A DNA stretch of 64,000 bases. It comes from Massalongia carnosa (taxonomy: Eukaryota). The stretch lies in contig OZ287084.1 of assembly GCA_965645245.1 (NCBI GenBank), positions 434,001 through 498,000 on the forward strand, read 5' to 3'. The position numbers and the translations under genes were made by a program. Below the pieces are notes generated by a model. It was not told the DNA's origin, did not search any database, and was given only the letters and a program-made list of their open reading frames with translations. How positions within the stretch are numbered: the stretch's first letter is position 1; each line of letters opens with the position of its first letter. Below are positions 1-64,000 of this stretch, piece by piece.

Positions 1-3000
1 GCATGTAGCCACAGCTGCAAGATGATTAGAGATCCGTTGAGGGTGGGCCGGTTGTGGTTGCACTTAAACCTTGAATCCACGAATGGAGCTGGTGCAATCA
101 TTTATTTTCGCCCATCGAGCACCTATCATGCTCATTCAAAATTGGAGGACGGTTTACACTCCAGATATGAACGGTTTGAGTATATCACTCTAAACCTTGT
201 AAGGTCTTCGCTCTTCGCTGGTTTCTTCGCCAGGTAGTAAAGGACATTGGAGACTCTACAATACTAGGTGGAGTCATCTTTGGCTAAGAGATGCAGACAC
301 CTTTCTCTTATCTCCGTAATATTCTAATGTACTAATTTATATCGTTGTTAAAAGATTTTAGTTCTAAGTAAATTTGAAGTCTCTGTTACCTATGCTTCCG
401 GTCACTTAGACAAAGCAACAGTCTTTGTGCCTTCCTTACGTATATTGCCTTTTTCTTCCTCTTTCACGGTATTCTTAGAATCCCGACTCCGTACTAGGTC
501 TCATACCGACTAAAACTGTTCTTATATACCTACAAAATATCCTGTGTTACGCTCTCGGATACTCAACTTACAGCGGAGCATGTAAGCCCCTCGGCTCATC
601 TACTAATAGCTTCTACGAACCGAGGACTGACCTGACTCAATACAGATGAAGAATAGTAAAGACCTTTAAGTCTATCCCTTGCTTCGAAGAGCCACTTCCT
701 ATAGTTAAAGGAACCAACTTCCAAGACCTCGATATCGATATTGGTGATGCGAAATACCACCATCTAAATCGAAGAGCCGAGCCTGCTCGAGGGATTATTA
801 CGATTCCACCAAGACGAAAAACACACGCAAGTCGTCGAATGGAGACGGTACTTACCCCTGAACACCAATGAATGCGAAGCGTGTCAACTTACTAAACCTT
901 TAGATCAGGCAAAGCACATGCTCTAGCAAAGTTTGAAAACACAGACACAAATTCTAGAGCGCCCGGTTCGCTGGGATTTTGCTACTAGCCCATCCTTCGG
1001 AGCGGCTAAATTGGGAGTTTGCAACGAGGAAGCATCCATCCCTAAAGCCAGCGGTGTTGAGATATCTTCTTGAAATGGGTTTCTTTCATTTTGATTTAGA
1101 TTAGACCTTTTTTGAATAGTGAGTTATTGAATGTATTCCGATCGTCAGTTCTTAAGGGCTCGGAAGTACCACTTTGAGTTCCTTCAGATGCTCCATCCTT
1201 GGGCCAAACTTTCAATAACCTCTGTCAGCAAAAGTTGCAGTTCCTTAAGGAACTGTCGCATCTTGGTCAAAGTATCCTCGCACGTGGCAAGTTTCTGGAG
1301 CACCTTGGTCTTAGGATAATCAATTGGAATCAAAGGCGGGAGTGAGACTGTAACCTTTTATTCACCTAAGCACTAGAAATTGGCTGTCATTTCAATCTTT
1401 TGTTTCCAATTCCCACTACCGACGATTTCACTTTGTAAAGACGCAGTGTTCGACGCTGTGTAGGGTTTTCAATACATTGAGCTCCGCAATTGAAGCTGAA
1501 GACGCTTCGATTGGGAGGTTTGGAGTGCCTACACAAACATTTTGGACCACTTTCGATATCGAATCTATATGGGACCTTTATATACCGTATTGCCGGATGG
1601 CCCAGTGTATGTAAGAATTTTTGGTTCTGAACGAGTTTAACAACATTAACGGACCTTGGATATGACCTGTTAGATGCCTCCTCCTTCATAAACTTCCTAG
1701 AGACTCAAGATTTCTTGGAGATATTGACATTTTCACGACCCTAAGGACCTGTACTGTGCCAGCCACCTGAAGTCCTTTGGGGGCGTTCAGGAGCTAGGCA
1801 TAAAGTGTTTGGATGGTGCGCCACGGTTGGGCCCTGGTATCAGCTGGTACAAGATATCTTTCCGTTAGGCTCTTGGGCTTCAGAAGTAGCGTTTTGATCG
1901 CTATTGGAGTTTGGCTAAGCGTTACGAGCAAAGCTGATGTAGAAGCATCTGAGAGTTCCTGAGGATTCCTGGGAATATGTTCGACATCACAGCCAGTTAC
2001 TCGCAGCAGCTACATTTAAAATATGTGTTACCATAGCTTGGATTATCTTGGACCGACCAGAGATAGAAGAGGAAGCTTAGCTTATCTAGGAGATTTCATA
2101 GCTACCAATATGCTTAGCAGGGTTTGACGCTAGAGCTAGCATATTCGAACGTTCAAGGCAGAGCAAGCGGATTACAAAATTTCAATGGAATCTTCGAGTT
2201 GATGTGCCGAGGCAGGTGATTTGCCAGTTTTTCTCCTTGGTTACTAGTCTTCTTAGCTGTTATATGTGCAGAGAACGGCTTATAAGATCTGGTCTGTTAA
2301 ATGGACACATCTAACGAGGAGGATGAGCTTTACATTAACACCATTTATCGCTTCATAAGTATTACGTAGGGGTAGAGGTACGCGCCTTGTTCCTTCGGTG
2401 GTCTCTGATGCTAACTATTAAAATGAACTATTCCATCTTCCTCCTGATCTAAAACCAATAAATCGTTTCACTCTCTCTGAACCACCGCCACTTTTTCACT
2501 TTGATATTCACAGTATCCGAGTATTTTAACACATGCTTTAGCAAAATTTTGACATCATTGCGACCATTTCTTCCGGGGGCTTCTTTCAGGCCTCGTGCTA
2601 ATCCGCTCCTCTTATTGTTTGCCCTAGGTCCCTCTTTCTCTCTCTTAGGCTAATCCAAAAATCGTGACTTTAACACAGACGTATCACTCACCTAAGATTA
2701 GCCGGGAAGCATGGCTAGCATTTGAGGCGGTACAGTTTACTAGATTGCCCGGAGGAGAGCTAACTACGCATTGTCAAAGAGCCACTCCAAAAATAAAAGA
2801 TAATCAAGGTGTCACACTGGTAGAGAGTTGAGGGGGCTGTTGAAGGTTCTTTCTGAAGAGTGAGTTCTAATTAAATGAATCGAATGCCATGCGCGGTGAA
2901 CCCCCTACTTGATTTGATATCGCTAACGTTATGGTTCTCGTAAACGATTTCCAAAGAGACTGAGAGAAGACAAGAATTGGTACCTTCGTCCACATCTCTC

Positions 3001-6000
3001 ATTTAACAACAACTACTAGAGAACTGGAAAATCTGGATAGCTTTTGCGTTTAAGTACCTGGACCTTCAATAAAAACTTCCAGCATTATTAAAACAGACTT
3101 ATATACGTAAGGGGATTCTTATCTCAACCCTTTATTATTTGCGCAATGTTACATCCCTAGTTTTGGTTCTGGAAAAGGCAAGGAACGAAAAAAGAGTCGA
3201 TACTTTTCCTTTCCAGCTTATCTTACCCTTCATGCTCATTGTTCTTACTCCTACTACCATGATTTATACCTTCAGAGATAAAACTTAGGACATCTGTTGT
3301 CACATTTTGTTTACTGTATAATACATTCTCAGCTTCTCAGCATTCTATTCCTGTAAGACTCATGGCTTAAAATCTTTTTTGTGGAATGAGCTAGATTAGA
3401 GGAGAGTCAGAGCAGCTGACATTTTAGCAATCACCATTTCCAGCACGTATGGGTTACCATCATCAGATTTCTCATAGTTCCCACTCTTTCCTGCGCGGTT
3501 GATATCTTACGTCAAACTGCCTTGCTTATTTCTATATTATTTTCAGGCTGCTAATACACCCTTCTATATCATTCTGCTATCCTATAGGTGCGATAGATCG
3601 CCTATCTGGCGGGCAATGAAGAATTCTCCGAGATTTGTTCTTTCATGAGTGGACCAACTCTATGAAATCCAAAATAGACTGAGAGGACCGACTTTTCAAA
3701 TGTGGAATTATGATTAAACTGGAGATAATGGAGTCCATATGTGAGTTATTGTTAGGCTTTAAATATGGCACAGTTTATTGTGTACCTTCCTGGCGTTCTA
3801 GGACGACGAATTTTCTTTGGGCTTAGTCTCCCGGTACTTCTCATATAAGCTGGTAAGGTTTGTTTATCATTCTTCTTCAGACGTCATCCTACTTTCCTAC
3901 TAACCTATCACTTCACATTTTGCTTTCTTTGGCTATCATGGCCCGTTCTAAGCCTGTCCGTCATGTTGTCCCTTCCTTTTTTCCCTCTGCGGCCCGTTCC
4001 AAACGGATTAAGCGCGCCATCCCACGCCGCCCCATGCCGTCGTTCTTCCGTTTCGCCCTCTGTGGTGTCGGGGGGCTGTAAGACCCTTTGGACCGTATTT
4101 TCCTTGATGTTTTAGTTCCTTCTTCTATCCCTCTTCTCTCCCCTGCTCCCCTCCCAATCTGAGTGGGGCCTATGCCGGAGGTAGGCGTTTGCCTCCGGTG
4201 TCTCAAGTAGCAGGTGGGACTTGGCAACATAGCTGCCTGTGAGTGCATGGAGGGGTCGAGAAAGTGTGGAGAATGCTGCGTTGACTTTAGGCCCACGTAT
4301 AAAAACATCGACGACGCACTTCCACCTCTGTTTGGAACGGGCAAGATGAAAACTCTTCATAAGGCCGTCCAAAACCGGCGATTCATAGGTACTTAATACG
4401 TGCCATTTAATACCCTTACTGGATAAATTTGAGGGCAAAGTTTCCACAGCTATGAAATCCGTCGGCAACTGCTTGCAAAGCTTCTCGAACCTCGAAGTCT
4501 CACCACAAGCTAATTAATTATACTATAGTGTATATGTATTAAAAGGAAAAGTTTCAGCAAGAGCAGAGGGTAAAAAAACATATAATACTCAACAACAGCT
4601 ATCATTTTCAAGTAGAGGGCGAGCGGATACGAAAAGCTTAAGGAGCAGCTACACCAAAGCCGCAGTTGAGAAACTTATGTCTGGGAGCGAATATTAAAGC
4701 AATTCTTGCATCAGCCATCCAACGGGAAGCCAAATAGGAAAGATGAATTTCCCTCAAAAAACGAAACGAAGCCAAGACAAAGGGCGTTTGAAATATTATT
4801 AAGCGCTCCTAAGTAGCCGTGGTCAAAAGTCAGAAAGAAATTGGGACTCAAAAAAGTTAAGAAAGCAGAAAATCAATATGAAGCTGTACGGGAGCTTGAG
4901 GTTTCTGTCGAAGAGTGCAATAATAACGATTTATTCGAAAGTGTCAGCAAGATGTGTCATCGAAGGCAGAGAAATCGAAAAGGATGACATATTTTAATGT
5001 TATTGACGAAGGCGTAGAGTTAGCTTCTCCAATATTTGCACCACGTGGAAAGATATGGAAGAAAGAACAGACATGGACGTTGCGTAAAGGAGTCCCGCTT
5101 TTTGTTGCTTTACTCAGAAGTGAACAGATTTCAAACCGTCAACGATAAAGACACAATGACCAACCAGTTCTTTCGTCATACATATCTTTGATAAGCCCAG
5201 GAAGAGGTCGTTCACTAGTGCCTGCCAGAGAAGAATTCCGAGGTCCGCCAGCTAGGAGACCTACGGATATCGAAGATAATTCTCTAGAAGTATCCTACAC
5301 ATTGTCATCGTCGAGATAGATTATAGATGCGAAGGCTGCGGAGAAGTGACCACTGTCACCAAGATTACTAAGTTCCAAGAAAGCACCAAGAAACTTGGTT
5401 GCCAAATTAACAATGCGTCGAAACAAATATCAACAGCGGTTCAAAGAATAAGGTTTTTTCTTTAAGTGCGACGTCGATGATGTAAACGTTCATTGGACAA
5501 AATATTTCCACAATCTGCTGCGAAGCTTCGTGAAGCCGAATTTTTTGGGGGGTTGAAATATAAACGTTTTCGAAAACATTTGCATAATGCTCAATTGTTT
5601 TCTCAAAAGCAACGGTGATAAAGGTTCTTTGTTTGTCCATATACGAAAGCCTTCGACGATTCTGTTGAGTCAAGCCCTCTTGAATGAGAAATAGTGCATG
5701 GTCACACGCTCTCATAAAATGGAAATGGCTTATATTCAAGCACCTCGCTCTGTTTCCGGTGTATATGAAAATAGTTCAACGCAATATTACTGCTACACGA
5801 ACTGCAAAGATGTCAAGTAAATGTGGAATATGTCATTAAGTCTAAAGGCATAGGCCTAGGAAGAGCTGCCAAAATGAAGGACCAACGAGGCTTAATAAAA
5901 TTACAATTTTATCGGAGTACAAGATCAGTTACATGAGCAGGAAGGCAGAAAGGCAGAGCTTTCGACTAAGAGCGCAAACGTAAAGACAACAACAGCGCTA

Positions 6001-9000
6001 CCAATTGTAGCGGATGGTCATAAAACGAAAAAAAAGAAGACGATGAGTACTCCTAAGATGATGGATACATGTCTCTAAAGCAAAGCAAAATAGAAGAAGT
6101 ACAAGACATCTTCTGGAATCTAACCATGGAAGGAACAATAAATTCCTCAACAGAATACTGATAAACTACATGGAAAAGTCTTGTCTCTCAAATAAAACCC
6201 ACGTCTTGACTGTCTATACAGCCAGCATCAGCCAGAGCAAGAGAAGCGAGAAGACGATTTCACGCCGACCATTGAATATATCGAATAATATGCGTTAATT
6301 GGAAAAGGGGGTGATTCATGGGGGGACGGCACGCTTAAAACTGGCGAATTCCCAAATATAGAGGGGTATCCATATCTTCGCCGTCAGTTTTGGCTACTCT
6401 CAAATCCTTATCTTATTATCACGTTTCTCTTATTTCATTAATTTATATTGAATAACTTTCCCGACCGTCCGGCTAATCTCGCTGACTTATAAATCCCTAT
6501 TGTCTCATATAAAACCCCTCTTCTTCTCCTTCCTACCCTGATCTATAGGTCGAGTGTTCAATCACCACATCATTGATCGGTTCCAAGCTATACTTAGGGG
6601 CGTATGTCCTGACAAGAAGACTTTACTGCTATTCAGGGTTCATCCTACCCCCTTCTCTTGGTCGGAGGCCAAGCGCGAGAGAGCCGCTAATGGGCGGAAT
6701 GGGAAAATTTGCAGCTGGTGCTCGGGTTGGAAGGTCGGTTCTCACTGACTCTGAAAATCCGCCGATTCGATTGGCTCGAAGCCAAGCTAGCTGCTCAGGA
6801 ACCATTCCGCCCATAGCATTAACGATGTCGTATCCTCCTGCTATTAAGAGGGAAAGTTTGATTTTTCAATGAAAAGAAGTCAGGCATCCTGTCACAGGCA
6901 GCTTCATTGGCATAATATTATTGCCAGATGAATGGCTTTGGTATTTCTGGTGAACTAAATCCCCCCCCCCCCCAAGAAATCGTAGCTCATTAAATTATTA
7001 TCATTCAAATAGCCGATTTTACTGCAGGGGGAGATTCGACCTGTGATCTGATGCTTTCTCTTTAAAAAGCTAAGGTCGTACATAAAAGCCAGCAACAATT
7101 ATGCCCTTGGGGACTTGACCACATCAGGAAAACAAAACGAGAAACCGAAAGAGAGGCTATGGAGCGCCGATTGACTGGGTTGGCGAGATTCCAGATACCT
7201 AACTCTTCACAAACTGCGACAGATTAGGAGCAGCTCTTGCCTCCTGATGGAAGATGGAAGAAAGAGTACAGGGTGGATTGGCAGAGCTAGCTAGACAGCC
7301 AGCACCCCAAAACACTAGTTATAACCTCCAAGCGACCTTCATTTACCATCAACCTCACATACTTCGAAGTTTATACAGACTTTCTCTCGATTATCCCCAA
7401 AAAAAACTCCTCAGCGGTGAAGCTCCCATCACAATTACAGTCACATAGCGACAGGCACATTACCACATTCAGAAAAGCCTCTGATAGCTCCGAAATCTCA
7501 CAAGCCCACAGGAAGCTGTCTCCAAAAATAAAATTACCGCAACGAGAATCAGGCAACTGAATATAAAGTAGGTATGGACCCCGCCCCCCCTCCGAACTAA
7601 GCCTCCAAGCCAAAGCGAGCGCAAAGAAAAGAGGACACGGGAGAAGCTCTGAACGTCGCAGCAATGAAGAGAGGGTCGCGGGATGTTTGATGACATCTAG
7701 TCTTTAATGGTTGATATTGGAGAAACTTTCGGCCCTTCATGCATGCAATTTTTTGATCGGTCGTGTCTTGTGACTACTTTATTCATATACACGACACTCT
7801 AAATTCGTAGGAAGATCGAATCGTTAAGAGAAGTTTCTGTAAGGTTTGTGGATAGACCTTCGAGACGGTTGTCGGACTTACTAGGTATTGTATTGGTCTT
7901 GCTACAGCTCTGATCCATCTTGAGGTTTGTCGCATCGGAAAGGAGTTCCAGAACGTACATAATAAGAGAGCCAGAAGAATTTGAAAGAGCACTTGTCAAT
8001 TTCACTATTTGGGCTATTCAGTTAAGATTACGAGTGCGCCGATAATCTTACTGCAGAGTGCGCTGGGCTGGGCAGGATCGTCGCTGATGAGGCCGGCGGT
8101 ACAAGTATCGCCAAGGTCACTTTACTCGGTAGGCTCCGGATTCGTGTGTTACATTCGTTAGTCCTAGACATAAGAGTTCGAAGACAAAAATGGAACAAGG
8201 CTTGAGAACGGGGGCTGCGAGCCTTGACAGCTCTAAGTTCGGACTTAGAGGCTCAACAAAGCCGGAACTTGGCCAGGGTTGGAAAACCAGACGGAGAAGT
8301 GCGGAAGGTCGAGGAAAAACCCCCAGCTTAGTAATTATGTATTGGAGGGAGAATTGATCACCTTGAATATTTAGAAGGGAAAGTTCATTTGTTTACTATC
8401 TGCAGAGATTTTACCTGAACTCCTAAAATGCAAGCTAGCCTAATTGGGTAATCGCAGTCACCAACTGCCTGACCACAATCTCGTTAGGCTAACACAGGCT
8501 AACATCAACATTATGGACGAGTAAGTAAAGCGCCGGTGAGAAATTCGCGACTTGATAAAGGGGAACACGGGGCAAAATTAAAAGTTCTGCGGGCTACCTT
8601 GAAGGCTCGAGCTCTTCAGTTGATTTCAAGAACTGCGTTTATATCATCTTTTTCTGTCGAAGATCAAAGTCTATTTTTGATTAACTCACATCTCAGCTTT
8701 ACAATTCCTCTATTAACAAGGTGCTTCATCGAAGGAATTAATACGTGCCTTTAAAAAACTCTGCTACAGCTTTTAGCTTCTATTGCCCGCTTTATTGTCT
8801 TATATAAACACTTTCAAATTTATTAAATCAAGAAATACGCCTACCTGCTTTCTAATCCACTTATGCTTGATTTTTTAAAACTGCAACCTATTGATCCATC
8901 AGTACACCTAAAGCCTTCAGAGCAAGTTGTAAGGTCTCCTCGGTGTGGTACTCACTGGGCGTTTGTGGAAACCTTGACTCCGCAGGAAAGATATGATGGA

Positions 9001-10998
9001 CAGTGCACTGTGACACTAAAGCTTCTAGAATTTCAACAAATGCTTGGCGAAAGTATTGTTGACTTCTACGACTATGTGCTGCATAAATGGAGCATGGACT
9101 ACAGAATGAATTTCGGGCACAATGGAGTGGCGCAATAGAAGTAGTAGACCGTGTAAGGGCCAGACGAAATCGCGCCCTAGAGGCACGTCGCACTCTAGAG
9201 GCAAAATGGACCAACAGTGCGAGCTTCCTTCTATCACCGAATATGCGCTACCATACTCTCACGAAAATACGAAAACTCGCTCTTTGTCCGCCTATATTTT
9301 CTTGTGCACTGTTAATCAAGGAATGGCGAGCTTTATATATATCATCAGGGAGGTTGAGGGTGCACCAGCGCTTGAACTAGGATTGAAGCGCCGATGACGA
9401 TCATGAAGCATCAGCGGGAAAAGAGAAGTATGGCTTGATCACAATCCACATGCGAGCCAAATATACCTGGCAATAAACGACATAGCGAAGTGGCAATGTC
9501 AACCTTCTCCATTCTAGCATTTTCGCCTTTGTGCTGAGCAGCAGAGAAACATATAGAAATGCCGCTTGAGGAAAAGAAAGACTGCTAACGAAACCAAAAT
9601 TCTCGCGCGGACCAGAGGATGGAACCAATCATGTTTTAGGTTTTCAAGACGCATCTATTCATTCTTTCCATAATCCCAAACGGTAAACGAGGTCGCGTTA
9701 GTTTTTGCTGTATTCTCCCTCCGATCTGGCAGATGGGTCCAAACCCCCCGTCCCCAAAGCCATTTTTCTTCATTTACTGAATGGTCTCAGCTTGCAACCC
9801 CCATGATAACTCAATGAACAATAAGAAGTTGGCGTTGAGCAGAGAAGTCTAACTTTATCTGATAACTACTATCGGCGTTACCAAGCGTGTATGCTAGCTC
9901 TGCCAACGCTACTTCGAGAGTCTTGCCAGCATCGAGAAGGTTCAAGTTCTCGTATCATTGACGATGAGTCTCTCTTACTCAGGTTCATCTCCAATTTATA
10001 CGTTTTATTTGTTTGTTCTTAATTTTTAAAATGACATTATCGTGATTCGAGTCGACAGTGAGACCTATTCGTTCTACGTTTCAAGATGTCTCCACTTTTA
10101 TACAATATCTTTCTTGACATAGTTTATCTTCATGTTAAAAGTAGATTATAAGAGCAAATTCGAGTTCATCACCGTGCAGACTTGGCTTTTGTTTCTCTGT
10201 CCGCGTTTGCTGATATCAAGGCCTTCTCTATGATGTGTATTTTCAATGGTTCAAGGCCTCTTCTGAAGAAATCCCTCTTTTCAATAAACGATTTCTTGTT
10301 GCATTCTTTTCACTCTCTCGCATACCATCTTCTTACGCCGAGAAGCCTTTCTCGAAGTAAGTATTCCCTTGGATGTCATTTCTGGATCCTGTCACACTCC
10401 TGGTCAACCACGAATCAGAATATCAGCCGGGACCCTTTTCAACATTTCCAGCTGGCTTTCAAAATTTGCGACAATTCTGATATAAGCTTACATTTATTAA
10501 TAATTTCGCGTAATCTGTTGAATCAAGATAATCTCGTTTACCTGTTTCTTCATTTAAAAAATTTTTCTTTATTTATTTTAACATTATCAAAAACCGCAAA
10601 AACTGGCACGGCTGACAAAAAATCAGCTGGGGAAATCAGGGATATCCGCACCCAGTCCCACCAAAATTCTTAGTGATATCTCTGATGTCTCACGGTAAAC
10701 TTATAGCCTGCTATCATATAAATAAATTATATGCTGTCATTTAGCTATTGATTAAAAAATAATCATTTGCTTATTAAGCATCAAAATTTCATCTCCGTCT
10801 TCATTGTTCAGTCTTATCGCTCAAATTCTCACTTTTCAGCTTTATCGCACTAAGCTTTTTGCGCTCGCGTTCGATTTTAATTCTATCGATCGCACGCGCA
10901 GAACACGTTCTTCAATACGCAGTCACACATTCTTTCTTTATCAGATATTTATTAATGATTATCTTCGAACAAGTTCGACGTAATTTGAACAATGACAT

Positions 10999-11621
10999 TG
11001 TCACGGTCTATAGGCAGAGGTCCTATCCATGTGGTAAACAGTGCTCTATTATGAAGTATGCTACATGATAGCTAGACAAGACGAACACGAAGAGAAAAGC
11101 ATTGCTTGCTTGCAGAGATTTCCTATATGCCTCCTGAATGGCATTCTAATCCCAATGCAGTTAGACCGCAGCAGTGCGGAAGAGGCAACACACGAGCTGG
11201 TGTGTGCGACCGAACTAAACCTTAATGGTCCACACGGCAACCGTAGATGGAAGTTCCTACTCCTCGCTCTCATCGTCCCGCTCTCGTCGCTCTCGGCCTC
11301 ATAGTCTCACCCGCTCTCCTTCGCCATCCGAGCTTGCGCTTACTTTCTTCGACGCTGACGTCTCTGTCGAACTTCCGGCCTCGTCTTCTAGTCATGAGGT
11401 AATGGCATTGCGGAAGTGCATGCCGAAGGCATGACGAAGTCGACATGGCAATCAGGGCAGGCGATATCCGAAGGTGGACTAGCTCAGTTATCAGGAGTTA
11501 TAGGCTTGTCTATTCGTTCTTCTGTTTCTTTTCTCCTTGTCGAACGTCTTGTCTATTTAGCTAGACAATCAAGTCCTACGTTTGCACCACCGGAATTACT
11601 ACACGTCCTCGCACCGTGACA
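10999..11621. mobile_element. Solo-LTR-like element (~623 bp)
   Basis: Begins TGTCACGGT (10999) and ends ACCGTGACA (11621): a perfect 9-bp terminal inverted repeat with TG...CA ends typical of retrotransposon LTRs. Flanks (GACAT / GTTTT) do not form a TSD. Confidence 0.55.
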
Positions 11622-13494
11622 GTTTTAAAGTTCACATCAAGACTCGACAAGAAGTTATTGCTTTTATAAGACGATGCCTCATTTTCACAAATGTCCGTTG
11701 AGTTGTAAGAAAATTTGCAGACAAGGTTTCGTCAATTTTGTGCGATCCATGGCCGATGCCAAGGGAAACACCGACTCTAAAACTCTTATCATCCTGGGAA
11801 AGCACTGCTGTCAAAACACTGGATTACGGAACTGCGAAGAAAACCTCTAAGCTGGCATCATTTGGGGAAGAAGCAATTGTGTGAAAGACAGAGCAGAAAG
11901 GCTTGACTGCGGAAACCTTGAAGAGGATTTAACCTATGCTTCATGAAGTCATTCATCATCATTTATTGAGGAAGAATAAATCAGCTCGAGAAATCTTCAT
12001 ACATTAACTTAGCCAGAAGCTTTTTTCTCAGTGAATCGACTTCACCTATCATCATAAAACCTTCAATTTCTTTTATCATTAGTTCAATAGTAAATTGATA
12101 ATTTTATTTTTCGAGAGAAGAATACAGAAAGCAATTTAAACCTATTCGAACTTAGATTTAAATATTAGAAGAAGAAAGCGCATCTTTCTTAAGTAACTGA
12201 TTAACCTAATTAGTCCTTGATAAAACTAGTCTTTTTGACTTGTAGAAATGATCATCTGCTCATCTATCTTCGAGGACTTCTTTGACATCAGTCTTCTTTT
12301 AGCTCTATCATTGAGCTAATAAGTTTTCCAACAGCTAGTTTTCAGCCAATGAGGAACAAGACGAATTCTTCCTCCCAAAGCAGCGAGCTATAACCGCCGA
12401 CCTACTATTGAAGAAAGCATTGAACGATCGATCGCCTAGGTAGAAATTACTATGGCCAAATACTTCTATACTCGAACATAAGCTCAGATGAAAGCAGCAG
12501 TATCTCAGGTTGGCGACGGTAACTGGAACTGGCAGGAAAAAAATCTTAAAGCAGAGGAGCCTGAACTAAGGCTAGGCGTGCCTGTACAAGGAGAGTGGCC
12601 CATTTCCGGCTCGCCTATATCAGCCCCCGACCCTGGCTGTCCAGATCTTGAAGGGTAACAGGAATACGAGAATAATCCCATCTTCCAAGCCACAATGACC
12701 GACCGTGGTGCCCAGGTTAGCTTTCGTTAGCACCAATCCAAGTAGTGGAAGCAATCAATCCAAATCCTTTGACACTGAACCACCTCCATTTTCACGTAGC
12801 GACTCCTTGCTCTCTTTAGTCAATTATTGGCTAAGGCAGCAATCTGTAACCCGCCGGATCCGCACATTCGCCAACATCTCCTAGATACTCGTTTGGCCTC
12901 TCTCTTCCCTTCTATGTTGCTTCGAAGTCAGAAACGCAGGCGGGCCGACCATGCAGCAGCACCTCGCGGATTGACCCGCACGTTGGACACTGTTTCTGCG
13001 TTATGTTCGTCAGACAAGTTAAACCCCGGCTGTCCAAACCACCACGCTTTACAGACCAGTAAGTGAGCTCCGAAGATTTGAACTTAGCTGAGCCCTTCGG
13101 GGTTGCGAAGAGGCATGGTATGGTGGCTATGGAAGGCGGAGAGTGAGCCAGGCTCAAAGATGTGACAAGCGTCTGGGAGAGCGATATAGATTTGTGGGCC
13201 CGAACACCCCTTGACTCCCTTCATCTCGATCAACTCAACTTAACCTAGAATTTTGCTTTCTGTTGATACTAAGTCATCCAGTACCGAGATGCGCTGCTGT
13301 GTATTTGAAATGAGCTTCAACTTCTTGAGGCGCGCTCTCTCTCTGTCAACTGTCAGACAAGCGTTAGTTCTTATCTTCAGCGGTACTGAAGCCCTTCATA
13401 ATCTGCCTATCCATGATCCTACCAACACCGAGTCGCAAAAAAGTTTTACCTTATGCTTCAAGGAAGAGAACATCATACACGTCGTGATACATGT

Positions 13495-14127
13495 TCAACT
13501 TTGTACTCCTAGGCCTTCCACCAGGGGCGACTTTCTTCCGTGTCGAGACATGAAGAGCAAGCGCGCTAAAACCATCATATTTGCTGAGATGGTTGTTAGA
13601 TGTGAGTTCTCGAACAGTGCCCAACCGCCTATGACCTCTGTTGTAGACGGTGGGCAGATGAAGCGCCAGTCGCCAGCTCTTTGGCAATCCATGTTACCCT
13701 TCCAGAGTTTGCAGTCCTCTGGAAGCTCAACCCCCGTCTCCCGAGCAAGAATATTCACTGTGCCATAGTCCAAATCTTTTCTGAACCTTGGCTCCTTCTC
13801 AACGTGATTGGTATTGTTGTCAATGAAGACGAGTTGCGTACGTCCCTTCACTATGAGAGAGCCATCTGCGGTCATCAGATCACTCAGTCCCTGCTCTGAC
13901 GCTCGCTCATCGAGGTCAGCCACAGTGTCCAAAGACCCTTGCGTTTTCAGCTTCGGCCAATGGTTCAGCTTTGAGACAGGATGGACACCAGAAGCATCGA
14001 CGAGAGCAACGACCTCGAGCTGCTTCATAGGCTTAGCGGCTCGCTGCAGCCACCTGACCTCTCCCAGTTGCGCTGCCCACGACCATGATGGTGCGCCGCA
14101 GTTGCACACCTTCTGCTCCTGGCCCAT
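13495..14127 (-). other. 210-aa ORF of unknown function, possibly the 3' part of the adjacent decayed gene
   Basis: ATG-initiated ORF with ordinary composition, directly downstream of and on the same strand as the 14.2-15.85 kb fragments. No family recognised. Confidence 0.3.
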
Positions 14128-14236
14128 GGTCTGCCATAGCAGGCCATGGTGCCGATCCTCTAGCCAAAGGCCGGAGATATATAAGGGATACTAGTTTCGG
14201 CGCTTTGGTATTACCCTCGATGACTTCTCGGAATTC

Positions 14237-15850
14237 CTAGGCAATACCGGACAGTGCGATGGTGTGATCCTCTTCCGGTCTTGTGAGGTTGGTCTTCGAA
14301 TATGATTCGACAAGTCTATACCAATGATCGAATCCAGAAGATCTAAATTGCATCCTTAACGCAAGATCATGCTCATGCGTTACAGTCATCCTCTGCTGCC
14401 GCTCACTTCTAGGAGTTTCAGCTTGGCATTTGAAGAACAATTCTCGAGGCGTATATTAAATGATCCTACGACTGAGAAACCATTCTTGAAAAATCTAGCC
14501 CCTTTATAGCAATTCACTCTCACGCACGTCTTTCAGGTATAGTTGCGAGGAACAGTGAATCGGCCGGTAGAGATAGAAGTATCCTTCTTGGATGTTCTTA
14601 GAATTTCGATATGGCAACCGCAGCAGAGACTAGAAAGGGCGTTCCAAACGAGGAGCTAGCATACCACTCGACGGTGTGCTGGTCGGTGCGAAGATCGTGA
14701 AGGATAGATTGTTGATAGTAGCGAGCCATCTGTGCGGCTTCCTTAAACCAATCTGCACCGTCGTCGCCGGACTGAATGATACAAACCGAATCAATCCCAC
14801 TAAGCTCCTGCAGCTGGGCAGTATTCATCAGATACTCCCAGAACTCCGGATGGTCCCGACAGAGCGGAAGCCTTAGTTTCTTGATCTGACTTGCATCGAA
14901 GATCTGCGCGAAGGTGTTCACCGAGAGTCCAAAGTGTTTTAGACGGAGGGTTTGCAGGCGTAAAGATAACATGCAACCATGGAAACCTATAAATATCTAC
15001 ACTTCCTTCTGGGCAGCCCCGATAAAGATGGCTTTGAAATACTTGTCCCTCTCTGCGGGCCTTGCAAATGGGACCTCGACCACCACTGGTCCGACTCTGT
15101 CTAAAGACTGCATGTCTAACTCCACAGATCTGTTACGGTTGTAGTTTGTCATCTCTAGGTCCAGATGACGTAAGGTTAAACTCCGTAGTAAGAGTCCACG
15201 CCCAAGATCAGGGAGTGCCTCGATAAACTCCGGTCTGTCAGGGATTTCCCGCAGTGTAAAACCAGCCAGGTACGAAAGTTCGCCGAGCAATTTTCCGATT
15301 CTATGAGATCTGTGACCGAATTTACCGGTAGGCTGAGCTTTCGGAGTTTCGATGTTTGGAGGGCTTTAAAAAGGGACCCGGTCCAAAAGCTCCAGTGTAT
15401 ACTGAAGATGAAACTCTGAAGCAGTGGTAAGTTTCTAATCCCATGTCTTGGTAGAAACATATGCTCCAGTTATCATGAAGCAGACGGTGGTTTTTGATGC
15501 CACAGAAAAGAGCTCGAGATAATTAAGAAACGAACAGCGCTCAAGAGCTCTTCCTCCTGGTTGCCTACCAAGTTGTCAGGTCCAAAAAAGTATTCGCCTA
15601 GCCAGCATGCATTGCACTTTGGCCTCGCACTCGGTAAGAGGGAAATAGTTTCAACGATTAGACTTATAAAACGCTTCCATCCAAAAGAGGAGCTGTACGT
15701 AGGAGCTGGGGTTGCACCATCAAAGTCGAAGGATATTTCACGAAACCTTCGTTTCGAGAGACAGGCACAATGCCCTTTTGACGTAAGAGCAAGATTTAGG
15801 TAATCCCGACCATCATCAATCTATCATGATGAGCATCAGTTGTTTTAACC
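14237..15850 (-). pseudogene. Decayed F-box/leucine-rich-repeat-like gene
   Basis: Consecutive minus-strand fragments in shifting frames: DYLNLALTSK near 15.8 kb, then LRR-like LRKLSLP, LRSLTLRHLDL, LQTLRLKH, IKKLRLP. Broken by frameshifts and stops. Confidence 0.4.
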
Positions 15851-16420
15851 ATACTGTGTGTTTGATTCTTCTTTCATTTGTTCTGACATCAACAACGAAA
15901 ATCATATTTGACCTGTTGCTAATTGGAGTGGCATGGACTGCATAGGCGCTTGTAGTGCTGCTTCCTGTATAAAGTGCAAGAAGCAGTTAATTCTGAATTA
16001 GAATTGAATGCAGAAGAATAATCATTAAATATCACAAATCCTTTCCCCCTAAACACATGTATTGAAGATTTGATGCTCACATGGGAAGTATGTTTTTGAC
16101 TCATGTGAAATATTTGGTGAGTTGCAAAAATGAATAGATATGTATATATCACGTAACATGGCTTCTCCCAACTGTCTATTGGGCTGCGCGGACGAGATAG
16201 AGCTTTGTCATTTATCTCATCCTTGAGTGTGAAATACCATAAAACTTCTCGTAGCATTAATCTCAAATCGACTTTCCATTCTTCAAATTTATAACTACCC
16301 ACTTCCCCTTCCGCAATAAAAGCTTTAGTAAAAAATAATAAGCACTACCTCGTCGGATATCCCTAGATGAAGACCGGCAATACCCCCATAAAGAGAAACT
16401 TTGTCGCCTTCTCAGGAGCT

Positions 16421-17412
16421 CTACCCCACCAGGAAAGCCAATACCGCCGCCGCCCCCAGGAGGCCACCCATCGCGCGGTACAAGGTCAATGACGACGCTC
16501 TGCCACTTGCGCCGCTAGAAGTTGTGGTTGTCTTTATTGCGCTAGAAGCGGAGGTAGAGGCGGATTGCGAAGAGGGACGAGAAGATAAATCTAAATCCAT
16601 TGAGGAGGTAACTACAACGGTAGAGGCATCTAAAAGAATACCCTCAGAAACCGACGTGAGATAAAGAGTTTTAGTGATAGTGGACGTGATTGCAACTACA
16701 GAGGTGCTTGAATGAGCGATAACGACCACGGATGCCAAAATTCCTCCAGTGACGCCCCCATCTGGAGAGATGTTCTCCTTTTGTGATTTAGCCGCATTAG
16801 CATACGCCTGCAGATTCCGTGGCCCTGATTTTGGCCTAGATTACCTTTCATGTTAGCCATCAGTTTCAGCTAAGAGCTCAAGATTAAAATGGCCCTAGAG
16901 CGATAACGGAGGTTGTGTAGCTTGGTGAGCTGGGAAACATGGGAAATATACGGATTAATCACGCCAACCTGGCCCTCCTGACAGTGTTCACGTCGAGAAC
17001 AGTAGAACCAGAGGGGATCCGTAGTGTTGATAGTCAACAAGAAGTTTTTCTTTGCCGGAGCTGCAGGGGTTGAGGACGAGACAAAGCCAGAATAGAAGGC
17101 ATTTCCAATTGGATGGCATGGACGATCAAAGCTGGACTGGACAACGGAATGATTCTATTGATTTGGATAATCGTGTTAGCGGATTCTGAAGGTATTCACT
17201 GGTGGGAAAAGAAATGATTCTGGCGGGTTTGGCCGGAGGTTTTGGGTGGCACTTACGCCATAGAACATGAAAAGAATCTTAGACCCAGGAGCAGCCGTCA
17301 CGATATCGGGTTTGAAAGTCAAGCCACCATCTCCAACGAGCACTTTGATCACGTTCGCGTGAGAAAACGTGATGGTTATCAACAAAATAACCAGGGTAGT
17401 GAAGGACTGCAT
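16421..17412 (-). CDS. Secreted, probably GPI-anchored cupredoxin-fold (extracellular serine-rich) protein
   Basis: Exons 17412-17257, 17154-16952, 16835-16421 with GT-AG introns give a continuous frame: signal peptide, GGLTFKPD, NHSVVQSSFDRPC, PLWFYCSRREHCQEGQVGVINP, Ser/Thr-rich stalk, hydrophobic C-terminus (GGLLGAAAVLAFLVG). Confidence 0.85.
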
Positions 17413-18761
17413 GGCATTGAAATTTAAAGTTATATGGAGAGGATAAGTGATGCTATTTCAATAGAGGTGTACGGGATCTTGTTCAATTTTTCCCCTGTTA
17501 GAAGGGACTTGGAACGAAAGAAGATGTATGATTGAACTGGTAGAAGGAGGTAAAGAAAACTAAGACTGCCTACTCGCGTCTATTACTATGTAGGTTATCT
17601 TTTGATTCACATCTGTCAGCCGCCAATCGGACGCTATATCGCCCTGCAAGGCGAAAAAATAGGAGTAAGTTAAGTATCTTCTTCAAGAGTTGTGCAAATC
17701 TTGTCAGAAATGTTATGTATTGTCGCTCCTGGCCAAAAAGACTGTTAAGGATTAAACAGCTACTCCAATGACAAAGCGAAGGCAGTATACGACGGTGATG
17801 GATCAGCGTACATCCTATTTGAACATGCGGACATACTGCTTCCATTTTATTCAACTTTCTAGGCAGCTATCCGCTCGACTATCCATATAGTTGAGATAAA
17901 AAGATAGAGAAGACCTGGTATTGAAGCATTGATAGCGAACATTGGCAGGGGTTTAGCCGGATCCAAAAAGGAGCAGAATTTATGTATGAAAGAGCTGATT
18001 TCTAGACTGATGTTCTGCTAGATTTTTAAATAAATAGCTAAATCGTTAGCAATATGGATAACAGGATTAATGACGGGACGTACACATCTAATACCAAGGA
18101 TAATATGCACCAGCTATCTCTATGATTTGAATTTACACAGAGAATGCCGAATGTTTCCTTATCGAGTTCCCTCGTCGGATCCTGTAGCCCGGAATAGTTG
18201 AAAGAAGGCATTCCGACATGCATGAGGAAAGAGAAATAAAAGTTAGAATAGAGCAACGCCCTAAGAACGATGGCATTTGGAAATTTCTATTGTTTATGGA
18301 AGCGTTTGCTTTTCTACCCTCGAAGAGTTTTCAAAGAAAGGAGCAATCAGTCTCGATTTTTGTTTTGCTGTCTGCATCTTCAGCTCTTTCCAAGATATTT
18401 CCTTCAATATGGTAGCAGACAGGGGAAAAATCCAAAAAAAGATGATGCCAATCTTTAGATCATAAACCAAACCTCCTGAATCAATCGAGCCTAAAAGAAC
18501 AAATAAAGTCTTGAGGTAGCTGTTGCTTTCAATCTTCCTGCCGCAAAGCTAGGTAGCTACATAATTACATAATCCACTCCGATTGGATCATCAGCCATTC
18601 TTCGAGCTCACCTCATACGAAGACACAAGAGATACCAGAGACACAAGAGACATAAAACACAGGCTTCTCCTCTCCTCCGTCACTCACCACTGACTGAACT
18701 TCATCCTTGTCTAGTCATTCTTCCTTCTTTCTCTGAGCAAACCAGCCTTCTTCCCATTACC

Positions 18762-19941
18762 ATGACGGCCATGTTCGGAGCACTTAATCGCTTCATCTCA
18801 CGCCTAGATTCGGACACCCCTTCACAAAATACGAGGAATGGACACGCTTCATTTGGGTTTCAAGTCCTACGAAACAAAAATCTGGAAATACCAATTGAGC
18901 CTTGGTATGATTTTATTGTTGGGATCAATGGACGTCAATTGGTAATGGAGATTTCGCTACTTAACTAGCTTAGAGGAGCTAACTTGATAATAGGACGACC
19001 CCGATCCCAACCTATTCGCCACTGAAGTTCGGAACTGCGCAGGATCAGGGGTAACTCTGGCGCTCTGGAGTGCCAAGGTAGTGCCCCTTCCATCGAACCG
19101 CTTTTATGTGCAATTCTCACAAGAGTCAAAGGGCCAACGGGTACGAAACCTTCATATCCCCGTTCCCACTCCATCCCCAACCCTCGGCATAACCTTCCAA
19201 TGGGCTCCTCTCTCCTCGACCGAAGACGTTTGGCACATCCTCGACGTGATTCCCGATTCTCCAGCCGATAATGCTGGCCTTCTACCTTACGGGGACTATA
19301 TTGTTGGCAGCCCCGAAGGGATCATACACGGGGAAGGCGGGCTGGGCGAGCTGGTGGAAGAATATATTTCCCGCTCACTAAGACTCTATGTTTATAACCA
19401 CGAATACGCTGTCACTCGTCTCGTAACAATTACCCCCTCTCGGGGCTGGGGTGGAAGTGGTGCGCTTGGTTGTGTGCTTGGCTATGGAGCTCTGCATCGT
19501 TTGCCGCTGCCGTTGAACGAACCACCTGCCGCCCCAGGGGAGACACTGTTTGAAACCGCGCGCTTTAGTAGTGAAGGAAGCCGGCCAACTTCCACGCAGC
19601 CGCAGGCTGGACCATCAGAAGGCTCGCATGTAGAAACTCCTTTGGTCGAGTTTTCAAGCAATCTTTTGGTTCCTGCTTCAATGACATCCCCTCCACCACC
19701 GCCTGTGTCAACAGTTTCCTCAGGACCTCCACGCTCGGGAAGAAAAGCACGTCATGCCGCGTCATCGATTCAAGCGTTCGACGATTATTTCAAGGAAGGA
19801 GAGCAGAAAAGTAAAGAGCAAGACATGGCGCCTACCGGAAAGCTAGCACCACCTCCTCCGCCGCCCAAGGGCGGTGTGGTACCTCCTCCGAAAGCTAAAA
19901 CTCCCGAACTAGACACCAAGGTGGAAGACGCGTCACCCTGA
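18762..19941 (+). CDS. GRH1: GRASP55/65 Golgi reassembly stacking protein
   Basis: Exons 18762-18941, 18994-19077, 19132-19941. MFGALNRFISRLD start, EPWYDFIVGING, WHILDV..SPA..AGLLPYGDYI, WGGSGALGCVLGYGALHRLP (tandem PDZ-like GRASP domain), Pro-rich tail. Confidence 0.93.
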
Positions 19942-20930
19942 CGGTTATATTCCTGGAAATTGCAACACCGGTTAATTTCAAGGAACTCTTGCCTTGAGCT
20001 TACAGCCCGGCTTCAAGCCATTATCGGCTGGAGCGGTTATATGCATATAGACGGAGCTGTTCAGGCCAGAAACAAACAAACATCTGGCGCTCGCTACGCC
20101 ATCTATACAGCAGTCGTTTCGTCTAACGCTATCTTCATCTACCACTCCTAGATCGTGGGGCTACGGACAGTGACCTTATCTAAAATGCCACGAACGCGAT
20201 TTAGACTCTTCATAGATATATATCGTCCATCCGAATCGTCCTCCCAATCGCATCCTATTTACTCCATCTACTTCTTCAAGTACTTTCCCCCAACCACTTC
20301 GCTCATCGAAAGTTGGGGTTGGATGGCAACTAACTGCCATCTATATTGCTTGTTGGCGAACCTGCGAGAAGCGATAAGGTCTGTCAACGCCGCGGTGAAA
20401 CCTGCCAGATGTGCAGCAGAGGGTCTTTGGTTAAACGTGATGGGTTCACCCCTTACCGAAACACCATCCGGACGGCTTCTGATTAATCCACCAAGCCACA
20501 AGAACGACCCATTGAATACCAGCTCTCTCCGTGGCGCTTCCAAACCTTCTCTCTCTCATGTCTCTCACCTTGTAATAATAGATACACACACATAGGGTAC
20601 CTATGTATACAACTCAGCCGAGTTCAGCCAAACCCCCCCCCCCAGGGTAGAATAAACACAAGGCTAAAACATCAGTCACCTTACAGCACTACTGCCTGCC
20701 GATATGTACTTTGCTAAGTCGTGATATTGCGATACTCTCGCCAAACCGCAAAAACCACCCCTTATCCTCCCCCCCTTCTTTTTTTGGGGGGGTTAGGTAT
20801 GGGTAATACTTTTTCGCACTTCCAGCTTAGCTACTCGACCCGCCTGCCCACCCATCCACCCAGCAGTGAGATATCCCGCAAGAGATATGTTGGACAGATA
20901 ATTTACATACATACATACATATCCATCACT

Positions 20931-22068
20931 TCACTCATCCTCACTCGTCTCCTCAAAATTCTTCTTCCCGCTACCTCCCACTCTCCCCTTACCAACTCTT
21001 TCCCCCTTCTCCCTCCCCTTTCGGCCCTTGCCCAAAACTTCTTCGTCCTCCTCGTCCTCCTCCCCATCTCCTTTCCCTCCCCGCTCTTCCAAACCATCAT
21101 CATCATCATCATCGCCACCACCACCAGCATCAGCCACAGGACCCCCATACTCCGGTCTCGACAGCGTCTCGCCCTTTTCCGCGAGCACGGCTTCGAGGTG
21201 TGGGAGGAGGGCGACGAGAGCGTTGAATTGGGGGATGGGAAGGGAGATTCCCTATTTTTTTGGGGCAAGGGGGAGTTAGTTTTTGGGTGGGAAGGTGGAG
21301 GGGGGTGGATGAGTGGGGATGAGAGGAGGGATAAAGGATAGACTATGCTCTGAAATCCCACGCTCTTTGCACAAGTCTTGCTTCAAAGATCTTTGATCCC
21401 GCTCCCCTAAAAACCCCCAGAGATTGAAAAATTGAGAACCACGAACCTTCTTCCCCGGCAAATACTCCCCGTCTTTTTCGTAGTACTCGCGCACATTGAT
21501 CATTTGTTTCCCGCTGAACTGGGAGATTGTCACGCGGCGCTTGTCGGAGATCTGAACGAGGGGAGGTGGATGGTTAGCGGGTTTGGAATTTATGTGTAAG
21601 GGATGACGTAAGATGAGATAACATATGGGGGGGGGCGGGAGATAGAAAGTGGGAATGGAGGAGAGGGGGAGGAGGACTAGCCAGCCAGCCAGCCAGCCAG
21701 CCAGCCAATGACAGCTTGTTTCTCCAATTTTTGGCCGCAGTTCCCCCAACGCCCCTGAATCTAATCACCTATTCCCCATTTCATGCCCAACCCCCCTAAA
21801 AAAAAACCAAAAGCGCCCCACTTACCTCCCAAAATGCCTCCCCCTTCGCATCTCTCTCTCCACCCCCAGGTACATCCCCCCCTCCTCCTCCCTTCTTCGC
21901 GCTCTTCCCTCCCTTGGCGCCAGTACTGCTCTTATCACCCTTCACCGCGCCATTTTTCTTCGCAGCGGAGGCTCTCACCCGCTTCCTTCCCGTCTCGTTG
22001 TCAGAGTAATCGTCAGGGACGACGGCGCCGCCATCAGAGTCGTAGGGTGCGGGGCGTTTTTGGGGCAT
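20931..22068 (-). CDS. SUB1: Transcriptional coactivator PC4/Sub1 (ssDNA-binding)
   Basis: Exons 22068-21826, 21551-21447, 21251-20931. Spliced product contains FWEISDKRRVTISQFSGKQMINVREYYEKDGEYLPGKKGISL (PC4 domain), an acidic tail and the end KKNFEETSEDE. Confidence 0.9.
21679..21707. repeat. (AGCC)n tetranucleotide microsatellite in SUB1 intron 1
   Basis: About 7 perfect AGCC units seen directly. Confidence 0.9.
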
Positions 22069-23183
22069 TGTCTTGGGGTGGGAGTCTGAGTTTGACGTTG
22101 GCCGAGTGGAGGGATGGGGTAGAGGTGAGAGATGATGGGTGGTTGAGCGTCAGAAAAGGGTTTTATTGATGATTCTGGTGATTTGAGAGTGGAGGGCTGG
22201 ATTATTTGCGGCCACTGCTAGATTGGTAGAATAGGGTCATGAGTAGATTATTTTAACGGCGCTTTCTCGAGTTCCTTAAAAGTAACAGGAAGGTGAGAGG
22301 TTATGCACGAGTCAGTGATTTGCGAGGTGAAAGCTATTCAATTGATGAAGAAGGGACTGAATGATTGGCGCGGTGATGAAAACGGTAAGGTTGATAATGC
22401 TCGAGCTTTGAGCTGGGTAAACGCAAAAGTATTTGAGCACGTGACGACGCGTCCCGAACTGTTTTGTCCTTTGGTTTCTTTGGAACTTTTGAACATATTC
22501 GGCTCTCTAAACCACTCACCATTCTTATTGTTAGTACCTATCTATATACATGATAGCGGCTGTGACAGCAAGAAACTTCTAAGAGGAGGCTGGATCTTCA
22601 AAAGGGGGTGAACGATAGGGGGAATCTTTCGCCTTTTAATAACATCGCTTTTGCCTTTTTGATACACATGATCCCCATTCTCACATTAAAGATGTTCAAA
22701 CCGTGATTACAGAATACAACAGGCGGAATAGTATAACTAGTCCGATCAACCGAATCTGCACATACAAAAGAACTCGGGGAAAAATGATTGACTATACCAC
22801 TACGTAGGGTCAAACTGCTCATATTTGTACCTATCCACCACCTGTTCCCAAAAATTGCGAATGTTGTGCTTCAAGTTTTTTTCAATGGTTTAAAATCGAT
22901 TCGATTTAGAAGCTTTCATTTCCATTTCACTGGCCACCCTCCCCGATGCAATTGTTCCGACTTCACGTACATTTGCCACCGTTGCAGAGTTTTACTGCCG
23001 AAGTAGATGTGACTGCATTGTCAGCTGGTTTCGGCATTCAGCTTCAGTTGCCCGTTTGTAACCAATGACATAACATAGGCCCATGGGACATACGCTTGCT
23101 TTAAGGAGATTGAGAGTAGGAGCGTATTGACTAGGCTGCCAAATCCCCGGTACGGCATATGGACCTTTTCCATAAAATATTTT

Positions 23184-23660
23184 TCAAGACGGGACCATTT
23201 CATACAGTCCGAAACCGGCAAGCTTGATGACGAAAGGCCTTCGAGAGCGAACGAAAAGGCTCTTCATTTTGATATCTCGACGCGCCACTCGTTTAAAATG
23301 TAGATATTCAAGAGCTTGAAGCCCTTGACAAAGAACTTCGATGCTCTCTTCTTCGACAATCGGTTCTTTCGATGCTGAAAAGCTAGAGTTCCCCGAGGTA
23401 CATATTCCATCACCAGCAGCGGCTTTTGCTCTATATTGAAATCCACGACGGTGCAATGTGCTTCTTTAGCATTGACTAGGATAAGAGTTCATCATCAGCG
23501 ACAGCTACGCTTACATGTAAGATCCTTCCAAGCACTTTCTTTCAACTAGCTTGATGAAAGTCTTTGGCAGTATACCTGTAAGCTTTGCTCACATCAAGGG
23601 TCTTTCACACCGTTCCGAAAGTGCCGCATTCAAGTTTATTTCTCAGGCGATAGATAGGCT
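23184..23660 (-). pseudogene. Ser/Thr protein kinase pseudogene fragment
   Basis: KLECGTFGTV*K (Gly loop with stop), PLLVMEYVPRGTL, a frameshift, then QGLQALEYLHFKRVARRDIK and IKLAGFGL. HRD is degraded to RRD and DFG to GFG. Confidence 0.8.
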
Positions 23661-26225
23661 GTTGTCAGGGAGAATTTGGTTATGCCAGCCGAGCAATGGC
23701 TTGCTGGCTTTGCATGTTTAGCCAAGTCACCGACCTTGATTCTTAATCGTTAGGCGCCAGATGGAGCAGGACTTGCCAGTAGACGCTAAGGCAGCGAATC
23801 AGGTAAGGCAGTCTTTTGATATCGTTTGGTGAAGCATCGTCCTCTTCCTGCATTAATTCGTACTAGGTTTACCCGTTTGACGGTTGGTTTGATTAGGACA
23901 ACATCGATACAATATTTGAAGATATTTATGAGGTCGAATTTGTTGTTGAGAATGTGTATGCAACACAAGTTTATGCTACTACATCGTTCTGTATGAAAAC
24001 ATGCAACTATAGATTTATAGCTTTATCAGTAATATTCAAAGCGTCTAATGACTACCACGTGGTAGAGAAAATAAATTTGTTTTTTTGAGGGACGCACTTA
24101 AAGTTTTGAAGATCCAGAGATTTCATGAAATCAGAAGTAGTCAACAGGGTCATCCCATTGAACTCCCCTCTTATCTTTTCTTTTTATTATTTATAATATT
24201 AAGATGATACTTTTTATCGATGAAGAGAGTTACAAAGTGAGTTAAAAGAAACGTAAGCTGCAAGCGAGGAAAATAATTTTTCGTTAAGTTGTTCATTAGG
24301 GAGTAAAAGCATTAGTTGAAGGCTGAGCTGTAGGTGTGACGGTAAATCTTTGTTACATATTGTATTGGCCAAGCGTTTGGTGAACCCCAGTTTTGAGAAT
24401 GTAGACTGCACGAGCAGCAATAGGTTTTCGTTCGCTGAATTGTACGATCTGCATGATTGCAGATCTTTCTAATGAAATGTGTGAGGGCGTGTGAAATCGT
24501 TGGCTCTCCTGATTAACAGAAGGTTCGTAGCCAGCACCACGTACAGGTGATTTCTTGCTGGCTAAATTAAGGTATGTATCACAATTCAGGTCTTTTCGAG
24601 ATACCTGTTGCAAACGTGTCTTATACTTGTCTTGTCGTTCTTTTTGAGTGTGTCAAATGACTTTGAACTTATGATCTCCTTCCACCACTGAGACCAAAGG
24701 TTTTAGTAGTCGCCAAAGAGAATCTAAGGGAGGTGATCCCGTTCCGGAGCCACTTCGCCAGTGTAGCTGATACTAGCTACTCTAGTGAAACGTCTTTCAT
24801 CATGGGTGTTCCTCCCTCGTCAAATGTAACGCTAGAGAGTTGACAGCTACATCCACCCATCTTTCCACCCAACAAAGCATCAGAGATTCTTTGAGCATTT
24901 CCGAATACAAATTCGTATTTAGTCCTCATCGGCCTCTTGTCAGTGGTCAATTGTGGGCAAGATTCGGACGGCACCAATGGAGAGCGCGAAGACTCTCGGC
25001 TTGACTATTTGGTGGTTTGATCTTCTCTCGATCATTTGGTAGGTAAATAATAATCTTAGTTGTGGTTTTGGCCCTAGAGGCTTTCGGCAGATGGACTAGC
25101 TCCCTCCAGTTTCAGGATAAGCTTGGAACCATGGGTGACCTGCTGAGCCTTTTCTACGATCTCACTTCACTCATCCAAGAGTTGGAGCTCGGTATTGGCG
25201 TGAAAGCTTACTAGTATTTAAGAGTGTGAATATGTTCCAATCTTTATTAAATATAAATAACGACAAAGGGTAGCGCATTACAGATTAAAAGGAGAATGAT
25301 CTCCTCTGGCCTAGTGCACTTCCAAACAAAAAAGTTTAAGGGTTGAAGAGACTTTTATATCGTCTTTCTTGTAGATCTAATGTAAACGAGCATCTTGCAC
25401 TCGCCGGGTAGTTATGCGCTACACACGAGCCAGGCGGCATTGGAGCAGACCATGTATGAAGGACCTATCAAGCTGCAATAAACCCTCGCAACCAAGAGTA
25501 ACGTGCTCAACGGCCACTTTTTCAGGTTGATTGCATGGATTCGAGTGTCATTGGAAACGGCTGAAAGATGAAGAGAAACGGTTGGAGTGGATAAAACAGC
25601 AGCTATTGATGATTCTCTCGGAATTCGTTGCTTCGTTGATTACTCGTAGAGTGCCGAAGTCTTGTCATTAAGCCAATGCTAGGGGTTGGAAGCCAACTCG
25701 TCCCGTCCGGCCGGCCCCTGGAATTGGAGAAGGCAATCAAGCGAAGATTCTCAGTTTTCTATGCCTCTGGCACGGTGAATATTATCAGTTTGAGGGTATG
25801 TTGAGAGAATGGGAGAAGGTTCAAGCTTATCTGCAATAGAATGAAGGGGATAAGAAGAAAGGAAAGTACATATGCAGGCGCAACAGTATATCCAAACCTT
25901 GGAGTAACTAACATCTAGAAGGAATATCTAGCCTATCAAAAATTGAATGCTGCCGATCCCCAAGCGATGGGTAGAATCTTAGCGGCGATAAAGGGAATGG
26001 TTTTCAGCCAACAGAGAAGAACTACCAGTATGTACGATGAAGATCCTGTGCCGATGCTCTCAGCTATCTAGTTAGTTAATCAGCCACCTCTTCCAGACTG
26101 AATTCAGCAGCCGCGATAGGCGTCAATCCGCCATCTCAACATGAAATGTAAGTTTGACGCTTATAAGCGCTGAACGACTTCATAGATGGTGTACCTTGTA
26201 CAGCGTAGAATCCCCCTTTTTTTGA

Positions 26226-26754
26226 TTCGTTAAGCGTATGCATCCTGAGGATATGACGCTGTGACTGCTATCTATGTACATAAACAACAGTCAGGAAGTG
26301 AAAACCTGACCCTCAGGGTAAAATCACTTCCTAAATTCATATTTATCGCTTCGAAATCGTTCGTCTATCACGTGGTGTATACACTCAGATCTACCGGCGT
26401 TAAGAATCCTGTAAACTTGATGAATTAGAGAGTTTATTTTCACACGTTCGACGAACGTTCTCTCTTTTTCAACGTTGAATCAGTGAAGGATTTTCGATAA
26501 GGTGAAAGGCTTCCGCCTGAGAGGTGTGATAATTTCGAATGAATGGGCTTTTTCGATGTAGTAGAAGGCTTTCATCTAGAGGGTGTGAATGAATGGGCTT
26601 TATATGCCTTCGAGGTAATGTACGATCGATAGAGACGTTGATCATTCAAACTGCCATCGAGGTGGGCTTCCGCGTTGGCTATGATCAGATATTGGCCACC
26701 TTCGAGGAGGTGTTGATAGCCTACACCACGTAGAGGTTTCTGGCCCAGCAGGCC
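26226..26754 (-). repeat. Dispersed ~500-bp repeat, copy A (inverted relative to 42964-43470)
   Basis: Reverse complement aligns by eye with 42964-43470, e.g. shared GGCTATCAACACCTCCTCG, GGTGGCCAATATCTGATCAT, ACGTTCGTCGAACGTGTG, ATAGCAGTCACAGCGTCATATCCT. Confidence 0.9.
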
Positions 26755-27444
26755 AATAGAATCCCTTGGAATAGCAGCGGAATCGCGACTCAACTACTCT
26801 TCTGACCAGAGTGCGCCATTCTAATCCGTTTCGATACAGCGCGCACATTGTTGAGGCACACAGCTCACTACCTATAAAATTCACTACACAGTTACACAAG
26901 AGAACAACCGCAATCTAGACCTGGCGAAGGAGTTTTAAAATCTCCTTGTCTCATGTTTTGATGTAGCACAGAAATGCCACCGAAGGATCGTCCACGCTGC
27001 TTTGTCTCCTAAAGTTCTCAGTAGGAAGCGTGATCGAGGATTTATCACGCACTTTCCCCATCAGAATCCAGATAATAAATATTGGGCTTACTACTTGCGG
27101 AACAGATAGCGTATGTTTGCCCCTATGTTCAATTTGAAGAGAGTCCACATAAGATAACATGTGATACACCTGTCGGTCTCGGAACGAGACCCCGTGTAAC
27201 ATTTATTCGGGTCATGCAGAACCAGTTTGCAGTCTGCATTGTCCTTCCCAACCCTTCTCCGACGACCGGCTACTATCATATGCCATAGGTATGTCCCTTA
27301 TGTTCAATATTTTGCAGCGCCACATTATACTTTTTTGATGGTTTATCAGTTATAAGGCGCTATATCCCCATGGCTAAAGAGCTACCCTACAGATAGGAAA
27401 GCACGGCTGCCTCGAAAATCTGGTATCGCAAGGCTATCAATATT

Positions 27445-29315
27445 TACTGTGCTCAAATAGACCCTCCATCAGCTAAGGGTTGAATATGGCTTCTTCTGCT
27501 GTCGGTCTTTCTTCCGGCATCCAGCAGAGCATATTCCCTGTGAGTTGCAGAAAACCACCCTTGTCATCGTTCTCAAGTCTTCGTTCGAGGTTCTCCAGAT
27601 TGACATGGGGGATTGGCATGAGACCTCTCCATTTACCTACTCAAAACATGTCAGCAGCTGTTCAAGAGCTTCATCTCAGAAGACCCTCTAGAAAGAAAGG
27701 CACTACAACCCATTTTCGTCCCAATACCGCAGACTTTTCTCGCTTCATTTGAGGAAGTCCAGAGGAGGGGGCCCGAGTATGGCTACCATTTCTGCAAGAT
27801 GGTACCCTTCGTCGTATTCCTTACCGAGGTTTCTTCCCTAAAATAAACGGCCATACTCAAAAAGATCCTAGATCGAATTGTATAAGCTGTTACGCATATA
27901 GAGCGGATAAACATTTACTATCAACTTCTAATGTTGGGAAGGAGATATCAATCAAGGACGAGGTGCTTACTACCATAGCAACATTCCAAATATCAACCCT
28001 ATAGCTCCACTTCATACCTAAAGATAATTTCGGGAGCTCTATACACATCTGGGATAATATCGTCTTGATGTTCCTCATCACCCAGCCGTGCTTCGCCAAG
28101 GTCGCAGAGAACTGGAGGCCCAGAAGTGAGAGGAAGTGGTCGCGAAAGGTAAATAGTGCGGCCACCGACTAATTTTCGGGGGACCGGGTGCTCAAACTCA
28201 TCATTTTCGTACTCTGAAAGAACGGATTCATCATTAATCCATAAGAGTAATTCGGCTAAGGCGAAAGGTAATGCCGGGACCGAGTGGAGGCAGGCCGCGA
28301 ACAGCCAACGAAGGCCGAAGGACAAAGGAGGATGATGTCCAAAATAGTTGGACAAGCAAGGGAGAGAAAGGGCATAAATAGGTGGCCTTTTGGCACTCTT
28401 CTCCTCATCATCACCATTGATTCGGAGTTCAGCACCAAAAGGTCTTTTGCCCACCCACCCACTCCCTGAATCAGCCGCATAGGTAGATGGAGTTTTTCCC
28501 CTCACTGCTGCCAAAACAAAGCCATTATAGGAGGGCCCCTCAGCAAAACTGAGCGCCAGCAGGGCAGCAGCGAGGGGAGAGTTGCCCAAACATAGATAGA
28601 AATTATGTATATGTTCAGCTGACACGATGGAGTCCGCGAATTACTAGATTGTTTAGTTGTAAATCTAGGCTCTAGTCAGCGGTGCTGTCCACAGTTTGTG
28701 AAAGGCAACAGCCTTACCAGTGTGTATGACGTGTGCCTCTCTACGAAGATAGTCTAAAGCAGCTAGAAGCTGCCGAACCGAGGTTCTCAATACGTCTTTG
28801 CTAAAGACCTTACCACGAGCCCGTATCTTCAGGTCATAGAGGCTCATCCCGAGGGGCTGATGAACAAGACAAATATATCGGCCATCCGGTCCAGCAAATT
28901 CAAAAGAATCAAGCAAATTAGAAGGCATCGACCACCGGCATGGCTGGAGTGAATTTGACTGAGATGATTGTAGATTGGGAGCTCCCGATGTAATTTTGAA
29001 CTGTTAACATAGAATTCAGAGCAATGTATCGATGTTGCCTGGGAAGATATCAGCTAAGTCTCGTTAATCGTGAAGCTTAACGTAGAATATACATAAGATC
29101 ACGACATAGCCAGATAGTGGAGCTTGAGCCATAGCCCACTTTGCCCACAACCTGATACCTTTCGTTAAAAACCTCCAAATCCAGACCAGATAGTACCTCT
29201 AGGCTGTATGATTAGGAAATGACTCCTCGTCGACTAGAATCGAAGAGTCTATTAATCTGAATCCTGTGCTCGAAAAGGTCCGCGATTCTCGAAATGATCG
29301 TTGTGACGATATCAT
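27445..29315 (-). pseudogene. SRPK/Sky1-like (CMGC) fungal protein kinase pseudogene
   Basis: [77 protein letters not shown]. In-frame TAG near 29200, frameshifts near 29180 and 28020, and a ~400-bp insertion just after the catalytic loop. Confidence 0.88.
28246..28645. mobile_element. ~400-bp non-coding insertion (solo-LTR- or MITE-like) in the kinase pseudogene
   Basis: Interrupts DLQLNNL|LLWIND. Bounded by the 9-bp inverted repeat AGTAATTCG...CGAATTACT, with an internal TATA-like GCATAAATAGG. Exact ends and TSD are ambiguous. Confidence 0.65.
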
Positions 29316-30488
29316 GCTGTGTAAATATGCATGTTACAACAGACCCGAAGAGCGTGGGGATTGGCGCAGTAGAACTCGAGAGAGGCTATAGGAGAATATG
29401 CAATACTGCGAAAACGAGCATGGGAACGAGTAAAGCTTAGCCATAATTGTTAAGAGGAGGGCACAATAGAAAGTGACTATTTTGGTAGCTCAAAAATCGA
29501 TACTTAAATGGAAAGAAGTTGACAGCATGATCTGACGAAGAATTCTATTCTTCGTCTTTCCATCAAGTGCACTTTGTCATCGCATCGTGATTGTCAAAAA
29601 AAGGAGCGAAAACTTAAGACGATTTGTGTCAAAAAAAAAGCTACACAATAACACTATTGTTATCCACATACAGAGGAGGCGACTCCCTCTACTCACCGCT
29701 GCGTATCGCTTTAACTAGTTGCATACGATCAGATTTACTTGATACGTCCATAATTAACTATCCCACGTCCACGAGCTAGCTACTTGAGTTTCTGCAAACC
29801 AAGGCAATCTCGAGTATGCCTCTTCGTATATTTGCCCGTTTTTGTTAGAACGTCCTTGTTTGATCATGTGAGATAGTTAAGGATTTCTTTTCTTTTCAGG
29901 CTGTCGATAGACTAGGTATTCCCTCCATCCCTCCTCTCCCCTCCCCCCTCTCAAACCCATGTACCGGGAGTCATGGAAGTGATTTACCCCCTCGCTAGGC
30001 GCAGGGTCTCGGAGCCTACGGACGGAGAGAGAAAGAGACAGCGAGAGTTTCTGGAGGCACTAGCCAGGAAGAAGGGAGAGAGCTGTGGGAGGTTGGGTGC
30101 GGTATCTAGGTACATGTATGCTGTGCTCGTAGTTTGGAGGTGGGGGAGTTTCGGGGAAGGAGCGTGTGTGCGCGATCGGAGGGTCTGCGAGGATAGATAG
30201 ACACCTATAGGTATTTAGTAATGAGGTTAGGGGTGCCCTGGATTAATTTCAGGGGGTCGGGGACGCGCGATGTTTGAAAAGAAATCGCAATAACGGGGTT
30301 TCCATGTCTTTGGCCGAACTAACATTTTCATACAAAAAATCTGAAGGCTCATAAACACCTCTTCCTGCGCCGATCGGCTCACCCGCTTCCGTTGCCATCC
30401 CATTCCTTTCTCCACGAAAAGGAAGAAAAGAAAGAAAAAAGTATAATCATGCAAACGTAGATATAAGCATCTTACAAGCATGAGCCGC

Positions 30489-33400
30489 TCATTGCGTAAC
30501 AGCCCGCACGCCCTGCAATACCAAGGCGAACATCAAGCCCCTTGCCACCTCCTCGACCTGCAAGCAATCGAACACCCTCCCCAGCGCCTCCCCGCTCGCC
30601 GCAGCGCCCATCACGCTCGTCAGCGCCTGCGGCATGCCCCTTTCCACGAGCAGTTTCCTTGCCTTGGCTCGTAGTCTCTCCTTGTCTTCTTCCGAAGGCG
30701 GAGGGAGCCAGGATTTGCGCTCGTCCTCCGTGGGGAGGGTGTTCTTTCGTAAATTGAGGAGGTGGGCAGCGACGCCAGCGTCGGACGTGTTGGCTTCGAT
30801 GATGCTGTCCTGAAGGAGGAGGCGGATGGCTTCGAGGTTGGGGTTTCCGGGGCGGAGGAGGAAGCCTTTGGCGGCGTTGAGGAGGGTGCGGCGGATATTC
30901 CACGCGGAGGAGAGGGTATAGAGTTCGTTGATGACGGCGAAGAAAAGTTCGACCGCCACCCGGGTTTCTTTCTCTGAGAAGGGAAGGGGTTTCTCGCGCT
31001 GTGGTTCGGACGAAAGCGCTGTAGGGAGTTCGGGCGGTTGTATTGATGATGAGGTGCTTTTACGAGTCGGAGAAGGTTGGGATGGCGGGGCGGTGCTAGT
31101 GGATGAACGTGCGGTTGTTGATTCGTCAATGAAACTTAAGCTCTTCAAAGAAGCTTGAGAAATGTTGTAATCGTCAGGTATTTCGCTTGGGGGAGGTGGT
31201 AAATGGAGTTCATGCTCTCCACTTGGCGTTGCCTGGCTGGCTGGTGGTCTTATTGTATTGCTATCTTGAAATGGAAACTGGTTTGATGCATTATCCAAGG
31301 TATTTCGCTCGATTGGACTCGCGTTCATATCCCGGGATTCCGAAACACTCATACTCGATCGAGAAGACCAAGAGGGCAGTTTCGGTGGCTCGCTTGATAT
31401 GCTAAACGAAGTTCCGGGACCTTCTTGGGACTTTCGGCTGAGCCCTTTGCTTGGCGTTTTTGGGCTAGCGCCTTCAATTTTTGAGACGTTGGAGCTGGAT
31501 GCCTGTGCTTGCTTTCTCTGTCCAAGGGACCCAACCCCTCCCAGAACCCCAGTCACACCGCCCAGAATAGCCTTACCCCCGCCAGCTGCGCCTTTTGGGG
31601 CGCTGGCAAGTACATCGAGCATACCCTTGCCCATCGTTTCGAAGGAAGCCGAACTAGGAAACCCAAAGCCACCTTTGGGCATATTTGGTGAAGATCGGCC
31701 CATGCCTTGATCTTTTTCTAAAAAGCGCTTCATACCCTCACTTTCAGCGAGCCGGTCAAACGCTAATGCATCTTGCAAGTAGTGTTCTAGATCGCTTCGC
31801 AGCGAAGCTTTTGTTCTATTCTTCCAACTTGGCAATGTGCCATATTTCTGCGCGAACCTAGGAACCCCAGACACAATGGAGATCCGACGTAGTACTTCAT
31901 GCAAGTTTTCGAAATCAGCATATTTGCGTGCTATCATCCAACCGGGATGTTGGGATGAAATCGGCTCAATTTGTAGAAGGTATTCTGCGCCTGGCTTCGA
32001 CCGAGTACTAGCTTTCTCCCCAGGCTGAGCATCATCGAAAATCGAGATATTTGCGTTATGAAGCGTCATCGGAATTGGCAATGAGCGGGGCCCTGCCCCA
32101 TCGGTATGCAGTCCACTTGACCTTTCTGGCAAAATAATCTGGTCGAAGTTGGTAAAGCTAGATCTTGGCCCGCAGGCCATCGAGGTATTTTGAGAGGCTG
32201 TAACACTATCTTCATCCAGTTTTGTTGGTGGATTGGAAAAAGAGCCGTCGATTCCACTGTGCGATGATGTAGGTGTCATATTACCTAGAGTAGTGGTTTC
32301 TGAGGATACTGAGCCGTCTAATCTGTACTCTTTTTTAGCTTCCTCTGCAGCAATGAGCTCACTCAGTCTCTTTGCTTCCTGCATTGCTTCATCCATAGCG
32401 CTCTCGGCTCTGCTAAAGTTCCGTGTATGCTCTGATCGACCCTCGAGTCTAGATAGGGCCTCACCGTCCAGAGCAGATCCGTTTATGAGTGCCGATTGAG
32501 CCGAGAAGGCATTATTCATATTGGCAGCCGCACCACCTACACCAACATCAATCGCGGTTGAAAGATCGGTTTCTCCCTCTTCGAGTAGATAGATAATCCA
32601 ACCATTGATCCATTCTGCTTTCGAACATGTTTGCACCGTCTTCTCAAGGATCAGTCCAGCTAAGACCTCTCGCAAAAAGACCTTTATAGGATCACAATCG
32701 TAAGCTTTGGAGTCTAAAAAATTCTGCAGTATGTCTTCCGCTACAGCTTGTAGTTTTTTGTTCTGTTGTTCTACGTCCAACACATTGGCAAGGTTACTGT
32801 CTGGATTGACTTCAAGGTACTTGTATATAGTTTTAGAATGATCCGAATTAGCTAGACCAGGGCTCATAAGTGCCGCAGAAAGCTCATTGAGAAAGACAAT
32901 GACAATCGAAGAGGTGTTTGTAAGAAAGTCAAGGAAAGTGTCTGCGGGTCTTTTTCGTGATAGATGCAAGGAAATCGCCAGAAGAAAACGTGCGAAGGTT
33001 TGCCGGCAAATGGCAGGAAATGTGGGTTCCAGAGGCAGTAGAGGAGTATACCACCATCTGAATATGTTAGCATGTTAAATTAGCGGATGGATATGAGATC
33101 TATACTGGACATGGGCATGTATAACCGCATCAGTCAGACTCCTTAAAGCTGCACCTGTAGCGGGCGGGAAGTCCGAGAAATCGAGCTTGTTTGCAATAAA
33201 ACACGTAGAATCCAGAGCAGAAGTATGATCATCTTCACGACTGTGACTACTTTGCCTTCGTTCTCGCCAGTCCAGCACACGCTCTATTATATCAAACCCT
33301 CGTTCTCTCTTGTGCCTAGCCTCAGCAGATCTCAGCTCTTCATCTGCATGGTTTAGATTGTTTTCTTCCCACGTGGCATGCACAATAACACCACCAATGG

Positions 33401-33677
33401 CTCCTATGAGGATGAGCCCGAGTCTACCTAGTACAAGGTATGTTACCGCAACCAGTCCTACAAAGCAGGCCCCCAGTGTCTCGTTCGTTGCATTTGAAAG
33501 AAAATGCAAAACATTGTTCGTCAACTCTTGGATTTTGAGGACTGTACCCTCTTTGGCCCTATCACTTGAGCTGTCAGAGGTTGGAGCATTCTCTCCCAGC
33601 TTCACTTCTTCAAGAGCTTCACCTGCTGGTGGTTGAAAGTGAGACTCCTTGGCGTAAGCTAAGATATTTTGAGCCAT
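30489..33677 (-). CDS. PXA + PX + Nexin_C domain sorting-nexin-like protein with N-terminal transmembrane segment
   Basis: Exons 33677-33106 and 33057-30489 (48-nt GT-AG intron). TM stretch, PXA-like VQWWYTPLLP..FP, PX motif GWMIARKYADFENLHEVL..LEHYL, Nexin_C-like ELYTLSSAWNIRR..RVFDCLQ. Confidence 0.88.
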
Positions 33678-33887
33678 TACTGTCTCAACACCATGATTCC
33701 AGCGCGCATCTGTCGGTTAGAGGTCTATGTCAATGCCAAAGAATACAAAGGAGAAAGTTTGCTAGCCGCAACGTCTCTAGATCCTGATGCGTACTAGTGG
33801 CGGGATTGAGGAACAGCATTCCGGCTGCTGCCATAGGGCTGACCCTGCTCAAACTGCCAAAATTAGAGAGTCCTCAAGATACCTATC

Positions 33888-34758
33888 ATGATGGAGATCT
33901 GCAAATCATGTCAAAATTTTCTGACGGTGTTCATAGAGCCTCAGTATAATGGCCTTGCTGGTTCAGCCTCCGGATCCAATGCTGGTCAAACAGTGGATGA
34001 CGATGTCGAGCTTGAATGTGGGTGCCATTTCCATTGGTGTGTACAGGTCTCATAAACGGCACATAGATTCTTTTCCGCAAGACTGACAAGACCACTTTTC
34101 AAATAGGGAATGCCTTTTGGAAGCGTATACTATAACTGAGTGCCCAAACTGTGGAATAAATGTCGCAAGGAATGCACAAAATGGCGACCAGCAGGTCATA
34201 TGCAACATTAAGAATGAAGGAGGACTACAAGAGGGGCTCGATATACTCCCTTTACTAGCCGAAGAGAGCTACCTGAAGGCGTTTCCTGAGGAGCGTAGAT
34301 GTCGGGCATATCTGGAGTTCTGCGGGGAGGGAGACGTTGAGGCGATAATCAACCTTCTTCAAGATGATGATGATTATGATGACGGGGATGAAGAACCAGG
34401 GGACACTGTCAAGAGTGAAGCGAAAAATGTTGACCCGCTGGAAAGAATAGATGTGCTGAGATATCAAGATCCCATGGGTTCTATGAGTTCTGGGCTTCAT
34501 GTTGCAATCGCGAATAAAAGGATCGAAGTTGTGTGGCTTCTACTACTCCTGGCTTCTACACTGGCTCTTGCCCAATTTCCGCCGGAGATTCTTGAAGCTG
34601 CGGGCCAGTGGAAAGTTGCACGGGAGAATCAAAGCGGCAAAGTGGATATACGTACGTTGAAAGATGGTGAAGGAACGACAGCAGCTGAACGTGCCACGGC
34701 AGCTGGGGATTTTTGGAACGATTGGTTGACGTCCGGACGGCTCACGGCGGGACTTTAG
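33888..34758 (+). CDS. RING-variant zinc finger + ankyrin-like protein (putative E3 ligase), uncharacterised
   Basis: Exons 33888-34036 and 34107-34758. CKSC...CGCHFHWEC...CPNC gives C4HC3-like spacing, followed by ankyrin-like SGLHVAIANKRIEVVWLLL and DGEGTTAAERA. Confidence 0.75.
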
Positions 34759-35011
34759 TGAATCCAAGAATCCATCATAACAATAAAAAACCGAGTGTTT
34801 AATTAGTTTTCTATCAAAGCAACATATGCCCATTCGAATTGCCCATTCCTCATGGCTATCGCTGTGAAAGGCATCTAAAGCAAGAACGGGAATCAATCTC
34901 CGCAATCCGAGTGAAATCTCACGCTAATAAGATAGCGCGCGAGATACAAAGAAGAATGCGTTCCACCCCATAGTTTACTTCTGTTTCCTTTGCAACTTCA
35001 GAACTATCAAA

Positions 35012-35512
35012 TCATTGCTTTACGTATTTCGTGTGTGTACCGGTACAAACCACAGCACCAGAAACGGCGCCTTTTGCAGCCCGTCGGATCTCTACCGTGG
35101 TAAAAGCCAAAGTCTGACCGACCTTCGTTGCGCGACCTTCCACCTCCAACACATCGCCTATCCGTGCTGTAGAGATGAAGGTCGTGTGGATATCTGTTGA
35201 CACACCCGTCTTCTCAAGCCCCGTAGACGCAATCGCAAGACCTCCTGCCCAATCCGTCAGGCACGCCGAGACAGCGCCGTGCAATGTGCCTTTCGAGTTG
35301 AGGTGGACCGGCTGGACTGGCAAATGTGCTGTCACGAGACCGTGTGATGCAGCAACGATTTCGATGTCGCCCAACAGAAATTTGTAGATTGGGCTGTTGG
35401 GTTTCGTATTCGCCCAGATTGACTGCACGTGTAAGAGCTCTGGGGCGGGTTCTACACTCATCGCGTCGGTGGCTCGTACGAGGATGGATTTTGCTCGCAG
35501 AAGGAGCTGCAT
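35012..35512 (-). CDS. Hotdog-fold acyl-CoA thioesterase (PaaI/ACOT13-like)
   Basis: Single-exon ORF with HLNSKGTLHGAVSACLTD, GVSTDIHTTF, KVGQTLAFT and GTHTK. The start may be the second ATG (MSVEP). Confidence 0.9.
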   Translation of the reverse strand: MQLLLRAKSILVRATDAMSVEPAPELLHVQSIWANTKPNSPIYKFLLGDIEIVAASHGLVTAHLPVQPVHLNSKGTLHGAVSACLTDWAGGLAIASTGLEKTGVSTDIHTTFISTARIGDVLEVEGRATKVGQTLAFTTVEIRRAAKGAVSGAVVCTGTHTKYVKQ

Positions 35513-35637
35513 TGAAGTTCGGGTGGGAATTTCTTCTGGCCTGTAGTCGGTAGAAGGGTACCCTAAACCTTGAACATTCGGCTATTAGGCGTATTCTATA
35601 CAATATCTTACCCCAGGTTTACTAGTACAAAACCATG

Positions 35638-36960
35638 CACACGCTCGCAGAAAAAAAAGCGACAACCAAAAATTTTACCCCATCAAATCCCCCTTTTCAT
35701 CAACAACCAGCACCAACAACCAGCATTTAGTCATCATGAAAAGCTGATTATATTCATCTAACTATTAGCCAGTCATCTGGCCCTCGCCATCTATGACTGC
35801 TTGCAACCGATCAGGCATTTCATCAACTTTTTCATTAATAAATGCCTGAGAAACACGATCCCATCCTTCATTAATTAGCTCCTTGGTCGTCGCATCGTCC
35901 CAATGAGGATATTTACGAAGATGTTGCTTCGGAGTTGACCAGCTGTTTTCCACAGGAGATAAATCAGGTGATGAAGCACAATTGAAATAATGGTTTAGAT
36001 GATTTGTCTCCTTCCAAGTGCGTACGATGTTTGATTTGCTCGGTCCATGACCCGAATCCCCATCTTCTTCAAGCACGAAGTCATGCCCCTGATCAAGCCA
36101 CGGCTTGACCACCGGCTCCAAAGTCTGATCAATATACACCCGTTGACTCATCTTTCCATTGGCATTGCCCGGCACGTTGCAATAATGAATATCTGACTTG
36201 AAATCGTGACCAACAGCTGCCCAGCAATGATGCCGTTTCACATCTCTAGAATCTGGTTCTTCTGCTTGCTGTATACAGTCCTGACATTATCTTTCGCCCG
36301 GCTGGCGAATGATGGACAGTTTACCTTGAGGACCCCATCCGAAATGCACCTCATCACTGAATCGTACGTTATGCCAGTCAGACTTTTCAGGATATCTTTT
36401 CAACATAACTTTGGCCCAATCAGAGCGACGACGAGCTGTTTTCTCATTGACCCGGCCCTTTCTGCATGCGACGCATTTGTGATAATCCATCGTTCCCATA
36501 GCTATTTGTATGATTCGTCCCGAGCATTCAAGTCCCACCTCATAGCCCAAGTGTACCCAGGTGAGAGCACGCGCCTCAAATCCCTCCTCCTCTATGATGC
36601 GCTCCATTTCGCGAATTTTTTGTGGAGTAACAATAGCCTTTCGCCCTCGCGTTTCAGGAAGATCAGGCTTATTGTGATGTCTTCGCGAGCTCTCCTGATT
36701 TAAAGCTCTCCAGCCGGCATGATGACTCACATTAAACGTACGAAAAACGTCGTCTTTGAAGTAGAGAATGCCCATGCGATCGCAGAATTCAACGGCTCCT
36801 TGAATTTTAGCTTTTGTAGGAGTAGGATAGTGCATTCTAGATTCAGAAGAGTTAGGCTCAGGTGTGTTGGGTCGTTCCATGATGCTGGTTGTTGGTGAAA
36901 AGGGGGGATTTTTGATGGGGTGAAATTTTTGGGTGTCGCTTTTTTTTCTGCGATCGCGTG
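35638..36960 (-). mobile_element. Tc1/mariner-superfamily DNA transposon (DD37E spacing), ~1.32 kb
   Basis: ~75-78-bp TIRs at 35638-35712 and 36883-36960 (CAC.CG.TCGCAGAAAAAAAAGCGACA.CCAAAAATTT.ACCCCATCAAA...) enclose a transposase. Flanked on both sides by CCATG. Confidence 0.92.
35765..36880 (-). pseudogene. Tc1-like DDE transposase with one in-frame stop
   Basis: ATG 36880 (MERPNTP), VRFSDEVHF, a single TAA at 36287-36289, then the same frame continues through FVLEEDGDSGH...SPDLSPVEN to 35765. There are 37 residues between the second D and the E. Confidence 0.9.
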
Positions 36961-38023
36961 CCATGTCACATAATCTTGACTTGCTGCCACTGGTTCCTTC
37001 GTCTTGAAGATCCACGTTTAAAACGCCAAGAGACGAGTTTACCCGTAGCAGCAGCAGCACATGGCCAAACCCTAGAAAGCCATGCTGGTACGTAACGAAA
37101 AATTTACTCTTCAACGAAGGTTCAACGAAGAATGCCAAGTTACTTTGGCCTTGTGGTAGCATCAGATGGCTGTTGAAAGGGATCTGACTTGTCATTTTCT
37201 TGAAATACCTACAGATTCTTCTCATCACGCGCTAGTTAAAGGTTCGATTTATTCCATGTGGTTTCATTTTTACGTCTGCCTGTCTGGATTTTGAGACTCA
37301 GGCTGCTGGACGAGAACGACGAAGCAAGCAGGCTGAATGGACGTTCCAAGATTGAGGGGAATTCTCTTGGGGGAGGGAGACGATTTTTAATCTAAGATGG
37401 AGAGGCTGTCGATACTGAGTACTGGCAATCTTGGAAATATATGCTGGAGACGGAAGTCAACCTAAGACTTGTTTGTGAGCCAGCGCAATGATGTCAACTA
37501 TGGGTTGAGGATGAGATGGGTTTCAGGAAATGGGTTTCAGGAAGCGATCTTACGCAAAGTTTAGAGCTCATCGGCTTTGTAAATGATAGCTTTTTGGAAC
37601 CGTTTTATATCTGGCATGCTGCTTTCCCACCTCATCCTCCTTAAGTTGTTCTAACTTCAGATTTCTCTATTTTGCCGATTTTTGATAGCGGAGGAATAAT
37701 TTGGAAAACAAATTAACGAATGATTAGCTGCATCCTCTTTGGCAGGCGATGGATGTTAGACAGATTGTTGTGAAAATAAGTGACGACGATTTGTTTGTTA
37801 TCGATAACGCTTGGGTGCACGAGGTCACTCGCTCATCAAACCTGGTTTTCCCCTCAACACTGGATCAACACTTGATCAACACATGTAAACCTTATGAACA
37901 CTCCCAACCTCCCGTGATCCTTCGCTGCTGCCTGCAGTCGGATGAACCATATCCCACGCATGTTGGCAGCGTCCATTCGCCGTGGCCCGTCTAAAACTTT
38001 CCTGGTTTCTCCGGGCAGATAGG

Positions 38024-41000
38024 ATGGCAGCTCCAGGCTTCCTGGACTCGATCTCGCCCTGGGGCTCTCGAAGTACCACCCCAAAACCTGGCCAGAGCAA
38101 AGTGGATGGAAGCCCCAAGGCTGGACTTGGCAAGCAGCAAGGCGCCGACCATACGGTCAATCGTCGAAACCGCCTCACTCTGCGAGACTATCCTGCAGAC
38201 TGTCCCAAGTCGACGGTGAAATGGTTCTACGCTGTGGACGTAAGGAGCAGATGTTATGGATTTAAAGCTACTCTACCACCTAGCTAACCGTACTCGTGCT
38301 ATATAGTTTCCTAAGAGAAAGCCACTTCCTCTAGACAAAACCCTGCTGAACCAGAAACCCCTTCCAGCACCGAAGAAATACGTAGCATTCTCCACACGAG
38401 ACTCTCGCTCAATAGAAATCGCGTTTCAAAAACTAGCCGAGAGAGATTCGGTTTCGAAACAGCAAGAAGGCCTTGGTGGAAATGGGAGCAATTCTGCAGG
38501 CGAGTCGGACCCGCAATCATACGCCGGATCAAAGCAAAACACGAGTATCAATGATTCTATGCCTATAGAAAAAGGAGGCTCATTCAAGGTTCCTGTCAAT
38601 GAGGACTTTCTGTTCGATGTCGATGTGGAGAAGAGGGAACTTGCTCCTGCATACTGGTTGGGCCTTATCTACGATGTTAGGCGTGGGAGTTGGTTTTATC
38701 AAGAAGGGTCCTCCTTGCGTCCCTGCGATGAGAATCTCGCAAGTCAGCTGGAAGAAGGATATTTGAAGCTAAAACCATGGCGCTACGAATCGAACCCCAC
38801 CCAGGACTCTAATACTAGGCCAAAATCGAGGCCCGCTTCATTGGCTCTCGGGTCGGGTATTGGCAGCGTGGAGGAGGTGAAGGAACTAAAAGACATCAAG
38901 ACTAGTTCATCGGAAAACTTGAAAGGCGATTCCACAGCAAAACCCAACAGCCAAACCCCTATCCCGGAGAAGTTCTCTTTGCAGACCCAGCGTCTTTTTG
39001 GAACCTATATGAACTCGGTAGTTACTTATCAAGATGCGACGATCGCGTGGATACTAACTGATGACTTCCTTTCACGTATGAGCAGTACGGTATATCAACG
39101 ATTTGCTGGAGGAGGACATCTTGGAGGCGTAAAGGTTGTCCGAGGCTTCTCAGAAGCAAGCAAAGCCAAAGACAAGAAGAAGGAAAGCAGCGAAGTCCAG
39201 GCTACCACCAACTCAGAGTCTACTGCTACAGCTAGTAGTGTGAAGCGAAGATCTGCACCACCTAGTGCCGAGGAAGGGCAAACCTCGGTCGGTACCCAGC
39301 AGGAGCCGGTATCCAAACCAGCGGTGGAAGCAGAAGCCAAAGCTGTACCAAGGCTAATGGTACTGGAAAGGCAAATGTCCTCCCTTGTGGCTTCCCGAAC
39401 TCTTGAGGATCCCGAAAAGCAAGACGAGGCGGTACGTAAGCGTGACGAAGATGAGATTCAAGAAGATTATCGGGATGCCGACGGGGATGACCAAGGAAGA
39501 GAGATTGAGCATCTCATCCTTGTTACTCATGGCATTGGTCAACGGCTTGGGCTACGTATGGAGAGTGTTAATTTTATTCACGATGTCAACGTACTCCGTA
39601 AAACGCTAAAAAGTGTCTACGAGACGTCGCCAGATCTTCAAGCCCTGAACTCTGAAGTTGACAAGTTGCCAAAGAACTGCCGACTACAGGTTTTACCAGT
39701 CGCTTGGCGTCATTTACTGGATTTCCCCAAGCAGAGCTTCCAAGATAACCGGAAGGAGCAGGATCTAACTGATGCCGATAGTGCCGGGGATGAAGAAACC
39801 TACCCAAGCTTGGATGATATCACAGTGGAAGGGGTGCCTGCCGTTCGAAATCTTATTACCGACCTTGCGCTAGATATTTTGCTCTATCAAAGTGCATATC
39901 GGGAACATATCGCCGGGATCGTGCAACGCGAATGCAATCGAGTCTATGAGCTGTTTTTACAACGTAATCCGTCCTTTCACGGCAAAGTGAGCTTGATAGG
40001 TCATTCATTAGGTTCGGCAATTCTTTTTGATATCTTATGTCGGCAGAGAGACACTGAGAAGGGACCTTTACGATTCACCCAACAGAGGCGCCAGCGTTCG
40101 TGTAACAATAGTACTGGTAAGTATAAAAAACCCCAAGATCTCGGTCTCAACTTCGACGTCGAGGATTTTTATTGTCTTGGTTCCCCTCTAGGATTGTATC
40201 AGATGCTCAAAGGTCGCAAGATTGCTGGGCGAAGCCTGCTAAATCGTGAGCCTGTGGAGAGCCCGATGAATCCCGATGCTATGGATGATCCCTTTCTGGG
40301 CGCGTCACTTGATCAATCTGCATCTGCGTCAGCAACAGCAACCAGTTCCGAAATTCTCTCCATTACTTTAAGCTCCCCGAAATGCCGCCAACTGTTTAAT
40401 ATATTCCACAACGCGGACTGTATTGCCTACCGCCTTGAGCCGCTGATATCCCCCGCCATGTCGGCGATGAAACCGCAGCCATTGCCCTACACCAAGAAAG
40501 GGTTCTTTGACGGGCCTGGTCAAGGAATCACGGGAATCGGCGCTCGAGTTGGCCAGAGCGTTTCAGGGTTTTGGTCGAACATCACATCGGGTGTTGCCAG
40601 CAGTCTCTTGAACCGCAGCTTGGGCATCACTGGCGAAGGCCAACTTTCCTCTTCTCAGTACCTGACCGCGCCTCTAGTTCACAATAGCCCATCCTCTTCT
40701 GCAGGCGCGGGAACGAATATTTCCGCTGGCGGTGTCATCTCAGCTCCCATATCGACGGACAAGGATCAAAAACGTCGGTTGACTGACGGCTCGACAACAA
40801 TAGCCACAAGTGGCGAACAAAACGGCGATCATCCCGCTACACGCATGGACGCCGAGATCGAAACCCTCTATGCCGGCTTCCAAAAACGGCGCAAGAGCCA
40901 GCAGATCGACGACGGTCAAGATACAGACCAGGGCCCGGATCAGCAAGAAGCGGGGGAGAGAGCCAAACGGCTTCGGAGGGAGGAAGCCAAGGTGCGGGCA

Positions 41001-41264
41001 CTGAACAGAAACGGGAGGGTGGATTACTGCATCCAGGAGTGAGTTTTTCATTCATTCGCCTTCATTTCCTCCTTTATTTTATACTAGATCGGGTTTATAT
41101 TCTTAGAAATTAGCTGATGAGATGCTATGAATGAAAACAGGAGCTTCCTCGACATCTCCCTTATCGCCAGCATAGCAAGCCATCTCGCGTACTGGGCCGA
41201 CGAGGACGTGAGCCATTTCATTATCTCGCAGCTGCTGGCCAGGCAGCGGGTGATAAAGCGTTGA
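38024..41264 (+). CDS. DDL1: DDHD-domain intracellular phospholipase A1
   Basis: Exons 38024-38239, 38307-41038, 41141-41264. HLILVTHGIG, lipase motif GHSLG, FYCLGSPLG, LFNIFHNADCIAYRLEPLI, NGRVDY, SHLAYW. Confidence 0.93.
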
Positions 41265-42099
41265 GTAGTTTTTTTCTAGAGAGAGGTTAGGGTTTCGCTT
41301 GGCTATGGGGAGTTAGGATAGTCTACTTCCTTCTCCGTGTAGTGGCAATATAAACTTGTTAGGAATGGCAATAAATGCCTTTTTGCCAAGCGTGAGTCGT
41401 AGAAACAAAGCTACAACGCTTATCAGCGCATAAAACTACTTTCGAGGTTAGCGAGCTCACTGCTCGTTGAATGCCAGGCGTATTGGCTTTGGAAATACGG
41501 CCGAGAGCCTGCTTCGTCTCCATGCACGATATTTGTGTGCTATATGAATTGCTTCTGTGTGTTTCGAGCAGTTTCGTGAACAACCACGTTCATCAGTACA
41601 ACCTTTTCGTAAAACTCGCCTGGAGAAAATGTGGAAAACCAAGATAAGAAATGAGAAAGCCTCAAGAGTTTGACTCAACTTCAATCGACGATCTTGTCGA
41701 GTTCTCGGCCCTTACTATTCGCTTGCCCAGAAATGTCAGCATTCTTTGTTTATTTCAAAGTGATCAGATAAACACTAGCTGTTGACGAAACTTCTGGCCA
41801 TTTAACAGGCAATGACGATTTAAGACCTTCAGTCTCAACACTAAACTCGGTCAAGGTCGTTCATCCATGATCCCGAGTTATTTTATACTCCATCGACTTC
41901 CTTTAATTTAACTCAATGCCCTTTCATTCGTGCGGCTCGGGCACTGGTTCTAAAAGGCTCCGATATTTAAAAAAACATTCTGCGTGCTTCTTATTTGCAT
42001 TTTTTTGGGGGTTTCTTTTAAGAGAAAGTCATCTTGGCTATCAGTAAGTCTGGCGTCTCCTCGCTTTCGTAATGTAAGCGCTAATCACGCCGCTCACAG

Positions 42100-42530
42100 G
42101 TTGGGGATCTTGCGCTTGGGTTCTCACTTCCGAGATTTTTGGACTTTCATTAACCACGCACACGGTGTCGCAGTCGGTGCCTCTTCGAACTGGATGAATA
42201 GCTTTATTATCGGTCAAGCCACATCAGTATATATTAGAGAAACGTGGATACAAGACTTCTGTCATTTCGGAGCTTGGCTTTTGACGGCGGTCTTTTCATG
42301 TTTTTATTTGTTTCTGAGACGAAACAATGAGCATTGGAGGAGATGGATGTCATATTTAGATCTGTTGGCGTGGCCGAAGCTATAAGTATCCACTCTCAAC
42401 TCCCTCCAATTCGATGTTGAGCCATGTTGCACAATTCTTGCTGAGGGTCATGTTATAGAATTCTCGACAAAATGTCTGAGATCAATAAAGAGACTGGGCT
42501 CAACGATATTACGGGAAAGCATTAAAAGAG
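42100..42530 (+). pseudogene. MFS sugar-porter C-terminal remnant
   Basis: HGVAVGASSNWMNSFIIGQAT and, in another frame, FVSETKQ*ALEEMDVIF (degenerate PETKG..LEEM motif), with stops and frameshifts. Confidence 0.7.
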
Positions 42531-42963
42531 GCAAATGGCTTCAGAAGGAGAGCTCCAACGTGGCAACAGAGACAGAAAATCACCAAGACAACAGGTGCAT
42601 ATATATCATATATAGAGTACTAAAAAAGGTTGTCTAGAGGTAACATGGAGTCCCATGTATGTTAGGAGTGCTATGTACAAAGTACTCTATAGTTCCAAGG
42701 AACATATCTACGACAAGCGCCATTGATTTAGCAACCGCGGCAATTTCACGTGACTTTAGGCAAACGCCCCTTAAAATAAAAGCCTTAGGTTGGGTCATAT
42801 GAGTATGCGAATTTCAAGGGCCCGGAACTACCATGTGCTCAGTTGGTCTACTAGCTTCTACCCAATCTGCTAGTCCTTAAAGTGTGATATAATACTCTAC
42901 TATAAAGCTATAGTTGACCATAGCTTCTCCGCTTCCATACTGCTTCATTATATCATGAAATGC

Positions 42964-43470
42964 GGCCTGCTAGGTCAGAAACCTCTAGTTACGTGGTGCA
43001 GGCTATCAACACCTCCTCGGAGGTGGCCAATATCTGATCATCGCCAACGCGGAAGCCCACCTTGGTGGCCGTTTGAATGATCAATGTCTCTACTGATCAT
43101 TCATCACTTCGAGGGCATACAAAGCCCATTCATTCGGAATGGCCACACTTCCCCACCTTCATTTATACGACACCACGATCTGCCCTCGATCACGGCCAGT
43201 CTTTCCTTCATTGAGTCAAAACGGTTAAAGAGAGAGGACGTTCGTCGAACGTGTGGAGATACACTGTCTAGTTCATCGAGTCTACAGGATTCCTAGCGCT
43301 TGAAGATCTGGGTGTATGCACCGCGTGGTAGAAGAACTATTTCGTTGCGTTCAATATGGAACAAGGGAGTGGTTATACCCTGGGGGCCAGGTTTCCACTT
43401 CTTGACTGTTGTTTATGTCCATAAATAGCAGTCACAGCGTCATATCCTTAGGATGCATACGCTTAATGAA
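42964..43470 (+). repeat. Dispersed ~500-bp repeat, copy B (inverted relative to 26226-26754)
   Basis: See copy A. In one 144-nt block I counted 15 substitutions (~90% identity); the rest is more diverged. Confidence 0.9.
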
Positions 43471-43610
43471 CTAATAATAATAAAAATCATGAAATGCATT
43501 GGCATTAAGTGACAGCTCTTGGTGGTTTCTGTGCTATAGCTAGATTAGCCAACTAATTGCTTCTTGCAAGCTAACGTTGCGTTGACTGGTTTCTTAAAGG
43601 AGACCGTCTT

Positions 43611-44610
43611 AATGGCCAAACAAGACTCTGTTGAAGATGGCCAGAAGGCTACAGCATCTACCAAAGGTGGGACGCCGACGATGAAAAAAGATCAGTCGGA
43701 TCCGAAAGATATTCACAAGAAAACTTCTCCTCAAGCGTCGAGGAAGCGTGGAAATACACGTACCAACGTGCCAGAAGATGATCCAGTTGATGCGAATCTA
43801 GAATCTCCTACCTCGAAGAGAACAAAAACTTCGGAAGCGCGAACTTCCCCATCCTCACATGAGAGCAAATATAACGAATCTCCATGCTGGGCACAAGATT
43901 CAGGATCTGCTGGACAGGTATGGGAGTCTTTTGCTAGAAGACCTTGGTCTCCCAAATCCTACATCCTCAACACTTGAGAACTTTCTAGCGCTTCTCTTCC
44001 ATGTCATGCTCACTTCAGCTCGGATCTCGCACCAACTTGCATATAGGAGTGTTCGCTATCTTATTGAAGCTAGTTATCAAGATATTGAGGCTCTGAAAAG
44101 AAGTAACTGGGAGGAACGCACGATAGTGTTGACCAAGGGAGGGTACACACGCTATCGTGAAAAGACAGCGACCGTGCCGGGAGGGTTGGCTACTTTTCTT
44201 GAGGACAAGTACGGTATGCATATTTCCAGCGATCTCATTGATCTCCGCCAAATACCTAAACTATTTTCCTATCCAACCAAGTCTAACTCCGTCCAAATAA
44301 TGACCTTAACAATCTCCTTAAGCGGGCATCTTCTACCCCGTCTAAGATCCGCACTCTCCTCAAAGAAATCAAAGGCATTTGTGATGTAGGAATTGACATA
44401 TTTTTTGATACAGCGCAGGGGATTTGGCCTTGCCTTGCCCCTTTCATTGATCCAAGGATTATCAAAACTGCCGAGAATTATGGACTCGGCGATATCGACA
44501 ACATATGAAATCACCTTGGCAAAGATCCTTGGAAGATGTGCAAGCTGAGCACCGCGCTCGCAACAGTGAGATTTGAGAAGAAGGAGAAGGAATACCAGGA
44601 GAGAGGTTGA
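43611..44610 (+). pseudogene. Helix-hairpin-helix (DNA-glycosylase-fold-like) fungal protein, disrupted
   Basis: MLTSARISHQLA..WEERTIVLTKGGYTRYREKTAT..LKEIKGICDVGIDIF..WPCLAPFID. Frameshift near 43870, the intron acceptor after CTAAC reads CAA instead of CAG (~44295), and there is an in-frame TGA near 44506. Confidence 0.6.
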
Positions 44611-45017
44611 CTTCTGAAGAGATATCTCAGCAAAGGATCATGCGAAAGGGTGGAAGAAAGCGGAAAACGTGATTGAACGGCTAAAATGGAGAGACAGACA
44701 TGTACTTCGTAGACGCCAAGTTAATATTTCAGAGTAACTTTGACTCAAAGAAACGATCTTTTAGCTGCGAGAGCCGAAATGACGGCCCAATGAGATATGT
44801 GAAAGGTACTTAAGTACATAATTCGCTTGTAAGCCAATGAATCGATCCGATAACGCGATTGCGTTTAGTTCATCTAGATTGCTGCATTCAGTCTTCGACA
44901 ATCTTGACTATTATTTAAGCTTTGAATGAGACGAGAAATAATGATGTCTGATGAGTAAATGGGAAGAAAGGGGTTGAATAGGGGAACATCGTCAAAGGGG
45001 TTTATGATTGTTTGCCA

Positions 45018-45025
45018 TGACGTCA
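45018..45025. promoter_or_regulatory. Perfect CRE/ATF (bZIP) palindrome upstream of the SDR gene
   Basis: TGACGTCA about 340 bp upstream of the ATG, with a second TGACGT half-site near 45246. Confidence 0.35.
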
Positions 45026-45355
45026 CTAGTCAACTGGTGCTCAAACTTTCGGATCTGATTGAATCTCAGCTGCTGCAAGCCTATTATCTTCACATCATCA
45101 CAGCTCCGCATTTGAAGCGTTTAGGATGATCTTGCATTTGCCCACATAGCTAGAGCAATGTCTTCCCCCTCAAAGCAACGTGTATTTCTATACTTCTAGC
45201 CTCATTGCTGGCTGTGCGCATCTATGAGCGCAGGATACAAAGTCATGACGTGCACGAAATGAAAGACTCAAGCCAATCCGATCCGTTCAGTTTGGCCTAC
45301 TTTTCTGATATACATTACATACCTGCAACAGTGCTACATTTAACATTCACGCAGC

Positions 45356-46573
45356 ATGAAGCCCTTCTTTCTTCTTTCCCCCCGCTTTCCCACGGTCTCA
45401 TACTCCGCTCTCCGTTTCCAACGCCTCTCTCCTCACTCAAGGCCCCGACGAAACTTGTCCACAATGGAAACCATCAAGCAAACCCTCGCGCAAAACTTGG
45501 GCGGCAACACGCACCAGCTTGTGCCCGAAAGCCAGCAATTCTCACTTGACCAGGTGCCGTCTCTCAAGGGCAAGGTTGCCGTCGTAACGGGCGGTTCCGA
45601 GGGAATTGGCTACGGCTGCACGCACACCTTGCTTGCGAACGGCATCGAGAAACTTTTCGTGCTCTCCGTGTCCAAGGACGTGGTTGATGGCGCTGTAGCA
45701 TCGATTCGCGACGAAATGGGCGAAGAAACGGCGGGGAAGGTGACGTGGTTGCATTGCGACCTAGCGGACTGGAAGCAAACGAAGGAGACGGCGGATAAGA
45801 TTGCTGGCAGCACGGATCGATTGGACATTCTGGTCAACAATGCCGGACGGGGAATCATGACTTACCAGCTGACAGACTACGGTGTTGACCGCCATGTTCG
45901 TCCCCCCCTTCCCAAACAGCCTACCTGCTGTACTACCCCTTGAGCTAATCCCCCAAACCCCAAATAAAAGATGGCAATCAACCATTTCGGGCCGGTGATC
46001 CTAACCTCGCATCTCCTCCCCCTGCTCAAAAAAACCGCCTCTCCATCGTCTCCCGTCCGGATCGTCAACCAAGCCTCCAACGCGCACCAATCCGCGCCGT
46101 CGGACACGCAGTTCGCCTCGCTCGAAGAACTGAACCGTGACCTCGGCCCCAACCCGCAGTACGGCCGCTCCAAGCTCGCCGTGATCCTGTACTCGCGGTA
46201 CCTGGCCAAACATCTCACCGCGGGCGAGCACCCGCACGTGCTCGTCAACGCCACGCACCCGGGCGTTGTCAAGACCAAGATGTCGCAGGACGACATCCAC
46301 GAGCCGTACCCGCTGGGCGGGTACGCCATGAGCGTGGCCATGGAGCCGTTCAAGAAGGACCAGTGGCAGGGTTGCGTGAGCGCCGTGTTTGCGGCGACGA
46401 AAACCACCAAGAGCGGCGAGTACATCTGCCCCCCTGCGGTGCCGGAGAGCGGCAGCGGCCTGTCGCAGGACGGGGAGTTGGCGGAGCGCCTGATGAAGCT
46501 GACGCGGGAGGTGGTGAGGGAGAAGACGTACAAGGATTCGGCGGCGAAGGGGTGCCCGTTTCGGGACTACTGA
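45356..46573 (+). CDS. Short-chain dehydrogenase/reductase (retinol-dehydrogenase-like; resembles Neurospora BLI-4)
   Basis: Exons 45356-45895 and 45971-46573. TGGSEGIG, LDILVNNAG, INHFG, catalytic YGRSK, HPG. Arg/Ser-rich N-terminal extension before a second ATG at 45464. Confidence 0.9.
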
Positions 46574-47206
46574 CGTGTTCCTGGGGAGAATTTTGACTTG
46601 GTTAGAAAGGGAATTGGGGGGAGAAGGTTGTCAGACGATGATGATGATAATGTTTACCATCATCATCCCTTGAAGCAGCACATGAGATGCCTATAAAAAA
46701 TATCACTCAGAGAGACCTACAACTGTCTATGACAATCTCATCTTTCATCTATTGCCAGCGCGATATGAACCAATAACTTACCTACACATATCGCTTTTTC
46801 ATTTTCTGTTTTCCAACAGCAACCATATGTATCAGTCCAATCCATACCTAACTAGGTGACCTACCACGTAACAAATCATGTCTGTAGGATTCAACTACTA
46901 ACGACTACCCAATTTACAGGTCCATTAGTTGGCAAAACCCCCTTAAAAAAATTTACCGCTCATTCTCAATCTGCCATCTAGGTAAAAGTAAGGAACAACT
47001 TAATCCATTCCGATCCAATTCGATTCTCCAAATCGTGCCCCCCCCCCCCCCCCCCTTTTTTTTTTAATAATTTTTATTTTAGCGACTGATTCGATATTCT
47101 GCCCTCACTTAACCCTTACTCCCCCTTTCCTTCCCCACTCCCCTCTTCCTTATCTCTACCTCCCCTCCTCCCAATTTCCTACTCCCTACTCCTACTCCCT
47201 ATCCCA

Positions 47207-47752
47207 TCAATACTCGTCCCCATCCCCATCCCCATCCCCATCCCCATCTCCGTCCCCGTCACGTCTCCCATCACGATAGCATTGATGATGGTGATGATAA
47301 CGGCGACGACGCCGTCGAGGAAAGCAGCGCGGAGAACAAGAACTGCCAGAACGTGCAGATTCGCGGTCGTAATCGTGACCGTAACCGCGAGAGCACAGCT
47401 CAGCAGCAGGTATCCCGCCCTCACCCCGCCCTGCTTCCCCGTTTTCGGGTATACTGCCAGTAACCTGGGCCTCGAACTCTAAATTTGTCTCCGACCCCGA
47501 CCCCGACCCCGACCCTGACCCTGAAGACAGAGTTTCGCAACGCTGATCACGGGGCGGGAGGGACTCCCCGGTTGGGCCAGGGCCAGGCGGACCGTGCCAG
47601 CTTCTTATTCTTACTCTTCTTCCGCCGCTTCTGCGTCGTTGTCGCTCGTTCTCGCCTGTCCGGTTGGTACAGGTCTCTTCAGAGGGACGACGGCGGTGGT
47701 GGGGGCCGGGATACAGGGAAGGAACTGAGCCAGGGGGGGCGAAGGAGATGGG

Positions 47753-47798
<46 letters not shown>

Positions 47799-48478
47799 GA
47801 TGGTGATGGTGGTGGTAAGGTGATAAGTTCTTCAATGATATAAGCTGAACTTTCTCCTTCTTCTCTTTCATCCTCCTCCTCTTCTCCAAAAACTACTCCA
47901 GGCCATGGCCATGACCGTTCACGAACGCGCACATCGCAAAAGCCCCAAAACGGCCGTTGGCGCCGGCGCCGGCGAAAGTGTCCCATCATCGGTATTGGCG
48001 GCGGGGGCGGGGCTCGTGCCCGATAGTGCCGATACAGGTGGGGGGGAATGTTGTGGTCTGGGGGCGATCTGCTGGAGAAGGAGGAGGGGGAGGAGGGGAA
48101 GAAGGAAGAAGAGGAAGAGGAGAAACAGGAAGAGGGGTCTTGGTTGTATGGCGGCTGCAGTGGTAGCGGCATTGGCAGGTGGGGTAATGAGGATGGGGCG
48201 GAGATGGGGGAGTTGGTATCGCAGTAGCGGGGAGGTCTCGGGCTATAACTATTGCTCGAGGGCCGGTATACATTGCGAGAATAGCGACTGCGACTGCAGA
48301 TACAGCTGGGAAGGTTGTGCTCCCTGAATTCGTGGGGAAATAGTAGGTGAGTGCCGAAAGACGGCCAAAGGTCGAAAGGTTCCCGGTCCAGAAAAGGGTA
48401 GGAGACATTGCTGCTGCTGCCGTTGTTGGTATTGGTGTTGTCATGATTGCGGTGGTGGAAGCGGAGGGGGAACACCAT
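47207..48478 (-). other. Low-complexity 423-aa ORF (possible orphan gene)
   Basis: Long ATG-initiated ORF made largely of S/P/R/E/GD runs encoded by microsatellites. No recognisable domain. Confidence 0.3.
47753..47797. repeat. (GAT)n trinucleotide microsatellite
   Basis: About 15 tandem TGA/GAT units. Confidence 0.95.
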
Positions 48479-49180
48479 TTTTCTTCATTTATTTTTTCTG
48501 ACACGAGTGTTATTTTTGCCGTTGACTGGTAGAGGTAGGAAGGTAGGCGGAGAAGAGAGCGAAGGAAGGAAGCAAGTAAGGGATAGAAATGGATGAACGG
48601 ATGGGGATTGAGGGGAGAGAACGAGAGAGGATGTTAATTAAAATTATGAGTTTTGGGAGAGACGTGGAAGGTGGGAAAGGCTATTTGTACAAAGATGGGC
48701 AAACTGTTGGAGGCGAGACAAATGACGATGGGTTTTTTTTCTTCTTCCTTTTCTTTCCTTTCTTCTCAGAGAAGCGAGATATGAACGGCTATGTGAGAGA
48801 GGAAGGGTGCTTAAGAGGTTATTGGGAATTTGCTCTGTTTGCTCGGCATCACAGGGGGGGTTGGATAGCAAACTTCAGTCGGCTAAGGGAAGAAGAATGT
48901 ACTGTTCTGGACAAATCGCGCCTGTGTTGAGGAACCGGTAGGTACCTTAGGTATTGTCATAATGAAGCTGGTGTTGGGAATAAATATGGCAACCAAACTT
49001 AAAGCAAGACCGGCTGTCTGCCTCTTGTTTTTATGGTTTCGGAAAACACCTTCTGAACTACACCACGCCCTAACGTCAAGGGAGAATAAACACCAGGCTG
49101 CTAATTCCTCCCAATGATTCAGACATGCATGCCAAAAGTAGGAGAGAAGGAAAGGATAGAAAATATCATAGGTATCAACG

Positions 49181-51395
49181 CTACATCTTTTCGTAAGTTG
49201 CCATGAGGGAGCCTAGAATTTGGGTGGAGATTAGTACATGTCAATCGTCGTATCAACTATCCCCTTAGAAACCCCACAACGGTAGAGAACTCACCAATGA
49301 ACGTAACCACCAACCGACTTCGAACCTGGCAGATATCCTCCGGCACCAGCCAGATCGTAGCTCCCATTTTGCGCGCAATCGAAATGGCCAATTTGGCGTT
49401 CGCGTACGCCTCCTCATCAGTCCTTCCGCTAGTAACGAGATCATAATCCACATAAGAGCTCTTCATACCGTTCAAGACATCCAGCAAAAAGACTCCGCTG
49501 CCAATGGCTTGGTCCTTGAAGCTACGAATACTGGAGTTCCTGCCTCCGCGCTGGGATTGCTCGTTGGCCCATTTCACCATTTCGGCATCCGTGATTTCGC
49601 GCTTTCCGAGCCGCTGAGCAAGGGCCGAAAGCGTTTCGGATATATCACGGCGCATCAGCTGCCATACCAGGCCAAGAGTAAGGGTGCGTTGGCCGTCCGT
49701 AATATCGGCGCCCTGAACACCAACCAGAGAGAATCGCATCTGCTTGCCGAGCTCAATGGCGTAGTTGGTGTTTTCGACGGCCTTAAAGCGCATTAATTCG
49801 CCGCCGGACGGTGGTGGTTTGTTGACGTGACGCCAGTTAACGCTGCCGGGCACGACTTTATCGTACGCTTGAAGGAGGATGCTGCCATCGCGGAGATCAT
49901 CGAAGAGAGAATTGACGGCGGGTTGCACATCCAAGGAGTTGAGCCAGAGGGTAAATACCCGAGCTTCCCGCTCGCCTTCGGCGTCAAAGTCTTCTACTTC
50001 AAGCTTCTCCTCTTCAGTGATAGGGTCGAGGCCTGGATGCGTGTTGAATAGGTTGGCTACAAATGCAAGGTTAAGTTTGGGGTTGCCAGCAACCAAAGAG
50101 GTAGGGGTGAGGAATTTCCGACAGTCTAGCTTATCGGCATTTGTGAGAACCTGCTCAGCTCGTTGAAGTAGATCGCGAGTTTGAAGAGGCCCTCGACTGC
50201 AAAGGTCTGGTGCAAGCTGATTTAAAAGGACGGTGTAATTCTCCCCATCTTTGACATCACTGGAAAAATTTGAAACTCTAGGCTGCAAGTTAGTACTGAA
50301 TAACCTTTGGGTTTCCGAGCACAAACCTCCTTTCCCATTTGGCATTCTTTAAATGATAGTTGAACCATCTCAGAAGGATCTGCTCCGGCGGTAGTCTCAG
50401 AAATTGCTCCAGCGTTTCATCTTCCTCCAACAGCCGATACAACTCTGGGTGTAATTTGATGTCAATTTTCCCCAGTAAGCCTCGTCGGATGACCTGCCAG
50501 ATCAGACCTAGTATCAGATGCTCACGAACTTCTATGATATCCCCACTTCCGATGTTGACTACCGAGCATCCAATCCCTTTCGCCGAGTTGATGACAATAT
50601 TATTGTTTTCTGTCATATGAAACGCGTTCAACGTCTTGATTTTCTTACCCACGCGGTTCAAAACTCGTTCGTCAATGGTGTCTGGCACGCTATCATTGAT
50701 CAACTTTGCCAGCACCAGCCCGTCTTTGCATTCGTCGAACATCTCGAATGTGTCTGTTGGAAATGGCAAACGATTGCCAATATCTGGATCACCGGCTAAT
50801 ACTGCGTTGATGTGTCTCGTAAACTCCGTTCGCTCGTCCTCGTTGATGGTATGGGTTACATTCGCCGAAGACCCTTGTACTTGTATCCTTCCCGACACGC
50901 TACCCTTGGATTGATGCCCCGGTGAAGAAGCCCCTCCGCTTGCGGCATTGGCGGCATTGCTGAGCCCACGTACCCGCCCTGTTGACATACGACTCTGAGA
51001 TGACGACGAGCCACGGACCTTGGAGATGAGCTGAAGAATCGGGTTCGGTTAGGGGAGACTTTCTTGTGGCCAACACCTGCAATCGGGCTTACATCAACAT
51101 AGTCATCCAATTCTACCCGCCGCGAACTGTCCAGCTCGACTTCTTTAAGCGCTTGTCTGACGACATCGTATGGCTGCCGCTCCGATTGCTGCGTTGCTTT
51201 GATTACCGTCGCTTCGTCAATATAGCCCTTGTCTTCAACATCAAGCTTCCGAAAAGCGTCTTGAAGGCCAAATATATCTTGCTGTTGGAATTGGGGGTAC
51301 TTCCTACCAGATGAAGTAAAATCAGTCAATGGCTTTTGTCCATTTTTGTGTCAGTGAGGGTGTATAGCTAACCTTTGAAGCTTGATGACATTCAT
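49181..51395 (-). CDS. SAC6: Fimbrin (actin-bundling protein, EF-hand + 4 CH domains)
   Basis: Exons 51395-51373, 51303-51093, 51030-50327, 50277-49295, 49212-49181. MNVIKLQRKYP, DGLVLAKLINDSVPDTIDER, EQILLRWFNYHL, NAKLAISIARKMGA, GSLMATYEKM*. Confidence 0.97.
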
Positions 51396-52172
51396 GGCTA
51401 GGGTGAAGTTCGTCGACGACGATACAGAATAGAATCTGTAATGTGATACCTAAAGCTGTGTGATAGTGGGGGGATTGTTAGGGCTGGGACTGTGAGGGAA
51501 AGAAGAGCCGGAGGTTAGCTATATAGAGACCAATCAGCGCTGCCTAATCTCTGATCTTATGCGGACTGATGTGGAAGGCGCTGAGCCACAGTGCCACATC
51601 ATAAATCCATGACGTCTAGCTGCATATGACGTATGAGCCTGTAAGGTAACTATACATAGTACACTAAGTAGGTATTAATCAATCCCTAGTACCTTGTACT
51701 CTGTAACAGAAAACAGAATACAGAGTACCGAGTACAGACTAGAGAGTACTCTGTACGGCGTCTTGATTCGTAGCGACGACGAACTCTTTTCCGACCGTCT
51801 TATCTGTCGCCTTCAATGTCTCTCCATAGCTGATCGGGACCAGATCTTCATAGTGGTTTAACCTGCTCAGCGCATGACAGCCCCAAAATGATCTTCAAGT
51901 ACTGGATCGATGAGGACTAAAGAATTCTTCACGCTCAATGATAGGCTGGTTGGCCCAGTCACGGGATTACTATCCTATTCAATGTTGTATCTTCGTCTTC
52001 AACATTAACCAACATTAACCATTCTTTTATTTTAATCCATTCTCTCTAATCATCTTATGGCGAGTTCGTCCCAGAGTTAAATTAATCCCTTATATTTATA
52101 CACATCTTTAAGCCTAATCGTCTTTTGACCCGGGTGGATCTTTCTTCAGCTCTCCCGTTTCTGCTACTGGCG

Positions 52173-54201
52173 ATGACGAGCATGATTTCCCTCGTAACGT
52201 TATTCCTTGCAGCAGTCTCAACTCGCTATGTGTTCAAAACCTATCGTGCCTATGCGCGAAACTTGGCCATCGCCAAATCGTCTGGTCTCGTGTACATATC
52301 AAGTCCAATCGACATGGTACGTAGATACTGGTTGGTACTGCAGCGCTTTGTCATTCCTTTTCTTCGTCAGCTGCCCGCGACCTGGACCGAGGATTGGCTT
52401 GAGATTTCCGGCTCGGATAGTGTATGGATTCATCAGTACACATATTTCAAAAAATATGGGACCGATACCTTTCTTGTGGTCTCTCCGAATAGAATTGTGC
52501 TCTGGACAGCGGACCCGTCAGTCATATGTCAGATGACATCTAGGAGGGCCGATTTCCCCAAGCCGCTAAAGACGTACAAGTCTTTGAACATATATGGTCT
52601 TAATGTCGTGACAACAGAGGGTCAGCGGTGGAAACTGCACCGAAAAATCACAAGCCCGCCGTTCTCGGAGAAAAACAATCATCTGGTCTGGGCTGAAAGT
52701 CTTCGTCAAGCCCAAGCAATGATGGGTTACTGGATCGATGGCAAGAAGACGTCCCCCACTATCCACACAGTTGCTAAAGACACAATGAGACTTAGCCTGT
52801 ATGTGATTAGCCTTGCCGGGTTCGGGAAGCGTTTGTCGTGGCCTAATAGCCAGGATGAGAGAGACTCGTCACTCGATTCCCAAACTGGTGAGGGACATAC
52901 GTTGAGTTATACCAATGCGTTAAGCTTTCTTCTTGAAAACATCATTTGGCTTTTCTTGCTGCGACCGCAGGTGATTAGTAAGTACTACCTTGAATCGATC
53001 TTCTTGGTTGACGCTGATAACCTGGGTAGAAAATCTACCCTTTCAAAAAACCAAGCAGGTTTATAACGCCTACATAGAATGGGGCAGATATCTAAACGAA
53101 ATGCTCCAAGCCAAAAAGGCTGAAGCTAACTCCGGCATAAAGATGAAAAACCTGGATCTAATGGGTGCATTGATCGGCGCAGGAACCGAAGAATCGCCCA
53201 CTGCATCTTCTTTGGGTGAAAAGGAAGCAGAGGAAGGAGCAATACCTAAACAAGCCCTCACTGACTCCGAAATCATGGGCAACGCATTTGTCTTCACTCT
53301 CGCCGGCCACGAATCCACAGCCAACGTCATTCACTATTCTCTGGTCCTCCTAGCCATGCATCCCTCCTCCCAGCGCCGCCTACAAGCCGACCTCGATGCT
53401 ATCTTTCGCGGGCGCCCCATCAGCGAATGGGATTACGAGCGGGATTTGCCTAAGCTCTTCGGCGGCATGTGCGGCGCCGTCCTGAATGAGGAACTCCGTC
53501 TCATCCCGGTTGCCCCCTCCATCCCCAAATGCACCTTAGAAACGCCCCAGGATATCATCATCAACGGCAAGAAGCACACGATTTCACCGCATACCTATAT
53601 CGGCCTCATCGCCACCGCCGTGCACCGCAACCCAAATTACTGGCCACACGGGCCCCCTACAGACCCCGAACATCCCGTACATCCAACCTCTAACACAGAC
53701 AATGACCTCGAGGAGTTTAAGCCCGAGCGCTGGTTCCTAGAGCCACAAAAATCTACCGCAAAGCACGAATCTCTTCCTCGACCAGCGCCAACCTCCACCG
53801 AGCCGGAATCAGCGCTCGGTATCAACGTCGCCCCAGACACCTCCCCCGCACTTTACCGTCCCATTAGGGGCGCCTACATTCCCTTCAGCGAAGGGCACCG
53901 CGCTTGTCTCGGCAGGCGCTTTGCGCAAGTGGAGGTTCTAGCTGTGCTAGCGGTGATCCTAAGCCAGTACTCCGTTGAACTGGCCCTGGACGCGGATGGC
54001 GAGGATGGCGAAAGGGGAGTGAGTGATGAGGAGTTAGACGCCATGAGCGAGGTAGAGGTGAGGGAACTGTGGGAGCGGAAGAAGAGGGGGTTGTGGAAGT
54101 TGATGAGAACACGCATGGCCACGATTATCACGCTTCAGCTCAGGGGCTGCCACGTGCCTTTAAGGTTCGTCAAGAGGGGAGGGGAGAGGGTTCGGTGGTG
54201 A
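52173..54201 (+). CDS. Cytochrome P450 monooxygenase
   Basis: Exons 52173-52977 and 53030-54201. N-terminal anchor, WKLHRK, I-helix AGHESTA, EELR, FKPERW, heme motif FSEGHRACLG. Confidence 0.95.
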
Positions 54202-56083
54202 GGGAGATGGTACAAAGAGGAGCAGCGTGGCAAGTAGACTTAGTACCGTGTTTGGGATAGTGGAACTGGGACCCTAGCCTGCTTGAACGCAAAATCCGAG
54301 TTCACGTTTGAAACCCACCACTCCTGTCTGGTTGTTGGATATTTTTAGGCATCACCACTTTTCTCCCCAAGCATCTCCGGCGCTTTTGCTCCCCCTTTCC
54401 TTCTCTAGCTGTTTCGGTCCACCCAGATACCACCTCTCAAATCCCCTTTCCCCAGCCTCCTCCGTCGGTTCCGGACTCCTGAACTCCTCCCTATCTACTA
54501 CTTCCCCTTTCATTCACCCCTTCTATGCCTCTTATACAAACGAACACCTTACGTACATATATATCTATCCATCTTGCTTCTCCCATCCCACCCCCTCCCT
54601 AGCTCCTCTTCTCGTCATCGACTATAGCAATACTAAATTCTGCACGTAGATCCGTGAAATAACCGCCAAAATAAAAAAAACGATACACAGACACACGGCA
54701 GACCTCATGGAGGTCATATCAGAATCGCACACCTACCCCCACAAGCAGCCTCATTATCCACCCAAAAAAAACACACCGAGCTGTTCATGTAACTGATTCA
54801 AACAACCCGCGAAACATTTAATCATGTTTTGCCAACTCAACAACAACACAGTCAATGTGACGTTCAATAAAAAAACAAATCAACGTCGATTAATTACTGA
54901 CTCATTTTAAAGCAATGAAATTCGTTACCGCTTGATTAACGAAAACAGGTTTGCTGACACAATTGTCGTTGACAGCATAACACCTAATCGTGTAAAGAAA
55001 CTGTACAGTGAACACATATTTACCTACCCATATACAAATAGTAAATGAAACGCAAACATGGAAAGTGAGTCGCGTGAAGTTGCGACTGTTGTTAGAGAAG
55101 GAAAGGGGGAAGAGGGGAAAGGAGGATCGTTTGGTCTAGCATCGTCTCATCACCCCAAACTCCCAACCCCCCAACCTATTTACTGCTTATCCCAGGTTGC
55201 CTAAAGAACAATAATAGGAAAACACCTTGGTTGCATGATTTGATGCCTTCTTCTGAGATTTGGGGGCTGGGGGCTGAGGGCCGGCTGGGGGGGCCGGGAG
55301 CGCTGGCTAGGGCGAAAGAGGGGGAAAGGGAAGGTGAAAGTTTCGCGAGAGGAGGAGGTTGGAGGGAAAAAGGATACTTGCTTTTTCTTTGATTTGAGAG
55401 TTTCTGAACTCGAGAGCCATGAGTTTTGAGTTTTGAGTAAATAGTGTTGAATATATTGAATATACTGCAATGCGCAAGAAGAAGAAAGCCCATCGCATCC
55501 TCCCTCCCTTTTCTCTCTCTTGCATCAATCATGGCTCAACTCGAGTCCCTTTTCCCCCCATAGCCTATTCCACCCCACCCTATTCCCCCATATTTTGCCT
55601 TCCCCCCCCCTCTGTTCCTGAATGAAAGAAAGTAACAGGTATCACTAGGTTCGGTAAGTGGCTCGCTCGCAGGGCAGAAAAGGGGGGATTGGTCTCTTCC
55701 TCCTTAGGGCGTGTAGTATATTTTAAACCCCTCCTAACAGGTCGGGGTATATAGAGCTCTGGAGAGGGGTATCGCGGAGTAATGAGGTGAGAGGGGTTTG
55801 ATGTGTGTGGGTATGGGGATGGGGATGGGGATATTGTATGTATGTATAAAAGAGTGGGGGGGTAATTAAATATCTTCAGAGGAAAAGGGTAAGGGAAAGA
55901 AATATTCGGCTTACCTTTTAAGAAAAATGGTAGAGTAAGTAAAGGGGGTGTAGACGACAACGGCAGGTTTTTATGTTTAGAAAGGAAAATGAGAAAAAGA
56001 AAATGCCAAAGAACTCGCCTGGAAGGAGTCCAGGTGCGCTTTTTCGGTTTCTTGTGTTGCGTAACAAGAGGACCAGTAACGAT

Positions 56084-56107
56084 TGCTGCTGCTGCTGCTG
56101 CTGCTGC
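56084..56107. repeat. (TGC)n microsatellite
   Basis: 8 tandem TGC units. Confidence 0.9.
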
Positions 56108-56500
56108 ACAACCAAGGAAAGGGGAGGAATCCGCACGCTGGGAATATCAAGTCTCCATTCTCCCTACGGACAACAGCAAAAGCTGAAGTTGTGTCAAGCA
56201 AGGGGACAGAACAGAACAACACATGCAAAGGGTAAATGATTCGCCGACGCAACACCAAATCACTCCTCATCCCATCCTCCAAAGCCCTTCTTACAAGAAC
56301 GAAACACTCCACTCCACCCAACCCCATTGAACCAAACCTTGACTCTTGAACCCGAAACACCAAGCCGCCACCGCCGCCGCACGGTCGCTGCGTTGCCACT
56401 GCTTTCATAATCCAGCCAGTGGCATATCTGCAGACTGGGTATCCAAATCTTTCCCTCAAACCCATCCACTTCGTCTACCCCTCCCCAATCACCTTCCACC

Positions 56501-58526
56501 CTACTCGGTACCACTCCCCGCGCTCACGCTCCGCAAAGAATCATCCTGCTTCCCACGACTCATCCACCCCGAGATCCAACTAGCCCGATTCGCCTTTTTC
56601 TTCGCCGCCAGATCTGCCTCGTCCAGCTTCCCTGCCGCAATGCCCTGCAACGTGCCCTCTATATCACGGTTTTCCTGCACAAGACGTAGCGGGCGCAGCT
56701 TACTCTGCGTCATCACTGCCCCAGTGTAGTTATTCGGTAGGGCATTGGCGCGCGGGGCACCAGCCGTGGAGCCGATTTCACCGCTATTATCGCTGAAGGT
56801 GCTGTTGGAACTGCTGCCGGACCTTTCTTGACCGAGGCGCGAGCCAGATGGGGTGCGGGATGAGGTGCTGTTGATATTTGCAGCTCCGAAGTAGGAATTT
56901 CGCGAAGGAATGCTGCTGGGCGGTAAGCCAGGGCTCATCATGGCTCCAGACCCTGTTGATGGAGGACCGCGATACATTTGGTTGACTAAAGGCGCGACGG
57001 ATGCTAAGTCGGACTGGGATCGTCGATGTGCGCTCGTGCCACGAGTTGATTGCGAACGGGAGAGGGGAATGCTGGGAGCTTTAGATAGATCTTCATTGGG
57101 AGTGCTGGGAACCTTGAAAGGATTTTCAGAAATGCTGGGAGCCGACGCTTGAGATGGTATCAGGCTAACAGGCCTGGGACGGCGCGGGCCACCAACAACT
57201 GATCTTGCCCGCTGTAGCATGGAGGGTGGGGCGTCGTCGTCCTTGGGAGGCGGCGGGGGAAGCTCCTTGTCAAAGTGCATAGAGGTATGGCGTGGTGCCC
57301 CAGACATAAGATCCGGCGTTTTATCCAAGATATTTTCGAATTCCTTATGCTGCAACAGGCGGCCGATGATATTCTCAATATATAGCGTTAAAGCTTTATT
57401 CTGATCTTTCAATGACTTGGCTTCAAGCTCCAACCGGCGATAATTGTCGCTTTCACCTTCGGCCGATTCTAATTCTTCAGCCAGAGAGCCTAGCCTCCCT
57501 CGCCCTTCCATGAGCTCTGTTTTGCTAAAGTCTCCGTTCAAGGTTTTCTCGCTTAGCAGGAGCTGAAAACTCTCGTTGTCCTCCATCAACCGGGCATTTG
57601 TAATCCGAGTTTCCAAAAGGCTCTTTTCCAGCTCGTGCATTCGACTTCCTCTTAGACTTTCAATTTCCATGTTCTTGATTTGTACTTCAGTTAACTCAAG
57701 CCGAAGGGTTTCAATAACCTTGTCTTTCTGTACGAGCAGGTTGGAATTGTTCTTCGAATCAACACGCGAGAGAGCCGACGGAGGTGCAAATTGTTCGTTC
57801 ACAATGTCTCCAGAGGATCTACTGCGAAAGTTCGCTTCGAGGTGTTAAAAAAGATCTTCAAGATTGTGCAATTCAGAGCTTACGAGATTTTGGAAGCCCT
57901 CTATCTTCATCGACACTGTAGCGCGCTTCTCGCTGTGCCCAGGTGTCTTTGAGCCTTTGAATCACCAACTCTAGCTCTTCTTGTTTGAGTTTCTGCTCAC
58001 TTTTGTCCCTCATGAACGCCATTCGCTCGGCCTCAAAGTTCGCTTCCAGGTCCCGTTTTTGTCTTGATTCCTGGAGTCTCGCACTTTCAAGCTCTTCCAT
58101 CTTTCCGGAATCTTCGGCCATTTGGTCTTCAAGCTTTGCTTGGTGCGATAATGAATCGTCCAAGCGTGTTTGGAGCAGATTCAGCTGACGTTGGTAGTCC
58201 TCGGATGCAGTTTCTGCCTTGCGCATTCTGCTCTTTAACTCGTCCATGATTGTTATGTTCTCCGCCCTTGCATCCTCCTCGCTTGGATCGTCTGAAACAT
58301 TGAAATTCATGTTGGCGTTGGGTGAAGGCCGTTTCACCGCTTCTCGGCCTGATCTATTAGACGTGCCAGCAGTTCCTCGTGTGGACTGGACTCTCGCAAG
58401 ACCGTTTGCTGTCACCGTTGTAGAACTAGCGCCGCGAGCCATGGGAGAGCGTGAAGGAGTTGACATGACAGCAGGTTTCGGGTTCAAGGACTTGGATGGG
58501 GATGGTTTCTTGGCAGCTGATGACAT
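56501..58526 (-). CDS. Coiled-coil protein with disordered Ser/Pro-rich C-terminus (possible Rab11-FIP-like motif)
   Basis: Exons 58526-57884 and 57834-56501 (GTAAGC...AAG, frame preserved). Long heptad-rich segments and the motif LKDQNKALTLYIENIIGRLL. Confidence 0.85.
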
Positions 58527-59202
58527 GATCGCATGTCGCCTCTCCCGCTAAATAGATGGGCTGTTGGATTACAAGTCAAAGGAGGCGTTTAGATGTTGGG
58601 CCTTAGCTAATCTTGAGATCCCTAAGGTACTCTGTGGCGGCGGACGTGCAAGACGAATTAGATTTAGTCGGTATAGCATGCAATAATGTTGGTTTGTTGC
58701 ATACTCTGTATGACAGTCAGATCGGTTCTTGTCGGACGCTGGATGCTTGTAAAAGTGCATCAGTTTATAAATAAACAATGTTCCGGACCCTGCATCAGCC
58801 ACCACTTTCGGCGAAAGCGTCACCGCGACGATGGATGAATGTGGTTCCCTCTGCTCTGCGAAGTACCCAAGTGATCAGTGATGGAAGCACCACCTTTGGT
58901 GGCGATTCGATTCAACGAGAAATCAAGACGATGTCAAGAAATACTCGTACGCAGACGTACGGAGTAGTTCTAGCAAACCAGGCTGACCTTCACTTCTTCG
59001 AAACCAGGGGTCGGGACCTCGTGGCGTAGAGGCTGAATAATTAGTTAGACCCAGAGTCACATGATCCTCGTCTAGTCCTCGGTTAATAAGGACGGAAACA
59101 CAACAATTTCCATTCTTGGCATTTACGAAATCTAATCAACCAAAAAGTCCGAAACGTCTTCACCATTACTAACAGTCTTAAAACCCCTTGGAGCCCACAA
59201 CG

Positions 59203-59810
59203 ATGGCACCAGTGAAGAAAGCAAAGAAGACTGCCGACTCCATCAATTCTCGCCTGGCTTTGGTCATGAAGAGCGGAAAAGGTGTGTAATCTAGCTCGCG
59301 ATTCAGTCGATGAAAGCACACAATGCCGTCTGCAGCACTAGCTAATTCTCGTTGCAATAAAGTCACTTTGGGCTACAAGTCGACGCTGAAGACCCTTCGC
59401 TCCGGCAAAGCAAAGCTTGTTATCATTGCTGGCAATACCCCTCCTCTGCGCAAGAGCGAGCTTGAGTGTATGATCGCCACCATCTCTTGAATGCGATCTC
59501 GCTCACAAAATCACACAGACTACTCCATGCTCTCGAAAACCAATGTTCATCACTTTGCAGGGAACAATGTAAGCTGTCACCGCCGACCCCAAAGCTCCGT
59601 AATAATCCATCAGCCCAACGACCAGACAAATGTCTTTGAGGGTTCACCCTGAGAAGAGGTCTTGAGATAAGACTTTGGAGGGTTCACAATTCAGCTGACG
59701 CGCCTTTACAGATTGAGCTAGGAACAGCGTGCGGCAAGCTTTTTAGATGTGGTGTCATTGCCGTCTTGGATGCCGGTGACTCGGATATCCTGAGTGGCGC
59801 TACAGCATAA
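59203..59810 (+). CDS. RPL30: 60S ribosomal protein L30 (eL30)
   Basis: Exons 59203-59281, 59363-59467, 59519-59568, 59712-59810 give [62 protein letters not shown]. Confidence 0.97.
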
Positions 59811-60061
59811 ATAGATAGCAATTGGTTGTGACTGATGGTAAACTTTACGCTGGTTACCATGTTACCCTTCTCTCTATATCGGTGTAGTGGGGATAGATGT
59901 ACATTTAATGAAAGAGATTTTGGGTGGTTAGATGTCATGAGCTTCACACACGAGCTAATTCTTTGATATCAAACACCTCTGGGTCCGAAACATTTGACGA
60001 GACCACCGACTAGCTAGATGTTGATTCATATAGGTCTGTGATGCGAAACGAGTCAACTTGA

Positions 60062-60074
60062 GCCCTAACCCTAA
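60062..60074. promoter_or_regulatory. Telomere-like GCCCTAACCCTAA motif (Tbf1/HomolE-type ribosomal-protein promoter element)
   Basis: Two CCCTAA units about 150 bp upstream of the RPL10 ATG, with AGTGACT (HomolD-like) at 60105-60111. Confidence 0.5.
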
Positions 60075-60220
60075 TTGGACGGAATAAGTTAGCAGCAAAA
60101 TCCTAGTGACTTTGATTTCAAAGCGATTTGAAGTCTATACATATATCATTTCTACGAACTCTGTCGACCTCCGACTTTATAAACTACAAGACACCGTTCG
60201 CAGGAATATAGTATTAAAAA

Positions 60221-61266
60221 ATGGCCCGCCGCCCAGCCAGATGTTATCGCTATTGCAAGAACAAGGTACGTCCACCATAACCCGCCTCGCACACAAACGG
60301 CGAAAATGGTACAAAAATCACCCCAAAATCACAATAACCACAAGAACTCATGACTGCCTCGTTCCAAGAGTATCACATAAAAGCTTACCTGAACCTTCTC
60401 TCTACCAGCCATATCCCAAATCCCGCTTCAATCGCGGTGTGCCCGACCCCAAAATCCGCATCTTCGATCTCGGCCGCAAGCGCGCCAACGTGGATGAGTT
60501 CCCGCTGTGCGTGCACATGGTCTCGAACGAGTACGAGCAGCTCTCTTCCGAAGCCCTCGAGGCCGCTCGTATCTGCGCCAATAAGTACATCCTCATTTCA
60601 TGGCATTCCATCATATCAGCTCCAGCAAAACAAACATCCCACCCAATATCTCCCTCCTCAAACACGATATTCAAGACCGCCGACTAACCGCTGCTCGGAA
60701 CTAAACTTTAGATACCTCGTCAAGATTGCCGGCAAGGAAGGTTTCCATCTCCGTGTCCGCGCCCATCCATACCACGTCGTTCGCATCAACAAGATGTTGT
60801 CATGCGCGGGGGCCGATCGACTGCAAACTGGTATGCGGGGCGCGTGGGGAAAACCCAACGGCTCCGTCGCCCGTGTGAACATTGGCCAGATTCTGCTATC
60901 CGTGCGAACACGTGATAATCGTACGTCCACACCCCTCTCTTTCCCTGATTCCTGCACCTTTCCCCTCACCCTTCATTCCCCCCTTCCCAGTCCCGAACCT
61001 TATGTACCCCCCCTAACAAATCTCCAGACCGCGCCACCGCAATCGAAGCCCTCCGCCGCTCGCAATACAAGTTCCCAGGACGGCAAAAGATCATCGTCAG
61101 CAAGAACTGGGGCTTCACCCCGCTGCGGCGCGACGAGTACCAGGCCAAGCGCGCCGCGGGCCAGATCCGCATTGACGGCGCCTATGTGCAGTTTCTGCGC
61201 AACAAGGGGCCGATTGAGCGGAATTTGGGGAAGTTCCCGGAGGCGTTTGAGACTGCGGAGGCGTAG
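60221..61266 (+). CDS. RPL10: 60S ribosomal protein L10 (uL16)
   Basis: Exons 60221-60265, 60409-60584, 60712-60920, 61028-61266. [54 protein letters not shown]. Confidence 0.98.
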
Positions 61267-61991
61267 GTGGGGTGGATAATTGGGTTGGGGGTGAGGGGAG
61301 GAGATGATGGGGAAGAGCGCGGAGTGCAGGAGGGGGAGGAATGGGGCTTGTCGGTTGACTAAGTACATGGCTAGATCTGAATCAAGCCGCTATGATATGA
61401 ATAGAGGAGTAGAAAGCATTCGCTTTATCTGGGGGTCACCGCAATGCCAAACCCTCTCCCACCTACGTATGAATCCAAATCCACGTACCTTCTTTAATAC
61501 TTACTGTTCTCGTAAATTACCACACACTCAGGACTAATTGCATCACAACGAAACGAAAAGTTGTTTTGTGTGTTAAAAAAATTGGGGAATCATTTAGAAT
61601 TCTTAGCCACACTTTTCCGCGCTTACTGTATGTACCACAAGCTACGACCACCCCAACTCATCGAACCACGCCCTCCTGAGCTTTGTTTTTTAAAAAAAAA
61701 CACATGATTCAGCAACCAAAGCCCTCGAAAAAATTCTGCATCAAATATCGAAAACTAGCTCCCTAAGTCAAGATTCTACTTATTTTGGGAAACTTTGGAT
61801 CGAGCTGTGAGCATAAGTGATGAAGATGTGGAGCTATTATTAGCGGTTACAAGAGTTGGAAAGCCGGCATGCTGGTGGCGATGAGCTGCTGGCGCGAGAG
61901 TCAAGGCGGGTCCAGGGACCTTCTAGAGGAATGAGGAGTTTGGAGCCGCTCTTAGCATGGTGTTAGTAGGTCTGGAGTATGGGCCGAGAAT

Positions 61992-62641
61992 TCAATTTTT
62001 CTCGATGCATACCGTTGACAGAACGTTGCGGGCCTTGAGGGGAACGCCTTCATCCTGGGATACTGTCAGCCTACGAACAGGATGGGCTTGTGGAGCGTGG
62101 AATACCTGAACCTGTTTGTGCCTGAATGTGGTATCAATGTTGCGATTCTTCAGAGGGACTCCTTCGCCCTTGAGGAATGTCAATGATTACGGATACTGGG
62201 GCTTGGGGTCGAGGGTTCAGTTACCTGGACCCACTCGTGGCTGGAGATGGTGTCGACATTGCGGTTATTTAGGGGAACACCTTCATCCTTCGAAAAGGAT
62301 TAGCACCTTTGATAGTGGGTCAAGGCCTGGTATATTGGATTACCTGAACCCACTCATGAGCGGAGGTGCTGTCCACGTCACGCTGCTTAAGGGGAACGCC
62401 TTCGTCCTTTAAGAAGGATAAGTGTTTTTGCCATCGAGCTAATAGTTGGCTGAATTAATTACCTGTACCCATTCGTGGGTGGAGGTGGAATCAGCGTCCC
62501 GGGATTTCAACTTAATACCCTCGTCCTACGAGGGATGTTAGCCAGGACTATGATAAAACCTTTTTAGCTTTGAAGTTACTTGAACTCGCTCATGGGTAGA
62601 AATGCTGTCGACATCGCGTTGAACGAAGCGCTTGGCGAAGC
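61992..62641 (-). CDS. Multi-exon tandem-repeat peptide precursor (KEP/RiPP-like); 5' end unresolved, may be a pseudogene
   Basis: Exons 62641-62580, 62525-62463, 62406-62344, 62287-62225, 62168-62106 and 62054 onward, separated by GT..AG introns of 54, 56, 56, 56 and 51 nt. The spliced frame is open and encodes five 21-aa repeats. It ends at TGA 61992, or at 61840 via a further intron 62012-61951. Confidence 0.75.
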
Positions 62642-62941
62642 CTGAAGTGGGCGGGAAAGCATTAGCGGATCCATCTCCAGCATCTCAAAAACATATCATT
62701 GGCATATATATGAGAATAAAGGCTTGGTTTATTAAGGAGAGCAGATTGAAAGCATATAGACAGAAACAGAAAGAAATTTATCTGGTCGCCTATCCTCCCA
62801 ACCGGCAAAAAGAAATACATGAAGACAAAAAAAAATCCCGTCCAAATCTCCCTTGAACAGCGACCTAAAAGGGACCGCAAGACTGAGTTAAATAAGCTTG
62901 AGAGTCTTCTTCTTTTCGCAGTTTCAAACTATGGGGCGTAG

Positions 62942-63755
62942 TTAAACATAAGCTTGGGTGAGAGCAAGTGGCTCCACGAGCTCGGTGATGGTGGTGATTG
63001 CAGGTTGTTGCGTCGCGATAACAGTGACAGTCATCCCTGGTGGCTGCGCTGTATACACATCTAAGGTCATTGTGGTGGTTCTGGTCGATGTTAGTGTGCT
63101 ATGGAGGGTTGTTGTCGGCTGCCGCAATGAGACTGGCAAAGGCAGAAAGTGCGTTTGATTCCGGAGAGGCTGAAGAGCTTGCTGCGTTGTTTGATTCTTT
63201 GCTGTTTGCTGCTATGTCAGAAAAGATAGCTCTACCTCAAGAAGAGAGAGTTCATTTGCCTACCATGGATACAGTATTGTACGCTAAGCTCTAGATTCCT
63301 GCAATCCGAGTTGATAGATGGGTTCAGGCTCCGGAACTCGTTGAGGGTAATTGGTCCTTGAGACAGCGCCTCTTCGCAAGCTTTTTCATGTTTCTGGTTG
63401 ATCCAGTAGATCTTCTGGCAGTTCGGGATTTTTATTTCGGAGGAGTTGGTGCTTGTATCTGAGAAACCATCAAGGTGGTTGGGGCTGAGATGAAGAGTAT
63501 CGCAAGCTCGCTGATCCAAGTACAAGAGCGAGAGCATTTGCTCGAAGATCTAAAACCAACGGCAATGGCCAGAGATGGCCTGGAAAAGCAAAAAGAACTC
63601 GCTGCAATGGAGATAATCTAAAACTACATCAGGAGAGACTTACGTCCTTGGAGTGGGCCAGTCACGGCGGCAGCAATGGCACCTGGAAGCGCAATGGCAC
63701 CTGGAAGCGCAATGGCAATAGAGCCGAGCACGGTGAGGATAACGGACAACTTCAT
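62942..63755 (-). CDS. Secreted LysM-domain protein with Thr-rich tail
   Basis: Signal exon 63755-63644 (MKLSVILTVLGSIAIALP), LysM exon 63458-63264 (IPNCQKIY..ITLNEFRSLNPSINSDCRNLELSVQYCI), Thr-rich exon ~63202-62942. Acceptors were chosen by frame compatibility. Confidence 0.75.
63673..63716. repeat. 18-bp tandem duplication in the LysM signal region
   Basis: GCAATGGCACCTGGAAGC twice plus a partial copy, encoding AIALPG-AIALPG. Confidence 0.85.
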
Positions 63756-64000
63756 CGTTGCGGAATTGAATGGATATATCTGAAAGTTGTTATCCCCAAA
63801 TTAGCATGTCTCTAAAAAATTCTGCATGACGCTCAAGAAAAGTTTGCCCAGATGCCTTTTTGGAGGGTACGAGCTCGGTCTGACAAGACGAGACAAGAAA
63901 AGGGTCTGTGAGAGCAGTATGGTGATATGCTAACTGAAGTCTAGGCTAGTGACATACGAAGCAGCAGCAGCTTAACGAGGAGAAGACTGTATGAGATGAG

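Follow-up and report, generated by a model that had tools for sequence, protein, structure and literature searches.

A spliced tandem-repeat peptide gene with one unit per exon, possibly a secreted peptide precursor, in a probably fungal genome

Several described systems can be compared with the locus reported here. Kex2-processed repeat proteins (KEPs) include the yeast alpha-factor precursor, Candida Ece1 and Ustilago Rep1. Dikaritin precursors (UstA, PhomA and the asperipin precursor) have cores of 4–8 residues with Tyr cross-links; in alpha-type mating pheromone precursors, KR and Ste13 dipeptides (XA/XP) flank the repeats, which have a W..C/GQP core. Yeast PIR cell-wall proteins, with the repeat profile Pfam PF00399, are secreted and contain short tandem units with Q, D and G, with a pro-peptide cut by Kex2 and a Kex2 site ahead of the repeats, and SnTox3 is an example of the effectors that have a Kex2-processed pro-domain (K2PP) and the expanded LxxR motif. 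Two reports (PMC7329392, PMC9769878) require of a KEP both an ER signal peptide and repeats separated by the Kex2 sites KR, RR or KK, and place dikaritin cores between KR sites. PMC9769878 also describes cleavage after a single Arg in KEPs expressed in Pichia, and a third report (PMC8528282) states that Kex2 favours an aliphatic P4, Leu or another, and accepts a P2 that is not basic, LxxR being the expanded motif.

We identified a real, new and unannotated repeat-peptide gene on the minus strand of a 64,000-nucleotide stretch of contig OZ287084.1, the whole of which is referred to as the window. The host of the gene is probably fungal, an ascomycete being probable. The gene is built via exon+intron module duplication, with one 21-residue unit per 63-nt phase-0 exon. 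Its array, the coordinates of which were recomputed, consists of six small exons (62+1, 63, 63, 63, 63 and 42 nt) with GT..AG introns between them, and an inferred tail exon follows:

62580..62641, minus strand: exon E1, 62 nt, phase-1 start; with one upstream base it makes a 21-codon unit, x-FAKRFVQR-DVDSISTHERVQ
62526..62579, minus strand: intron 1, 54 nt, GTAACT..GCTAAC..TAG, with an in-frame stop
62463..62525, minus strand: exon E2, 63 nt, phase 0, DEGIKLKSRDADSTSTHEWVQ
62407..62462, minus strand: intron 2, 56 nt, GTAATT..AAG, branch motif not clear
62344..62406, minus strand: exon E3, 63 nt, DEGVPLKQRDVDSTSAHEWVQ
62288..62343, minus strand: intron 3, 56 nt, GTAATC..GCTAAT..AAG
62225..62287, minus strand: exon E4, 63 nt, DEGVPLNNRNVDTISSHEWVQ
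62169..62224, minus strand: intron 4, 56 nt, GTAACT..TTGAC..AAG
62106..62168, minus strand: exon E5, 63 nt, GEGVPLKNRNIDTTFRHKQVQ, more diverged than any other unit
62055..62105, minus strand: intron 5, 51 nt, GTATTC..CTGAC..CAG, in frame and without a stop
62013..62054, minus strand: exon E6, 42 nt, a truncated unit, DEGVPLKARNVLST
61951..62012, minus strand: intron 6 (inferred), 62 nt, GTATGC..TACTAAC..AAG, placed from splice signals only
61840..61950, minus strand: tail exon (inferred), 36 codons plus stop, with two Cys, SGSKLLIPLEGPW...CRLSNSCNR; codon-usage support weak (+0.09)

Successive unit starts are 117, 119, 119, 119 and 114 nt apart. The spliced exons form a single open frame of 21-residue units with the consensus DEGVPLKxR-DVDSTSxHEWVQ; each of introns 1–4 has a stop or breaks the frame, and excising all five introns left one open frame. 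An earlier note, made from the letters of the window, had proposed this layout of 63-nt exons and 51–56-nt introns on the minus strand. The recomputed coordinates, donors and acceptors bore it out, and our spliced translations agreed with those of the note letter for letter. The gene extends past the coordinates given there, to the inferred tail exon (61950-61840). If intron 6 is left unspliced, the frame ends at a stop six codons past E6; E1–E6 joined to the tail keep an intact frame with no stop or frameshift. The window contains six units, of which four are complete 21-mers, and comparison of the unit profile with a six-frame translation of the window showed no further occurrence outside the array. 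The array donors were weaker than those inferred for other genes in the window: G at +5 is absent in five of six, and three of the five acceptors are AAG. Because intron 5 is in frame and free of stops, a 64-aa ORF is visible at the array. Tandem Repeats Finder did not report the 119-nt period. An antisense ORF of 100 aa (62110-62409, plus strand, codon score -0.06) is a mirror of the repeat and not a gene.

The joined repeat exons had a codon-usage log-odds of +0.33 per codon in frame versus -0.23 and -0.71 off frame, a score reached by only 6 of 763 background ORFs of 30–60 codons, and the introns were negative in all three frames. In all six pairs among E2–E5, pN was 0.16–0.33 versus a pS of 0.68–0.89; replacement sites differ 3–4 times less than synonymous sites between the exon copies. 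The locus is a hidden, spliced, protein-coding tandem array, and its peptide is under purifying selection, as had been suggested in the earlier note. The introns, described there as not visibly alignable, retain some similarity: the three 56-nt introns share 26–31 of 56 bases in register, versus 27% expected. A gapped global alignment of introns gave an identity of 0.505 versus 0.481 ± 0.042 for shuffles, an insensitive measure in place of which the in-register comparison was used. Since the introns retain in-register similarity, the array was amplified as exon+intron units, the mode of growth that the note had put forward. From arithmetic alone, skipping one internal 63-nt phase-0 exon would preserve the frame.

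A profile search of 1,835,955,588 representative proteins (threshold E<=0.001) gave three matches, two of which were real (P0001, E 4.7e-25; P0002, E 8.5e-10). Both are unannotated ORF fragments from other loci, encoded on Logan contigs of 5.4 and 6.4 kb, and carry units of the DEGVPLKxR-DVDSTSxHEWVQ type. Their three full units are identical to window E3 at 17–18 of 21 residues, and the window units agree less well with one another (10–16 of 21). Two internal spacers, of 19 and 21 residues, are mutually unrelated, and the fraction of F/Y/W/C/L/I/N is 0.46 in spacers and flanks versus 0.10 in units. V stands right after VQ in three of three cases and K or Q right before the unit in four of four, which matches in-frame GT..AAG/CAG introns that were read through. 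The repeat occurs at two other loci (other species or paralogues), and the exon-intron plan and exon boundaries are conserved there. The third match (P0003, 747 aa, E 5.3e-06) was rejected: it is a low-complexity repeat with no relation to the unit, and its similarity lies partly in the intron-derived flank of the profile.

No annotated protein with the repeat was found by the profile search among the 1.84 billion representatives; databases contain only read-through ORF fragments because the exons are 63 nt long with weak splice signals. In word-index searches, the 44-aa ORF over E3 had no candidate sharing three words among longer proteins, and P0001 matched only itself among proteins of near length. 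At E<=10, Pfam returned zero families for the 44-aa and 64-aa repeat ORFs, and for seven local ORFs the sole match was HlyE at 0.44, a chance match. ESM Atlas gave no usable match with the unit alone. A metagenome scan with the pattern DEGVPL[KN][QAN]R matched 10 stretches, two of which passed tblastn, leaving one locus (L001); here a single DEGVPLKAR lies in a 51-aa ORF on a bacterial-looking contig with no repeat, and we attribute it to chance. The unit motif strings were not found in paper texts or in the supplements of either KEP survey, Umemura 2020 or Le Marquer 2019 (files possibly incomplete), and a one-unit-per-exon layout combined with Kex2 was not found in the literature.

Arg occupies unit position 9 in all seven full units and in all six window units. 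In the seven full units, P4 is L or I and P1' is D or N; E6 has L and E1 has F at P4, both with R at P1. The full units have the aliphatic P4, the Arg at P1 and the disordered context of the expanded Kex2 motif LxxR. The window borders (KSR, KQR, NNR, KNR and KAR) are dibasic at P2-P1 in none of five cases, a single KR lies directly ahead of the first full peptide, and KKR is found in one P0001 unit. The earlier note had every repeat ending in LxxR and a KR preceding the array; the KR is there, and [L/I/F]xxR is present in all units, but the first unit has FVQR and not LxxR. Among the unit columns, P2 varies most (S, Q, N, N, K, S, V). Conservation of R9 is not above that of G3, D12, H17, V20 and Q21, so the invariance of this Arg need not signify cleavage. 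Conservation starts just past FVQR and the last consensus-like half-unit ends in KAR, so that five whole R-to-R peptides are contained in the array.

No ATG is present in the repeat frame ahead of E1, and the array has no signal peptide of its own. Because E1 begins in phase 1 behind a strong acceptor, an upstream exon is required. The following features lie upstream:

62642..62692, minus strand: 3' splice region before E1 (GCTAAT, pyrimidine run, CAG); taken whole, a 51-nt candidate intron whose donor, GTTTTT, is weak
62693..62705, minus strand: candidate 13-nt first coding exon, ATG CCA ATG ATA T, phase 1, giving a 159-aa self-contained product without a signal peptide
63099..63458, minus strand: body of the neighbour; LysM-like exon 63458-63264, rich in Cys and ending at a phase-1 GTAGGC donor, and tail exon 63211-63099 (including the stop)
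63644..63755, minus strand: signal-peptide exon (MKLSVILTVLGSIAIALPG...), phase-1 end, GTAAGT donor; serves the LysM-like neighbour, too, as first exon

Eleven ATG-started exons with a phase-1 GT were found upstream of E1. Only two had a positive donor score, and the best score belonged to the signal-peptide exon with its GTAAGT. Three starts are phase-compatible: the signal-peptide exon, the signal-peptide exon plus the LysM-like exon, and the 13-nt mini-exon. Joined to E1, the signal-peptide exon (63755-63644) gives an open frame of 192 aa and requires a 1002-nt intron. This exon is apparently part of a neighbouring gene that is complete in itself (signal peptide, LysM-like exon and tail exon); the body of the neighbour either stands as a gene of its own or forms an alternative part of the transcription unit of the array. 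The neighbour's tail exon has a codon score of 0.29, which just 14 of 763 background ORFs attain; the LysM-like exon scores only 0.06. A T-rich frame (63199-62945), considered as the last exon of the neighbour, was rejected, having a codon score of 0.02 and no phase-1 donor into E1.

Our tentative reading, to which we assign somewhat less than an even chance, is that the array gene encodes a secreted, kexin-processed peptide precursor. The signal-peptide exon, with a GTAAGT donor that is in phase 1 like the acceptor of E1, would direct the product into the ER. In the Golgi, a Kex2-like protease of the kexin type may then cut after FAKR, FVQR and each [L/I]-[K/N]-x-R, and five acidic peptides of ~21 residues, [D/N]-x-D-S-T-S-x-H-E-W-V-Q-D-E-G-V-P-L-K-x-R, would be released, each predicted peptide being interrupted by an intron at the genome level. 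The gene would be a KEP-like multi-copy precursor with monobasic LxxR-type sites and not a dikaritin RiPP precursor. The precursor reading is weakened because the signal-peptide exon appears to be the neighbour's and its 1002-nt intron contrasts with the 43–75 nt of the array introns and of seven other window introns (heuristically inferred). It is further weakened by a nearer start without a signal peptide (ATG 62705, 51-nt intron), and by the variability of P2 together with the presence of a sole canonical dibasic site in the window array. The weak splice signals of the array, and an R9 conserved no better than several other unit positions, also speak against it.

Compared with KEPs (the yeast alpha-factor precursor and the Umemura 2020 and Le Marquer 2019 sets), the array likewise has tandem copies of a short conserved peptide with Arg at each border, units that are hydrophilic and lack Cys, KR before the first of them and a short tail outside the repeat; however, all five of its inter-unit borders are monobasic [L]xxR and its signal-peptide exon is only a candidate. 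The multi-core repeat plan is shared with dikaritin precursors, whereas the 21-residue units, the lack of Tyr (none in array plus tail) and a window without ORFs for DUF3328/UstYa, tyrosinase or methyltransferase set the array apart. UstYa/DUF3328 and tyrosinase were absent from 104 ORFs of at least 100 aa in the whole window and from another 86 ORFs in the 54.3–64 kb interval, a neighbourhood that covers 62 kb on one side of the gene and 1.4 kb on the other. The dikaritin or RiPP affinity raised in the earlier note received no support, with no such domain and no peptidase domain in the 62 kb on one side and no Tyr. The array resembles K2PP effectors, as described in PMC8528282, in its aliphatic P4, variable P2-P3, invariant P1 Arg and disordered acidic context; in those effectors, however, a single site serves to cut an N-terminal pro-domain off a folded protein, whereas here the motif recurs every 21 residues with no folded domain behind it. 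Unlike PIR proteins, the array has no DGQ-hydrophobic-Q core and matches no Pfam family at E<=10, and unlike alpha-type pheromone precursors it has no KR-XA/XP spacers and its units lack Cys.

A possible, if doubtful, alternative is that the gene encodes a self-contained, hydrophilic, non-secreted repeat protein of ~159 aa that starts at ATG 62705 and has uncleaved units, for example of a disordered binding or stress type, [L/I]KxR being merely part of the unit. With the mini-exon ending in phase 1, the joined frame stays open over 159 aa; the 51-nt intron behind this exon (62692-62642) falls within the 51–56 nt of the array introns and carries GCTAAT as branch motif and CAG as acceptor, yet its GTTTTT donor is very weak (negative in a rough donor matrix) and the intron aligns poorly with those of the array. 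A pyrimidine-rich stretch (62770-62735) lies just upstream of this start, and CT-rich core promoters occur in filamentous fungi. However, the bases preceding both ATGs of the mini-exon fit poorly to the usual fungal start-codon context. The neighbour looks self-sufficient, two compact adjacent genes would be the simplest map, the variable P2 is consistent with an uncleaved unit, and the GRAVY is -0.80, but this alternative gives no role to the KR, to the FVQR before the first full peptide or to the two Cys of the tail.

A more specific form of the precursor reading, which we regard as unlikely, is that the gene represents a new secreted-precursor family of fungi, in which processing units are offset from coding units, each mature HEWVQ-DEGVPL peptide is spliced across an intron, the array has grown through exon+intron module duplication, the sites are monobasic [L/I]KxR, the signal exon is alternatively shared with the LysM-like gene, and splicing sets both product and copy number via the 3' exons chosen and the symmetric 63-nt exons skipped.

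It is quite improbable that the array is instead the C-terminal part of a secreted LysM-like protein (~257 aa, with a 622-nt intron to E1), either as an uncleaved acidic tail or as one cut at KR. The GTAGGC donor at 63263 is also in phase 1 and leaves the joined frame open, the strand is shared, and the array has no in-frame ATG of its own; however, the 622-nt intron would skip a tail exon whose codon usage is good. In ESM-Atlas, the clusters closest to the 65-aa LysM-like exon belong to LysM families of ascomycetes (a score of 0.88, which is only a lead), but the LysM assignment had no Pfam support, a PDB sequence search of the exon gave only chance matches (E>=0.27), its single-sequence AlphaFold model (pLDDT 63) was too poor for a fold search, its codon score is low, and none of 131 candidates among proteins of at least 185 aa was related to the ORF at E<=0.01.

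That the array is a decaying or untranslated remnant, with its start lost in this genome and its conserved look due to an ancestry recently shared with the other two loci, is very unlikely: the missing in-frame ATG, the weak splice signals, the divergence of E5, the partial E1 and E6 and the possibility that P0001 and P0002 are paralogues and not from other species would fit, but six exons and the tail remain in an intact frame, pN is far below pS while synonymous sites are saturated, which points to long-lasting selection, and the units at the other loci are 17–18/21 identical though their spacers are unrelated.

Fungal peptide-precursor surveys (KEPs and RiPP precursors) begin from annotated proteomes, in which the array has no annotated representative. 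If the reading as a new family is true, gene callers miss the family and annotation-based KEP surveys undercount such precursors. If the peptides are secreted, they would constitute a new peptide family adjoining a LysM-like gene, with a copy number that may be tunable by splicing; if the product is not secreted, the gene would be a clean case, in a short-intron genome, of duplicated exon+intron modules giving rise to a protein repeat.

We read the minus strand of positions 61500-64000 directly and recomputed all boundaries of the repeat array, which resolved into six exons. The single-exon translations of the earlier note were identical to the recomputed ones for E1-E6.

Exons of the repeat array
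62641-62580, minus strand: E1, 62 nt, translation FAKRFVQRDVDSISTHERVQ
62525-62463, minus strand: E2, 63 nt, translation DEGIKLKSRDADSTSTHEWVQ
62406-62344, minus strand: E3, 63 nt, translation DEGVPLKQRDVDSTSAHEWVQ
62287-62225, minus strand: E4, 63 nt, translation DEGVPLNNRNVDTISSHEWVQ
62168-62106, minus strand: E5, 63 nt, translation GEGVPLKNRNIDTTFRHKQVQ
62054-62013, minus strand: E6, 42 nt, translation DEGVPLKARNVLST

Introns 1-5 were 54, 56, 56, 56 and 51 nt long, with donors GTAACT, GTAATT, GTAATC, GTAACT and GTATTC, and acceptors TAG, AAG, AAG, AAG and CAG; four of these introns carried a CTAAC, CTAAT, TTGAC or CTGAC close to their 3' end. Successive unit starts were spaced by 117, 119, 119, 119 and 114 nt. 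Tandem Repeats Finder did not detect this period, and the stop-to-stop ORF list contained the array as fragments only, the longest of which reached 64 aa because the 51-nt intron 5 is in frame and stop-free. G at +5 was missing in 5/6 array donors and the acceptor was AAG in 3/5 cases (61951-62579, minus strand), whereas the inferred donors of other window genes were mostly GTAAGN.

Each of introns 1-4 contained a stop or shifted the frame, and removal of all five introns gave a single open frame. With a codon-usage log-odds score trained on eight long window ORFs, the joined repeat exons reached +0.33 per codon in frame, compared with -0.23 and -0.71 in the other two frames. Joining the introns gave negative scores in every frame, and among 763 background ORFs with 30-60 codons only 6 scored at least 0.33. 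Pairs of E2-E5 differed at 10-14 of 21 third codon positions, compared with 3-9 and 3-7 differences at positions 1 and 2, and a profile of the unit, run on all six translated frames of the window, matched only the array. The open joined frame, codon usage, third-position excess and uniqueness of the unit in the window thus argue that the array is more than chance, and it is very probably a real gene. Across all six E2-E5 pairs, pN was 0.16-0.33 and pS 0.68-0.89 (Nei-Gojobori), in agreement with the selection on the peptide suggested in the earlier note; the unit copies are therefore old and the peptide is under purifying selection. An antisense ORF of 100 aa (62110-62409, plus strand) overlies E3-E5 and their introns; it was rejected as a gene (codon score -0.06) and regarded as a by-product of the repeat.

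Gapped global alignment of the array introns, an insensitive test, gave an identity of 0.505 versus 0.481 +/- 0.042 for shuffles. The three 56-nt introns, however, matched in register at 31, 26 and 27 of their 56 positions (27% expected), or 23, 18 and 20 of 47 without the splice-site ends (12.6 expected), values that 5000 shuffles reached 3, 283 and 65 times; register 0 was better than shifts of 1-3 nt. These introns, previously described as not visibly alignable, are hence incompletely scrambled, and their in-register likeness fits growth of the array by duplication of whole exon+intron modules, as had been proposed. Introns 2, 3 and 4 (62169-62462, minus strand) are identical in length at only 46-55% identity; in the exons that flank them, synonymous sites appear at least as diverged as these introns.

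In a word-index search, no longer protein had three words in common with a 44-aa ORF over E3, and a metagenome match to DEGVPL[KN][QAN]R at one locus was discarded as a chance single match on a bacterial-looking contig. With a profile built from the six units, 1,835,955,588 representative proteins were searched exhaustively in HMMER, which yielded three matches at E<=0.001. Of these, P0003 was a low-complexity protein with no relation to the array. P0001 (70 aa, E 4.7e-25) and P0002 (66 aa, E 8.5e-10) were unnamed singletons that occurred in Logan assemblies only, their contigs measuring 5.4 and 6.4 kb. P0001 contained the units DEGVPIKKRDVDATSTHEWVQ and DEGVPIKSRDVDSTSSHEWVQ with 19 unrelated residues between them, and P0002 contained DVGAPLKVRDVDSTSTHEWVQ followed by 21 unrelated residues and DEGVPLK. 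V (GTn) directly followed VQ in 3/3 cases, and K or Q (AAG or CAG) directly preceded the unit in 4/4. Spacers and flanks were rich in F/Y/W/C/L/I/N (0.46 vs 0.10 in units) and poor in D/E (0.03 vs 0.22). On these residues and compositions, the spacers are predicted to be introns that keep the frame, 57 and 63 nt long and placed as in the window, and both proteins are read-through ORFs of the array architecture. The AAG acceptor may be conserved between the array and these ORFs, in which K precedes the unit in 3/4 cases. Their units were identical to E3 at 17-18 of 21 residues, compared with 10-16 of 21 among the window units. As judged from sequence, the two loci are independent copies, with the peptide kept and the spacers fully diverged, whether they belong to other species or are paralogues. 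These conserved relatives strengthen the hidden spliced array recognized in the earlier note. The long spliced form was absent among the representatives, so neither gene caller nor transcript assembly there has produced it, and no annotated protein among them carries this repeat family.

E6 is followed by a GTATGC donor, a TACTAAC without mismatch and, 62 nt from the donor, an AAG. Intron 6 and a tail exon are predicted from these splice signals alone: splicing would open 36 codons (61950-61843, stop 61842-61840) ending in ...CRLSNSCNR, with two Cys and a weak codon score (+0.09), and retention would stop the protein six codons past E6.

At the 5' end, E1 starts in phase 1 behind a good 3' splice site with GCTAAT, a pyrimidine run and CAG; the borrowed base brings it to the 63 nt of a full unit, of which the first half has diverged to x-FAKRFVQR. 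No ATG occurs in the repeat frame between the upstream stop (62685-62687) and E1. There were 11 ATG-started upstream exons ending at a phase-1 GT, two of which had a positive donor score. Three candidates were considered.

Candidate upstream exons
63755-63644, minus strand: candidate A, signal-peptide exon, MKLSVILTVLGSIAIALPG..., classical signal peptide, GTAAGT donor
ending at 63264, minus strand: candidate B, Cys-rich LysM-like exon, GTAGGC donor, requires exon A ahead
62705-62693, minus strand: candidate E, mini-exon of 13 nt, MPMI plus one base, then GTTTTT

Candidates A and B are part of a probable three-exon gene (63099-63755, minus strand) whose predicted product is small and secreted, at about 139 aa; the signal peptide is followed by a LysM-like exon with four Cys and a tail rich in S/A (tail exon 63211-63099, codon score 0.29, matched by 14/763 background ORFs). 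This gene looks complete without the array. Both of its first donors are phase 1, the phase of the array acceptor. The nearest ESM-Atlas clusters to the 65-aa Cys-rich exon were ascomycete LysM families (score 0.88, a lead only); it had no match in Pfam at E<=10, in a PDB sequence search or in a longer-protein search, and its single-sequence AlphaFold model was poor (pLDDT 63). We therefore label it LysM-like as a lead, with no claim of membership. This lead, the short introns and the CTAAC-type branch sites suggest an ascomycete. The signal-peptide exon contains an exact 18-bp tandem repeat (2.5 copies, 63673-63717), which duplicates AIALPG of the hydrophobic core. At 63402, one contig of run X4 departs from the window sequence with a loose end beginning GATC, and the X4 pieces listed had no differing letters; this break may be a library ligation junction rather than a variant.

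A secreted, kexin-cut multi-copy precursor is the best single mechanism. R occupied position 9 in 7/7 full units (four from the window and three from the relatives), with L or I at position 6 (P4), K or N at 7 and D or N at 10 (P1') in all seven. The partial units have L..R in E6 and F..R in E1, so the LxxR ascribed to every repeat in the earlier note held as [L/I]..R for the full units and E6 and failed for E1. As also noted there, one KR directly precedes the first complete peptide, and KKR occurs in one relative unit. Conservation begins directly past FVQR, and the last consensus-matching half-unit stops at KAR, limits which give exactly five whole 21-residue peptides in R-to-R register. 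Kex2 is described as favouring an aliphatic P4 such as Leu and accepting a non-basic P2, with LxxR as an expanded motif (PMC8528282), and cleavage past a single Arg was reported for Kex2-processed repeat proteins (KEPs) expressed in Pichia (PMC9769878). With these motifs and the phase match, the kexin-cut reading is plausible; we hold it tentatively because secretion is putative, P2 is the most variable unit column (S, Q, N, N, K, S, V) and conservation of R9 is not above that of G3, D12, H17, V20 or Q21. Candidate A joined to E1 would give an open 192-aa frame in which the signal peptide leads into a short segment ending ...GRFAKR FVQR, with the peptides behind it; however, the neighbour gene that holds this exon appears complete alone, and a 1002-nt intron is required, compared with 43-75 nt for introns heuristically inferred in other window genes (n=7).

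The main rival, which we consider rather doubtful, is a non-secreted repeat protein of 159 aa beginning at the mini-exon and having no signal peptide. The 51-nt intron falls within the array range of 51-56 nt, and 5/6 array donors also lack G at +5, but GTTTTT is very weak and the candidate intron aligns poorly with other array introns. Fusion of the array to the LysM-like protein through candidate B (about 257 aa) is improbable, given the apparent completeness of the neighbour and an intron of 622 nt against the 43-75 nt elsewhere. A decaying remnant is likewise quite unlikely, with an intact frame and pN well under pS.

The gene neighbourhood covered 62 kb on the 3' side and 1.4 kb on the 5' side of the array. 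The 3' side contained ordinary genes: GRASP55/65, PC4, PXA-PX sorting nexin, 4HBT thioesterase, DDHD lipase, SDR, fimbrin (CH and EF-hand domains), a P450 (52.1-54.2 kb), an L7Ae/L30-type ribosomal protein gene and RPL10, as well as a DDE_3 transposase fragment. The latter (35768-36286, minus strand; superfamily endonuclease, E 9.9e-06, under the Pfam cut-off) is probably a transposon remnant. The adjoining L7Ae/L30-type and L10/uL16 ribosomal protein genes (59314-61276, plus strand) are convergent with the array 3' end. At 55179-58874 (minus strand), long ORFs of 447, 224, 188, 165, 119 and 101 aa had no Pfam match at E<=0.01 and are probably parts of a single large gene whose family is unknown, at a distance of 3-7 kb from the array. 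DUF3328/UstYa, tyrosinase and subtilase domains occurred in none of the 104 window ORFs of at least 100 aa and in none of 86 ORFs of a second scan (from 212 listed ORFs of 45-99 aa, the 79 situated at 54.3-64 kb, plus 7 longer ones already among the 104). The check for DUF3328/UstYa or tyrosinase neighbours thus found none among these ORFs, and the dikaritin/RiPP parallel drawn earlier was not supported by the features compared: unlike dikaritin precursors, the array lacks Tyr, and the visible neighbourhood showed no UstYa gene.

The unit motif strings did not occur in the paper texts searched or in the supplements of two KEP surveys (copies possibly incomplete), and a literature search found no paper combining Kex2 with a one-repeat-per-exon arrangement. 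The definition of KEPs comprises an ER signal peptide and repeats parted by Kex2 sites (PMC7329392), the sites being named as KR, RR or KK (PMC9769878). The array would be KEP-like in working; however, 0/5 of its borders are dibasic and its signal peptide is a candidate exon only, so we do not assign it to this class. Effectors with a Kex2-processed pro-domain (K2PP) have the LxxR site type in common with the array, in which it occurs once per unit. Under the kexin-cut reading, each 21-residue peptide would be spliced together from two exons, and kexin-type cuts at the monobasic sites of the array would release multiple peptide copies.
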